This document shows positions 1 through 64,000 of a stretch of 64,000 bases of DNA, in pieces. The DNA comes from Azolla caroliniana (taxonomy: Eukaryota; Plantae; Polypodiophyta). The notes beneath the pieces were generated by a model, which saw nothing but the letters and a program-made list of their open reading frames with translations, made no database searches and was not told the origin of the DNA. Made by a program: the position numbers and the translations under genes. Every line of letters begins with the position of its first letter. Positions within the stretch are counted from its first letter, which is position 1. The stretch is from contig JBHGNT010000013.1 of NCBI GenBank assembly GCA_043228905.1, forward strand, positions 16,058,001 through 16,122,000, in the 5' to 3' direction.

Positions 1-3000
1 CTGTTCCGGTGGTGTCTTTGCCCATTCTCCCCTTCAAGTGTGGCATGTCGAGATGCTGAACACCAAGCATTTCGGTGAAGTGTTGCAACTTGTCCGATCC
101 GAGCGGTTTGGTGAAGATGTCGGCAACTTGCCGATCCGTATGAACATACTGAAGTTCGACTTCACCGCTCAGGACACGCTCACGCACGAAGTGGTAGTGC
201 ACTTCGATGTGCTTTGTGAGAGCATGGAATACGGGGTTCTTAGCGAGTTGCATGCTACTTATGTTGTTGCAGTAGATCAGGATCGGGTCCGCAGGTCTTG
301 CAGCAGTCGCCGAAGCCAAATGGCTTCACAGGTGGCAACAATAGTGCCCCGATATTCAGCCTCAGTGCTCGACAAAGCTACTGTTGGCTGCTTTTTGCTG
401 CTCCACGCAATAACCGCGCTACCAAGGGAAAACCTATAGCCGGAAGTGGAACGACGATCTGATGCATCGCCGGCCCAGTCGACATCCGTGTAGCCGACTA
501 GCTCTTCGGTCATACCTCGCCGGTATAACAGTCCCTGGTCCTTCATGCCGCTGCGGTCAGCTTCTGCATGAATTGACTAATCACACCGACCGGATAGCTG
601 ATGTCAGGTCGGGTGATGGTCAAATATATAAGGCTTCTGACAATTTGTCGGAACCGTTTCTCATCGCAGGCTGGTCCGGAGTTGGGACAGAGCTTCTATT
701 TCCAGTCCAAGGGTGTAGAAATAGGGCGGCATTCCGTCATGCCGAACTTGTACAACATATTCAACACATAGTGTGTTTGTGAGAGCAATATGCCGTCGGG
801 GGTTCGGATCACCTCGATCCCAAGGAAATAGTGAAGGTCCCCTAGGTCCTTCATCTCAAATGCGTTCGACAGGTGGGACTTGACTCGGCTGATTTCATCG
901 AGTCCGAGTTCGGTGATGACTAGATCATCAATATACAGCAAGATGCAAACCGGACTGTCCGGACCTTGCTGGATGAACAACGAAGAGTTGTACTTGGAGA
1001 CCGCAAACCCCAACTTATGCAACCGGTGTGTAATCTTTGCATTCCAAGCTTGGGGGCTTGCTTTAGGCCATAAAGTGTCTTCTTCAGCCGGCATATATTT
1101 GACTTCTTCATCTCCGACTGAAAACCGGGAGGTTGGGTCATAAAGACCTCTTCTTCTAGATTGCCTTGAAGAAATGCATTCTTCACGTCTATCTGGTGAA
1201 GATGCCACTCCCTTGCCGCAACAACCACCAACACCACACAAACCGTCTTCATCTTCGCTACCAGAGCGAAGGTCTTGTCGTAGTCGATTCTGTGGGTCTG
1301 CGCGTATCCCTTTGCCACTAACCGGGCCTTGTACTGGTTAACTGAACCGTCGACGTTGTACTTTACCTTGTACACCCACTTGCATCCGATCGGTTTACTG
1401 TGACGGGGAGGGTAAACCAGGTCCCATGTATCGTTGGCATCAAGTGCCCGCATCTCTTCCTCCATAGGGGCACGCCAATTTGCATCCCTTGCCGCTTCTG
1501 TGTAGCTCTCCGGCTCACGCACTTCCGCCACCTGGGTCATGTACGGATAGTGATGCGCCATGTACTCATGGTACCCGTACCGCTTAACAGGTTCCTTCTG
1601 GCGGGTTGACCGGCGTAACCTACCGTTACTCGGTTTGAGGCCTTTCTTGGCCGGTTCGGTCTTCGCTGCCGAAGAGCCGTCATTTTCCTTTCCGGAGTTG
1701 GATCCGCTCTGATCCTACTCATCATTACTGGTTTCATAATCCGACATCTTCTTCTTCCCCTTCTCTTTGCGCGTGAACCGTCTCCTCAGTTCCTTGCGCG
1801 GGGAGAGCACAACAGAGTCTACACTACTCGCCGGTTCCTCTTCTGACTGGTGGGATTGACCCAGTCTCTCGTTCGGCCCACTCAACCGAAACGATTCCGG
1901 ACTCTCTTCTTGAGTCCCGGATTCATCATCTTCTATCTAGACCGGTTCAGGCTCACTAGCCACATCCTCCATATCGGGGTCAGAAGTCGGAGCCAGTAAG
2001 GCATACCATGATGCCGTCTCATCAAACTCAATATCGCGGCTAACTCGGACCTGCTTCGTCCGGGGGTTATAACGCTTATACCCCTTTTGCTCATGTGATT
2101 AGCCGACGAAGATGCACTTCTCCGATTTTGCATCCAACTTCCTCCCCTTCTCATCCGGCACATGCACATATGCTATGATGCCAAAAATCCAAAGGTGTCT
2201 CAAATTCGGCTTGCACTCGAAATACAGCTCATGCGCGGACACCTTATCACCGATCCGGTTTTGGATGTAGAAGGCTGTCCGGACCGCCTTCTCCCAGTAG
2301 AAATGGGGCATGCTCTTCTCTTCCAGCATTGCCCTTGCTGAGTCGACAAGCGACCGGTTCTTCCTTTCGGGCACACCGTTTTGCTCCAGTGTGTATCTGC
2401 ACCTGAACTCTCTCTGAATTCCCGTTTGCTGCAGATAACTGTTGAATTGGCCGGAAAAATATTCTTTTCCGCCATCTGACCGCAGGCACTTGATCTTCCT
2501 CTCCGATTCCCATTCCACCATGCTTTGGAGGTTTCGGAAACAGTTGAAGACTTCGCTCTTCCGCTCAATGAGATAGATCCATGTGTGCCGGCTATAGTCG
2601 TCGACGGTTCCGGAAACAGTCGAAGACTTCTCTCTTCCGCTCAATGAGATAGATCCATGTGTTCCGGCTATAGTCGTCGATGAAGGAGACGAAGTATTGA
2701 CTCCCGCCAAGACTCACGTTCTGTGCCGGTCCCCATACATCCGAATGAATAAGGTCAAGCTTGTTACGGCGACGGTTTCGTTCGGTGGGGAATGGAAGCC
2801 GATGTTGCTTCCTGAGTTGGCAGGCTTCACATACTTGGGGCTTCCGGCCACTGAACTTCGGCAAACCAAAAATAACTTGTTTCGTTTTCAGGTCTTGAAG
2901 CCTTCGGTAATTGATGTGGCCGATCCGTTTGTGCCAGAGATCGATGTCTGATTCAATCTTCTATCCTTTGGTGAACAAAGCGGTGCCGATGTCATTGGTG

Positions 3001-3888
3001 TCGAGGATGAACATCCTCCCATCTCTACGCCCTTGCGCAATAATCTGGCCCTCCTCCTCGATGAAGCACCTGAGGTGCGTAAACCGCACCTACATTCCTT
3101 GCTCGACGATCTGTCTGACCGACACCAGGTTCTTTGTGATAGTCGGAACGTGTAATACATTCATCAGCTTCCCCCTCTGTCCGATGTGGCTCAAATGGAC
3201 TTCACCGATATGCACGATTGGGTGAGGAGTGTCGTCTCCGGTTTCGAAAACTCTCGGTTGTTCCGGTTTCTCCAGGAAGGAGAACCACTCTTTGTGGTTC
3301 GTCATGTGATTTGATGCACCGGAATCAACGTACCACACTTCCTTCGATTTGGAAGTCGTCTTCTTCATCGAATTTGCTTCGTGCTTCATCACCAAGGCTG
3401 GCCCCTTACCGGTCTTCCTGGTTCCGGATCCTTTCGATCCTTGCACGTAGTGCAAGCTTTGCCGGTTCTCCCGACCAGTTTTGCCGGATCCAGATCTATC
3501 CGAATCGGCACGGTTCTTCCAGCACTTGCTTTCTCTGTGGCCCTTTTGTCCATAGTACCAGCATTCCGTGGCGGACTTGTCTTGCCAGCCTCTGGCGCCA
3601 CCTTGACTCCCCTTGGTTGTGGAGGTCCCGAAATTGCTGTTGGCACGGTCTTTGTGCCATCGGTCTTGCCCTTGCTGGCCGCCTCCATTGCGTGCTGACC
3701 CGCCTCGTCCACCACGCCCACGGGGCTGATCCTCTTTCGTGTACAACATCCGGCTGTCGGTGGGTGCACTTGTTGACGCACCGGCGTGGTTCTCCTCTAC
3801 AAGGAGCATCGACTGTAAGTCGAAAAATGACGATGTATTCTCCCTCGTACATATTGTTGTCCGGAAAGCTCGGAACTTAGACGCCAGG
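1..3888 (-). mobile_element. Ty1/copia element A1, degenerate; gag end cut by the chromovirus, 3' end runs off the window
   Basis: Minus-strand fragments in copia order: gag zinc knuckle and protease WYVDSGASNHMT (3090-3809), integrase (2099-2864), RT ILLYIDDL (696-1561), RNase [10 protein letters not shown] (277-546). Many frameshifts and stops. Confidence 0.95.
2530..2680. repeat. 76-bp tandem duplication inside the A1 integrase
   Basis: GGTTTCGGAAACAG...TATAGTCGTCGA occurs at 2530 and again at 2606 with about 4 mismatches. Confidence 0.9.
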
Positions 3889-4243
3889 TGTCAAGATTTG
3901 AACTCTTGACATGACATAGTTATAATCTAGTATTATGAGTTAACCAAGATATCTAGTGCATAGTTATGTATGTAATTGATCCTTATTATTTTGCTATCAT
4001 CATGTGCATAGGGGCTCCCTTGTAGTATTTACACTTGGCACATGCATGCATACCTACATGCTCTATTGTAGATTCAAATGCGTGCAACAAGTATGCATGC
4101 CATGTAGTATAAATAGAGGAGATCACCTTGAAGGAATTCAAGGTGAACAACACCAGTTATGGAGTCTTTCCTTTAGTACTATCTTCTTTCTTGTCCATTT
4201 GGTTATCTTCTTCGCTTGTCTCTTGAGCTTATGATCTGTGACA
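3889..4243 (+). repeat. Chromovirus 5' LTR (355 bp)
   Basis: TG...CA ends, TATAAATA at 4108-4115, direct repeat of 19621-19973. Confidence 0.95.
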
Positions 4244-4245
4244 GT

Positions 4246-4256
4246 TTGTTCACCTT
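4246..4256 (+). promoter_or_regulatory. Self-priming primer-binding site (11 nt)
   Basis: TTGTTCACCTT is the exact reverse complement of AAGGTGAACAA at 4140-4150, 32 nt downstream of the TATA start. No TGG-type tRNA PBS is present. Confidence 0.8.
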
Positions 4257-4403
4257 CCCATCCTCATAGCTCTCGCTCTCATAAGCCATAGCTATGTTTG
4301 ACTCAACTATTGAGTTAGGCCAAATAATGGTAGCCTTACGACAGCTACAACTTGAAAATGAAGCTCTTCGAAATTCTTTACAAGAACTTCAAGTTGGTAC
4401 CTC

Positions 4404-7400
4404 TGTCGAATACAAGTGTATAATGGACGTATTCACACTATCCCTTTGTATAGCTCAAGTTTGGGCCATTTGTGTAATTAGCATAAATGGTAGTTGCCCT
4501 AAGTGTGTCACTATATAAAGTGACCTAGTAACCTTTTTGTAAGGTTGTTTTGTATTATTGTTTTCTATTGAATAGAAAGAGTCTTTTGTGCCTCCTCCTC
4601 TCTCTCTCTCTCTCTATCTCTGTGCACGATTGTGGAAACTGTCATACGCAGGTACTCAACTCGAATCGAATGCTACTTGATCTTCCGCATTGACGGCCTT
4701 GTCTTCAACATTTGGTATCAGAGCAAGGTTCCTCAACCCGCTGTCGGCCGTCGTCTCAGCCTGCACAGCATTCGGTTCTTCGCTTCATCACAGCCTGCAC
4801 AGTATTCGGCCTTTCGCTTCATCCTAGTCTGCAAAGCATCCGGCCTCTTGCATCATTCGAAGAAACAGAGAAGAAAGTAGGCAAACACAAGCTTGAATCT
4901 CGCTGCGTTAGATCATCACTCGGAGTAAGCCAGTCGGCTGTACTCTACTTCCCTGATCGTAACTGCTTGAGGTGGGCTTTCTGCACAACGACGACTTCAA
5001 GGACAACCCCAGTTCGTGTTTCATTCGATTGGACAATAATCGGAAGGACCAGTCGGTTCCATTGCTCTCACTGTTGCAGTCAACCGAAACCGAATCGGCT
5101 TGAAGTACTGTCGGATCGTTAAATCTAGGTTCAACTCGACTAAGACAGTTGTCGGTAGTCAATCCGAACCAAATCCCCGATTCTCCGTAATCAACATCAC
5201 TTGTGTCCAACTCCGGCTAGAACGACACTGAGTGGGCCAAATCGCTGCACTTCACCAAAGTTCGTAGCCGACTTAGGGCAGAGTCATGACATCAACATCC
5301 GGTTCGTCAGAAATGAGTCTACGAAAGTTCGATGGATCGAACTTCAACTTCTAGAAGGAGCAAATGCAGGACTATCTCATAGTCAAGGGGCAAATTGATC
5401 CCATCGAAAATGAAGAACCTCCATAAGGATACAAACCAATTGAGTGGCAGAAGCTGGACAGAATCGTCCGCGCCACGATTCGGATGCACCTATCGGAATC
5501 GGTATACTTTACGGTGCAATCGTGTACGACAGCATTCGAACTGTGGAAAACACTGTCGGACACCTACGAAAAGAAGGTCGCTGCAACGAAGATGTTTCTG
5601 ATCCGGCGCCTCTACAACTTGCGAATGAAAGAATCAGATTCGGTTCAAGCACATCTCAATGAGTACGAAAGCATAAGCTCCCAAATCTCATCTCAGGGGA
5701 CGGCAATCGAGGATGAACTCAGAGCAATGATACTCATGAGCAACCTTCCCTCATCATGGGAAACTTTCGTCACAACCGTGTGCAACGCGTCAACCACGGC
5801 TGTTAAATACTCCGAAGTCACGAGTGCAATCCTGACCGAAGCAGCTCGGAGAAAGTCTTTCGCCAAAGACTCAACAGACGACGCTTATGTAGTACAAGGT
5901 TCGACAGACCGATCGAACATACGAGGAAGAGATTCCTCACGGCAGCCGAACAATCAGCGAAGACGGAGCCAGTCACGGGATAATCGAATCTGCAACTATT
6001 GCAAGAAACCCGGACACATCAAAGCCGACTGCCGCACACTCAAGAACAAGAACGACAAGTCTCAGAAATCAGACAAAAAGAGTGGCCGACATGAGGAGAT
6101 CAATTACGTCAGCTCCTCAGCTGATGTGCTACCAAACGACCCGAATATACTATCAATCGAAAATCCAGTCGGATCAGAAGTTCTGCTCACGACTGAAGAA
6201 TCGAGCACATGGCTCTTAGATTCGGGCGCGTCATTTCACGTGACTCCTCATCGATCCCAATTTCGGCAATATACGATCCGTCACTCCGACTCAGTTCGAG
6301 TCGGCAACTCGCAACACTGTGACATCATTGGAATCGGCACAGTAGAGCTCAACCTTGCAGGTGGCTCTACACTTGTACTTCACAATGTCTGACATGTACC
6401 CGAGCTCTCAAGGCCATTGATCTCAGTCGGACAACTAGATGAAGACGGCATTCGTGCCGGTTTTTCTTCGGGAGGGTGGACACTCCACAGGGGGAACCTC
6501 CTGCTTGCTAGAGGACCCAAGATACACTCACTGTATCCGTTACATGTTACGCTCAGAGAGGGTAACCTGTTTTTGGTGGATATTCCTGTGTCATCACTAT
6601 GGCACAAAAGATTAGGACACCTCAGCAAGGCCGGCATTACGCACCTATCTAGAGCCGGATACATCCCTAAACTCTCCTTCTCGGACCATCAATTCTGCGA
6701 ACATTGCCAGTATGGCAAACAAGCAGCCGCATCACACCCGACATCAGCACCAAGAGAAACGAGACCTCTCGATTTAGTCCACTCGGACGTCTGTGGCCCA
6801 ATGCCGCATCAGTCTCTCGGCGGTGCCTCTTACTTCGTCAGTTTTATTGATGATTCGACTCGAAAGGTGTGGGCTTATCCAATTCGCACCAAAGATCGTG
6901 TCTTTTCGATCTTCTTCGATTGGCTCGCTATGGTAGAAAATCAAACTGACCGAAAACTGAAATGCTTTCGGACCGACAATGGGGGAGAGTTCAAATCAGA
7001 AGAATTCGTCAAATTCTGCCGACAACGCGGCATCCGACGTGAATTTACGGCACCACACAGTCCGGAGCAAAACGGGATTGCAGAACGCATGAATCGGACA
7101 ATCCAAGAACGGATAGTTTCCATGCTCCAACACTCCGGACTGTCGGATGGCTTCTGGGCAGAGGCTCTACTCACGGCAGTACACATAATCAATATGTCGC
7201 CAAGCAGACCTCTAGGACTTCAAATTCCTCAGGAACTATGGATCGGCAGTAAGCCGAATTACGACAAGCTGAGGATCTTCGGATGCGAGGCGTACGCCCT
7301 TATTCCGAAAGATGATCGCCGAAAACTTGCACCTCGGTCCAGGAAATGCATTTTCCTTGGATATGGATCAGACGGCGAAATGGGATACCGACTCTGGGAC

Positions 7401-9817
7401 CCCGAACGCAGACAAATCGTTCGAAGTTCGGACGTTGTGTTCAACGAGTCGGCTATGAATCCATCAGTCGAAACACCGATCGAAGTCCGAAGGGTAACAT
7501 TTTCCGATGTGCCGACCCTTCAAGAAGGCCCCGCTCTTAACACACGGTCAGCTTCACGGGTAGCTGAACCTTACACTACCGACTCGGACAACTCTGACTC
7601 GGCACAGCAGAATAATTCGCTTTCGGACCATCCGACCTCGATACCCGATACGACCAGTCCAATCATACCTCGACGATCCGAGAGACTGTCGCAACCTCCG
7701 GAGAGGTATTCTCCTGGAATTTTCTTCACCGACGCCGGCGAACCGACGTCTTACGAAGAAGCATCGACATCTGTCGATTCAGCCACCTGGCATCTGGCGA
7801 TGGAGTCGGAAATGCACTCCATTCGGGCAAACAAGACTTGGGATCTGGTCGAATTACCTAAGAATCGACGTGCTCTTCCTTGCAAGTGGGTTTATCGACT
7901 AAAAGAGACGTCTGATTCGACCACCCCAAAGTACAAGGCCAGACTAGTTGCGAAGGGCTTCCGACAAGAATATGGCGTCGACTTCGACGAGATTTTTTCA
8001 CCTGTGGTGAAAATGACAACCCTTCGTTTTCTACTCGGCGTAGTGGCAGCCGACAACTTGGAGCTGATTCAACTAGATGTCAAAACAGCCTTCCTCCATG
8101 GTGATCTTGAAGAGGAAATTTATATGGAGCAGCCAAAAGGCTTCGTGGCAACTGGCCAAGAACATCTAGTCTGCCGACTCAGGAAGAGTCTATACGGCCT
8201 CAAACAGGCACCGCGACAATGGTACAAGAAGTTCGACGACTTCATCCAATCGATCGGCTTCTCAAAAAGCGATGAGGACCATTGTGTTTTTACCAACACA
8301 GCTCAAGATGGATCACCCATCTTCCTCATCATTTACGTGGACGACATGCTAATTTTTGGACGCCACGCGGGCGAACTTGCCGATCTCATTCGGCAATTGC
8401 GGTTGAAGTTTGCCATGAAGGACCTCGGTTCGGCACGACACATACTTGGCATGAAGATTAGTCGGCATCGCGATAAACGACATCTTTTTTTGTCTCAGAC
8501 CGACTATATCTGACGTGTCTTGGAACGCTTCAACATGCAATCAGCCAAATCTGCTTCAACCCCGCTCCCCATGAATCTTCGGCTCTCTCAGCGAGACTGC
8601 CCGACATCCGGTCCGGAGGGGGAAGATATGAAGTCGGTACCGTATGCACCGGCAGTCGGCTCCCTTATGTACCTGATGGTCGCGACACGGCCTGATATTT
8701 CTCATGCCGTAGGAGTCGTTAGCAGATTTATGCACAATCCTGGCCGATCGCATTGGAACGCAGTCAAGCATGTGTTCAAATATCTGGCTGGCACAAAAGA
8801 CCACGGCATTCTTTTCGGTCCGAACTCAACCTCAGGCGTAGTCGGTTACACCGACTCGGACTTCGCCGGCTGTATAGACAGTCGGAAATCAACAACTGGA
8901 TACTGCTTCAAATTCGGCAATGGAGCAATTTCGTGGAAGTCGAAACTTCAGGAGTGCACAGCGACCTCAACGACCGAAGCAGAATATGTAGTTGCGTCCG
9001 ACGCTGCAAAAGAAGCTTTGTGGCTCGGCCGGCTGGCGCACACGTTTCGACAAGTCGACCATGACTCGGCCCCAGTTGTCTATAGCGACAGTCAAGGTGC
9101 TGTTGCCTTGTCGAAAAATCCGGTTCACCACAACGCCTCCAAACATATCGACGTTCGATATCACTTCGTTCGGGACTGCGTCATTTCAGGGAAAATCGGT
9201 CTAGAGAAAATATCCACAACCGACAATGTCGCAGATGGAATGACCAAGTGTCTTTCGGCAGACCGCTTTCGGTCCCTTCGGCATCAGATGGGCGTAACGA
9301 CAAACCAGTCCGGTTAGAGCCGGACACAGCGCAGGATGGTTTCAGACAACCGACATCAGTTCCTTAATGATCGGCTTCAACTCTTCCGACCCGACCAGTC
9401 CGGTCTTCTGCCTTCGGACACTGCCGACTCGAAAAAAACTGATATGTCCGAGAACCTAGGTTTATACCTGTAATCTTAGATAACCCATGTATACGCCCAT
9501 TACGGGGGAGTGTCGAATACAAGTGTATAATGGACGTATTCACACTATCCCTTTGTATAGCTCAAGTTTGGGCCATTTGTGTAATTACCATAAATGGTAG
9601 TTGCCCTAAGTGTGTCACTATATAAAGTGACCTAGTAACCTTTTTGTAAGGTTGTTTTGTATTATTGTTTTCTATTGAATAGAAAGAGTCTTTTGTGCCT
9701 CCTCCTCTCTCTCTCTCTCTCTATCTCTGTGCACGATCGTGGAAACTGTCATACGCAGGTACTCAACTCGAATCGAATGCTACTTGATCTTCCGCATTGA
9801 CGGCCTTGTCTTCAACA
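4404..9817 (+). mobile_element. Ty1/copia element B1 (Tnt1/Tork-like), full length, recently inserted
   Basis: 307-bp LTRs at 4404-4710 and 9511-9817 with about 2 differences. TSD ACCTC. PBS TGGTATCAGAGC at 4713-4724. PPT GGGGGAG before 9511. Confidence 0.97.
5286..9317 (+). pseudogene. B1 gag-pol with four in-frame stops
   Basis: Colinear with the intact B2 ORF. Stops near 5352, 5364, 6390 and 8511. Confidence 0.93.
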
Positions 9818-12800
9818 ACCTCCCTATCCTCACAACCCCCGAACCCTAGTCTCCCACAACAACCTAGCCTAGAGCCCGATCTTCTACCAACATCTAGCCT
9901 AGCTTCGTCACAGTTTCTTGAGCCTAAGGTTAGCCTCCCAGAAAAATTTGATGGAACGAGGTCGCATTTCCGAGGGTTCATCAACCAAGTTCGACTTATC
10001 ATTCGGCTACAACCTCAACGTTATGGAGATGGTCTTCGACAAGTCGGCCTTGTGGGCACCCTTCTCTCCGGTCCGGCCCAAGCTTCGTTTGCACCATTGG
10101 TAGAAACCTCGTCACCTCTATTGGAGGACTTTCCCGCCTTCCTCGTCGAGTTAGAGGCCACATTTGGAGAGACGGACCGACGACGTACAACTCTTAACAA
10201 GATTTATGCACTCGAACAAGGTTCGTGTGCAGCTTCGGTCTATGCTTCAGAATTTCGACAAATAGCATGTGACGTCAATTGGGATGATCAAGCTTTAGCT
10301 GATCTCTTTCGGCGCAGCCTTCGAAGCAATGTCAAGAATCTTCTCTTAAACTTTCCGGAGCCCACCTCGTTATCCCAAGCGATTTCACAAGCAGTCCATT
10401 GTGACAATCGTCTTTTCGAATTTCGCCAAGAAGAGCGCCGGACTTGGGTTCCACCTCATTCACTTCCACGCCACGCCCCGATCATACAACCCCAAGCATC
10501 TTCACACTCGCCTACTTTGGCAGATGCTCCTATCCCCATGGAAATTGATCAAGCCTGATTTCGGCCATTGACTGATGCTGAACGAAAATTTCGGCGGGCT
10601 AATGGCTTATGCATGTATTGTGGCGCCTCCGGTCATGTCGTTCACCATTGTCCTAGGAGTACTCGCCCACAATTCCATCGAGCTAATGGACCCCAACATC
10701 CAGAAAACGACATCGTTCGGTTGCAATAGGAGCCATGCAACTAGACATCTCCCGTCGCCCACATTCTCTTGGTTCCATTGCCGGACCATTAGGCAATTTC
10801 ACATTAGAGGTATGACTTTCGTTTAACTCTAGTTCCATTCAGTTTGTTGCTTTACTTGATTCTGGGGCATCTTCTTGCTTCATCGACATCGCTTTTGCCC
10901 AAGCACATGGTGTACCTGTCGTTGGCCTCTCAAAACCCATTCCAGTTGAAGCCATTGACGGGTGCGTCCTCTCATTAGGTGCAATTACTCAAGCTACAAT
11001 CCCATTAGGGCTTCGGGTGGGCTCACACCAGGAGGAGCTCGCCTTTTACCTCATCGCATCTCCTCGACATCCGATCGTCTTAGGACTAATGTGGTTGGAG
11101 GCGCACAATCCAATAGTGGATTGGTGCAACCGCTCGATCACATTTAGCAAGCCAAGATGCTCGTGCAAAAGTATGAAGGTAAATTCAATTTCCTATCCTT
11201 CAGAGACGGTCGACTCCGAATTGACTACCCCATCATTGGTCCAGGATGGGTTTGTTTGTGGCGCCATTTCTAACACACTCCATGTTATACCCGAAAAATA
11301 CCAACACTTGTTCGACATATTTGAAAAATGTACTGCTGATTGTTTGCTTGAACACCAGCTCTACGATTGTCCTATTGATCTTCAAGAAGGTGCGTGTCCA
11401 CCCTTTGGTCCTCTATATGCGTTGTCTGCGCCAGAGTTGAAGGCCCTTCGTGTGTATCTCGATGAGAACCTCGAGAAAGGATTTATTCAACCTTCTAAGT
11501 CACCAGCCGGGGCCCCCATTTTATTTGTGAAGAAGGACGGCTCTCTACGCTTATGCGTCGACTACCGAGGTCTCAACAAACTCACTGTGCGCAACCGCTA
11601 TCCGCTACCTCTGATCCCCGAACTCCTTGATTGGCTCCGAGTTGCGCGTGTCTTCTCCAAAGTTGATCTGCGTGGAGCGTACAATCTAGTACGCATCAAG
11701 CCGTGGGATGAATGGAAAACCGCATTTCGAACACGGTATGGGCATTTCGAATACAAGGTAATGCCTTTTGGTCTTACTAACGCTCCCGCAGTTTTTCAAC
11801 ATATGATGAACAATATATTCCGGGAATATCTTGATCTTTTTGTTGTCATTTACCTCGATGATATTCTCATTTTCTCGCAAAACATGGAGGAGCACACTCA
11901 CCAAGTCCGATTAGTTCTTGCCAAACTTTGCGAGCATGGCCTTTATGCCAAAGGCGAGAAATGCGAGTTCGACTATACCTCGATCGAATTTCTGGGCTAT
12001 ATCATCTCGCCTACTGGCATCACCATGGATATGAAGAAGGTCTCTGGCATTCAGACGTGGGCAACTCCAAGGCGACTTAAAGATGTGCAATCCTTCCTCG
12101 GCTTCATGAATTTTTACCGTCGCTTCATCAAGGGGTTTTCCACCCTAGCACAACCTCTTATCGCTCTCACCCATAAAGGCACTCCATGTTTATGGACCTC
12201 GGAGGTGCAAAATGCGTTCGACTCACTCAAACACGCATTCATCACTGCCCCGGTGCTGCTACATGCTGACCCCACAAAACCCTTCCAAGTCGAAACCGAT
12301 GCCTCTGACTTTGCCATTGGCGCCATCTTATCACAGGCAGACGACAACAACCTAATGCACCTAATGGCTTACTATTCCCGAAAATTTACGGCATCCGAAA
12401 TCAATTATCCCATTTACGACAAGGAGCTTGCTGCTATCATTGCTGCCTTTGAAGAATGGCGACCCTACTTGGCTGGCGCACAACATCGTGTCCAGGTAGT
12501 GACTGATCATAAAAATTTAGTTTATTTTTCCACCACTCGTACTTTGAATCAAAGGCAGGCCCGTTGGTCGACATTTCTCGCCGACTATGATTTTGAGATC
12601 GTATTTCGACCTGGTGGCCAACATGGGAAGGCTGATGCCCTTTCTTGCCGAGCTGACCTTGCACTCCGCCCTAGGGATGCTGCTTATGCTCAACAATCTA
12701 GACGTTTGTTGAAACCCGACCAATTGCATCTTTTTGCCACTTGTATGTTGCAGGATGATTCTTTACTCCAACAAATCACTGATGCATCCAAGACCGATGC

Positions 12801-13820
12801 GTTCGCCAACGAGGTTCGAGATAGTCTGCAAAACCCCTCCAAGGCGACCAAAAGGAAGGATCTTGACACCTTCACCATACAAGAGGGTTTGTTGTTCCGA
12901 GATCATCTCTTATACGTCCCAGAGGGCCCATGTTGCACCCGGGTGTTGCGGGAATGCCACGATGACCCACTTGCAGGTCATTTCGGGGTCGCGAAAACCC
13001 TCGAGCTAATCTCTCGGGGGTATTGGTGGCCACAACCATGGAAGTTGGTCAAAGAATACATAAAGAGTTGTGAGGTTTGTGCTCGCTCCAAAGCCATTCA
13101 TCATCGGCCAGACGACTTACTACAACCGCTTCCATGTCCTCATCGTCCTTGGGCCTCTATCTCTATGGACCTGATAACTGATCTACCCTTGGTCAATAGC
13201 TATGACTCGGTGTTGGTCGTTGTCGATCGGTTTACAAAGATGGCTCACTTCACTCCATGCTCCAAAACCATTTCCTGAGAAGGAATGGTGCATCTACTAC
13301 TCAACAATGTGGTACGCTTGCATGGACTCCCCGATGATGTCATCTCGGATCGCGGACCCCAGTTTGTCTCTCACTTCTGGCAGCGCCTGCTACAAACTTT
13401 AGGCATCTCTGTCAAGTTTTCCTCCGCTTATCACCCCCAAACTGACAGGCAAACGGAGCGTGTCAACCAAATCCTTGAGCAGTATCTTCGGTGCTCGGTT
13501 AGTTACCAACAAGATGATTGGGTCAACTTACTTTCGCTTGCGGAATTTGCCTACAATAATTCTCTCCATGCATCGATTGGCGTCACTCCCTTCTTTGACA
13601 ACTATGGTTTACATCCTCGCTTCAACATTTCCCTTCATACCACTTCCGTGAACCCTTCGGCAGAGGATCGCGCCCGCATTTTGGAAGAACTACATCATGA
13701 TTTATCCTTGGAGCTTAGTCTTGCTAGTGAACGATACAAGAAGCAGGCTGATCGCCATCGATCTTCCACTCCACACTTTGTCATTGGAGACATGGTTTGG
13801 TTGTTACGTCGACACATCTC

Positions 13821-16800
13821 TGTTGAACAACAGGGCTCGGCCACAACCGAGGAATAGAATCAACTCATAGAAAACAGGAAATACAAAAAAAAAATGCTCG
13901 AAGACAATAGAGAGAAGAGTACACAGGATGTTTTACGTGGAAAACCCTAAATGGGAAAAACCACGGGAGTCCTCAAACTCCTACTATCACTATGAACAGG
14001 GATGTACACTGGTGAAGCTACAAGGCAACAACCTTGAGCTCACTGTCTTCGCCACAGGCGGCGGTAATACACAGAGGCAACGACCTCTTCGTCTCTCTCT
14101 CTCTCTCTCTCTCGACTGCTCTCACTTCGCATAAAAACTGAGCAACAACAACAAACTGTTTGCCCTAAGTCATATTTATACACATATGACTTTCGGGCTA
14201 TTTACAAATATAGCCTCAAGGGCTCTTGGCAAACATATTCACAAATATGTCCCCGCATCCGGATCTCTCTCCGGGTACATTCGTCATCCGGCTCCGTAAC
14301 CGGGGTCTTCATCATCCGGATCCGTATCCGGGTACTCTTCATCCGGCTTCATGCCGGGTACTCTTCATCATCGGGTTCCGTAACCGCAACCGGGCTTGCC
14401 GTCATTCATCTCCGGACATCCCATCCGGAGGGACCGAAATCCCAACAAACTCCCCCTTCACTTCGGCATGGGATGTCTCTCCAATCCGACTCTCTTCCGA
14501 CACGCTCCCAGCTTGTCGGGTGTGAGCACTTTGGTCAGCATATCTGACCCGTTCTCTTCCGTGTGGATCTTCGTCAGCACGAACTCCTGGTCTTCTATCC
14601 TTTCCCGGATCCAGTGATATCTTCGCTGGATGTGCTTCGTCCGGGAGTGATAGGCCGCGTTCTTCGCAAGGTGGATGGCACTCTGACTGTCGCAGTAGAG
14701 TCGGTACTCCTCTTGCCGGATACCGAGCTCTCTAATGAAGTCCTTCATCCATATTATTTCCTTGCCGGCTTCAACAACTGCCATGTACTCCGCCTCCGTG
14801 GTTGACAACGCAACCGTCTTCTGCAGCCTCGACTGCCACGAAACAGCTCCCCCTGCATACGTCATCACATACCCTGATGTGGACCGGCTGGTATCTGCAT
14901 CAGCCGACATATCCGAATCAGTAAAGCCGTCGAGTTCGGGCTTACCGGAGCCGAATCGGAGGCACACGTTTGCCGTGCCCTTCAGGTATCGGAGTATCCA
15001 CTTGACCGCGTTCCAGTGCTCTTTGCCGGGATTGCTCATGTATCGGCTCACCACTCCAACTGCATATCCTATGTCCGGTCTTGTACACACCATTGCGTAC
15101 ATCAAGCTTCCAACGGCAGAGGCATATGGTACTTTCATCATGTCCTCCTTCTCAGCCTTTGTCTTGGGGCTTTGCTTGCTGGACAACTTGCAGTTTGCCG
15201 GGAGGGTTGACCCGACCGGTCTTGCTTCCGACATGTTGAACCGGTGAAGCACCTTTGTCACGTACTTCTCCTGTGACAGCCACAACTGCTTCTTCTTCCG
15301 GTCCCGGATGATGTGCATCCCTAGTATTTGCCTCGCCGGATCCAGGTCCTTCATTGAGAAGGTTTGGTGAAGCGCTTTCTTCAGTGTCCGTATCTTGACC
15401 TGGTCCCGTCCGACGATCAACATGTCGTCCACGTATAGGAGGAGTATTAGAGAGTCTCCTCCTTCGAACTTCTTCACAAACACGCAGTGATCGGACTGCG
15501 TTTTGTGGTACCCTTCGTCGGTCATGAAGGAGTCGAACTTCCGGTACCATTGCCGGGGAGCCTGCTTCAGTCCGTAAAGACTCTTCTTCAACCGGCATAC
15601 CAGGTGCTCCTTCCCTTTTTTCTCGAATCCTTCCGGTTGCTGCATGTAGATCTCTTCTTCGAGGTCACCGTGAAGGAATGCCGTCTTCACGTCCATCTGT
15701 TCTACCTCGAGGTCCATGCTTGCCGCTATGCTCAGCACCGTCCGGATGGAGGTCATCTTCACTACCGGGGCAAATATCTCGTCGAAATCGACGCCCTTCT
15801 TTTGCTGGAACCCCTTCACCACGATCCTGGCTTTGTATCTCGGGGGGTTTCCGGCATCTCCCGGTTTCAGCTTGAACACCCACTTGTTTCGTAGTGCCCG
15901 CTTTCCTTTTGGCAACTCCACAAGTTCATATGTGTGGTTCTCATGCAGGGAATCCATCTCGTCCTGCATGGCACTCAACCACCTGCGGCTCTGGGTGTCA
16001 TGCTTTGCTTCTTCAAAGCTCTCCGGCTCCCCCTCGTCGGTTAGCAGCACGTGCTCTGGTTCCGGAAATCTCCGGGGGGCCCTTCTCTCTCTTAGAGGAT
16101 ATCTCCGTTCCGGAGCTTCGGTAACCGGCTGCTCCGTTTCCTCTTCATCCGAATCCATTTCGGGATCGGGGCCGGTTCCGGTATCAGTTTCATCTTCCTC
16201 GGCCGGTTCTGTTTCTTCACCGTCTTCGGCCGGATCCTCGAGTGCTAACCGGTCCCTTGCCGGTCGGGACTGCTCCTCGTAGAGTTGATCCTCACCGGTC
16301 GACTTGGAGCTCTTCATCTTCTTCTCCGACTCCCAGTCGGCGAGTGTCTTGTCCTCCATGAAGATGATATCTCGACTCCTGAATATCTTCTTGTCGACCG
16401 GGTCCCATACTCGGTAGCCGAACTCGTCGTCGCCGTAACCGAGGAATATGCATGGCCGGGTCTTTGGATCTAACTTTCCTCTCCGGTCCTTTGCCACATG
16501 CACGTATGCGAGACACCCGAACACCTTCAGATGCCGGTAGGACACTTCCTTACCGGTCCACACTTTCTACGGCGTGTCTCCGTCCAAAGGTACTGAGGGT
16601 GATCTATTTATCACATACGTCGCCGTCGACATTGCCTCAGCCCAAAATCCCTTGGGTAATTTCGCATGCGCCAGCATACTCCGGACCCTCTCCATTATGG
16701 TCCGGTTCATCCTCTCGGCCAGCCCGTTCAGTTCCGGCGCCTTCGGCACAGTAAACTCGAGCCGGATTCCCTTCGAGCGACAGTACTCCTGGAACTGCCC

Positions 16801-19189
16801 CCGGTATTCCCCTCCGTTATCCGCTCGTATCGCTTTCAGCTTCTTGCCGGATTCCCTTTCCACTCTCGCGTGGAGTTCTTTGAAGACGGACAATACTTGG
16901 TCCTTTGTCTTCAACGGTGCCGTCCACAACTTCCGGCTATGGTCATCTATGAATGTTACGAAGTATTGGGCTCCGCCATGTGACTTCGTTTCTACCTGAC
17001 ACACATCAGTGTGCACCAACTCCAATGGTACACTACGTCTCGTCGGTGGCCTTGAGTGGAAGGAGGTCCGGTTTTGCTTACCGGCCAGGCAGTCGGTGCA
17101 CTTCTCCAGGTGCACATGCTTCACCGGAATAAGGTTGTCTTCTGCAAGCCTCTTCATCCCCTTCTCACTCATGTGGCACAGTCTCTTGTGCCACAGCTCA
17201 CCGGCAGTGTCGGCTGCCACGTTCAGCTCCTCCAGACATAGCCGGGAATTCATCAGGTACAGTGTGTTGACCTTCCGGGCCCGAGCCACTATCAGGCTCC
17301 CTTTGCTGAACTTCATGACACCGTTCCGGATGCTGCCCGTGTAGCCTTCATCGTCTAGCCTCCCGGCCGAAATCAGGTTCAATCGGACCTCCGGAACATG
17401 TCGCACATCCTTCAGCAGCATCTTACATCCGGTTGATGTCATCAGCCACACGTCTCCTATGCCGGTAATCTGGCATGTACCTTCATTTCCCATCCGGACA
17501 CAGCCGTGCTCACCGGCTGTGTAGGATGAGAAGTATTTCTTCTCCGGGGTCAGGTGGAACGACGCTCCGAAATCGACCACCCAGGTCATCTCTTCATCAG
17601 CAAGGTTCAACTCCCTCTCTTCGGTAATGAGCATTATCTCTTCTTCACTTGCCGCGAGTGCCGTCGTTCCTTTCCGGTCCTGCCCTCGCCGATCCGGACC
17701 TCTCCGGTCTGTGGCTCCTCGGTATGCACCGTTTCTCTCCGGTGACTTCTTCGAATCGGTGTCGTCGGCTCCGTTGTCCTTTCGGTAATGCCGACAATTC
17801 TTCCGGAAGTGCCCCGGCTTCCCACAGTGGAAGCATGTGGGTCTTCCTCTTGACTGCGACCGGGTACCCGACTTCTCCCGTCTTTGCGGACTCCGGTTCC
17901 ATTGTGTTCCCCGTTCCGATTCGGTAAGCAGCGCCTTCGAGTCGGAGGCCGGTTCTTTATCTCTCCGACGCGCTTCTTCGTTTAAGATGCTTGTCTTTAC
18001 CGTTTGTAGAGACAAGTTATCTTCGGTGCAGGAGGTGCTGAGAGTCACCACCAAGTTCTCCCAGCTTTCCGGCAATGTACACATCAGAATGATGGCTTGC
18101 ATTGCATCCTCCAACGGGAACTTGATCGCCGCAAGCTGGTTCACGAATCCCATGAACGTGCTTACGTGTTCCACCATGCTCTCGCCGTCCCGGTACTTGA
18201 GGTTCACTATCTTTCTCATCAGGGAGGTCCGGTTCAACGCATTCTTCCTCTCGTAGAGGCCCGACAGCTTCCGCCACATCTCATATGCGTTGGTGTCGTT
18301 CGCCACGTGTTGTAGAACGTTCACGTCGACGTATTGCCGAATGGTTGCAACGGCTTTCCGGTTCAGAAGCCTCCATTCCGTCTCAAGTACCCCCTTGGGT
18401 ATTTCCGACCTGTCGATCGGTTCATACAGGTCCCGAACAATGAGCAGATCCTCCATCTTTATCTTCCAGTCGGCGTAGTTCTGCGCATTCAGCACCATCA
18501 TCCCCGGCTGCCCGCTGCTGCCGCCTTCCATTTTCTGTGTTACCGTCGCTCTGATACCACTTTGTTGAACAACAGGGCTCGGCCACAACCGAGGAATAGA
18601 ATCAACTCATAGAAAACAGGAAATACAAAAAAAAAATGCTCGAAGACAATAGAGAGAAGAGTACACAGGATGTTTTACGTGGAAAACCCTAAATGGGAAA
18701 AACCACGGGAGTCCTCAAACTCCTACTATCACTATGAACAGGGATGTACACTGGTGAAGCTACAAGGCAACAACCTTGAGCTCACTGTCTTCGCCACAGG
18801 CGGCGGTAATACACAGAGGCAACGACCTCTTCGTCTCTCTCTCTCTCTCTCTCTCGGCTGCTCTCACTTCGCATAAAAACTGAGCAACAACAACAAACTG
18901 TTTGCCCTAAGTCATATTTATACACATATGACTTTCGGGCTATTTACAAATATAGCCTCAAGGGCTCTTGGCAAACATATTCACAAATATGTCCCCGCAT
19001 CCGGATCTCTCTCCGGGTACATTCGTCATCCGGCTCCGTAACCGGGGTCTTCATCATCCGGATCCGTATCCGGGTACTCTTCATCCGGCTTCATGCCGGG
19101 TACTCTTCATCATCCGGTTCCGTAACCGCAACCGGGCTTGCCGTCATTCATCTCCGGACATCCCATCCGGAGGGACCGAAATCCCAACA
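13821..19189 (-). mobile_element. Ty1/copia element C1 (Tnt1/Tork-like), full length, recently inserted
   Basis: 627-bp LTRs at 13821-14447 and 18563-19189 with about 2 differences. TSD ATCTC. Minus-strand PBS at 18548-18559. PPT at 14448-14456. Confidence 0.97.
14458..18531 (-). pseudogene. C1 gag-pol with a single in-frame stop
   Basis: ORFs 16567-18531 and 14458-16563 are in frame, separated by TAG (likely CAG>TAG). The protease motif reads DFGAS instead of DSGAS. Confidence 0.92.
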
Positions 19190-19620
19190 ATCTCTACTAC
19201 TCGTCCATGTGCGAAACTTGATTACAAGAAGTTGGGACCATTCCGTATCATCGAGTGCATCAATCCCGTCACCTTCCGGCTCACCCTTCCATCCCACTTC
19301 CGGATTCACGATGTTTTTCATGTCTCCCTCCTCGAACCCCATTATGTTTCACAACTCCCAAGACGTCAGGCCCCACCACCACCACCTGTGCAATTGACGA
19401 CAGGGGAGGAATACGAGGTCGACCAAATCCTTGACTCGCGTTGGCACCGTCGACACTTGCAATACCTCGTCCTATGGAGGGGTTACCCCATGTCTGAGGC
19501 CACATGGGAACCATCGGCAAATTTACAAAATGCCCCAGAGGTCGTCCAAGATTTTCATCACCGATATCCCCACAAACCAGCGGCCGATTTGGGAAGGCGG
19601 CGGCGTAAGAGGGGGGATAA

Positions 19621-19973
19621 TGTCAAGATTCGAACTCTTGACACGACCATGTTATAATCTACTATTATGAGTTAACCAAGATATCTAGTACTAGTTATGT
19701 ATGTAATTGGTCCTTATTATTTTGCTAGCATCATGTGCATAGTTGCTCCCTTGTAGTATTTACACTTGGCACATGCATGCATACCTACATGCTCTATTGT
19801 AGATTCACATGCGTGCAACAAGTATGCATGCCATGTAGTATAAATAGAGGAGTTCACCTTGAAGGAATTCAAGGTGAACAACACCAGTTATGGAGTCTTT
19901 CCTTTAGTACTATCTTCTTTCTTGTCCATTTGGTTATCTTCTTCGTTGTCTCTTGAGTTTATGATCTGTGACA
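19621..19973 (+). repeat. Chromovirus 3' LTR (353 bp)
   Basis: Direct repeat of 3889-4243 with roughly 15 differences. Confidence 0.95.
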
Positions 19974-21266
19974 TGCGGCGATGGACCCGACACGGGGATC
20001 CTACTCACGCACACAGACAGAACACACTGAAACCCTAAAGAAAAGAAGCGTAGAAGGGAGAGCCTCTACTGGCAGCGCACGGGCTACCTGTTGGGAATAC
20101 ACGCTTCGTAAGGACAACACTCGGCCACAACCGAGCCTAGGATCAAACACAGAAAACAAATATTGAACGCACGACACAAAGGAGAGAGAGTACACAAGAT
20201 GTTTAACGTGGAAAACCCTGAGAGGGAAAAACCACAGGAGTCTGCAGACTCCAACTATCACTATATCACAATGATTACAACAATGAGTTCACAGAGGCAA
20301 CGACCTCGTGCTCACGATCTTCGCCACAGGCGGCGGTTACAATAGAGGCAACGACCTCTTCCTCTCTCTCTCTCTCTCTCTGGACACTGTTACACGCTCT
20401 CTAATCTTGCGCCAAGAAGAATGACAACAACTACACACACACAATTTGCCCTAAGTCATATTTATACTAATATGACTTTTCGGCTATTTACAAATATAGG
20501 CCCGATGGCCTCTCAGGAAACATATTTACGAATATGTCCCTTCATCCGGTGATCACTCTTCACCGGGCCTGCATCATCCGACGCTTGCCGGGCACTCATC
20601 ATCCGGTTCTCACCGGGTCATCCTTTGCCGAGTACTCCTCATCTGGTTCTCACCGGGTCTTCATCATCCGGTTCTCACCGGGTCATCCGTAGCCGGGTAC
20701 TCCTCATCCGGTTCTCATCGGGTCTTCATCATCCGGTTCTCACCGGGTCATCCGTAGTTGGGTACTCCTCGTCCAGTTCTCATCGGGTCTTTCGTAGCCG
20801 GGTACTCCTCATCCGGTTTCGGCCTCGGCCGAGTTTGCTCATTAGCACTGTTCTTCTCACTTCCCATCCGGAGGGACCTGTCTCCCAACACTACCCACGA
20901 AGCAGAGGCATCGAACTCCCAGCACCCACAGAGAATGACGATCAGAGGAGGAGAGAGAGCTCGGCACTCGGTCCTGCAACCCTTCGTCCTCCCTAACACG
21001 CGATCCCTTTTCTTCCTTCTCTCCCTCCTTAAAATCGTTCGCCAAAGGGGGTGCCCCTTTCTTCCAAGTCAAAACTGCTTTATTCCATGTCCCTTTCGAC
21101 AGAGATACGCACAAATCGCCTAATAAATGTGTTCTACCTAGTATTTACATCAGCCGACCTAATTACGAATTATGTACAAAATATCAATTCTCGCGTCCAC
21201 CCGTGTAAGAGCCGGTTCATGCGCCTTTTTCTCCGATTCCGCCCATGGCCGGTTTTCTTCACGACA
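19974..21266 (-). mobile_element. Truncated gypsy-type LTR fragment K
   Basis: Ends ...CACGACA at 21266 followed by ACGT, the same terminus and flank as the G elements. No coding signature. Hosts a solo LTR. Confidence 0.55.
20089..20890 (-). mobile_element. Solo LTR, C/D/E copia group (802 bp)
   Basis: TGTTGGGA...TCCCAACA ends, TSD CTACC on both sides, similar to the D and C1 LTRs, tandem CATCCGG repeats in U3. Confidence 0.93.
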
Positions 21267-24200
21267 ACGTAGGGTCATATTAGTAAATATGTTCAGATGC
21301 GCCTGTTTGAGGCCATATTTGTAAATATGTTCGGATGCGCCTGTTTGAGGCCATATTTGTAAACAATCCTAAAGTTATATAAGTATAAATATAACTAGGG
21401 CAAAACTTATTATGTGTGTAGAATTGTTAGTCAGTAGTTACTTAGTTTTTTACAGAGCATGAAACTGAGAGAGATACAACAAGTTGTATCTGTGGTAACC
21501 GCTTGTGTGCAAAGATATAGAGTTGGAGGTCATTGCCTCTCAGTCTATTATTGTATCCTTCCTCCCTCCCATAGAGATCCTGTTCGGAGTTAGCGAACTC
21601 CCGTAATTTTGCCTCTCGAGGTTCTCCACATTAACACATTGTGTCATCTCATTTCTGTGTAAGTGCATTAATCTCTTTTTCTGTTCTGTTCTGTTTCTTC
21701 CATAGTGAGTTTGGATCTTGGTTATGGCTGAGAACGATTCCTCTCAAACTGGTATCAGAGTGAAGTTGTAAACCTCAAAGAAAATGGAAGACTCATTCGG
21801 AGGCATGTTCAAGCTCACCGCTCAAACTACTCAATTTGGAAGTCGAAGATGAGGGACATTGTGAATGTTAATGTGCGGAAGTGTCAGATAGAACCGACTT
21901 AGCTGGATAGCAGCAGAAAATGAGATGGAAGTTTTAATGGAGAAGCTTAACACGGAGAGTATATACGGGAGAGACAAAGAGAGCAGAACATAAACTCTAT
22001 TCACAAAATAACTCTCGAACTCTATACACACAATGTGCTAAACAACACTATTTATACAAGTCCATAAAGGACTGACAGGTACTTCAATACTCATATGTGC
22101 GATTGACACTAACTACGAGACAATGATTACCTAGTAGTCTAGGCTACTACTAGGTTTCCGGTTCCCTCTTGAATCTAGTTCTCTGATCCGTCTCCCCGAT
22201 CCGCTCGGTTGTTTCCGGATATCATCCGGATACCGATCTGGTTCATCCTTTCGGATGCCAATCCGGCTCAAGCTTATTCAGTCGATCCGGATCCGGTTGA
22301 GCTTTCTCATTCAACACTCCCCTTCAAGCTCAATTTGAGGTCGGATCGTGGTGTTAGTGTCCGCGGTAGCCAATTCTTCTACACGGCTCCTTCTGGCGTT
22401 GCTCCGCCTTGCTTGTGCTCCTCATCCGGTCTGGCCCTGTTTGCCGCGACCCTTCTGGTTCTGCGCACTTTGACCTCCTCAGTCGGCTTGTCTACTCAAC
22501 AAGCCCATTTCAGCTCCCTCACTGTTGCGACTCCGACGCTTGTGGACCCACCGGTTCCTTCGTGTTGGCGTAGACTTCCGTTGCGTCCGTGTCCGTTTGG
22601 CCTTTAGTTGATCCGGCTTCTCCGAATCTTGAACCGAATCGATTTCCTTCGATTCATTCCAACTCTTGTCCGAGTCAGTGTTCTCCAACTTGTCTTCAGG
22701 TTTCAATCCCTTCACCACATCGGACCACGTCCGGGTCTTGGCCTTTTTCTTTCAGTCGGCTCTGTCCTTCTTGACTCTACCGCCGCTGCCACTTGTTCTG
22801 ACTTGTTCGGATGTGCCGACTTCCTTAGTCGACTCGGCTTCCTTTTTCCTCTTGTCTCCCCCTTTGTTGGTTCTTTCTTCCTCTCCGACTCCTTGTCTGG
22901 TGCCCTCCGTTCCCTTTCCTTTTCTCCCCCTCAAGTGTGGCACGTCGAGATGCTGAACACCAAGCATTTCGGTGAAGTGCTGCAACTTGTCCGATACGAG
23001 CGGTTTGGTGAAGATGTCGGCAACCTGCCGATTCGTCTGAACATACCAAAGTTCGACTTCACCGCTCAAGACCCGCTCACGTACAAAGTGATAGTGCAGT
23101 TCTATGTGTTTCGTCCGAGCATGGAATACAAGGTTCTTGGCAAGCTGAATGTTGCTCATGTTGTCACAATAGATCAAGATCGGGGTCGGTACCCCACAGG
23201 TGGCATTGGTAGTGCCCTGGTATTCAACCTCAGTGCTCGACAGAGCCACTGTTAGCTGCTTTTTGTTGCTCCATGCAACAGCCACGCTACCTAGAGAAAA
23301 CATGTAATCGGAGGTGGATCGGCGATCCGATGCATCACCAGCCCAGTCAACATTTGTATATCCGACTAGCTCTTCGGTTATACCATGCTGGTATAACAGT
23401 CCCCGGTCCTTCGTGTCGCTCACATACCGGAGTATCTGGTGTGCGCACTGAAGGTGCTCGACGGTCAGCTTCTGCATGAACTAGCAGATCACTCCGACCG
23501 AGTAACTCAGGTCGGGTCGAGTGATTGTCAGGTATATGAGGCTTCCGACGATTTGTCAGAATCGTTTCTCATCGCACGTTGGTCCGGAGTTGGGACAGAG
23601 CTTCTGGTTCCGGTCCAGGGGTGTGGAGACAGGTCGGCATTCCGTCATGCCAAACTTGTACAACATATTCAACACATAGTGTTGTTGTGAGAGCAACATG
23701 CCGTTGGGGGTTTGGATTACCTCGATCCCAAGAAAATAATGAAGGTCCCCCAGGTCCTTCATTGCAAATGTGTTCGACAACTAGGACTTGACTCGACGAC
23801 CGATTTCATTGAGTCCGGATCTGGTGATGACTAAATCATCAACATAAAGTAAGATGCAAACTGGACCGTCCAGACCTTGCCGGATGAACAACAACGAGTC
23901 TAATTTAGAGGTCACAAACCCCATCTTACGCAACCGGTGCGTGATCTTCGCATTCCAAGCTCGAGGGTCTTGTTTTAGACCGTAAAGCGACTTCTTAAGC
24001 CGGCACACCGCCGACTTGTTCATCTCCGACCAAAAGCCGGGAGGTTGGATCATATAGACCCGTTCTTCAAGGTCACCTTGAAGAAACACATTCCTCATGT
24101 CCATCTGGTGAAGATGCCACCCCCTTGCTGCAGCAACTGCCAGTACCACACGAACCATCGTCATCTTCGCTACCGGGGCGAAGGTCTTGTAATTGATTCT

Positions 24201-24546
24201 GTGGGTCTGTGCGTATCCCTTCGCCACTAACCGGGCTTTGTACCAGTTAACTGAACCGTCGGCATTGTACTTTATCTTCTACACCCATTTGCAACCGATT
24301 GGTTTACAGTGTCGGGGAGGGTCAACAACGTCCCATGTGTCGTTGGCATCTAGTGCCCACATTTCTTCCTCCATAGCGGCACGCCAATTTGCATCCTTTG
24401 CCTCTTCTACGTAGCTCTCCAACTCACGCACTTCCGCCACCTTGGTCATGTACGCATAGTGATGCGTCATGTACTCATTGTACCCATACCGTGTAACAGG
24501 GTTCTTTTGGCGAGAAGACTGGCGTAACTTGCCATCACCCGGTTTG

Positions 24547-24970
24547 TGTCGTGACTTGAGAATAGGAGAGAGAAAAATAAGATGACAATAGAAGGTAGAG
24601 GGGGGGGGGGGGGGGGGGGGGGGGGGAAGAGAGAGAGAGAGAGAGAAAGAAAGAACACTAGAAATGGAAAGAGAGTTTATATTATAAGAGAGCAAGGATT
24701 ACAAAGAGTAGGCTAAGGGGCTACAAACTGGTGTTGAACCGAATGAGTTGTGATGAATGAATAGACACCTATTTATAGGTCCTTATGGAGTATTCTAGAA
24801 TGTTCTAGAATATTTTAGATATTTATGATATTTAATATAAAAATAACTAATAATACATTTATCATAACTATACATCATATATGTTAGTATAATGGTTAAA
24901 GGTCTAACATATAGACCAAGACGTCTTGGGCTTGAATCCTTGTAAGGACAAAATGTATGTCGTCATGACA
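24547..24970 (-). mobile_element. Solo LTR, gypsy-like (424 bp)
   Basis: TGTCGTGAC...GTCATGACA ends, TSD GTTTG, minus-strand TATAAAT near 24770, G27 run and (GA)n tract. Confidence 0.92.
24885..24940 (+). promoter_or_regulatory. tRNA-like Pol III A/B-box module, antisense within the LTR U3
   Basis: A-box-like TAGTATAATGG, stem GGTCTA/TAGACC, and B-box-like GGCTTGAATCC at tRNA-like spacing (about 45 nt). Confidence 0.6.
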
Positions 24971-26068
24971 GTTTGGGGCCCTTTTTGGTCGGTTCGGACT
25001 TCGTTCCCGAAGATTCGCCTTCATCCTTTCCGGAGTCAGAGTCGCTCCGATCTGACTCAACGTTGCCGGATTCGTATTCCGGCATCTTCTTCTTCCCCTT
25101 CTCTTTGCGCATGAACCATCTCCTCGGTTCCTTGTGCGGGGAGAGCACGGCAGAGTCTCCACTACTCGCCGGTTCTTCATCAGACTGGTCATCCCGACTC
25201 AGCCACTCATTCGGTTCACTCAACCGGAATGAAATCGGGCTCTCTTCTAGAGTGCCAAAAACTTCATCTTCTACCTAGACCTCCTCAGGCTCACTAGCCT
25301 CATCTTCCAGAATTGGGTCTTCGTCGGGAGTTGGAGTCGGTAAGGAGTACCATGATGTCGTCTCATCAAACTCGACATCTCGGCTTACTCGGACCTGCTT
25401 AGTCCGGGGGTTATAACACTTATACCCCTTTTGCTCATGCGAGTAACCGACTAGGATGCACTTCTCTGACTTCGGATCTAGCTTCCTCCGCTTTTCATCT
25501 GGTACATGCACATATGCTATGCTACCGAATATCCGAAGGTGTCTCAAATTCGGCTTGCGCCCGAAATATAGCTCGTGTGTTGACACCTTGTCTCCGATCC
25601 GGTTTTGGATGTAGATGGTCGTCCGGACCACCTCAGCCCAGTAGAAATGGGGTATGCTCTTCTTCTCCAACATTGCCCTTGCCACATTGACAATCGACCG
25701 GTTCTTCCTTTCGGCCACACCGTTTTGCTCCGGTGTGTATCTACAGCTAAATTCCCTCCGAATTCCGTTCTGTTGCAGATAACTGTTGAATTGGCTGGAA
25801 AAGTATTCTTTTCCACCATCTAACCGCAGGCACTTGATCTTCTTCTCCGTTTCCCGTTCAACCAAGCTTTGAAGGTTCCGGAAACACTCGAAGACTTCGC
25901 TCTTCCTCTCGATGAGGTAGATCCACGTGTGCCGGCTATAGTCGTCGATGAAGGAGACGAAATACCGACTCCCGCCAAGACTAACGTTCTGTGCCGGTCC
26001 CCATACATCTAATTGTATTAAATCGAGCTTGTTACGGCTCTGGTTTCGTTCGGTGGGGGATGGAAGCC

Positions 26069-29000
26069 TGTTAGGAAACAAGTCCCTCCGGATGGGAAGT
26101 GAGAAGAACAGTACCGAAACCGGATGTGGGAGACCCGGCTACGGATGACCCAGTGAGAACCGGATGACAAGTACCCGGCAAGAGCCGGATGGTGAAGACC
26201 TGGTGAGAATCGGATGCGGAGTACTCGGCAACGGAAGACCCGGTGAGAACCGGATGACGTGTGCCCAGCAAGCGCCGGGTGATGCAGACCCGGTGAGGAG
26301 TGGTCACCGGATGAAGGGACATATTCGTAAATATGTTTCTGAGAGTCCATCTGGACTATATTTGTAAATAGCCAAAAAGTCATATTAGTATAAAATGACT
26401 TAGGGCAAACTTTGTATAGAGTGGTTGTCATTCTTGTTGGCGCAAGACTAGAGAGAGCGTAACAATGTACAAAGAGAGAGAGAGAGAGAGAGGAAGAGGC
26501 CGTTGCCTCTGTTGTAACCGCCGCCTGTGGCGAAGATCATGAGCGCGAGGTCATTGCCTCCGCGAGCTCACTGTTGTAATCATTGTGATATGGTGATAGT
26601 TTGCAGTCTGTGGACTCCCGTGGTTTTTCCCTAGTTTGGGTTTTCCACGTTAACATCCTGTGTACTCTTCTCCTTTGTGTCGTGTGTATTCATTCCCATT
26701 TTTCTATGTTTTATCTTAGACTCGGTTGTGGTGCGTCGAGCTTGCTAGATGAGGAGGCGCGTCGGAAAGATAAGGACCGGAAATGCTTCTCATCCTACTC
26801 AGCCGGTGATCACGGTTGTGTCCGGATGGAGAATGAAGGTACATGCCAAATTGTCGGCATAGGAGACGTGTGGCTGACAACACCAACCGTATGCAAGCTG
26901 CTGCTGAAGGATGTCTGACACGTTCCGGAGGTTCGTCTGAACCTGATATCAACCGGTCGGGTAGATGATGAAGGCTACACGGGTAGCATCCGGAATGGTG
27001 TTATGAAGTTCAGCAAAGGGAGCCTGATTGTGGCTCGGGCCCGGAAGGTAAACACGTTGTACCTAATGAATGCCCGGTTATGTCCGGAGGAAGTGAACAT
27101 GGCATCCGACACTGCCGGTGAGCTGTGGCACAAGAGACTGTACCACATGAGCGAGAAGGGGATGAAGAGGCTTGTAGACGACAACCTCATTCCAGTGAAG
27201 AACGTGCACTTGGAGAAGTGCATTGATTGTCTGGCCAGTCAACAAAACCAGACCTCCTTCCAACCAAGGCCACTGATGAGACATAATGCACCACTGGAGT
27301 TGGTGCATACTGATGTGTGTCAAGTGGACACGAAGTCACATGCCGGAGCACAGTACTTCGTGACGTTCATAGATGACCACAGCCGGAAGCTGTGGGCCAC
27401 ACCGTTGAAGACGAAGGATCAGGTGTTATCCGTCTTCAAAGAGCTCCACGCGAGAGTGGAAAGAGAAACCGGCCGGAAGCTGAAGGCGGTTCGAGTAGAT
27501 AACGGAGGTGAATACCGAGGGCAGTTTGAGGAGTACTGTCGCTCGAAGGGAATCTGGCTCAAATTTACCGTGCCGAAGACGCCGGAACTAAACGGGCTGG
27601 CCGAGAGGATGAACCGGACCATAATGGAGAGGGTCTGGAGTATGCTGGCGCATGCAAAACTACCCAAGAAGTTTTGGGCTAAGGCACTGTCGACGGCGAC
27701 ATATGTGATAAACAAATCACCCTTAGTACCCTTGGACGGAGACACGCCACAGAGAGTCTAGACCGGTAAGAAAGTGTCCTACCGGCATCTGAAGGTATTC
27801 GGGTGTCTTGCGTACGTGCATGTAGCTAAGGACCGGAGAGGAAAGTTGGATCCAAAGACCCGGCCATGCATATTCCTCGGTTACGACAACGATGAGTTCG
27901 GCTACCGAGTGTGGGACATGGCCGACAAGAAGGTATTCCGGAGTCGAGATATTATCTTCATGGAGGACAAGACGCTCGCCGACTGGGAGTCGGAGAAGAA
28001 GATAATGAACTCCGAGTCGACCGGTAGGGATCGATTCTACAATGAGCAGACCCAACTGGAAAGAGGCCGGCTAGCACTCGAGGAACCAGCCGGTTACGGT
28101 GAGGATACCGAAACGGCAAAACTAGAAGTAGAGGAAACTGAAACCGGAACCAGCCAAGACCCCGAATCGGATTCGGATGAAGAGCAAATGGAGGAGTCGG
28201 TTACCGAAGCCCAAAGACGGAGATATCCTCTCAGAGAGAGAAGGGCCCCCCGGAGATTTCCGGATGCAGAGCATGTGCTACTGACCGATGAGGGGGAGCT
28301 AGAAAGCTTCAAAGAAGTGAAGGATGACACCCACAGCCGCAAATGGTTAAGTGCCATGCAGGATGAGATGGATTCCTTGCATGAGAACCATACGTATGAA
28401 TTGGTGGAGTTGCCGAAAGGAAAGCGGGCACTCCGAAATAAGTGGGTGTACAAGTTGAAACCGGGAGATGTCGGCAACCCCTTGAGATACAAAGCCAGGA
28501 TCGTGGTAAAGGGGTTCCAGCAAAAGAAGGGCGTGGACTTCGACGAGATATTTGCCCCGGTAGTAAAGATGACCTCCATCCGGATGGTGTTGAGTATAGC
28601 GGCAAGCATGGACCTCGAGGTAGAGCAGCTGGATGTGAAGATGGCATTCCTTTAAGGTGATCTCGAAGAGGAGATCTACATGCAGCAACTGGAAGGATTC
28701 GTGGAGAAAGGGAAGGAGCACCTGGTATGCCGGTTGAAGAAGAGCCTGTACGGACTGAAACAGGCTCCCTGACAATGGTACCGGAAGTTCGACTCCTTCA
28801 TGACCGATCAAGGGTACCACAAGACGCAGGCCGATCACTGCGTGTTTGTGAAGAAGTTCGAAGGAGGCGACTTCCTAATACTCCTTTTGTATGTGGACGA
28901 CATGTTGATCGTCGGACGGGACCAAGCCAAAATACGGATGCTGAAGAAGGCTCTCAACCGAACCTTCGCGATGAAAGACTTGGGTCCGGCAAGACAGATG

Positions 29001-30553
29001 TTGGGGATGCATATCATCCGGAACCGGCCAACGAAGCAATTGTGGCTGTCACAAGAGAAATACGTGACAAAGGTGCTTCAGCGGTTCAACATGTTAGATG
29101 TGAAACCAGTCGGATCGACACTTCCGGCAAACTACAGGTTATCCAGTAAGCAAAGCCCGAAGACGAAAGCAGAGAAGGCTGATATGATGAAGGTTCCATA
29201 TGCCTCTACCGTCAGGAGCTTGATGTACGGAATGGTGTGTACCCGACCGGATATAGGATACACAGTTAGAGTGGTGAGCCGGTTTATGAGCAATCCCTGC
29301 AAGGAGCACTGGAACGCAGTCAAATGGATACTTCGGTACTTGAAGGGCACTTCAAATATGTGTCTCCGATTCGGCTCCGGAAAACCTCAACTTGACGGCT
29401 TTACCGATTCGGACATGTCGACTGATGTGGATACCAGCCGGTCTACATCCGGGTATGTAATGACATATGCAGGGGGAGTTGTTTCGTGGCAGTCGAGGCT
29501 GCAGAAGACGGTTGCGCTATCAATCACGGAGGCGGAGTACATGGCGGCTGTGCAAGCTGGCAAGGAAATATTATGGATGAAGGACTTCATCGGAGAGCTC
29601 GGTATCCGACAAGATGAATACCAGCTCTATTGCGACAGTCAAAGTGCCATCCACCTTGCTAAGAATGCGGCCTACCATTCCCGGACGAAGCATATCCAGC
29701 GAAGGTATCACTGGATCCGGGAAAGAGTAGATGACCAGGAGTTCGCGCTGACAAAGATTCACACGGCCGAGAACGGGTCAGATATGCTGACCAAAGTACT
29801 GATACCTGACAAGCTAGATGTATGCCGGACGCGGATCAGACTAGTAAGACATCCCATGCCGGAGTGAAGGGGGAGTTTGTTAGGAAACAGGTCCCTCCGG
29901 ATGGGAAGTGAGTAGAACAGTACTGATAAGCAAACTCGGCTGAGGACGATAGGCCGAGGCCGAAACCGGATGTGGGAGACTCGGCTACGGATGACCCGGC
30001 TACGGAAGACCCAGTGAGAACCGGATGACAAGTACCAGGCAAGAGCCGAATGGTGAAGACCCGGTGAGAACCGGATGCGGAGTACCCGGCAACGGAAGAC
30101 CCGGTGAGAACCGGATGACGTGTGCCCGGCAAGTGCCGGATGATGCAGGCCCGGTTAGGAGTGCTCACTGGATGAAGGGACATATTCGTAAATATGTTTC
30201 TGAGAGTCCATCTGGACTATATTTGTAAATAGCCGAAAAGTCATATTAGTATAAATATGACTTAGGGAAAACTTTGTATAGAGTGGTTGTCATTCTTGTT
30301 GGCGCAAGACTAGAGAGACTGTAACAATGTACAAAGAGAGAGAGAGAGAGGAAGAGGTCATTGCCTCTGTTGTAACCGCCGCCTCTGGAGTCTATGGACT
30401 CCCGTGGTTTTTCCCTAGTTTGGGTTTTCCACGTTAACATCCTATGTACTCTTCTCTCCTTTGTGTCGTGTGTACTCATTCCCGTTTTTCTGTGTTTGAT
30501 CTTAGACTCGGTTGTGGCCGAGCGGTGTTCATCAGAGCGTGCAGTTCCTGTCA
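26069..30553 (+). mobile_element. Ty1/copia element D (C-related), with PBS and most of gag deleted
   Basis: LTRs at 26069-~26732 (truncated) and 29878-30553. TSD AAGCC/AAGTC. Pol fragments 26780-29867 carry several stops. Confidence 0.92.
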
Positions 30554-30786
30554 AAGTCGGTGTTGCTTCCTGTTGGGATTACGGTCCCTTCGGATGGGAT
30601 GGTCGGATGTCGGAGATGAATGCCGACAAGCCCGGTTGCGGTTTCGGAACCGGATGATGAAGACCCCGGCTTCGGAGCCGGATGACGAATGTACCCGGAG
30701 AGAGATCCGAATGCGGGGACATATCTGTGAATATGTTTGCCAAGGGCCCTTGAGGCTATAGTTGTAAATAGCCCCAAAGTCATATG

Positions 30787-33700
30787 TGTTGGAGACAATG
30801 TCGTCTATGCGGAAGATCAAGAAGCATTTGATTAGGTTTGAATACCTGCGTATGGCAGATTGTAGGTCGTTGCACATAGAGAGAGAGAGAGAGAGAGAGG
30901 CACAAAAGAGTTTCTTATTTCATAAAGCAAATAATACAACAACCAACCTTACAAAGAGGTTACAAGGTCACTATATATAGTGACCGACTTAGGGCAACTA
31001 CCCTTTATGCTAATTACATAAATGGCCAAAACGGGATAGTGTGAATACGTCCATTATACACATGTATTCGACACTCCCCCGTAATGGGCGTATACATGGG
31101 TTATCTAAGATTACAGGTATAGACTTAGGTTCTCGGACATATCAGCTTTGTTCGAGTCGGCAGGGTCCGAAGGCAGAAGACCGAACTGGTCGGGTCGGAA
31201 CAGTTGAAGCCGATCATTAAGGAACTGATGTCGGTTGTCGGGAACCATCCTGCTCTGTGTCCGGCTCTAACCGGACTGGTTTGTCGTTACGCCCATCTGA
31301 TGCCGAAGAGACCGAAAACGGTCTGCCGAAAGACACTTGGTCATTCCATCTGCGACATTGTCGGTTGTGGATATTTTCTCTAGACCGATTTTCCCTGAAA
31401 TGACGCAGTCCCGAACGAAGTGATATCGAACGTCGATATGTTTGGAGGCGTTGTGGTGAACCGGATTTTTCGACAAGGCAACAGCACCTTGACTGTCGCT
31501 GTAGACAACTGGAGCCGAGTCATGGTCGACTTGTCGAAACGTGTGCGCCAGCCGACCGAGCCACAAAGCTTCTTTTGCTGCGTCGGACGCAGCTACATAT
31601 TCTGCTTCGGTCGTTGAGGTGGCTGTGCACTCCTGAAGTTTCGACTTCCACGAGATTGCTCCATTGCCGAATTTGAAGCAGTATCCGGTTGTAGATTTCC
31701 GACTGTCTATACAGCCGGCGAAGTCCGAGTCGGTGTAACCGACTACGCCTGAGGTTCGGTTCGGACCGAAAAGAATGTCGTGGTCTTTTGTGCCAGCCAG
31801 ATATCTGAACACATGCTTGACTGCGTTCCAATGCGATCGGCCAGGATTGTGCATAAATCTGCTAACGACTCCTACGGCATGAGAAATATCAGGCCGTGTC
31901 GCGACCATCAGGTACATAAGGGAGCCGACTGCCGGTGCATACGGTACCGACTTCATATCTTCCCCCTCCGGGCCGGATGTCGGGCAGTCTCGCTGAGAGA
32001 GCCGAAGATTCATGGGGAGCGGGGTTGAAGCAGATTTGGCTGATTGCATGTTGAAGCGTTCTAAGATACGTCGGATATAGTCGGTCTGAGACAAAAAAAG
32101 ATGTCGTTTATCGCGATGCCGACTAATCTTCATGCCGAGTATGTGTCGTGCCGGACCGAGGTCCTTCATGGCAAACTTCAACCGCAGTTGCCGAATGAGA
32201 TCGGCAAGTTCGCCCGCGTGGCGTCCAGAAATTAGCATGTCGTCCACGTAAATGATGAGGAAGATGGGTGATCCATCTTGAGCTGTGTTGGTGAAGAGAC
32301 AATGGTCCTCATCGCTTTTTGAGAAGCCGATCGATTGGATGAAGTCGTCGAACTTCTTGTACCATTGTCGTGGTGCCTGTTTGAGGCCGTATAGACTCTT
32401 CCTGAGTCGGCAGACTAGATGTTCTTGGCCAGTAGCAACGAAGCCTTTGGGCTGCTCCATATAAATTTCCTCTTCAAGATCACCATGGAGGAAGGTTGTT
32501 TTGACATCTAGCTGAATCAGCTCCAAGTTGTCGGCTGCCACTACGCCGAGTAGGAAACGAAGGGTTGTCATTTTCACCACTGGTGAAAAAATCTCGTCGA
32601 AGTCGACGCCATATTCTTGTCGGAAGCCCTTCGCAACTAGTCTGGCCTTGTACTTTGGGGTGGTCGAATCAGACGTCTCTTTTAGTCGATAGACCCACTT
32701 GCAAGGAAGAGCACGTCGGTTCCTAGGTAATTCGACCAGATCCCAAGTCTTGTTTGCCCGAATGGAGTGCATTTCCGACTCCATCGCCAGATGCCAGGTG
32801 GCTGAATCGACAGATGTCGATGCTTCTTCGTAAGACGTCGGTTCGCCGGCGTCGGTGAAGAAAATTCCAGGAGAGTACCTCTCCGGAGGTTGTGACAGTC
32901 TCTCGGATCGTCGAGGTATGATTGGACTGGTCGCATCGGGTATCGTGGTCGGATGGTCCGAAAGCGGATTGTTCTGCTGTGCCGAGTCGGGGTTGTCCGA
33001 GTCGGTAGTGTAAGGTTCAGCTACCCGTGAAGCTGACCGTGTGTTGAGAGCGGGGCCTTCTTGAAGGGTCGGCACATCGGAAAATGTTACCCTTCGGACT
33101 TCGATCGGTTTTTCGACTGATGGATTCATAGCCGACTCGTTGAACACAACGTCCGAACTTCGAACGATCTGTCTGCGTTCGGGGTCCCAGAGTCGGTATC
33201 CCATTTCGCCGTCTGATCCATATCCAAGGAAAATGCATTTCCTGGACCGAGGTGCAAGTTTTCGGCGATCATCTTTCGGAATAAGGGCGTACGCCTCGCA
33301 TCCGAAGATCCTCAGCTTGTCGTAATTCGGCTTACTGCCGATCCATAGTTCCTGAGGAATTTGAAGTCCTAGAGGTCTACTTGGCGACATATTGATTATG
33401 TGTACTGCCGTGAGTAGAGCCTCTGCCCAGAAGCCATCCGACAGTCCGGAGTGTTGGAGCATGGAAACTATCCTTTCTTGGATTGTCCGATTCATACGTT
33501 CTGCAATCCCGTTTTGCTCCGGACTGTGTGGTGCCGTAAATTCACGTCGGATGCCGCGTTGTCGGCAGAATTTGACGAATGCATCGGATTTGAACTCTCC
33601 CCCATTGTCGGTCCGAAAGCATTTCAGTTTTCGGTCGGTTTGATTTTCTACCATAGCGAGCCAATCTGAGAAGATCGAGAAAACACGATCTTTGGTGCGA

Positions 33701-36235
33701 ATTGGATACGCCCACACCTTTCGAGTCGAATCGTCAATAAAAGTGACGAAGTAAGAGGCACCGCCAAGAGACTGATGCGGCATTGGGCCACAGACGTCCG
33801 AGTGGACCAAATCGAGAGGTCTCGTTTCTCTTGGTGCTGATGTCGGGTGTGATGCGGCTGCTTGTTTGCCATATTGGCAATGCTCGCAGAATTGATGGTC
33901 GGAGAAGGAGAGTTTAGGGATGTATCCGGCTGTAGATAGGTGCGTGATGCCGGCCTTGCTGAGGTGTCCTAATCTTCTGTGCCATAGTGATGACACAGGA
34001 ATATCCACCAAAAACAGGTTACCCTCTCTGAGCGTAACATGTAACGGATACAGTGAGTGTATCTTGGGTCCTCTAGCAAGCAGGAGGTTCCCCCTGTGGA
34101 GTGTCCACCCTCCCGAAGAAAAACCGGCACGAATGCCGTCTTCATCTAGTTGTCCGACTGAGATCAATGGCCTTGAGAGCTCGGGTACATGTCGGACATT
34201 GTGGAGTACAAGTGTAGAGCCACCTGCAAGGTTGAGCTCTACTGTGCCGATTCCGATGATGTCACAGTGTTGCGAGTTGCCGACCCGAACTGAGTCGGAG
34301 TGACGGATCGTATATTGCCGAAATTGGGATCGATGAGGAGTCACATGAAATGACGCGCCCGAATCTAAGAGCCATGTGCTCGATTCTTTAGTCGTGAGCA
34401 GAACTTCTGATCCGACTGGATTTTCGATTGATAGTATATTCGGGTCGTTTGGTAGCACATCAGCTGAGAAGCTGACGTAATTGATCTCCTCATGCCGGCC
34501 ACTCTTCTTGTTGTTCTTGTTCTTGAGTGCGCGGCAGTCGGCTTTGATGTGTCCGGGTTTCTTGCAATAGTTGCAGATTCGGTTATCCCGTGACTGGCTC
34601 CGTCTTCGCTGATTGTTCGGCGGCCGTGAGGAATCTCTTCCTCGTATGTTCGATCGGTCTGTCGAACCTTGTACTACGTAAGCGTCGTCTGTTGAGTCTT
34701 TGGCGAAAGACTTTCTCCGAGCTGCTTCGGTCAGGATTGCGCTCGTGATTTCGGAGTATTTAACAGCCGTGGTTGACGCGTTGCACACGGTTGTGACGAA
34801 AGTTTCCCATGATGAGGGAAGGCTGCTCATGAGTATCATTGCTCTGAGTTCATCCTCGATTGCCGTCCCCTGTGACGAGATTTGGGAGCTTATGCTTTCG
34901 TACTCATTGAGGTGTGCTTGAACCGAATCGGATTCTTTCATCCGCAAGTTGTAGAGGCGCCGGATCAGAAACATCTTCGTTGCGGCGACCTTCTTTTCGT
35001 AAGTGTCCGACAGTGTTTTCCACAGTTCGAATGCTGTCGTACACGATTGCACCGTAAAGTATACCGATTCCGATAGGTGCATTCGAATCGTGGCGCGGAC
35101 GATTCTGTCCAGCTTCTGCCACTCAATTGGTTTGTATCCTTCTGGAGGTTCTTCATTTTCGATGGGATCGATTTGCCCCTTGACTATGAGATAGTCCTGC
35201 ATTTGCTCCTTCCAGAAGTTGAAGTTCGATCCATCGAACTTTCGTAGACTCATTTCTGACGAGCCGGATGTTGATGCCATCAAATTCGGTTTCGGTTGAC
35301 GAAGCTCGGTTCGGAGTTGACTACGAACCTTGTTGGAGTGCAGCCGGTTGGCTCACCCGATATCGTTCTAGTCAGATTTGAACCCGAGTCGGTTCGGCTT
35401 CGAAACTTGCTCGAATTGACTCCGGTAGCTTGAGGGACAGAACCGACTGGTCTTCCCGAATGTTGCCGAGTCGGAGTGAGCCCGGTTCGCTTCGGATATA
35501 TATGCCGAATACCGATTATTGAAACCGATTGTCTGGACCGATTCTGCTTCGGGTGACTGCAGCGACGAGAGAGATGGATCCAACTGATCCTCTTGAATGT
35601 CGATCAGCCTGATGAAGCACGAATTTGGGGTTGTTGTCTTGAGACTGATCTACACCGAGTGGTTACAACGAGCGGCGTTTGATTACCTCTTCGGATGCCG
35701 TTTAACCGGGTGGAGCACGATCGTGTCAATGTTGCACCAGGGGATTTCACCTCGAGCGGTTACGATCACAAGGAACGGAGTACAACCTGCTGGCTTACTC
35801 CAAGCTAAGATGATCTAACGCGATGAGATGCAAACCTGGTTTTTCTTCTTCTTCTCTCTTCTTCGAATGACGCAGGAAACCGAATGCTGAGACGACGGCC
35901 GACAGCGGATTGAAGGACCGACTACTGTGCAGGCTCTGATACCAGATGTTGGAGACAATGTCGTCTATGCGGAAGATCAAGAAGCATTCGATTAGGTTTG
36001 AATACCTGCGTATGGCAGATTGTAGGTCGTTGCACAGAGAGAGAGAGAGAGAGAGAGAGAGGCACAAAAGAGTTTCTTATTTCATAAAGCAAATAATACA
36101 ACAACCAACCTTACAAAGAGGTTACAAGGTCACTATATATAGTGACCGACTTAGGGCAACTACCCTTTATGCTAATTACATAAATGGCCAAAACAGGATA
36201 GTGTGAATACGTCCATTATACACATGTATTCGACA
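30787..36235 (-). mobile_element. Ty1/copia element B2, structurally intact
   Basis: Near-identical LTRs at 30787-31073 and 35947-36235. TSD ATATG. PBS at 35933-35944. PPT at 31074-31081. Confidence 0.97.
31267..35280 (-). CDS. Copia gag-pol polyprotein (about 1337 aa): gag, zinc knuckle, PR, INT, RT, RNase H
   Basis: Single uninterrupted ORF with CNYCKKPGHIKADC, LDSGAS, HSDVCGP/TDNGGEF/AERMNR, IYVDD and STTEAEY. Confidence 0.96.
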   Translation of the reverse strand: MASTSGSSEMSLRKFDGSNFNFWKEQMQDYLIVKGQIDPIENEEPPEGYKPIEWQKLDRIVRATIRMHLSESVYFTVQSCTTAFELWKTLSDTYEKKVAATKMFLIRRLYNLRMKESDSVQAHLNEYESISSQISSQGTAIEDELRAMILMSSLPSSWETFVTTVCNASTTAVKYSEITSAILTEAARRKSFAKDSTDDAYVVQGSTDRSNIRGRDSSRPPNNQRRRSQSRDNRICNYCKKPGHIKADCRALKNKNNKKSGRHEEINYVSFSADVLPNDPNILSIENPVGSEVLLTTKESSTWLLDSGASFHVTPHRSQFRQYTIRHSDSVRVGNSQHCDIIGIGTVELNLAGGSTLVLHNVRHVPELSRPLISVGQLDEDGIRAGFSSGGWTLHRGNLLLARGPKIHSLYPLHVTLREGNLFLVDIPVSSLWHRRLGHLSKAGITHLSTAGYIPKLSFSDHQFCEHCQYGKQAAASHPTSAPRETRPLDLVHSDVCGPMPHQSLGGASYFVTFIDDSTRKVWAYPIRTKDRVFSIFSDWLAMVENQTDRKLKCFRTDNGGEFKSDAFVKFCRQRGIRREFTAPHSPEQNGIAERMNRTIQERIVSMLQHSGLSDGFWAEALLTAVHIINMSPSRPLGLQIPQELWIGSKPNYDKLRIFGCEAYALIPKDDRRKLAPRSRKCIFLGYGSDGEMGYRLWDPERRQIVRSSDVVFNESAMNPSVEKPIEVRRVTFSDVPTLQEGPALNTRSASRVAEPYTTDSDNPDSAQQNNPLSDHPTTIPDATSPIIPRRSERLSQPPERYSPGIFFTDAGEPTSYEEASTSVDSATWHLAMESEMHSIRANKTWDLVELPRNRRALPCKWVYRLKETSDSTTPKYKARLVAKGFRQEYGVDFDEIFSPVVKMTTLRFLLGVVAADNLELIQLDVKTTFLHGDLEEEIYMEQPKGFVATGQEHLVCRLRKSLYGLKQAPRQWYKKFDDFIQSIGFSKSDEDHCLFTNTAQDGSPIFLIIYVDDMLISGRHAGELADLIRQLRLKFAMKDLGPARHILGMKISRHRDKRHLFLSQTDYIRRILERFNMQSAKSASTPLPMNLRLSQRDCPTSGPEGEDMKSVPYAPAVGSLMYLMVATRPDISHAVGVVSRFMHNPGRSHWNAVKHVFRYLAGTKDHDILFGPNRTSGVVGYTDSDFAGCIDSRKSTTGYCFKFGNGAISWKSKLQECTATSTTEAEYVAASDAAKEALWLGRLAHTFRQVDHDSAPVVYSDSQGAVALSKNPVHHNASKHIDVRYHFVRDCVISGKIGLEKISTTDNVADGMTKCLSADRFRSLRHQMGVTTNQSG

Positions 36236-39200
36236 ATATGTGTATAAATATGACTTAGGGCAAACAGTTTTAATGTTGCTACTCATTTTTCTGTTTTTCC
36301 ACTCAAGAGGAGTGAAGAGAGAGCAGCCGTGAGAGAGATAGAGCGTGAGAGAGGAAGAGGTCGACGCCTCTGTGTATTTCCGCCGCCTGTGGCGAGGACA
36401 GCGAGCTCAAGGTCGTCGCCTTGCAGCTCGCCATTGTATACTTCTCTGTGCATAGTTTTGGTTTGGAGTCTTGTACTCCCGTGGTTTTTCCCGTACAGGG
36501 TTTTCCACTTTAAATCGTGTGTCCACTTATTTACTTCTGCATTTCCCATTTTCTGCAACAACGATTCGTGTGTTTCCTTGGTTGTGGCCGAGAGGTGAAG
36601 TTTGGAAAGTGTCGATTAATTTTCCATCAATTTGGTATCAGAGCGGGCTGATGCAGAAAATGGAAGGCGGCGGCAGCGGGCAGCCGGGGATGATGGTGTT
36701 GAATGCGCAGAATTACGCCGACTGGAAGATCAAGATGGAGGATCTTCTGATTGTTCGGGACCTGTACGAACCGATTGAGAGGTCGGAAATACCGAAGGGA
36801 GTACTTGAGTCGGAATCGAGGCTTCTGAACCGGAAAGCCGTTGCAACCATTCGGCAATACGTAGACGTGAGCGTTCTACAACATGTGGCGAACGACATCA
36901 ACGCATATGAGATGTGGCGGAAGCTGTCGGGCCTCTACGAGAGGAAGAATGCGTTGAACCGGACCTCCCTGATGAGGAAGATAGTGAACCTCAAGTACCA
37001 GGACGGCGAGAGTATGGTGGAACACGTAAGCACGTTCATGGGATTCGTGAACCAGCTTGCGGCGATCAAGTTCCCGCTGGAAGATGCAATGCAAGCCATC
37101 ATTCTGATGTGTACATTGCCGGAAAGCTGGGAGAACTTGGTGGTGACTCTCAGCACCTCCTGCACGGAAGATAACTTGTCCCTACAAACGGTAAAGACAA
37201 GTATTTTGAACGAAGAAGCGCGTCGGAGAGATAAAGAACCGGCCTCCGACTCGAAAGCGCTGCTTACCGAATCGTAACGGGGAAGACAATGGAACCGGAG
37301 TCCGCAAAGACGGGAGAAGTCGGGGACCCGGTCGCAGTCAAGAGGAAGGCCCACATGCTTCCACTGTGGGAAGCCGGGGCACTTCCGAAAGAATTGTCGG
37401 CATTACCGAAAGGACAACGGAGCCGACGACACCGATTCGAAGAAGTCACCGGAGAGAGACGGTGCATACCGAGGAGCCACGGACCGGAGAGGTCCGGATC
37501 GGCGAGGGCAGGACCGGAAAGGAACGACGACACTCGCGGCAAGTGAGGAAGAAATCATGCTCATCACCGAAGAAGGTGAACTAAACATTGCCGGCGATGA
37601 GACGACCTGGGTGGTCGATTCCGGAGCATCGTTCCACCTGACCCCGGAGAGAAGATACTTCTCATCCTACACAGCCGGTGAGCATGGCTGTGTTCGGATG
37701 GGAAATGAAGGTACGTGCCGGATTGCCGGCATAGGAGACGTGTGGTTGACAACACCGACCGGATGCAAAATGCTGCTGAAGGATGTCCGACACGTTCCGG
37801 AGGTTCGATTGAACCTGATTTCGGCCGGGAGGCTAGACGATGAAGGCTACACAGGCAGCATCCGGAACGGCGTAATGAAGTTCAGCAAGGGGAGCCTGAT
37901 AGTGGCTCGGGCCCGGAAAGTCAACACATTGTACCTTATGAATGCCTGGTTGTGTCCGGAAGAGTTGAACGTGGCAGCCGACACTGCCGGTGAGCTGTGG
38001 CACAAGAGATTGTGCCACATGAGTGAGAAGGGGATGAAGAGGCTTGCAGAAGACAACCTTATTCCAGTGAAGCATGTGCACCTGGAGAAGTGCACCGATT
38101 GCCTGGCCGGTAAACAGAACCGAACCTCCTTCCATTCAAGGCCACCGACGAGACGTAGCGCACCATTGGAGTTGGGACCCGGTCGACAAAAAGATATTCC
38201 GGAGTCGTGATATCATCTTCATGGAGGACAAGACACTCGCCGACTGGGAGTCGGAGAAGAAGATGAAGAGCTCCAAGTCGACCGGTGAGGATCAACTCTA
38301 CGAGGAGCAGTCCCGACCGGCAAGGGACCGGTTAGCACTCGAGGATCCGGCCGAAGACGGTGAAGAAACAGAACCGGCCGAGGAAGATGAAAATGATACC
38401 GGAACCGGCCCCGATCCCGAAATGGATTCGGATGAAGAAGAATCGGAAGAACCGGTTACCGAAGCTCCGGAACGGAGATATCCTCTAAGAGAGAGAAGGG
38501 CCCCCCGGAGATTTCCGGAACCAGAGCACGTGCTGCTAACCGACGAGGGGGAGCCGGAGAGCTTTGAAGAAGCAAAGCATGACACCCAGAGCCGCAGGTG
38601 GTTGAGTGCCATGCAGGACGAGATGGATTCCCTGCATGAGAACCACACATATGAACTTGTGGAGTTGCCGAAAGGAAAGCGGGCACTTCGAAACAAGTGG
38701 GTGTTCAAGCTGAAACCGGGAGATGCCGAAAACCCCCCGAGATACAAAGCCAGGATCGTGGTGAAGGGGTTTCAGCAGAAGAAGGGCGTCGACTTCGACG
38801 AGATATTTGCCCCGGTAGTGAAGATGACCTCCATCCGGACGGTGCTGAGCATAGCGGCAAGCATGGACCTCGAGGTAGAACAGATGGACGTGAAGACGGC
38901 ATTCCTTCACGGTGACCTCGAAGAAGAGATCTACATGCAGCAACCGGAAGGATTCGAGAAGAAAGGGAAGGAGCACCTGGTATGCCGGTTGAAGAAGAGC
39001 CTTTACGGACTGAAGCAGGCTCCCCGGCAATGGTACCGGAAGTTCGACTCTTTCATGACCGACGAAGGGTACCTCAAAACGCAGTCCGACCACTGCGTGT
39101 TTGTGAAGAAGTTCGAAGGAGGAGACTTTCTAATACTCCTCCTGTACGTGGACGACATGTTGATCGTCGGACGGGACCAGGTCAAGATACGGATGCTGAA

Positions 39201-41841
39201 GAAGGCTCTTCACCGAACCTTCTCAATGAAGGACTTGGGTCCGGCGAGACAAATACTAGGGATGCACATCATCCGGGACCGGAGCAAGAAGCAGTTGTGG
39301 CTGTCACAGGAGAAGTACGTGACAAAGGTGCTTAAACGGTTCAACATGTCGGAAGCAAGACCGGTCGGATCGACCCTCCCGGCAAACTGCAAGCTGTCGA
39401 GCAAGCAAAGCCCCAAGACAAAGGCTGAGAAGGAGGACATGATGAAAGTGCCATATGCCTCTGCCGTCGGAAGCTTGATGTACGCAATGGTGTGTACAAG
39501 ACCGGACATTGGATACGCAGTCGGAGTGGTGAGCCGGTACATGAGCAATCCCGGCAAAGAGCATTGGAACGCGGCCAAGTGGATACTCCGATACCTGAAG
39601 GGCACGGCAAACGTGTGCCTCTGATTCGGCTCCGGTAAGCCTGAACTCGACGGCTTTACCGATTCGGATATGTCGGCTGATGCAGATACCAGCCGGTCCA
39701 CATCAGGGTATGTGATGACGTATGCAGGGGGAGCTGTTTCATGGCAGTCGAGGCTGCAGAAGACGGTTGCGTTGTCAACCACGGAGGCGGAGTACATGGC
39801 GGCTGTTGAAGCCGGCAAGGAAATAATATGGATGAAGGACTTCATTAGAGAGCTCGGTATCCAGCAGGAGGAGTACCGACTGTACTGCGACAGTCAGAGT
39901 GCCATCCACCTTGCGAAGAACGCGGCCTATCACTCCCGGACGAAGCACATCCAGCGAAGATATCACTGGATCCGGGAAAGGATAGAAGACAAGGAGTTCG
40001 TGCTGATGAAGGTCCACACGGACGAGAACGGGTCGGATATGCTGACCAAGGTGCTCACACCCGACAAGCTGGAAGCATGCCGGAAGAGGATCGGATTGGA
40101 GAGACATCCCATGCCGAAGTGAAGGGGGAGTTTGTTGGGATTACGGTCCCTTCGGATGGGATGGTCGGATGTCGGAGATGAATGCCGACAAGCCCGGTTG
40201 CGGTTTCGGAACCGGATGATGAAGACCCCGGCTTCGGAGCCAGATGACGAATGTACCCGGAGAGAGATCCGGATGCGGGGACATATCTGTGAATATGTTT
40301 GCCAAGGGCCCTTGAGGCTATAGTTGTAAATAGCCCCAAAGTCATATGTGTATAAATATGACTTAGGGCAAACAGTTTTAATGTTGCTACTCATTTTTCT
40401 GTTTTTCCACTCAAGAGGAGTGAAGAGAGAGCAGCCGTGAGAGAGATAGAGCGTGAGAGAGGAAGAGGTCGACGCCTCTGTGTATTTCCGCCGCCTGTGG
40501 CGAGGACAGCGAGCTCAAGGTCGTCGCCTTGCAGCTCGCCATTGTATACTTCTCTGTGCATAGTTTTGGTTCGGAGTCTTGTACTCCCGTGGTTTTTCCC
40601 ATACAGGGTTTTCCACGTTAAATCGTGTGTCCACTTATTTACTTCTGCATTTCCCATTTTCTGCAACAACGATTCGTGTGTTTCCTTGGTTGTGGCCGAG
40701 AGGTGAAGTTTGGAAAGTGTCGATTAATTTTCCATCACTTCCCAAGTTGGCAGGCTTCACAAATTTCGGCCTTTCGGTTGCTAAATTTTAGCAAACCAAA
40801 AACGACTTGTTTCGATTGCAGGTCTTGAAGCCTCTGATAATTGACATGGCCGATCCGCTTGTGCCACAGGTCGATGTCCGATTCGACCTTCTGTCCTTTC
40901 GCAAACATAGCGGTGCTGACATCATTACTGTTGAGGATGAACATCCTCCCGTCTCTGCGCCCTTGCGCAATTATCTGGCCCTCTTCCTCGATGAAGCACC
41001 CGAGGTGCGTAAACCGCACCTGCATCCCCTAGTCAACGACTTGTCTGACCGACACCAGGTTCTTTGTGATTGTCGGAACGTGTAGTACGTTCATCAGCTT
41101 CCCCTTTTGTCTGACATGGCTTAAAGGGACTTCTCCGACATGCACAATTGGGTGAGGGGTGTCGTCTCCGGTTTCGACAATCCTCGAAAGAGAACCACTC
41201 TTCATAGCTCGTCATGTGGTTGGATGCTCCGGAATCAACGTACCATACTTCCTCCGATCCAGAAGTAGTCTTCTTCATCGAGTTAGCCTTGTGCTTCATC
41301 ACGAAGGCTGGCCCTTTACTGGTTTTCTCGGTTCCGGATCCATTCGATCCTTCCGCGTAGTGCGAGCTTTGCCGGTTCTCCCGACCGGTTTTGTCATATC
41401 CAGATTTGTTTGAATCAGCGCGCTTCTTCCAGCACTAGCTTTCCTTGTGGCCCTTTTTGCCATAGTACCATCATTCCGTATCGGCTTTCCCTTGCTGGTT
41501 CCCAACGCCGCTTTGACTCCCCCTGCTTGTGGAGAGTCTGGAATTGTTGTCGGCACCACCTTTGTGCCTCCGGTCCTGCTCTTGTACGCCGCCTCCATTA
41601 CATGCCGACCCACCTCGTCCACCACATCCATGGGGCCAATCTGTTACCGTGCACAGCATCCGGCCGTCCGATTGAGTGGTCCTTGATCCACTCACGTGGT
41701 TTTCTTCAACCATCTGCATCGATTTCAAGTCGAAGGATGGTGGTTTCTCCCGGGTGCAAATCGTTGTCCGGATTTGCCTGTACCTTTGCGCTAGACCACC
41801 GAGGCAGATTTGTACCATCTCGTCTTCATCCACCGTCACGT

Positions 41842-42584
41842 TGTCGTAGTGTATTTCGTACACTACGTGAAAAACTTATAAAGTACCGATTTAATAAATA
41901 TGAATAAATAGTAGAAAATATTAAAATATATATAACATGCATGACAAGATTCGAACCTTGCACCTCTATGCTAATAATGTAATGTCTTACCATTGCACTA
42001 GCATTTTATTAATGTTAAAAAGTAGATGTTCCACATAGAAAGGTTAGTTCACCTAGGATAAACTTCAGTTAAAAGAAAACGCATGCTAAAAGAAAAAGCT
42101 ACGCATGCACATCTAGCGTGCATGAACGCTATAATCGATAAAAAACGCACAAGTTAGAAAAAGCATGATCACTTTAGATAAAGCATATAGTCTATCTATA
42201 GGAAAAGCATGGAGTCTATAGTTAGAAAAAAAAGCATGGATTACTAAGACTCCCTCATCATTACATAAGGATGGGAGCACAATGTAAAAGGTGTGTGAAA
42301 TATTTGGGAAATTGGATATATTTCCTAAAACACCAATTAATAAACTATACTCGTGGGATTCACGAGATTTCTATATCTTTTTCTTTCAATCTAAATACAT
42401 ATTCTTATCTAAATATTGATTAATCGAATACAATACACTCGTGGGATTCACGAGATTTCTATCTCTCTTTCTAATAATCTATCCATAACTATAAACTTGT
42501 CTCAAATTCTTCCTTTTCCTAGTCGAAAACCCCAACGGTTCCCACCCGACTCACGCAAACGATCTGGCGCCAAAAGGCACGACA
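41842..42584 (+). mobile_element. Solo LTR G1 (743 bp) of the tRNA-Trp-primed gypsy-type family
   Basis: TGTCGTAG...GCACGACA ends, 4-bp TSD ACGT, homologous to 43707-44442, inserted in A2 gag. Confidence 0.92.
41948..42000 (-). promoter_or_regulatory. tRNA-like Pol III A/B-box module, antisense within the G1 LTR (second copy at 43814-43866)
   Basis: Minus strand reads TAGTGCAATGGTAA...GAGGTGCAAGGTTCGAATC, with about 44 nt between the A-box T and the B-box G. Confidence 0.65.
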
Positions 42585-44446
42585 ACGTTGATGGACCTGA
42601 GTGCGTAGCAAATCTCCTTTATCTTGGTGGTGTAGTCTGTAACCGACATGTCTCTTTGCCGGATGTTGTTCAGCTCTTGCCGAAGCTGCAACTTACGGGT
42701 TGTGGTACTTGCGGCGAAAATCTTCCGTAGAATTTCCCAGGCCTCCTTCGGCATCTTTGCATCCTTGATGTAGCTGAGCATCTGATCATGCACACCGGAC
42801 ACGAGACAATACAGTACCCGACTCACTCCTTGCTCCCATACCAGGAAGTCTTTGTGTGACGGCTCCGGTGCTACTTCATTTGTTCCTTCCACGAAGCTCC
42901 AATATCCATGCCCCAGCAAGTACTGGTGCATTTATATGACTAGGACGCACAGTTGCTCCGGTCAAGCTTCTCTATTGGAAGTGAACTTGCCATTCCTCTG
43001 TCCATATCTTCTCTCTATCTGTTGTTACCAGGTTCTAGGGTTCGTTAACGGAAGCAAGTGTCGGCTGTAGAGGTTCTCAACCCTCGCGCTCTGATACCAT
43101 GTGAATGTTAATGTGCGGAAGCATAAGACAGAACTAGCTCAGCCGGATAGCAACAGAAAATGAGATGAAAGTTTTAATGGAGAAGCTTAACACAGAGAGT
43201 ATATACGGGGGAGACAAAGAGAGCAGAACATAAACTCTATTCACAAAATAACTCTCAAACTTTGTACACACAACGTGCTAAACAACACTATTTATACAAG
43301 TCCATAAAGAACTGTCAGAAGTACTGACATGTACTTCAATGCTCATACGTGCGACTGACACTAACTACGAGACAATGATTACCTAGTAGTCTAGGCTACT
43401 ACTAGGCTTCCGGTTCCCGCTCGAATCCAGCTCTCCGATCCATCTCCCTGATCTGACCGGTTGTATCCGGATACCAATCCAGCTCATCCTTCCAGATGCC
43501 GATCTGGCTCAGGCTTATTAAGCCGATATCCAGTTGAGCTTGCTCGCTCAACAGACATGTTGGTGGTTAAAGATCTCTGGTTGCCAATACAGTTTGGAGA
43601 CAAAAGACCGGACAAGATTGATGTCACGACCTGGGAAGTGATGCATATGAAGACAATGAAATACATAAGATGTTTCATTGACATGAGCCTGTACAATAAT
43701 TGACGTTGTCGTAGTGTATTTCGTACACTACATGAAAACTTATAAAGTAACGTTTTAGTAAATATGAAGAAATAGAAGAAAATGTCAAAATAAATAATAC
43801 ATGCATAGGGCAAGGTTCAAACCTTGCACCTCCATGTTAATAACGTAATGTCTTACCATTACACTAGCATTTTATTAGTGTTGAAAAGTAGATGTTCCAC
43901 ATAGAAAGGTAAGTTCACGCTAGGATAAACTTTAGAAAAACGCATGATAAAAGAAAAAGCTACACATGCACATGTAGCGTGCATGAACACTATAGTCAAT
44001 AAAAAAAACGCACAAGTTAGAAAAAGCATGATCACTTTAGATAAAGCATATAGTCTATCTATAGAAAAAGCATGGAGTCTATAGTTAGAGAAAACGCATG
44101 GGTTGCAAAAGACTCTCTCATCTCTATATAAGGATGAGGAGCACAATGTAATAGGTGTGTGAAAAATATTTGGGAAATTGGATATATTTCCTAAAACACC
44201 AATTAATATAATCGTGGGATTCACGAAGTTTTATAATCTATTTCTTTCAATCTAAATACATATTCTTATCTAAATATTGATTAATCGAATACAATACACT
44301 GGTGGGATTCACGAAATTTCTATCTCTCTTTCTAATAATCTATTCATTACTAGCCTCATCTCATATTCTTCTTTCTCCTAGTCCAAAACCTCAGTGGTTC
44401 CCACCCGACTCACGCAACGATCCGGCGCCGAAAGGCACGACACATT

Positions 44447-44464
44447 TGGTGAACCCGACGTGAA
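44447..44464 (+). promoter_or_regulatory. Primer-binding site complementary to the tRNA-Trp 3' end
   Basis: TGGTGAACCCGACGTGAA, 4 nt after the LTR, is complementary to the plant cytosolic tRNA-Trp 3' end (...UUCACGUCGGGUUCACCA, recalled from memory). Confidence 0.85.
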
Positions 44465-44480
44465 GACGGGTGGCAAGGGG

Positions 44481-45140
44481 ATGGAGAATCAACAAGAGGC
44501 GATGAACATGATGATGATGATGGTTGAGCGGATGCAACAAGAACAACGCGTGATGACGGATATGAAGGCGGCAGTAGAGCGGCTTGTGCGACGAAATGGG
44601 GAATTCAACGGAAATGATGTGTCACGCTATCTACGTGACTACAAAGGGGAGATGATGCAATGTGGGATACCGGAAGGATTGCAAGTGATATCCTTCAGTC
44701 GGGTAGCCACGGATGAGTTACAAGAAAGAATCTACAAGATACGGCAACAAAATCCAACATGGGGGTCCTTTGAAGAAGCTTTACAAGAGGCATATGACTA
44801 CGAGAGATCGAAGGGACGAGATCGACGCGAGTTTGACGAATGGGTGGCATCGGAGAAGACCCACCGAAGTGCAACACAAGCATTCCTAGAGTTCGAGCAT
44901 CGTCTTGCTCAACTCTCGGAACGGGAACAACGATTGGTGGGGGAGGATAAAGTCCTAATGTTCGTAAAATCGATCGATCGAAAAGAAAGGATGGACATCG
45001 GGATCGAACTCGAAGACGATGACAGTACGAATGGTCTTACCGAAGATTGGGCCGAAGTCCAAAGGGGATGCCGGAGACATGATGAGAGAAAGATGAGAAT
45101 CTTGTCAACGACATGGCCGATGAAGGATGGTCGATTGAAG
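44481..45140 (+). pseudogene. gag: Truncated gag-like ORF of G2
   Basis: Starts just after the PBS. Contains FNGNDVSRYL...TWGSFEEALQEAY, resembling a retrotransposon gag capsid. Cut by the internal deletion. Confidence 0.7.
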
Positions 45141-46744
45141 ACAAACGATGGAGCCGAAAGGCACGACAACGTCATCTGGGAGAAGATTGTCATTATGTTA
45201 GAGAACAAGAATATTGTGAATTGAGTCTTGCTGAGAGACAAGCTCAACATGGGCCTATTTGGTTGAAGAAACCAAGAACCAAGAACCGAGGGTCGAGGGC
45301 CATGAGCCGAGTAGGAAGGATTCCAAAAGTCTGTTGAGGGTCTATATTCCTACTATAGTAAATAGGAATATTGTAGACAGATTTAGTGTCAAGCCCGTTT
45401 ATGAGCATTCAAGTACTGAGGGTATTTGTGCCAGCCCACTCGTCAAGGGGCTGTATAAAAAGTGTTCACTGAGCACAACGTATGTACAGAGTGTTTATTA
45501 TTCAAAATAGAAGTTGTTGTTTGCTCTCTCTCTCTCTCTCTCTCATACACCATTCTCTGTGTTTATCTAAACTGTCGAGTTTTCGAAACCAACTGTGTAC
45601 TCGGTGTCTATCGCACATGTATTCTTTTCATGGTATCAGAGCATGAGGGTCGAGACTCCTCTACAGCCGACAAAAAAGCAAGCGCACAAGACAGAGTCAA
45701 GTTTCTCATTTTTCGGAAAAGGAAAGATAGGAACATGGACAGAGGAATGGGAAGCTTGCTTCCGACCAAAAAGCTCGATAGGAGCAACTATGCATCTTGG
45801 TCATACAAGTGCACCAGTACCTACACGGGCACAATTATGGGAGTTACATCAAAGGAGCTAATGATGCAGCACCCGAATCGACACACAAAGATTTCCCAGC
45901 CTGGGAACAGGCGGCAAGCAGTGTTCTCTACTGCTTTGCATCTTGTGTGAGCGAACAACTTTTGAGCTACATTCGAGATGCTAGGACGCCAAAGGATGCC
46001 TGGGGAAATCCAAAGAAGATGTTCGCTGCGAGCACCACAACCAAAAAGATTCAGCTCAGACACCTCCAAGCTCAAGGAGATGTGCGACTCTCTTGCCTCC
46101 ATCAATGTGAACGTCGAGGAGGACAAAAGGTGCAGGTTTGCCTCGGAGGGTTGGTGTCGAAGTTCAGAGCATTCCAAACTGCGATCTACAGGAGGGAGAA
46201 CACGCCTTCATTTTTTGAGCTACAATCAATGTTGCTCATAGAAGAAAATCACTCGAGTGCATCAACGAGTATACAAACCAACAGTAAAATGTTGTACACG
46301 AAGGCGGATCGGCCCCGTGGTTGTGGTGGACAAGGCGGGTTGACGCGTAATAGAAGCTGTCGACAGGAGCAGAACTCGAGGCATAATCAAAATGCCGACA
46401 ACATTTCCAGACCCTCCACAGGTAGGGGGAGTCAAGGTGGTGCCGAAGGTTGGCAAGGAAAGACCGAGATGGACTGTTGGTATTGTGGCCAGAAGGTTCA
46501 CAGAGAGAGCGAATGCTGGAAAAAGCGAGTTGATTCAAACAAGGCCAGGTCGAGCCGAGTAGTCACGGATAGGCGTCAAAGATCACACAAGCCGAAGGCT
46601 CAGGACGAGCCGAAACAGGCCCACCCTTCGTGATGAGGCACAAAGCCAACTCAATGGTGGTGAACACTGCAAGTTCGAACGAGGTGTGGTATGTGGATTC
46701 GGGTGCGTTGAACCACGTGACGAATCACAAGGAGTGGTTCTCGA

Positions 46745-47245
46745 TGTCGCGGGCACACCAAGCGCAAACTAGGACGGAGCACAGATAATGGGGTTACGAA
46801 CGACGGATGACCTTGGAGCTAGATGTGACAAGGCTAGGAACTCTAGATGATGTGAGCGACATGAGGGGATGAAGATAGAAAAAAAGATCAAGGAGACAAA
46901 GATGAGGCGAAATGAGAATACTAGATTGATGTGTCGATGACTGGTGGTGAATCCCTTGAAAGGAACCAACGATGTTACAAGTATTTATACAAATTCTGAG
47001 ATTGAATATCACTAGAATATACTTGAGAAATATCCCGAGAATATACCCATTTAGAGTATATACCACAAAATAATTCTAGAATATACTAACGACTAGAATA
47101 TTCTTGAATGTGCTATACACTAGACTCTACAATATATACAAGTTCACAATCGAATGTGGACAGTTCACAAGAGTTTCCATATGGTTAACACAACACAATG
47201 TACTGTGTGTGTTAAAAGTCAAAGGTTCGACTCTAAAGTGTGACA
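46745..47245 (-). mobile_element. Solo LTR, gypsy-like (501 bp)
   Basis: TGTCGC...GTGACA ends, TSD CTCGA, minus-strand TATAAAT near 46985. The host protease sequence resumes after it. Confidence 0.88.
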
Positions 47246-47370
47246 CTCGACTCTGGAGTAGCCATGGGTCGTCAAAACGGGCGATGACACCCCTCACCCC
47301 ATCGAACACATCGAAGATGTCCCTCTCAGCCATGTCGGCCAGAAGGGAATCATGAGGAATGTCTTGCATG

Positions 47371-50300
47371 TGTTAATCCTTAGGGCCGGACAATGGCCTA
47401 ACACAGGGTGTCCCCGGAAGACACTTCACCAAAGGGGTGTTACGGCGAAATAACTTAAGACACAACGATTAATCCGACTTAATCAGCTACTTAGCAATAA
47501 GGCATTCACTTAATACATGCATAAGATATAACAATTAATACAGAACGGTAATCAATACGTGAAGATAAAACAAGAAGCTTATATTAATTCTCCGTTAAAG
47601 TTATACATTGTAACCGGGCCTTTATATAGGTCACCGGTGCTGCGTACAAAATGGTGCCAACCAGCACCTGTTCAGAACCGGTCCGGATCCGGATCGGCAT
47701 ACCGATTCTGGTCCGTCCATTCACTACATAATTATAATCTATTCTACTTAATTAAAACATATTCCGAATAACCATCCCTTTCACATTCTGGTCTTTAATC
47801 CTTTGTCAGCCGAGTAACACATGGCACACCCATGGGATAGTACCTTGTACATCGAATCCCACTATTCGGCCCTTATCCTTCGTCCAAGATATTCAGAATA
47901 CTCTGCTCCAGGGTATCCAATGGTTGTTCGGAACTCTGTTGTTGCTACTGATGTGGCCACTGTTGTGGCTGTTGTTGCGGCGGTTGCGGCTGTTGTTGTG
48001 ACTCCAACTCCTCCGACTGTTGCTCCTTAGATGGCGTCTGTTCGGCTCCCGGTACCGGCGGTTGTGGTGGTGATTCCTCCGTTAGCTGCTCCGCCAGATT
48101 TGACTCTAGTTGACTCGCCCCGGCCTTGTCTCCGTCCGATCCTTACTTTGGTGATGGCTCCTCATCGCTGAGGTTGACGGTCACCGCCTACTTTGCTTCT
48201 TCTCTCCGTAGCCTGGTCCGCTCATAGCTCTCAAACTAGATTTGAGCATCCAGTCGATCATCATCTAGTTGTGCTAGAAGTTGCCAGACCACTGTTGACT
48301 GCTCCTCCGCTAGAGTTACAAAATCTTCGGCTAACTCATCTCTTACGGCGGTGAAGTCCTCCTTCGTTAGCATGTAGCAGTCGTCGCCATCCCTCTGCCG
48401 GTTTTCCGCATCCGCCTGTAGCAACTGGAGCTCGGTTGTGTGCTTTGCCCATTTGTCCCACCATTGCGCGGAGCTTTCATCAATCAAGTGTTTGGTCTTG
48501 TTCCTCCATGCCTGGACAATGAACTGGATCCGCTCCAATCCCATCTTAGATTTGTCCTCCGCGGCTTGTCGTTCGTCCTTCAACTGCTTGATCAGTGCCA
48601 CCGTATCCGCCTCCTACTCCCGGTAATGTGACAATTGGGTTTGATAGGTGTTCTACAGCTTGCAAGACCATCGTCGCTCTTTCCTTCTCTTCATAATGCT
48701 GCTTATGGAGCTCCATCCGTTCTTGCGCGGCTTCCTCCAGCAGCGTGGTTCTTTCAGCTCGTTCCTCCGCTAGCGCCGTCTCAACTCGATGCATCTCCTG
48801 TCGGAGCTCTGCCATCTTCTCCTGTTGTTTCTTATGTTCCGTATCCAGGTGCTTGTAGTCCCGGTGCAGGTGCTCAAAATCATCGGTCTTCTGCTTCAGC
48901 TTTTGGTTGAGTTGCCGATGAGCACGGTCTTCCCAATCCTTCTGTTGGCGGAGTTCTTCTTTAAGTCTTTCTATCTCTGTTTCCGCCATTCGTCGTAGCT
49001 TCTCCTTTTCTTGCAGCGCCTTCTCTTTCTCCTCCTTCAGCCAGTCATATGCTTGATGTCCTTTTCGCAGATTCTCTTCTGCCCGGTGGAGGTTCTCAGC
49101 AGTCTTTCGTTGCTCTTCTTCTGCCGCTTTCTTCAAGTCCCGCTCTCGGGTGCGTAATGCTTCCTGCGCGGCCAGTTCATCTCTCAATTCAGCAAGCTCT
49201 TTTGCTTGCGATGCCACTATCTCCAGGACTGGGTCCGTCTCTGGGGTCTTATTGCTATGTACAGGTGTCAAGGTTTCTTTATTCTGTACATCGACCGGAA
49301 TCACCAGTGCTTGGAGTTGTGGTCCGGTTAAGGCCATTTTGGCCAATTCTTCTGTGGCCAGGTCCAAGTCTTGTTCTAGGCTCCGGATCCTTGACCAGGC
49401 CGTCTCTAGTTCTCCAGTTGTGACGAGCAACCGGTCCATCTGCGCTTTCTCTTCCGCCTCTATGTAGTGTACTACTCCAGCAATCTGTTGTCCAATCCAC
49501 CAGAGCCATTGGCTGTCGGTGCCCTGTTGTTGCGTCTGCCCGGAGGGTTAGCTGTTGGTGTCGTTGGCCAGTGGTCGGTTTTGTCCGGTTGTGTTGAGCT
49601 GCAACTCTGGCTCTTGTTGGTGACCACTTTGTTGTTCTAGTTACGGCTCTGTTGGCCGCTCCACCTCTGAATGCTCTTGGCCTGCCGGTGGGGTAGGCAA
49701 CTATACTTCCGGCGCTTGCATTTCGGGTCTTGCCGTATCCTGACCCGCCAGTAGAGGTTGTTGTGCAGGGAGCTCTATGACCGGTTCTGTCCGAACCGGT
49801 TCCGGTTCCATCCTTGGTGCGGGCTACTCAATGCTGGGTACAGGCATTCCATCCTTCTTTGGGTCCGAACGCTCCCCGGCATGTTCGGAGGTGCTTGCCT
49901 TCTGGCGCCGTTGGAGGTGCTCTAACAGTTCCTCCTCCGCTTCCTCCTCCTGAGTCCCGATGTTGATTTTTTCCAAAAACTGTGTTAATCCTTAGGGCCG
50001 GACAATGGCCTAACACAGGGTGTCCCCGGAAGACACTTCACCAAAGGGGTGTTACGACGAGATAACTTAAGACACAACGATTAATCCGACTTAATCGGCT
50101 ACTTAGCAGTAAGGCATTCACTTAATACACACGTAAGATATAACAATTAATACAGAACGGTAATCAATACGTGAAGATAAAACAAGAAGCTTATATTAAT
50201 TCTCCGTTAAAGTTATACATTGTAACCGGGCCTTTGTATAGGTCACCGGTGCTGTGTACAAAACGGTGCCAACCAGCACCTGTTCGGAACCGGTCCAGAT

Positions 50301-50431
50301 CCGGATCGGCATACCGATTCCAGTCTGTCCGTTCACAACATAATTATAATCTATTCTACTTAATTAAAACATATTCCGAATAACCATCCCTTTCACATTC
50401 TGGTCTTTAATCCTTTGTCAGCCAGGTAACA
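47371..50431 (-). mobile_element. Non-autonomous LTR element I (3061 bp) with no gag/pol and only an accessory coiled-coil ORF
   Basis: 449-bp LTRs at 47371-47819 and 49983-50431. TSD GCATG. No RT or integrase motifs in the internal region. Confidence 0.92.
48236..49972 (-). pseudogene. Degenerate accessory ORF: Pro/Glu-rich region followed by a long coiled coil
   Basis: ORFs 48546-49439 (297 aa, E/K/R/L heptad-rich) and 48236-48601. An upstream frame EKINIGTQEEEAEEELL... carries TAG stops. Confidence 0.75.
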
Positions 50432-51360
50432 GCATGTGCCCACAATCACCAAGAACTTGGTGTAATGTCGGCACTGCTATGTTCGCCAGAGGGCAAAAAG
50501 TCGAATCGGACATCGACTTGTGGCACAAGCGGTTCGGCCACGTCAACTTCCCGCGGCTTGCCAAAATTCAGTGGCCGAAATGGCCAAGTCTAGGAAGCTT
50601 GCTAGTTAGGGAAGCATCACCGACTTCCGTTCCCAAAATATTGAAATCGAAGGCGAAACAAGCTCGATTTGATCCATTCAGATGTATGGGGACCGGCGCA
50701 AAATGTGAGTATCGGTGGAAGTCTTTACTTTACCTTCATTGATGATTACACTCAGCACACTTAGGCGTGCTTGATCGAGAAGAAAACCGAAGTCTTCTGC
50801 GTGGAAGCACGCTACGGTGTACCAGAAAAGTACTGTTTTTGGCCACAAAAATTGTCAGTACATTCGATACTGTTAGTACTGAATAATTCAGAAAAAAAAA
50901 ATCAGAGAAAAAAAAAATCGATTTTGGAGAGTGGGGTGACTATAGTACAAGTGTCATTTACTACAAGGAGTGGGGGGAACACGTGAGGAGATGTTCTTTC
51001 CATTTTGGGGGCTATTTTCCCCTCACGTCGTTTTTGGCGGTTCCCCTCATACTCCTCTTCCTCTATCCCTTTGAGCTCTTCATCTCAAACATCCATGTCA
51101 CATTTCTGCTTTTCCTCCAATCTAAGAGTTTTGTTAGGGTTTAGGGAGCAAATCTCAAACATCCATGTCAAGTTGGAGCTTTTGAGTTAAGGATTTTTGG
51201 TTTTTTTAGGGTTTCTGTTTTTGTTAGGGTTTAGGTTGAGGAACAAAGACTGTTCTAAGGCCTCTTATAACAGCCAATAGTGACTTCTTCGACAATGAAT
51301 TTCTTACTTCCACCGATTGCATTTTATGTCGTGGTGATTTGGGCCTTTTTCCATCGAGAC

Positions 51361-51815
51361 GAGGATCCTTCCACCGAATCCAGGCGGCATATCACAAAGA
51401 TTCAAGGCGCCCTCCACCATTGGAGGTTCCTTCCACTAAATCAAGGCAGCATATCACAAAGATTCAAGGTGCCCTCCACCATTGGAGGTTCTTTCCAGCA
51501 AATCGAGGCGGCATATCACACAGAATCAACGCTCCCGCCACCATTGGAGGTTCCTTCCATCCAATTTTTTATTTTCAGGACTAAAATTTTTCGTTTCTTC
51601 ATTTTTCAGTACTAAATTTTTAGATTTTACAATTGTCAAATTCGTACATCGTGCTTCCACCATTGGAGGTTCCTTCCAGCAAATCGAGGCGGCATATCAC
51701 ACTGAATCAACGCTCCCGCCACCATTGGAGGTTCCTTCCATCCATTTTTTTATTTTCAGGACTAAAATTTTTCATTTCTTCATTTTTCAGTACTAAATTT
51801 TTAGATTTTACAATT
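51361..51815. repeat. Subterminal 62-bp repeats with a palindromic core, plus a ~180-bp higher-order duplication
   Basis: Five copies of CCACCATTGGAGGTTC near 51414, 51476, 51538, 51657 and 51719. Confidence 0.88.
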
Positions 51816-53682
51816 TTCATATTTGATCCGTGATTCTAATGTTCGAAACGAATTATTTCTCACTTTGCAGGCCACATTTAAAAACATTTGACTGTGTTTT
51901 CTTAGTGTAGTCTATATAACATTAACTACTCTCATCGGACACTTAATTTTTTTGGATAAATCTAGTGACCAAATGGGGGTCCCCAACGAGAGTGAGTTGT
52001 CAAGTAACTCATGTATATCTGAAAGGACCAAGAGACAGGTGGTTCTTCACATAGTCCGTTATTTGGTAGAAATAACAAAGAGATTTAGTGAAGAGGATCG
52101 TAGGGATATTATATGTAGAGTGTTACACCATCAACATTTGAATGAAGACATGGAGAGAATAAAATTTAGGGACCAATGTGTTTCAGAAGAGATTGTAGAG
52201 TCTATGAAGTCATCCCTAGACTTACTGAAAGGTGTAGAGAGCATAGACAAACTTGTTGCAAAGAGGGCAGCCCTACACATGGCTGTGAACGATGCGAGAG
52301 AAAAAAAATATAGTGATACTAAAGTTGCCTTAGCCCTGGGTATTCAAAGAAGGAACTTGAGGAAACATCACCGAAATATACACTCAAGCCAATTAAAGTG
52401 GCTGGGGTTGGGACGTAGACGACAATGTGATGCCTTATCTCAAGAGATTATTGAGAAAGTGGATTCATTTTGGGCCAAAAATACGCGTGTCTCACCAAAT
52501 AAGAAGGACATGTGTAGACAACGAATAAGTCAGGGTAAGTACCAGATTCACCCTAGACACTTCTTGGAGATGACAGAGGTATTCCATTTTTTTATATCAA
52601 TTCACATTCCATAAATTTGTGTTTTGACCAAGTGTATATTAATGTTTGCTATATATATTGGTTGATGTATGCTGAATTGTACATGAACTTTAAAGACCAA
52701 CATCCAAGCTTGACTGTTGGATTCCGCAAGTTCCAAGGTTTGAAACCATTTTATGTTAGAAAATTAAATGAGAGGAATACATGTTGTTGTGTGTACCACG
52801 TGAAGATGGACATGTTAAGGCTAGGAGTGAATGCAATGCGCACTGATTCTAAGGGTATACACGAGGAATTATGTGTCTGCACTTGTGAGGTTTGTAGACC
52901 AAATGGGGAGGATAATAGGTGTAATGCACGAAACATGACTTATGCACCTGTTTCTGAGCTATGGAGGTCTTGTGTTTGTGAAAAAGAACCATCATGTGAG
53001 TGGCATCGTCGTACATGTCTATTAAGAACATGTAAGGTTTGTCTGCTACCATTATTTTGTAGGCAGGAGCTTGATTTGGGAAACAGTCATATCGTGAAAT
53101 GGAAATATTTAGAGTATGTGACTGAAAAATATTGGCAAGGGACTTGTAACTAAGCGTATCAAGGAAGTATATAAGGAGACATGTGATGCTACCCTTGTCT
53201 CAGAATTTAAGAAACAACTTGGGGAGTTCATTCCAGATAACTTCCGGAGTTATTGGCAAAATTCACAATTCAAGGAATGTATTAATAACTTACCAACGGG
53301 TGTCATCGTATCCGTTATTAACTTTGCAGAAAACTATACATTTAAAGTTCAAAATGAGGTTCAATCAATGCATTGGTACAATGATCAATCTACAATACTT
53401 GTACATATTTGCTATTGGAGGCAAGACGATGAGTTACATAAGAATATTTTACATTTCAGATGATAAAAAGCATGATACACTATTTGTTCAACATTGTTTT
53501 AAGCTTCACCATGCAGATTTATTGTCTCTAGGGTTAACCTTTAACCATCATTGGGTTTGGTCTGATGGTGTTGCCTCGCAGTTTAAGACAACACGATCGT
53601 TCTACTTTATCGCCAGGTAATTTTTAATCCATATGTTTAGTACTTATCATGCAATGTGTAAGGAAGTAATTCTTGTGTTAGT

Positions 53683-53816
53683 GCATGCATACTGATTATG
53701 TTTGTAACTATTCATACATAGTACTATTCACATGGATGCATACTAATTATGTTTGTAACTATTCGAACACAACACTATTCACATGGATGCATGCATACTA
53801 ATTTTGTTTGTAACTA
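53683..53816. repeat. Intronic tandem repeat, ~51-55 bp, about 2.5 copies
   Basis: ATGCATACTAATTATGTTTGTAACTA recurs three times. Confidence 0.8.
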
Positions 53817-53841
53817 AGTTAACTGTTCTTGATTGATCAAA

Positions 53842-55381
53842 TAGTACTATCATGTCACGTGAATCTGTGTTTATTATCTTTTAATCCATGTGAAGTGTTC
53901 TCCATAGACAAAGTGTACTATGTTGTGTGTTGTATCTTTACTAAATCAGTATTTACTGAAGAATGTAAAGTACTCGTATTGTACTCTATAGTATTGTCCG
54001 TCCTTAAGAGAATTGTACTAATTATCTTTAATCCATGTAAAGTGTTCTCCATAGACACATTGTACTATGTTGTGTGTTGTATCTGTACTAAATCAATATT
54101 TACAGAAGGATGTAAAGTACTCGTCTTGTACTCATAGTATTGTCCGTCCTTAAGAGAATTGTACTAATTATCTTTTAATCCATGTGAAGTGTTCTCCATA
54201 GACACATTGTACTATGTTGTGTGTTGTATCTATACTATGTTGTGTTTATAGAAGGATGTAAAGTACTCGTCTTGTACTCATAGTATTGTCCATCCTTAAG
54301 AGAATTGTACTAATTATCTTTTAATCCATGTGAAGTGTTCTCCATAGACACATTGTACTATGTTGTATGTTGTATTTGTACTAAATCAGTATTTACTGAA
54401 AGATGTAAAGTACTCGTCTTGTACTCATAGTATTTTCTGTCCTTAAGAGAATTGTACTAATCATCTTTTAATCCATGTGAAGTGTTCTCCATAGACACAT
54501 TGTACTATGTTGTGTGTTGTATCTGTACTAAATCAGTATTTACTCAACGTGTACTCATAGTATTGACCGTCCTTAAGAGAATTGTACTAATTATCTTTTA
54601 ATCCATGTTGAGGGTTTTCCATGGACACTGTATTGTACTATGTGTTGTATCTGTACTAAAGAAGTAATTATCGAAGGATGTAAAGTACATGTCTTTTACT
54701 CATAGTACTGTCCTAGATTGAAGAGTTTGTACTAATTATCTATTAATCAATGTTGAGTGTTCTCCATGAACACACTGCATTGTACTTGGTGTTGTATCTA
54801 TACTAAATCAGTAATTATCGGAAGATGTAAAGTACATGTCTTGTACTCATAGTACTGTCTTATATTGAAGAGTTCATACTACTTATCTATTAATCCATGC
54901 TTAGCGTTCTCCATGAATACACTGTATTGTACTATGTGTTGTATCTATACTAAATCAGTGTTTATTGGGGGATGTAAAGTACATGTGGTGTAGTACTAAT
55001 TATCTTCTAAGGAGGGTTGTGTTCTCCGTGGACACATTGTACTGTATTGTGTATTGTATCTGTACTAAATCAGTATTAATGAATGTAAAGTACTCGTCGT
55101 CAGCAACATAGTACTATCTGATATTGAAGAGTTTGTACTATTTATCTGTTAATTCATGTAGAGTGTTTTCCATGAATTCATTGTACTATGCTTTGTGTTG
55201 TATCCATACTAAATTAGTATTAATGGATGCCAAGTTCACATGGTTGACAACATAGTACTATTTATCTTTTAATAAGTGTAGAGTGTTCTCAATGGATACG
55301 TTGTGCTATGCTTTGTTTTGTATTTGTACTAAATCAGTATTAATGGATGTGTAGTACTCTCGATTGACAACATAGTACTAA
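53842..55381. repeat. Intronic satellite-like array, ~147-bp monomer, about 11 copies
   Basis: Monomer starts (TAGTA..) at 53842, 53989, 54135, 54281, 54428, 54558, 54703, 54850, 54991, 55109 and 55253. Confidence 0.93.
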
Positions 55382-56474
55382 TTTTATTGGAAACCTGAGA
55401 TACAAAAGCAGGTATTTCTCCTTATTCAACATTCGTATGCAATGGAACTACTTCGGGTCTGGACATGGAAAAGGAGAGCATGATGGCGCGGGGGTTGTGA
55501 TCAAACGTGCCCTTACAAGTGAGCAGTTGGATAATAATGGTGCTAAGTTACAAAATGCACATGATGTTGTGCAGTGGCTAACATGGAAGATGTCAAATGA
55601 TGGTAAGAACAGATTGTTTGTTGAAGTTCGCGCTGATGAGGTTGATAGAACTAAATCATATGGTTGTAAATCCGTGAAAGGCACACGCAGCACCCATTGT
55701 GTATTAGGGTTTAGCCGCAAGGACACAACACACTTGTTACTCCGTACTTTATCATGCTTTTGTTCCATGTGTATAGATGAAGCTTGGGATAAATGCATCA
55801 ACCCATCAATAGTCGAGCCCTGGAAGCTGCAGAAGCTTGAGCCTGAACGACAAGATGATATTGAAGAGGATGCGCATTCAAACGATATTGTATACTACAA
55901 CCAACATCACGACTTGGCAGTTTTATTGGAAGTTGGAGATCATTTTGCAGTGCTCAAATCTCCTCGGAATGAAGATTTAGAAGACTACTACATTGTGGTG
56001 TGAAAGCAAGGCAAGACATTATTGAAAGAAGTGGTGAGGGATGGCTGGGGCAACAATTTCAACCTTGGTGAGTCTGTCGTGTATGGAAACTATTATGCAA
56101 AGTTGCCGCAGTGCAAGAACACATATGCATTACTAAAAGAAGCACTGATCGCAATAATCTACGCTAATGCCATTCTTGCAATCAAATTCAATATGACTCT
56201 AGCAAAGCACAAGGTTAAGGGATACAATATTGTCTACAAGGTCCCCCAAGAGATTCATGAGCACATATTAGGGGAGGTCTCTCTATTTAATGCTTGAAAG
56301 TCACCCTATCAATACATTTTACTAGAAAACTGAAAAACATCCACTTGTAGTTCACTATTTGTTGTATTGATATATTAATTTTGATGATTGACAAATGAAT
56401 CGATATAATTCCTCTTTCTTCTATTATGTATTATGAATCGATATATTTGATGTATTGAGACTATTTATTGAGCT

Positions 56475-56621
56475 TGTATTGTAAGTGTTTATGGTAATTA
56501 TAGAGTTGCTTGTTTCCATGGTTTAAGGTGTGAAGTCTTCAATACTTCTGTATTGTCAGTGTTTATGGTAATTATAGAGTTGCTTGTTTCTATGGTTTAA
56601 GGTGTGAAGTCTTGAATACTT
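56475..56621. repeat. 74-bp tandem duplication downstream of the transposase
   Basis: TGTATTGT.AGTGTTTATGG...AATACTT occurs at 56475 and 56549. Confidence 0.85.
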
Positions 56622-56752
56622 AGTAGCCTAAATATGGCCCAAACTTATTCAACTATCAAGTCTCTATTGTGTGCACTCAAGTCATTATTCAACTCTAACC
56701 ATGTGCACTCAAGGAGACCATACTTCGCAAGTATCAATATACATATTAGTAC

Positions 56753-59525
56753 TGTAAAGAATCAAAAGATGGATTCTTGTGAAGCGGAAGAGATGTGAGT
56801 TATGTGTGTGTGTAAGAGAGTGAGAGAGAGAGAGAGAGAGAGAGTGAGTGAGTGAGTGAGTGAAACACAGAGAAATACACAAGGTAAAGGTATATTGACA
56901 AAGGAGAAAGACTCAACATAATACACGGTGGGAGGAGGGTGCTTTATATAGTCACCCTCTCTCTTCATTAACTACAAGGCTCATGGAGCATGGGGAATGT
57001 GAAAGCTCATAAGTTATGTGTCATAGAATATGATCCTATGACTCATACTAAATGCTAGAATACAAAGAGGTTACTTAATGGTGACTCTTGACCGTTGGAG
57101 TGTCTATTCACTCTCAAGGTGAGTTCACACACTAGACCAAGTTGAGCTTGATTCTCAACACACCCCCTCAAGCTCAAGTCGGGTCGGTTTCAGACGGTAT
57201 CCGAAATCCGCTTCGACTCGCGTTCCAAAGTCCGCGTCAACTCGTGTTGACTCGCTTTATGCAGAGTTGCGGAATCCATGCTCCAGCTTGCGTTGTGCGT
57301 AGTTGCAAAGTATGTGCTTCGGCTTGCGTCTTTCTTCGCGGGTTCGTTGCATTGTTGCGTAATCCACGCATTATTGCGTAGTGTCTTCAATACTCCCCCT
57401 CAAGCGTGGCAGGTCAAGGATCGTCAATCCGAGCTCGGACATGAATTGCCATATCTTGTCAGCTCCTAAGGCTTTAGTGAAGATGTCAGTCGTTTGAAGA
57501 TTGGTGCTAATGTGTTGTAGCTCGACATCGCCAGCCAGAACGCGCTCTCGGATGAAGTGATAGTGCACTTCGATGTGCTTTGTCCGCGCGTGGAACACCG
57601 GGTTCCGAGCCAGATAGATACTGCTCATGTTGTCGCAGTAAAGGGAAGTCAGATCCTCGATGCGTACGCCCAAATCCTTCAAAATCCTCTTGAGCCATAC
57701 GGCTTCACACGCAGCTACGGCTGCGCCCCTGTATTCCGACTCCGTACTCGAAAGAGCGACGATAGGCTGCTTCTTGCTACTCCAGGATATTGCTCCACTG
57801 CCGAGGGAGAAAACAAATCCGGAGGTTGATCTTCTATCGGCTTTGTAGCCAACCCAATCGGTGTCTGTGTACCCCTTGAGTCGTATTGGCATCGCGGTCT
57901 TGTAGAGGATGCCGCAATCCATTGTGCCGCTCACGTATCGTAGAACTCTCTTAGCGCAATCCAAGTGAGTATCACACGGTGTTTGCATGAATTGGCTAAG
58001 GAGACCAACCGGATAACTAAGATCGGGTCGAGTGATCGTGAGGTAGATGAGACTCCCGATGAGTTGCCGATACTGAGTCGGCTCACACGCTTTGGTGTCG
58101 GAGTTCGCATCCAGTTTGAGATTGCGATCGAGCGGGGTTGCCACGGATTTGCACTCAGCCATCCCGAACTTGTATAACAAGTTGAGGATGTAGTGTCGTT
58201 GAGAGATCATGATTCCAGCCAGAGTCCGAATTACCTCGATGCCGAGGAAGTAGTGCAGCTCCTTCATGTCTGTCATCTCGAACTTGTCGGAAAGGAGGGA
58301 TTTGACCTTATTGATTTCGACGAGATGCTCACCTCCAATGACTAGGTCATCCACATATAAGATGATGGCGATTGGATTTGTGGAATCGCTTCATATGTAG
58401 AGTGAGTTGTCCGATTTTGACATATGGAAGCCGATGTGATGAAGATATTGCGTTATCTTCGAATGCCAAGCACGTGGTGCTTGCTTGAGGCCATAGAGTG
58501 GCTCCTTGAGTCGGCAAACAACTTTCAGATGAATGCGTGATTCGAAGTTGGGTGGTTGTATCATGTACACCTCCTCTTCTAATTCGCCTTGTAGAAAGGC
58601 GTTCTTGACGTCCATTTGATGGAGGTGCCACCCTTTCGCCGCAACAAGCGCAATTACGGTCCGTACCGTCATCATCTTTCCCACCGGGGCAAAGGTCTCC
58701 TCGTAGTCAACTCCGTGCGTTTGGGCGTAGCCTTTCGCTACGACTCGCGCTTTGTAGCGGTTGACGGAGCCGTCAGCGTTGTACTTCACCTTGTAGATCC
58801 ATCTGCATCTGATCACCTTTTTGTGTGGTGAGGTGGAAACGAGATCCCACATCTCGTTCTTCCGTAGTGCCTGCATCTCCTCATTCATTGCTTCGATCCA
58901 TCGCGGGTCCTTCGCGGTTGCCGAAAAGGATTCCGGCTCGCGTACTGTTGCCACCTTCATCATAAAGGCATAGTGATATGCCATGTAGTCATTGTAGCCG
59001 AATCAGCTAACCGGATTCTTTTCATGGGTGGAGCGGCGGAGCTTCTCATTTGCAGAGATGAGGGCTTTCTTAGTTCCGATTGGTACGTCGAAGCCGCCGA
59101 ACTCACTGTCGAGTGAGTGAGTTGATTAATCGTCGTCGAAGCGATCATCTTCGTATTCCGCCATTTTCGCCTTGCCTTTGTCCATCTTCGGGCTAAGCCA
59201 TGATGTGCTTTGATCGCTCAATGGCTCTTGTGGTCCGCTCAGTCGGGTCGTGATCGGACTTTCTTCGATCATGCACGTAGGGCGATCTTCATCCTCGATC
59301 TCTTGGTCGACAGATTCCGGCTCGAGCGGAGTCAGAGTCGGAGTTGTCTCTGGTGCGTACCAGGATGCGAACTCGTCAAAAACAACGTCTCGACTTACTC
59401 GAGATTTTTGGCTTGAAGGGTTGTAGCACTTGTACCCCTTTTGCTCCAATGCGTATCCTACGAGGATACATTTCTCCGACTTCGGGTCAAGTTTTTGACG
59501 CTTCTCGTCGGGGATGTGCACATAC
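56753..59525 (-). mobile_element. Ty1/copia element J (A-related), 3' part
   Basis: 3' LTR at 56753-57160 and PPT at 57161-57168. RT/RNase H 57371-58984 and integrase tail 59126-59521. Interrupted by B3. Confidence 0.92.
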
Positions 59526-62500
59526 TGTTGAAGACAAGGCCGTCAATGCGGAAGATCAAGTAGCATTCGATTCGAGTTGAGTACCTGCGTATGACAGTTT
59601 CCACGATCGTGCACAGAGATAGAGAGAGAGAGAGAGAGAGGAGGAGGCACAAAAGACTCTTTCTATTCAATAGAAAACAATAATACAAAACAACCTTACA
59701 AAAAGGTTACTAGGTCACTTTATATAGTGACACACTTAGGGCAACTACCATTTATGCTAATTACACAAATGGCCCAAACTTGAGCTATACAAAGGGATAG
59801 TGTGAATACGTCCATTATACACTTGTATTCGACACTCCCCCGTAATGGGCGTATACATGGGTTATCTAAGATTACAGGTATAAACCTAGGTTCTCGGATA
59901 TATCAGTTTTTTTCGAGTCGGCAGTGTCCGAAGGCAGAAGACCGGACTGGTCGGGTCGGAAGAGTTGAAGCCGATCATTAAGGAACTGATGTCGGTTGTC
60001 TGAAACCATCCTGCGCTGTGTCCGGCTCTAACCGGACTGGTTTGTCGTTACGCCCATCTGATGCCGAAGGGACCGAAAGCGGTCTGCCGAAAGACACTTG
60101 GTCATTCCATCTGCGACATTGTCGGTTGTGGATATTTTCTCTAGACCGATTTTCCCTGAAATGACGCAGTCCCGAATGAAGTGATATCGAACGTCGATAT
60201 GTTTGGAGGCGTTGTGGTGAACCGGATTTTTCGACAAGGCAACAGCACCTTGACTGTCGCTATAGACAATTGGGGCCGAGTCATGGTCGACTTGTCGAAA
60301 CGTGTGCGCCAGCCGGCCGAGCCACAAAGCTTCTTTTGCAGCGTCGGACGCAGCTACATATTCTGCTTCGGTCGTTGAGGTCGTTGTGCACTCCTGAAGT
60401 TTCGACTTCCACGAAATTGCTCCATTGCCGAATTTGAAGCAGTATCCAGTTGTTGATTTCCGACTGTCTATACAGCCGGCGAAGTCCGAGTCGGTGTAAC
60501 CGACTACGCTTGAGGTTGAGTTCGGACCGAAAAGAATGCCGTGGTCTTTTGTGCCAGCCAGATATTTGAACACATGCTTGACTGCGTTCCAATGCGATCG
60601 GCCAGGATTGTGCATAAATCTGCTAACGACTCCTACGGCATGAGAAATATCAGGCCGTGTCGTGACCATCAGGTACATAAGGGAGCCGACTGTCGGTGCA
60701 TACGGTACCGACTTCATATCTTCCCCCTCCGGACCGGATGTCGGGCAGTCTCGCTGAGAGAGCCGAAGATTCATGGGGAGCGGGGTTGAAGCAGATTTGG
60801 CTGATTGCATGTTGAAGCGTTCCAAGACACGTCCGATATAGTCGGTCTGAGACAAAAAAAGATGTCGTTTATCGCGATGCCGACTAATCTTCATGCCAAG
60901 TATGTGTCGTGCCGGACCGAGGTCCTTCATGGCAAACTTCAACCGTAATTGCCGAATGAGATCGGCAAGTTCGCCCGCGTGGCGTCCAGAAATTAGCATG
61001 TCGTCCACGTAAATGATGAGGAAGATGGGTGATCCATCTTGAGCTGTGTTGGTAAAAAGACAATGGTCCTCATCGCTTTTTGAGAAGCCGATCGATTGGA
61101 TGAAGTCGTCGAACTTCTTGTACCATTGTCGCGGTGCCTGTTTGAGGCCGTATAGACTCTTCCTGAGTCGGCAGACTAGATGTTCTTGGCCAGTTGCCAC
61201 GAAGCCTTTTGGCTGCTCCATATAAATTTCCTCTTCAAGATCACCATGGAGGAAGGCTGTTTTGACATCTAGCTGAATCAGCTCCAAGTTGTCGGCTGCC
61301 ACTACGCCGAGTAGAAAACGAAGGGTTGTCATTTTCACCACTGGTGAAAAAATCTCGTCGAAGTCGACGCCATATTCTTGTCGGAAGCCCTTCGCAACTA
61401 ATCTGGCCTTGTACTTTGGGGTGGTCGAATCAGACGTCTCTTTTAGTCGATAAACCCACTTGCAAGGAAGAGCACGTCGATTCTTAGGTAATTCGACCAG
61501 ATCCCAAGTCTTGTTTGCCCGAATGGAGTGCATTTCCGACTCCATCGCCAGATGCCAGGTGGCTGAATCGACAGATGTCGATGCTTCTTCGTAAGACGTC
61601 GGTTCGTCGGCGTCGGTGAAGAAAATTCCAGGAGAATACCTCTCCGGAGGTTGCGACAGTCTCTCGGATCGTCGAGGTATGATTGGACTGGTCGTATCGG
61701 GTATCGAGGTCGGATGGTCCGAAAGCGAATTATTCTGCTGTGCCGAGTCAGAGTTGTCCGAGTCGGTAGTGTAAGGTTCAGCTACCCGTGAAGCTGACCG
61801 TGTGTTAAGAGCGGGGCCTTCTTGAAGGGTCGGCACATCGGAAAATGTTACCCTTCGGACTTCGATCGGTGTTTCGACTGATGGATTCATAGCCGACTCG
61901 TTGAACACAACGTCCGAACTTCGAACGATTTGTCTGCGTTCGGGGTCCCAGAGTCGGTATCCCATTTCGCCGTCTGATCCATATCCAAGGAAAATGCATT
62001 TCCTGGACCGAGGTGCAAGTTTTCGGCGATCATCTTTCGGAATAAGGGCGTACGCCTCGCATCCGAAGATCCTCAGCTTGTCGTAATTCGGCTTACTGCC
62101 GATCCATAGTTCCTGAGGAATTTGAAGTCCTAGAGGTCTACTTGGCGACATATTGATTATGTGTACTGCCGTGAGTAGAGCCTCTGCCCAGAAGCCATCC
62201 GACAGTCCGGAGTGTTGGAGCATGGAAACTATCTGTTCTTGGATTGTCCGATTCATGTGTTCTGCAATCCCGTTTTGCTCCGGACTGTGTGGTGCCGTAA
62301 ATTCACGTCGGATGCCGCGTTGTCGGCAGAATTTGACGAATTCTTCTGATTTGAACTCTCCCCCATTGTCGGTTCGAAAGCATTTCAGTTTTCGGTCAGT
62401 TTGATTTTCTACCATAGCGAGCCAATCGGAGAAGATCGAGAAGACACGATCTTTGGTGCGAATTGGATAAGCCCACACCTTTCGAGTCGAATCATCAATA

Positions 62501-64000
62501 AAACTGACGAAGTAAGAGGCACCGCCGAGAGACTGATGCGGCATTGGGCCACAGACGTCCGAGTGGACTAAATCGAGAGGTCTCGTTTCTCTTGGTGCTG
62601 ATGTCGGGTGTGATGCGGCTGCTTGTTTGCCATACTGGCAATGTTCGCAGAATTGATGGTCCGAGAAGGAGAGTTTAGGGATGTATCCGGCTCTAGATAG
62701 GTGCGTAATGCCGGCCTTGCTGAGGTGTCCTAATCTTTTGTGCCATAGTGATGACACAGGAATATCCACCAAAAACAGGTTACCCTCTCTGAGCGTAACA
62801 TGTAACGGATACAGTGAGTGTATCTTGGGTCCTCTAGCAAGCAGGAGGTTCCCCCTGTGGAGTGTCCACCCTCCCGAAGAAAAACCGGCACGAATGCCGT
62901 CTTCATCTAGTTGTCCGACTGAGATCAATGGCCTTGAGAGCTCGGGTACATGTCAGACATTGTGAAGTACAAGTGTAGAGCCACCTGCAAGGTTGAGCTC
63001 TACTGTGCCGATTCCAATGATGTCACAGTGTTGCGAGTTGCCGACTCGAACTGAATCGGAGTGACGGATCGTATATTGCCGAAATTGGGATCGATGAGGA
63101 GTCACGTGAAATGACGCGCCCGAATCTAAGAGCCATGTGCTCGATTCTTCAGTCGTGAGCAGAACTTCTGATCCGACTGGATTTTCGATTGATAGTATAT
63201 TCGGGTCGTTTGGTAGCACATCAGCTGAGGAGCTGACGTAATTGATCTCCTCATGCCGGCCACTCTTTTTGTCTGATTTCTGAGACTTGTCGTTCTTGTT
63301 CTTGAGTGCGCGGCAGTCGGCTTTGATGTGTCCGGGTTTCTTGCAATAGTTGCAGATTCGATTATCCCGTGACTGGCTCCGTCTTCGCTGATTGTTCGGC
63401 TGCCGTGAGGAATCTCTTCCTCGTATGTTCGATCGGTCTGTCGAACCTTGTACACGGTTGTGACGAAAGTTTCCCATGATGAGGGAAGGCTGCTCATGAG
63501 TATCATTGCTCTGAGTTCATCCTCAATTGCCGTCCCCTGTGACGAGATTTGGGAGCTTATGCTTTCGTACTCATTGAGGTGTGCTTGAACCGAATCGGAT
63601 TCTTTCATCCGCAAGTTGTAGAGGCGCCGGATCAGAAACATCTTCGTTGCGGCGACCTTCTTTTCGTAAGTGTCCGACAGTGTTTTCCACAGTTCGAATG
63701 CTGTCGTACACGATTGCACCGTAAAGTATACCGATTCCGATAGGTGCATCCGAATCGTGGCGCGGACGATTCTGTCCAGCTTCTGCCACTCAATTGGTTT
63801 GTATCCTTCTGGAGGTTCTTCATTTTCGATGGGATCGATTTGCCCCTTGACTATGAGATAGTCCTGCATTTGCTCCTTCCAGAAGTTGAAGTTCGATCCA
63901 TCAAACTTTTGTAGACTCATTTCTGACGAACCGGATGTTGATGTCATGACTCTGCCCTAAGTCGGCTACGAACTTTGGTGAAGTGCAGCGATTTGGCCCA
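59526..64000 (-). mobile_element. Ty1/copia element B3 (B1 subtype); 5' end beyond the window
   Basis: 3' LTR at 59526-59834 is near-identical to the B1 LTRs. Gag-pol 60028-63947 has a TGA at 62953 and a 112-bp gag deletion near 63451. Confidence 0.96.

Follow-up and report, generated by a model that had tools for sequence, protein, structure and literature searches.

The sequence evidence supports the conclusion that a tRNA-type Pol III promoter, recognisable by its A and B boxes and by the spacing between them, has been kept across diverged gypsy lineages of LTR retrotransposons in Azolla caroliniana, in a fixed orientation, and is nearly absent from copia elements. We consider it fairly probable that this module is a TFIIIC/Pol III site under selection.

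Modules and host elements in the window

The window, that is, the whole stretch of 64 kb that was analysed, is a nest of LTR retrotransposons in a genome of 523 Mb. The module was found in the following LTRs:

24547-24970, minus strand: solo LTR of a Tcn1-type chromovirus, TATA box at 24770-24777; inserted into a copia element with a 5-bp target duplication
3889-4243, plus strand: 5' LTR of the window chromovirus, with an 11-nt self-primer complement directly after it
19621-19973, plus strand: 3' LTR of the window chromovirus, after the chromodomain frame and the polypurine tract (PPT)
41842-42584, plus strand: Phygy solo LTR G1, with a 4-bp NCGN target duplication
43707-44442, plus strand: 5' LTR of the Phygy element G2, which is truncated (to 45168); tRNA-Trp primer site at 44447-44463
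46745-47245, minus strand: Tcn1-type solo LTR within a copia element; 5-bp target duplication

Passages of Neumann et al. (2019, PMC6317226) and Novikova et al. (2010, PMC2864245) characterise Tcn1 elements by self-priming and a chromodomain, and Phygy elements by their NCGN target. The window chromovirus encodes gag, RT, integrase and a chromodomain. The family of the solo LTR 24547-24970 (hereafter, the 24547 family) shares with it the PPT that precedes the copies; moreover, what comes directly after its 5' LTRs is not a tRNA site but an 11-nt complement of the R start, and the LTRs of a pair are spaced by about 5.3 kb, so we regard it as a self-primed Tcn1-type family. Such an 11-nt complement to the R start was present in the two Tcn1 families tested. 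Chromodomain and self-priming apply to the hosts at 3889, 19621, 24547 and 46745, to the last by likeness only, as it was assigned to Tcn1 through its resemblance to PPT-anchored relatives (L063 and L065 follow a Tcn1 PPT). The hosts at 41842 and 43707 show the NCGN target duplication, and the G primer site matches tRNA-Trp genes of the genome; their assignment to Phygy is based on these two features, the target site and the primer site.

Several points of the preliminary description had to be revised here. The two G LTRs are not a pair: one is a solo LTR (41842-42584), the other opens a separate truncated element (43707-44442). What had been given as a solo LTR at 47174-47233 does contain a module, albeit with a poor A box, but the LTR itself spans 46745-47245. 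Finally, the four different families turned out to be three of Tcn1 and one of Phygy; since the three Tcn1 families are related, they do not make four independent cases.

All six modules, including those claimed for the G LTRs, the 47-kb solo LTR and the chromovirus LTRs, were located, each of them in U3:

24885-24938, plus strand: module of the 24547 LTR; A box (24885-24896) and B box (24929-24938) with a spacer between them; G18-to-G53 spacing of 36
3895-3954, minus strand: module of the chromovirus 5' LTR; long-spacing type (42), weak A box, B box 6 nt from the LTR end
19627-19686, minus strand: module of the chromovirus 3' LTR
41948-42000, minus strand: G1 module; strong A and B boxes, spacing 35, four-T run 21 nt behind the B box
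43814-43866, minus strand: G2 module; T at position 56
47174-47233, plus strand: module of the 47-kb LTR, 12 nt from its end; long-spacing type, with a poor A box and a good B box

As had been proposed, every module (6/6) is antisense to the TATA box of its own LTR, and lies upstream of it. The spacing is tRNA-like as well: G18 and G53 are separated by 34-36 or 41-43, compared with 34-52 in host tRNA genes, and the value of 36 at 24885 is that of class I tRNA genes. In this LTR, the A-box-like letters begin at 24885 as described, and the B box ends at 24938 on the plus strand, 32 nt from the U3 end. A distance of about 30 nt is, however, peculiar to this copy, the others lying 6, 6, 12, 106 and 107 nt from the end; a position near the LTR end holds in Tcn1 only, while in other Phygy families the distance reaches several hundred nucleotides. 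The copy at 24885-24938 carries T at position 56, where the CpG is kept in 74 of the first 100 family copies listed; with this position decayed, it is probably a weak site.

In a test with 100 dinucleotide shuffles per LTR, the expected enrichment over shuffled sequence was observed both for the LTRs at 24547 and 41842 (p = 0.01) and for the clusters that include the chromovirus and 47-kb LTRs (p = 0.02). The reported absence from copia LTRs also stood, with no module in the seven window copia LTRs scanned. The modules are not confined to dead or non-autonomous elements, because a young Phygy copy (L387), with LTRs 99.7% identical and the module in both of them, has open frames of 686 and 1251 aa (gag and pol, including RT). 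The shortest derivatives among the module hosts measure 2.5-2.8 kb from LTR start to LTR start.

Some further features were recorded in these LTRs and around them. The chromovirus LTR opens with a perfect 8-bp hairpin (3889-3911 and 19621-19643), the loop of which is the B-box core, and in one locus (L077) this hairpin end is duplicated. In another (L012), a 24547-family LTR directly follows the first part of another LTR from that family, in which the break falls at the B box. The window also contains an element with 455-bp LTRs (47369-50436), in which no tRNA primer site was recognised and whose internal frames had no Pfam match, and an array of about ten 147-bp repeats (53873-55383).

Distribution across the genome

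LTRs were sampled by features other than the boxes: 50 Tcn1 3' LTRs by their PPT (554 sites vs. 2 for the control), 30 Phygy 5' LTRs by their primer site (5,561 sites), 30 copia-type PPT sites, 30 Met-primer sites and 16 LTRs of the window. One member per cluster was scanned on both strands with a matrix built from host tRNA genes, against 100 dinucleotide shuffles, and a module was scored at antisense p ≤ 0.05 together with a B score ≥ 6; twenty 10-kb stretches with few intact elements were left out of the counts. Nearly all Tcn1 LTR clusters (15/16) carried the module, with the B box 5-52 nt from the U3 end. The corresponding figure was 1/33 for the copia, Met-primed or unclassified clusters, some of which are AT-rich, while two (L138, L139) may not be LTRs and the Met-primed loci are not confirmed as copia. 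Among the 22 Phygy clusters six scored, and five of these are U3 modules, in LTRs with a GC content of 0.33-0.40; the sixth (L118; score 27.6, spacing 53), which has no LTR start and whose downstream frame is not Phygy gag, was not counted. The other 17 Phygy clusters have a GC content of at least 0.47. On the sense strand, p ≤ 0.05 was reached in 1/16 Tcn1, 3/22 Phygy and 1/33 control clusters. Fisher's test gives p = 1.6e-10, a value that is overstated because the clusters are related.

A tight A-gap-B pattern had 1,758 matches in the genome vs. none for the reversed control. The gap was allowed to vary from 22 to 45, yet among the 100 matches listed nearly all agree exactly with the tRNA length, and their middle parts differ widely. 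The first 30 of the 1,758 were classified, and all proved to be antisense in gypsy LTRs (28 Phygy-type, 2 Tcn1), which argues against the modules being private SINE insertions. The Phygy modules among them are about 110-730 nt away from the U3 end; where a TATA match was found, it mostly follows 230-330 nt downstream of the module. The unrooted tree of Phygy gag, in which row L212 is the gag of another element and L092 and L101 are off-frame, contains at least three diverged module-bearing groups. All the same, the module is dispensable, as it is absent from 17/22 Phygy clusters, all copia families and several Tcn1-like clades.

Phygy LTRs (L091-L120) divide into those with an AT-rich U3 and a module and those with a GC-rich U3 and none. 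In some module-bearing Phygy LTRs, a GC-rich block of CCGG repeats, like the repeats of the window copia LTRs, lies between the LTR end and the module. One Phygy LTR (L100) has two antisense modules (at about 180 and 340 of the LTR) and a third tRNA-like stretch in sense orientation downstream of the TATA box (700-780). Outside LTRs, one to three tandem A/B modules occur in an AT-rich, MITE-like DNA transposon of 0.7-1.1 kb (L276-L278, L283-L285, L288, L293, L295, L296, L300); the L276 group shows terminal inverted repeats and apparent target duplications of 8-9 bp. The genome (G000) also contains large tandem clusters of tRNA-Asp, tRNA-Trp and tRNA-Lys genes, many copies of which are degenerate (C3: 14.64-15.39 Mb; C8: 17.80-17.82 Mb; C16: 4.99-5.11 Mb; C5: 17.99 Mb).

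Conservation between and within families

Of 23 modules, 20 non-redundant ones were compared in tRNA register; L163, L156 and L063 were dropped because the scan had chosen a wrong site or A box. The G18-G53 spacing is 34-36 in 14 of them and 41-43 in 6. Conservation by position tracks that of host tRNA genes (Spearman 0.56, n = 20). Positions 53-58 and 61 of the B box are kept in 80-100% of the modules, partly by ascertainment, and the A box is good in the short-spacing families and weak or poorly scoring in the long-spacing ones. A-box variants differ by family and are of the kinds seen in real tRNA genes, and the kept G46-T47 corresponds to the GTC signature of intragenic B boxes (PMC3159450).

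A free alignment, not anchored on the boxes, was made of 20 PPT-anchored Tcn1 LTR ends (12 from this genome and 8 metagenomic). Pairwise identity amounted to 0.89 in the A core, 0.72 in the whole A box and 0.77 in the B box; the variable loop reached 0.63 and the spacer 0.50, and values in the flanks were as low as 0.35-0.46 (0.43 upstream, 0.35 downstream).

The stems of a tRNA have left almost no trace. Pairing in the 20 modules vs. their shuffles was 0.57/0.53 for the D stem, 0.31/0.43 for the anticodon stem and 0.62/0.64 for the T stem, and the acceptor stem (0.36 vs. 0.30 shuffled) shows a faint excess at most; stem pairing in real tRNAs is 0.86-1.00, and 0.99 for the acceptor stem. The stem GGTCTA/TAGACC, to which the preliminary description drew attention, is present at 24901-24906 and 24912-24917, but its conservation is at chance level, with 53% of 108 cells paired vs. 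54% in shuffles; as an anticodon arm it is out of register and unconserved. ARAGORN detected no tRNA in the window, and Rfam had no match there. With these two results and the shuffle-level pairing, a functional tRNA or tRNA mimic is ruled out. The pattern of conservation is, judging by the aligned letters, what a DNA promoter element would show; a folded RNA or a site for a single tRNA would be expected to look different.

Four-T runs follow the B box at 3-92 nt in 8/8 Phygy modules, a raw count from AT-rich DNA, where T runs are common. No T4 run lies behind the module inside the LTR in 12/12 Tcn1 cases.

Within families, where the preliminary description had proposed to measure box conservation, it is seen in one case and absent in the other. 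For the chromovirus family, 91 of the first 100 copies listed (of 515 matches) retain the B-box CpG vs. 53 for a CpG 12 nt away, counted by eye and against this single control site, which is possibly not ancestral. Variants of the control CpG are often common to both LTRs of an element, and the box is so close to the LTR end (6-15 nt) that its conservation might equally be due to integrase constraints. The 24547 family, which has C at position 54 of the B box, shows no difference: the B-box CpG is intact in 74 and a neighbouring CpG in 77 of the first 100 copies listed (of 136 matches). Shared variants are not depleted in its boxes either (8 in 23 columns vs. 34 in 133), and one LTR pair shares C56T. 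On a tree of 20 copies of this family, C56T requires 4 changes vs. 5.9 when shuffled (38/500), with one starred branch. By the counts of intact CpGs, the 24547 family shows no within-family selection. Among Tcn1 copies, C56T was found in 10/53 and the tolerated G57A in 5/53, a ratio that counts against selection on the B box.

Relatives in other genomes

Among 80 metagenome loci related to the Tcn1 integrase, 11 carry the module immediately behind the PPT (L307, L310, L318, L326, L328-L332, L335, L338), including two pairs of near-copies. Their integrase cores are 61-80% identical to the query, and the 11 loci sit in the two integrase groups that hold the families of this genome (the position of L310 in the tree is a frameshift artefact). 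A further 15 of the 80, from other integrase groups, were labelled as having an LTR start without a module, some of these starts being doubtful; most of the loci beyond the 11 and the 15 could not be judged. The module is thus present beyond this genome yet not universal in Tcn1-like elements. One locus (L156) has lost the inter-box spacer, which its metagenome relatives L328 and L330 keep in full. A search of viral contigs returned no relative. Pieces of related LTRs also occur in the contigs of four RNA runs from related organisms; the B-box end is covered in X1 and X4, with no difference listed, but contigs carry no strand, start or level and no conclusion is based on them.

Proposed function and its alternatives

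The module may bear on how elements inserted in silent chromatin stay transcribable. That tRNA genes can act as barriers has been established chiefly in yeasts and mammals. We tentatively propose that the module may well be kept as a TFIIIC DNA site that would protect the Pol II promoter of the element against silent chromatin in the flanks. TFIIIC on antisense A and B boxes would put TFIIIB on the side towards the Pol II TATA box, some 100-300 nt off, and thereby create a back-to-back promoter pair with open DNA between the two. A Pol III transcript, if there is any, would head away from the Pol II start; in Phygy it would stop at the T run within the LTR, and in Tcn1 it would leave the LTR. 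Standing between the flank and the Pol II promoter, the TFIIIC/TFIIIB complex could keep U3 open, and every new copy would bring its own barrier into silent regions. Such regions are thought to be targeted by chromodomain integrases.

Several published observations fit this proposal. According to passages of PMC12409998, TFIIIC has nanomolar affinity for the B box, tolerates spacings of 32-93 bp and positions TFIIIB upstream of the A box; in yeasts, both tRNA genes and extra TFIIIC (ETC) sites function as heterochromatin barriers. Plant tRNA genes are described with the same boxes (in part of PMC13578239), and the moss element RLG1, which has a chromodomain and is located in heterochromatic islands, is reported to be transcribed nonetheless (in part of PMC7466625). 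The passages found on plant tRNA genes contain no test of barrier activity.

The module is likely to have arisen when U3 captured a tRNA gene or SINE head long ago, in one event or a few. One might suppose that it has been a passenger ever since: fixed in an ancestral U3, now decaying, and surviving only in antisense because in the other orientation a Pol III promoter would interfere with the element. The neutral-looking decay of the 24547 family and the loss of the module from whole clades agree with this, and a SINE head would have brought in intact boxes with the stems lost beforehand. We nevertheless hold it to be unlikely, given that the boxes retain an identity of 0.77-0.89 across lineages vs. 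0.35-0.46 in the flanks and that the chromovirus family shows the CpG contrast. None of the 30 sampled matches was a free SINE; the hallmarks of SINE2 elements (body, tail, target duplication, free copies) were lacking in these first 30 of the 1,758 matches, all of which lie in LTRs, and a B box 6-12 nt from the LTR end, as in some families, leaves no space for a SINE body. Selection is therefore likely in some lineages at least, as far as such patterns can tell. Its object might be an RNA instead of a bound protein, that is, a short antisense U3 RNA made by Pol III in Phygy or, from the Tcn1 3' LTR, a transcript running off into the PPT and the end of pol, regulating expression or copy number. 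TFIIIC binding alone would not require an A box, and A boxes are kept as well as B boxes; the T runs behind all eight Phygy modules point the same way, though such runs are common in AT-rich DNA. With a T4 run within the LTR in 0/12 Tcn1 modules and no conserved fold, we regard an RNA product as rather unlikely.

The U3 position and the antisense strand would be accounted for directly if the module acted in genomic RNA as the complement of the D and T loops of a tRNA, aiding priming or strand transfer as the bipartite site in the U3 of Ty3 does; partial accounts of Ty3 (PMC5371799) and Drosophila Gypsy (PMC1635307) provide precedents. One Phygy module even has seven letters in register in common with tRNA-Trp. 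However, among 18 tRNAs, tRNA-Trp ranked 2, 4, 4, 4, 12, 12, 16 and 17 by duplex energy with the eight Phygy modules, never first, and its longest exact matches are 6-9 nt, so that derivation from, or pairing with, the primer tRNA-Trp is unsupported. Both Tcn1 families tested have no primer tRNA at all, since they are self-primed through the 11-nt complement to the R start, and the MITE-like DNA transposon with its similar box pair has no RNA stage, which also counts against annealing. We find this role quite improbable. Ty3 uses tRNA genes as insertion targets, and the module might likewise be a landing pad, recruiting TFIIIB and so attracting Pol III-seeking elements or the element's own integrase. 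This seems highly improbable: in a search with 14 of the 18 reference LTRs, not including the chromovirus family, none of 85 LTR copies with a module showed an LTR-element junction immediately upstream of the A box.

Returning to the TFIIIC shield, it is possible, if rather doubtful, that autonomous gypsy elements of two unrelated lineages built a portable TFIIIC barrier into their U3 as an alternative to GC-rich U3 designs. If true, no other class of TFIIIC sites in the genome would be as large as these LTRs, with thousands of sites, and they would test naturally whether tRNA-type barriers work in plants. A lineage-wide Pol III promoter of fixed orientation in autonomous plant LTRs would be a concrete candidate mechanism, for which natural controls exist in sister families without the module and in copies with a decayed position 56.

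Comparison with known systems

The modules have the features of a type 2 Pol III promoter, namely, A and B boxes with the invariant tRNA positions and a box spacing within the tolerated range, but do not fold into the cloverleaf of a tRNA gene. They share with ETC sites, as these are presented for yeasts and mammals in passages of PMC12409998, the central B box, the lack of a functional tRNA product and a proposed barrier role. ETC sites are, however, fixed host loci defined by ChIP, while the modules are mobile, include an A box and are predicted from sequence.

The bipartite primer site of Ty3 in S. cerevisiae and the second primer site of Drosophila Gypsy are likewise complements of a tRNA arm in or near U3 or the 3' end (in parts of PMC5371799 and PMC1635307, respectively). 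Those sites match the primer tRNA of the element itself; the modules match no single tRNA, and most of the tested hosts have no tRNA primer. In HIV-1, U3-R contains a tRNA-Lys3-like sequence.

The text passages describing Tcn1 and Phygy (PMC6317226, PMC2864245) mention no tRNA-like boxes in their LTRs, and a partly available preprint on sugar beet (10.64898/2026.03.01.708851) mentions only Cassandra and Helenus/Ajax. We found no report of antisense boxes in autonomous Tcn1 or Phygy LTRs in a literature search of mainly open-access papers; the Helenus and REXdb supplements may list such LTRs.

The closest parallel is offered by Helenus, as portrayed in passages of Kojima 2024 (PMC10886601), where these TRIMs are equated with TRIMp3 and grouped with Cassandra and Ajax. 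Helenus was overlooked in the preliminary description, whose term "undescribed system" is too strong, as these elements are a known case of tRNA-derived A and B boxes within LTRs. According to the same passages, "not a few" Repbase LTRs contain part of a tRNA, of which only those under 1000 bp were pursued, and a SINE insertion into the LTR is proposed as the origin of the Helenus boxes. Common to Helenus and the modules are tRNA-derived sequence in the LTRs, conservation around the A and B boxes and the lack of a functional tRNA (PMC10886601). Helenus elements are non-autonomous and 311-1263 bp long, whereas the hosts described here are gag-pol elements of 5-8 kb with a Pol II TATA box; the Helenus boxes are proposed to transcribe the element itself, whereas ours point away from it. 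The orientation of the Helenus boxes is absent from the text of that paper, and a sense orientation is implied by its model (PMC10886601). Our hosts thus have A and B boxes in both LTRs, as Helenus does, without the short non-autonomous structure or the element-ward promoter. The idea behind TRIMp3, in which short parasites rely on the boxes as a promoter of their own, would thereby be carried over to full elements whose boxes face outward, and the new points are the antisense orientation, the autonomous hosts and the lineage-wide spread.
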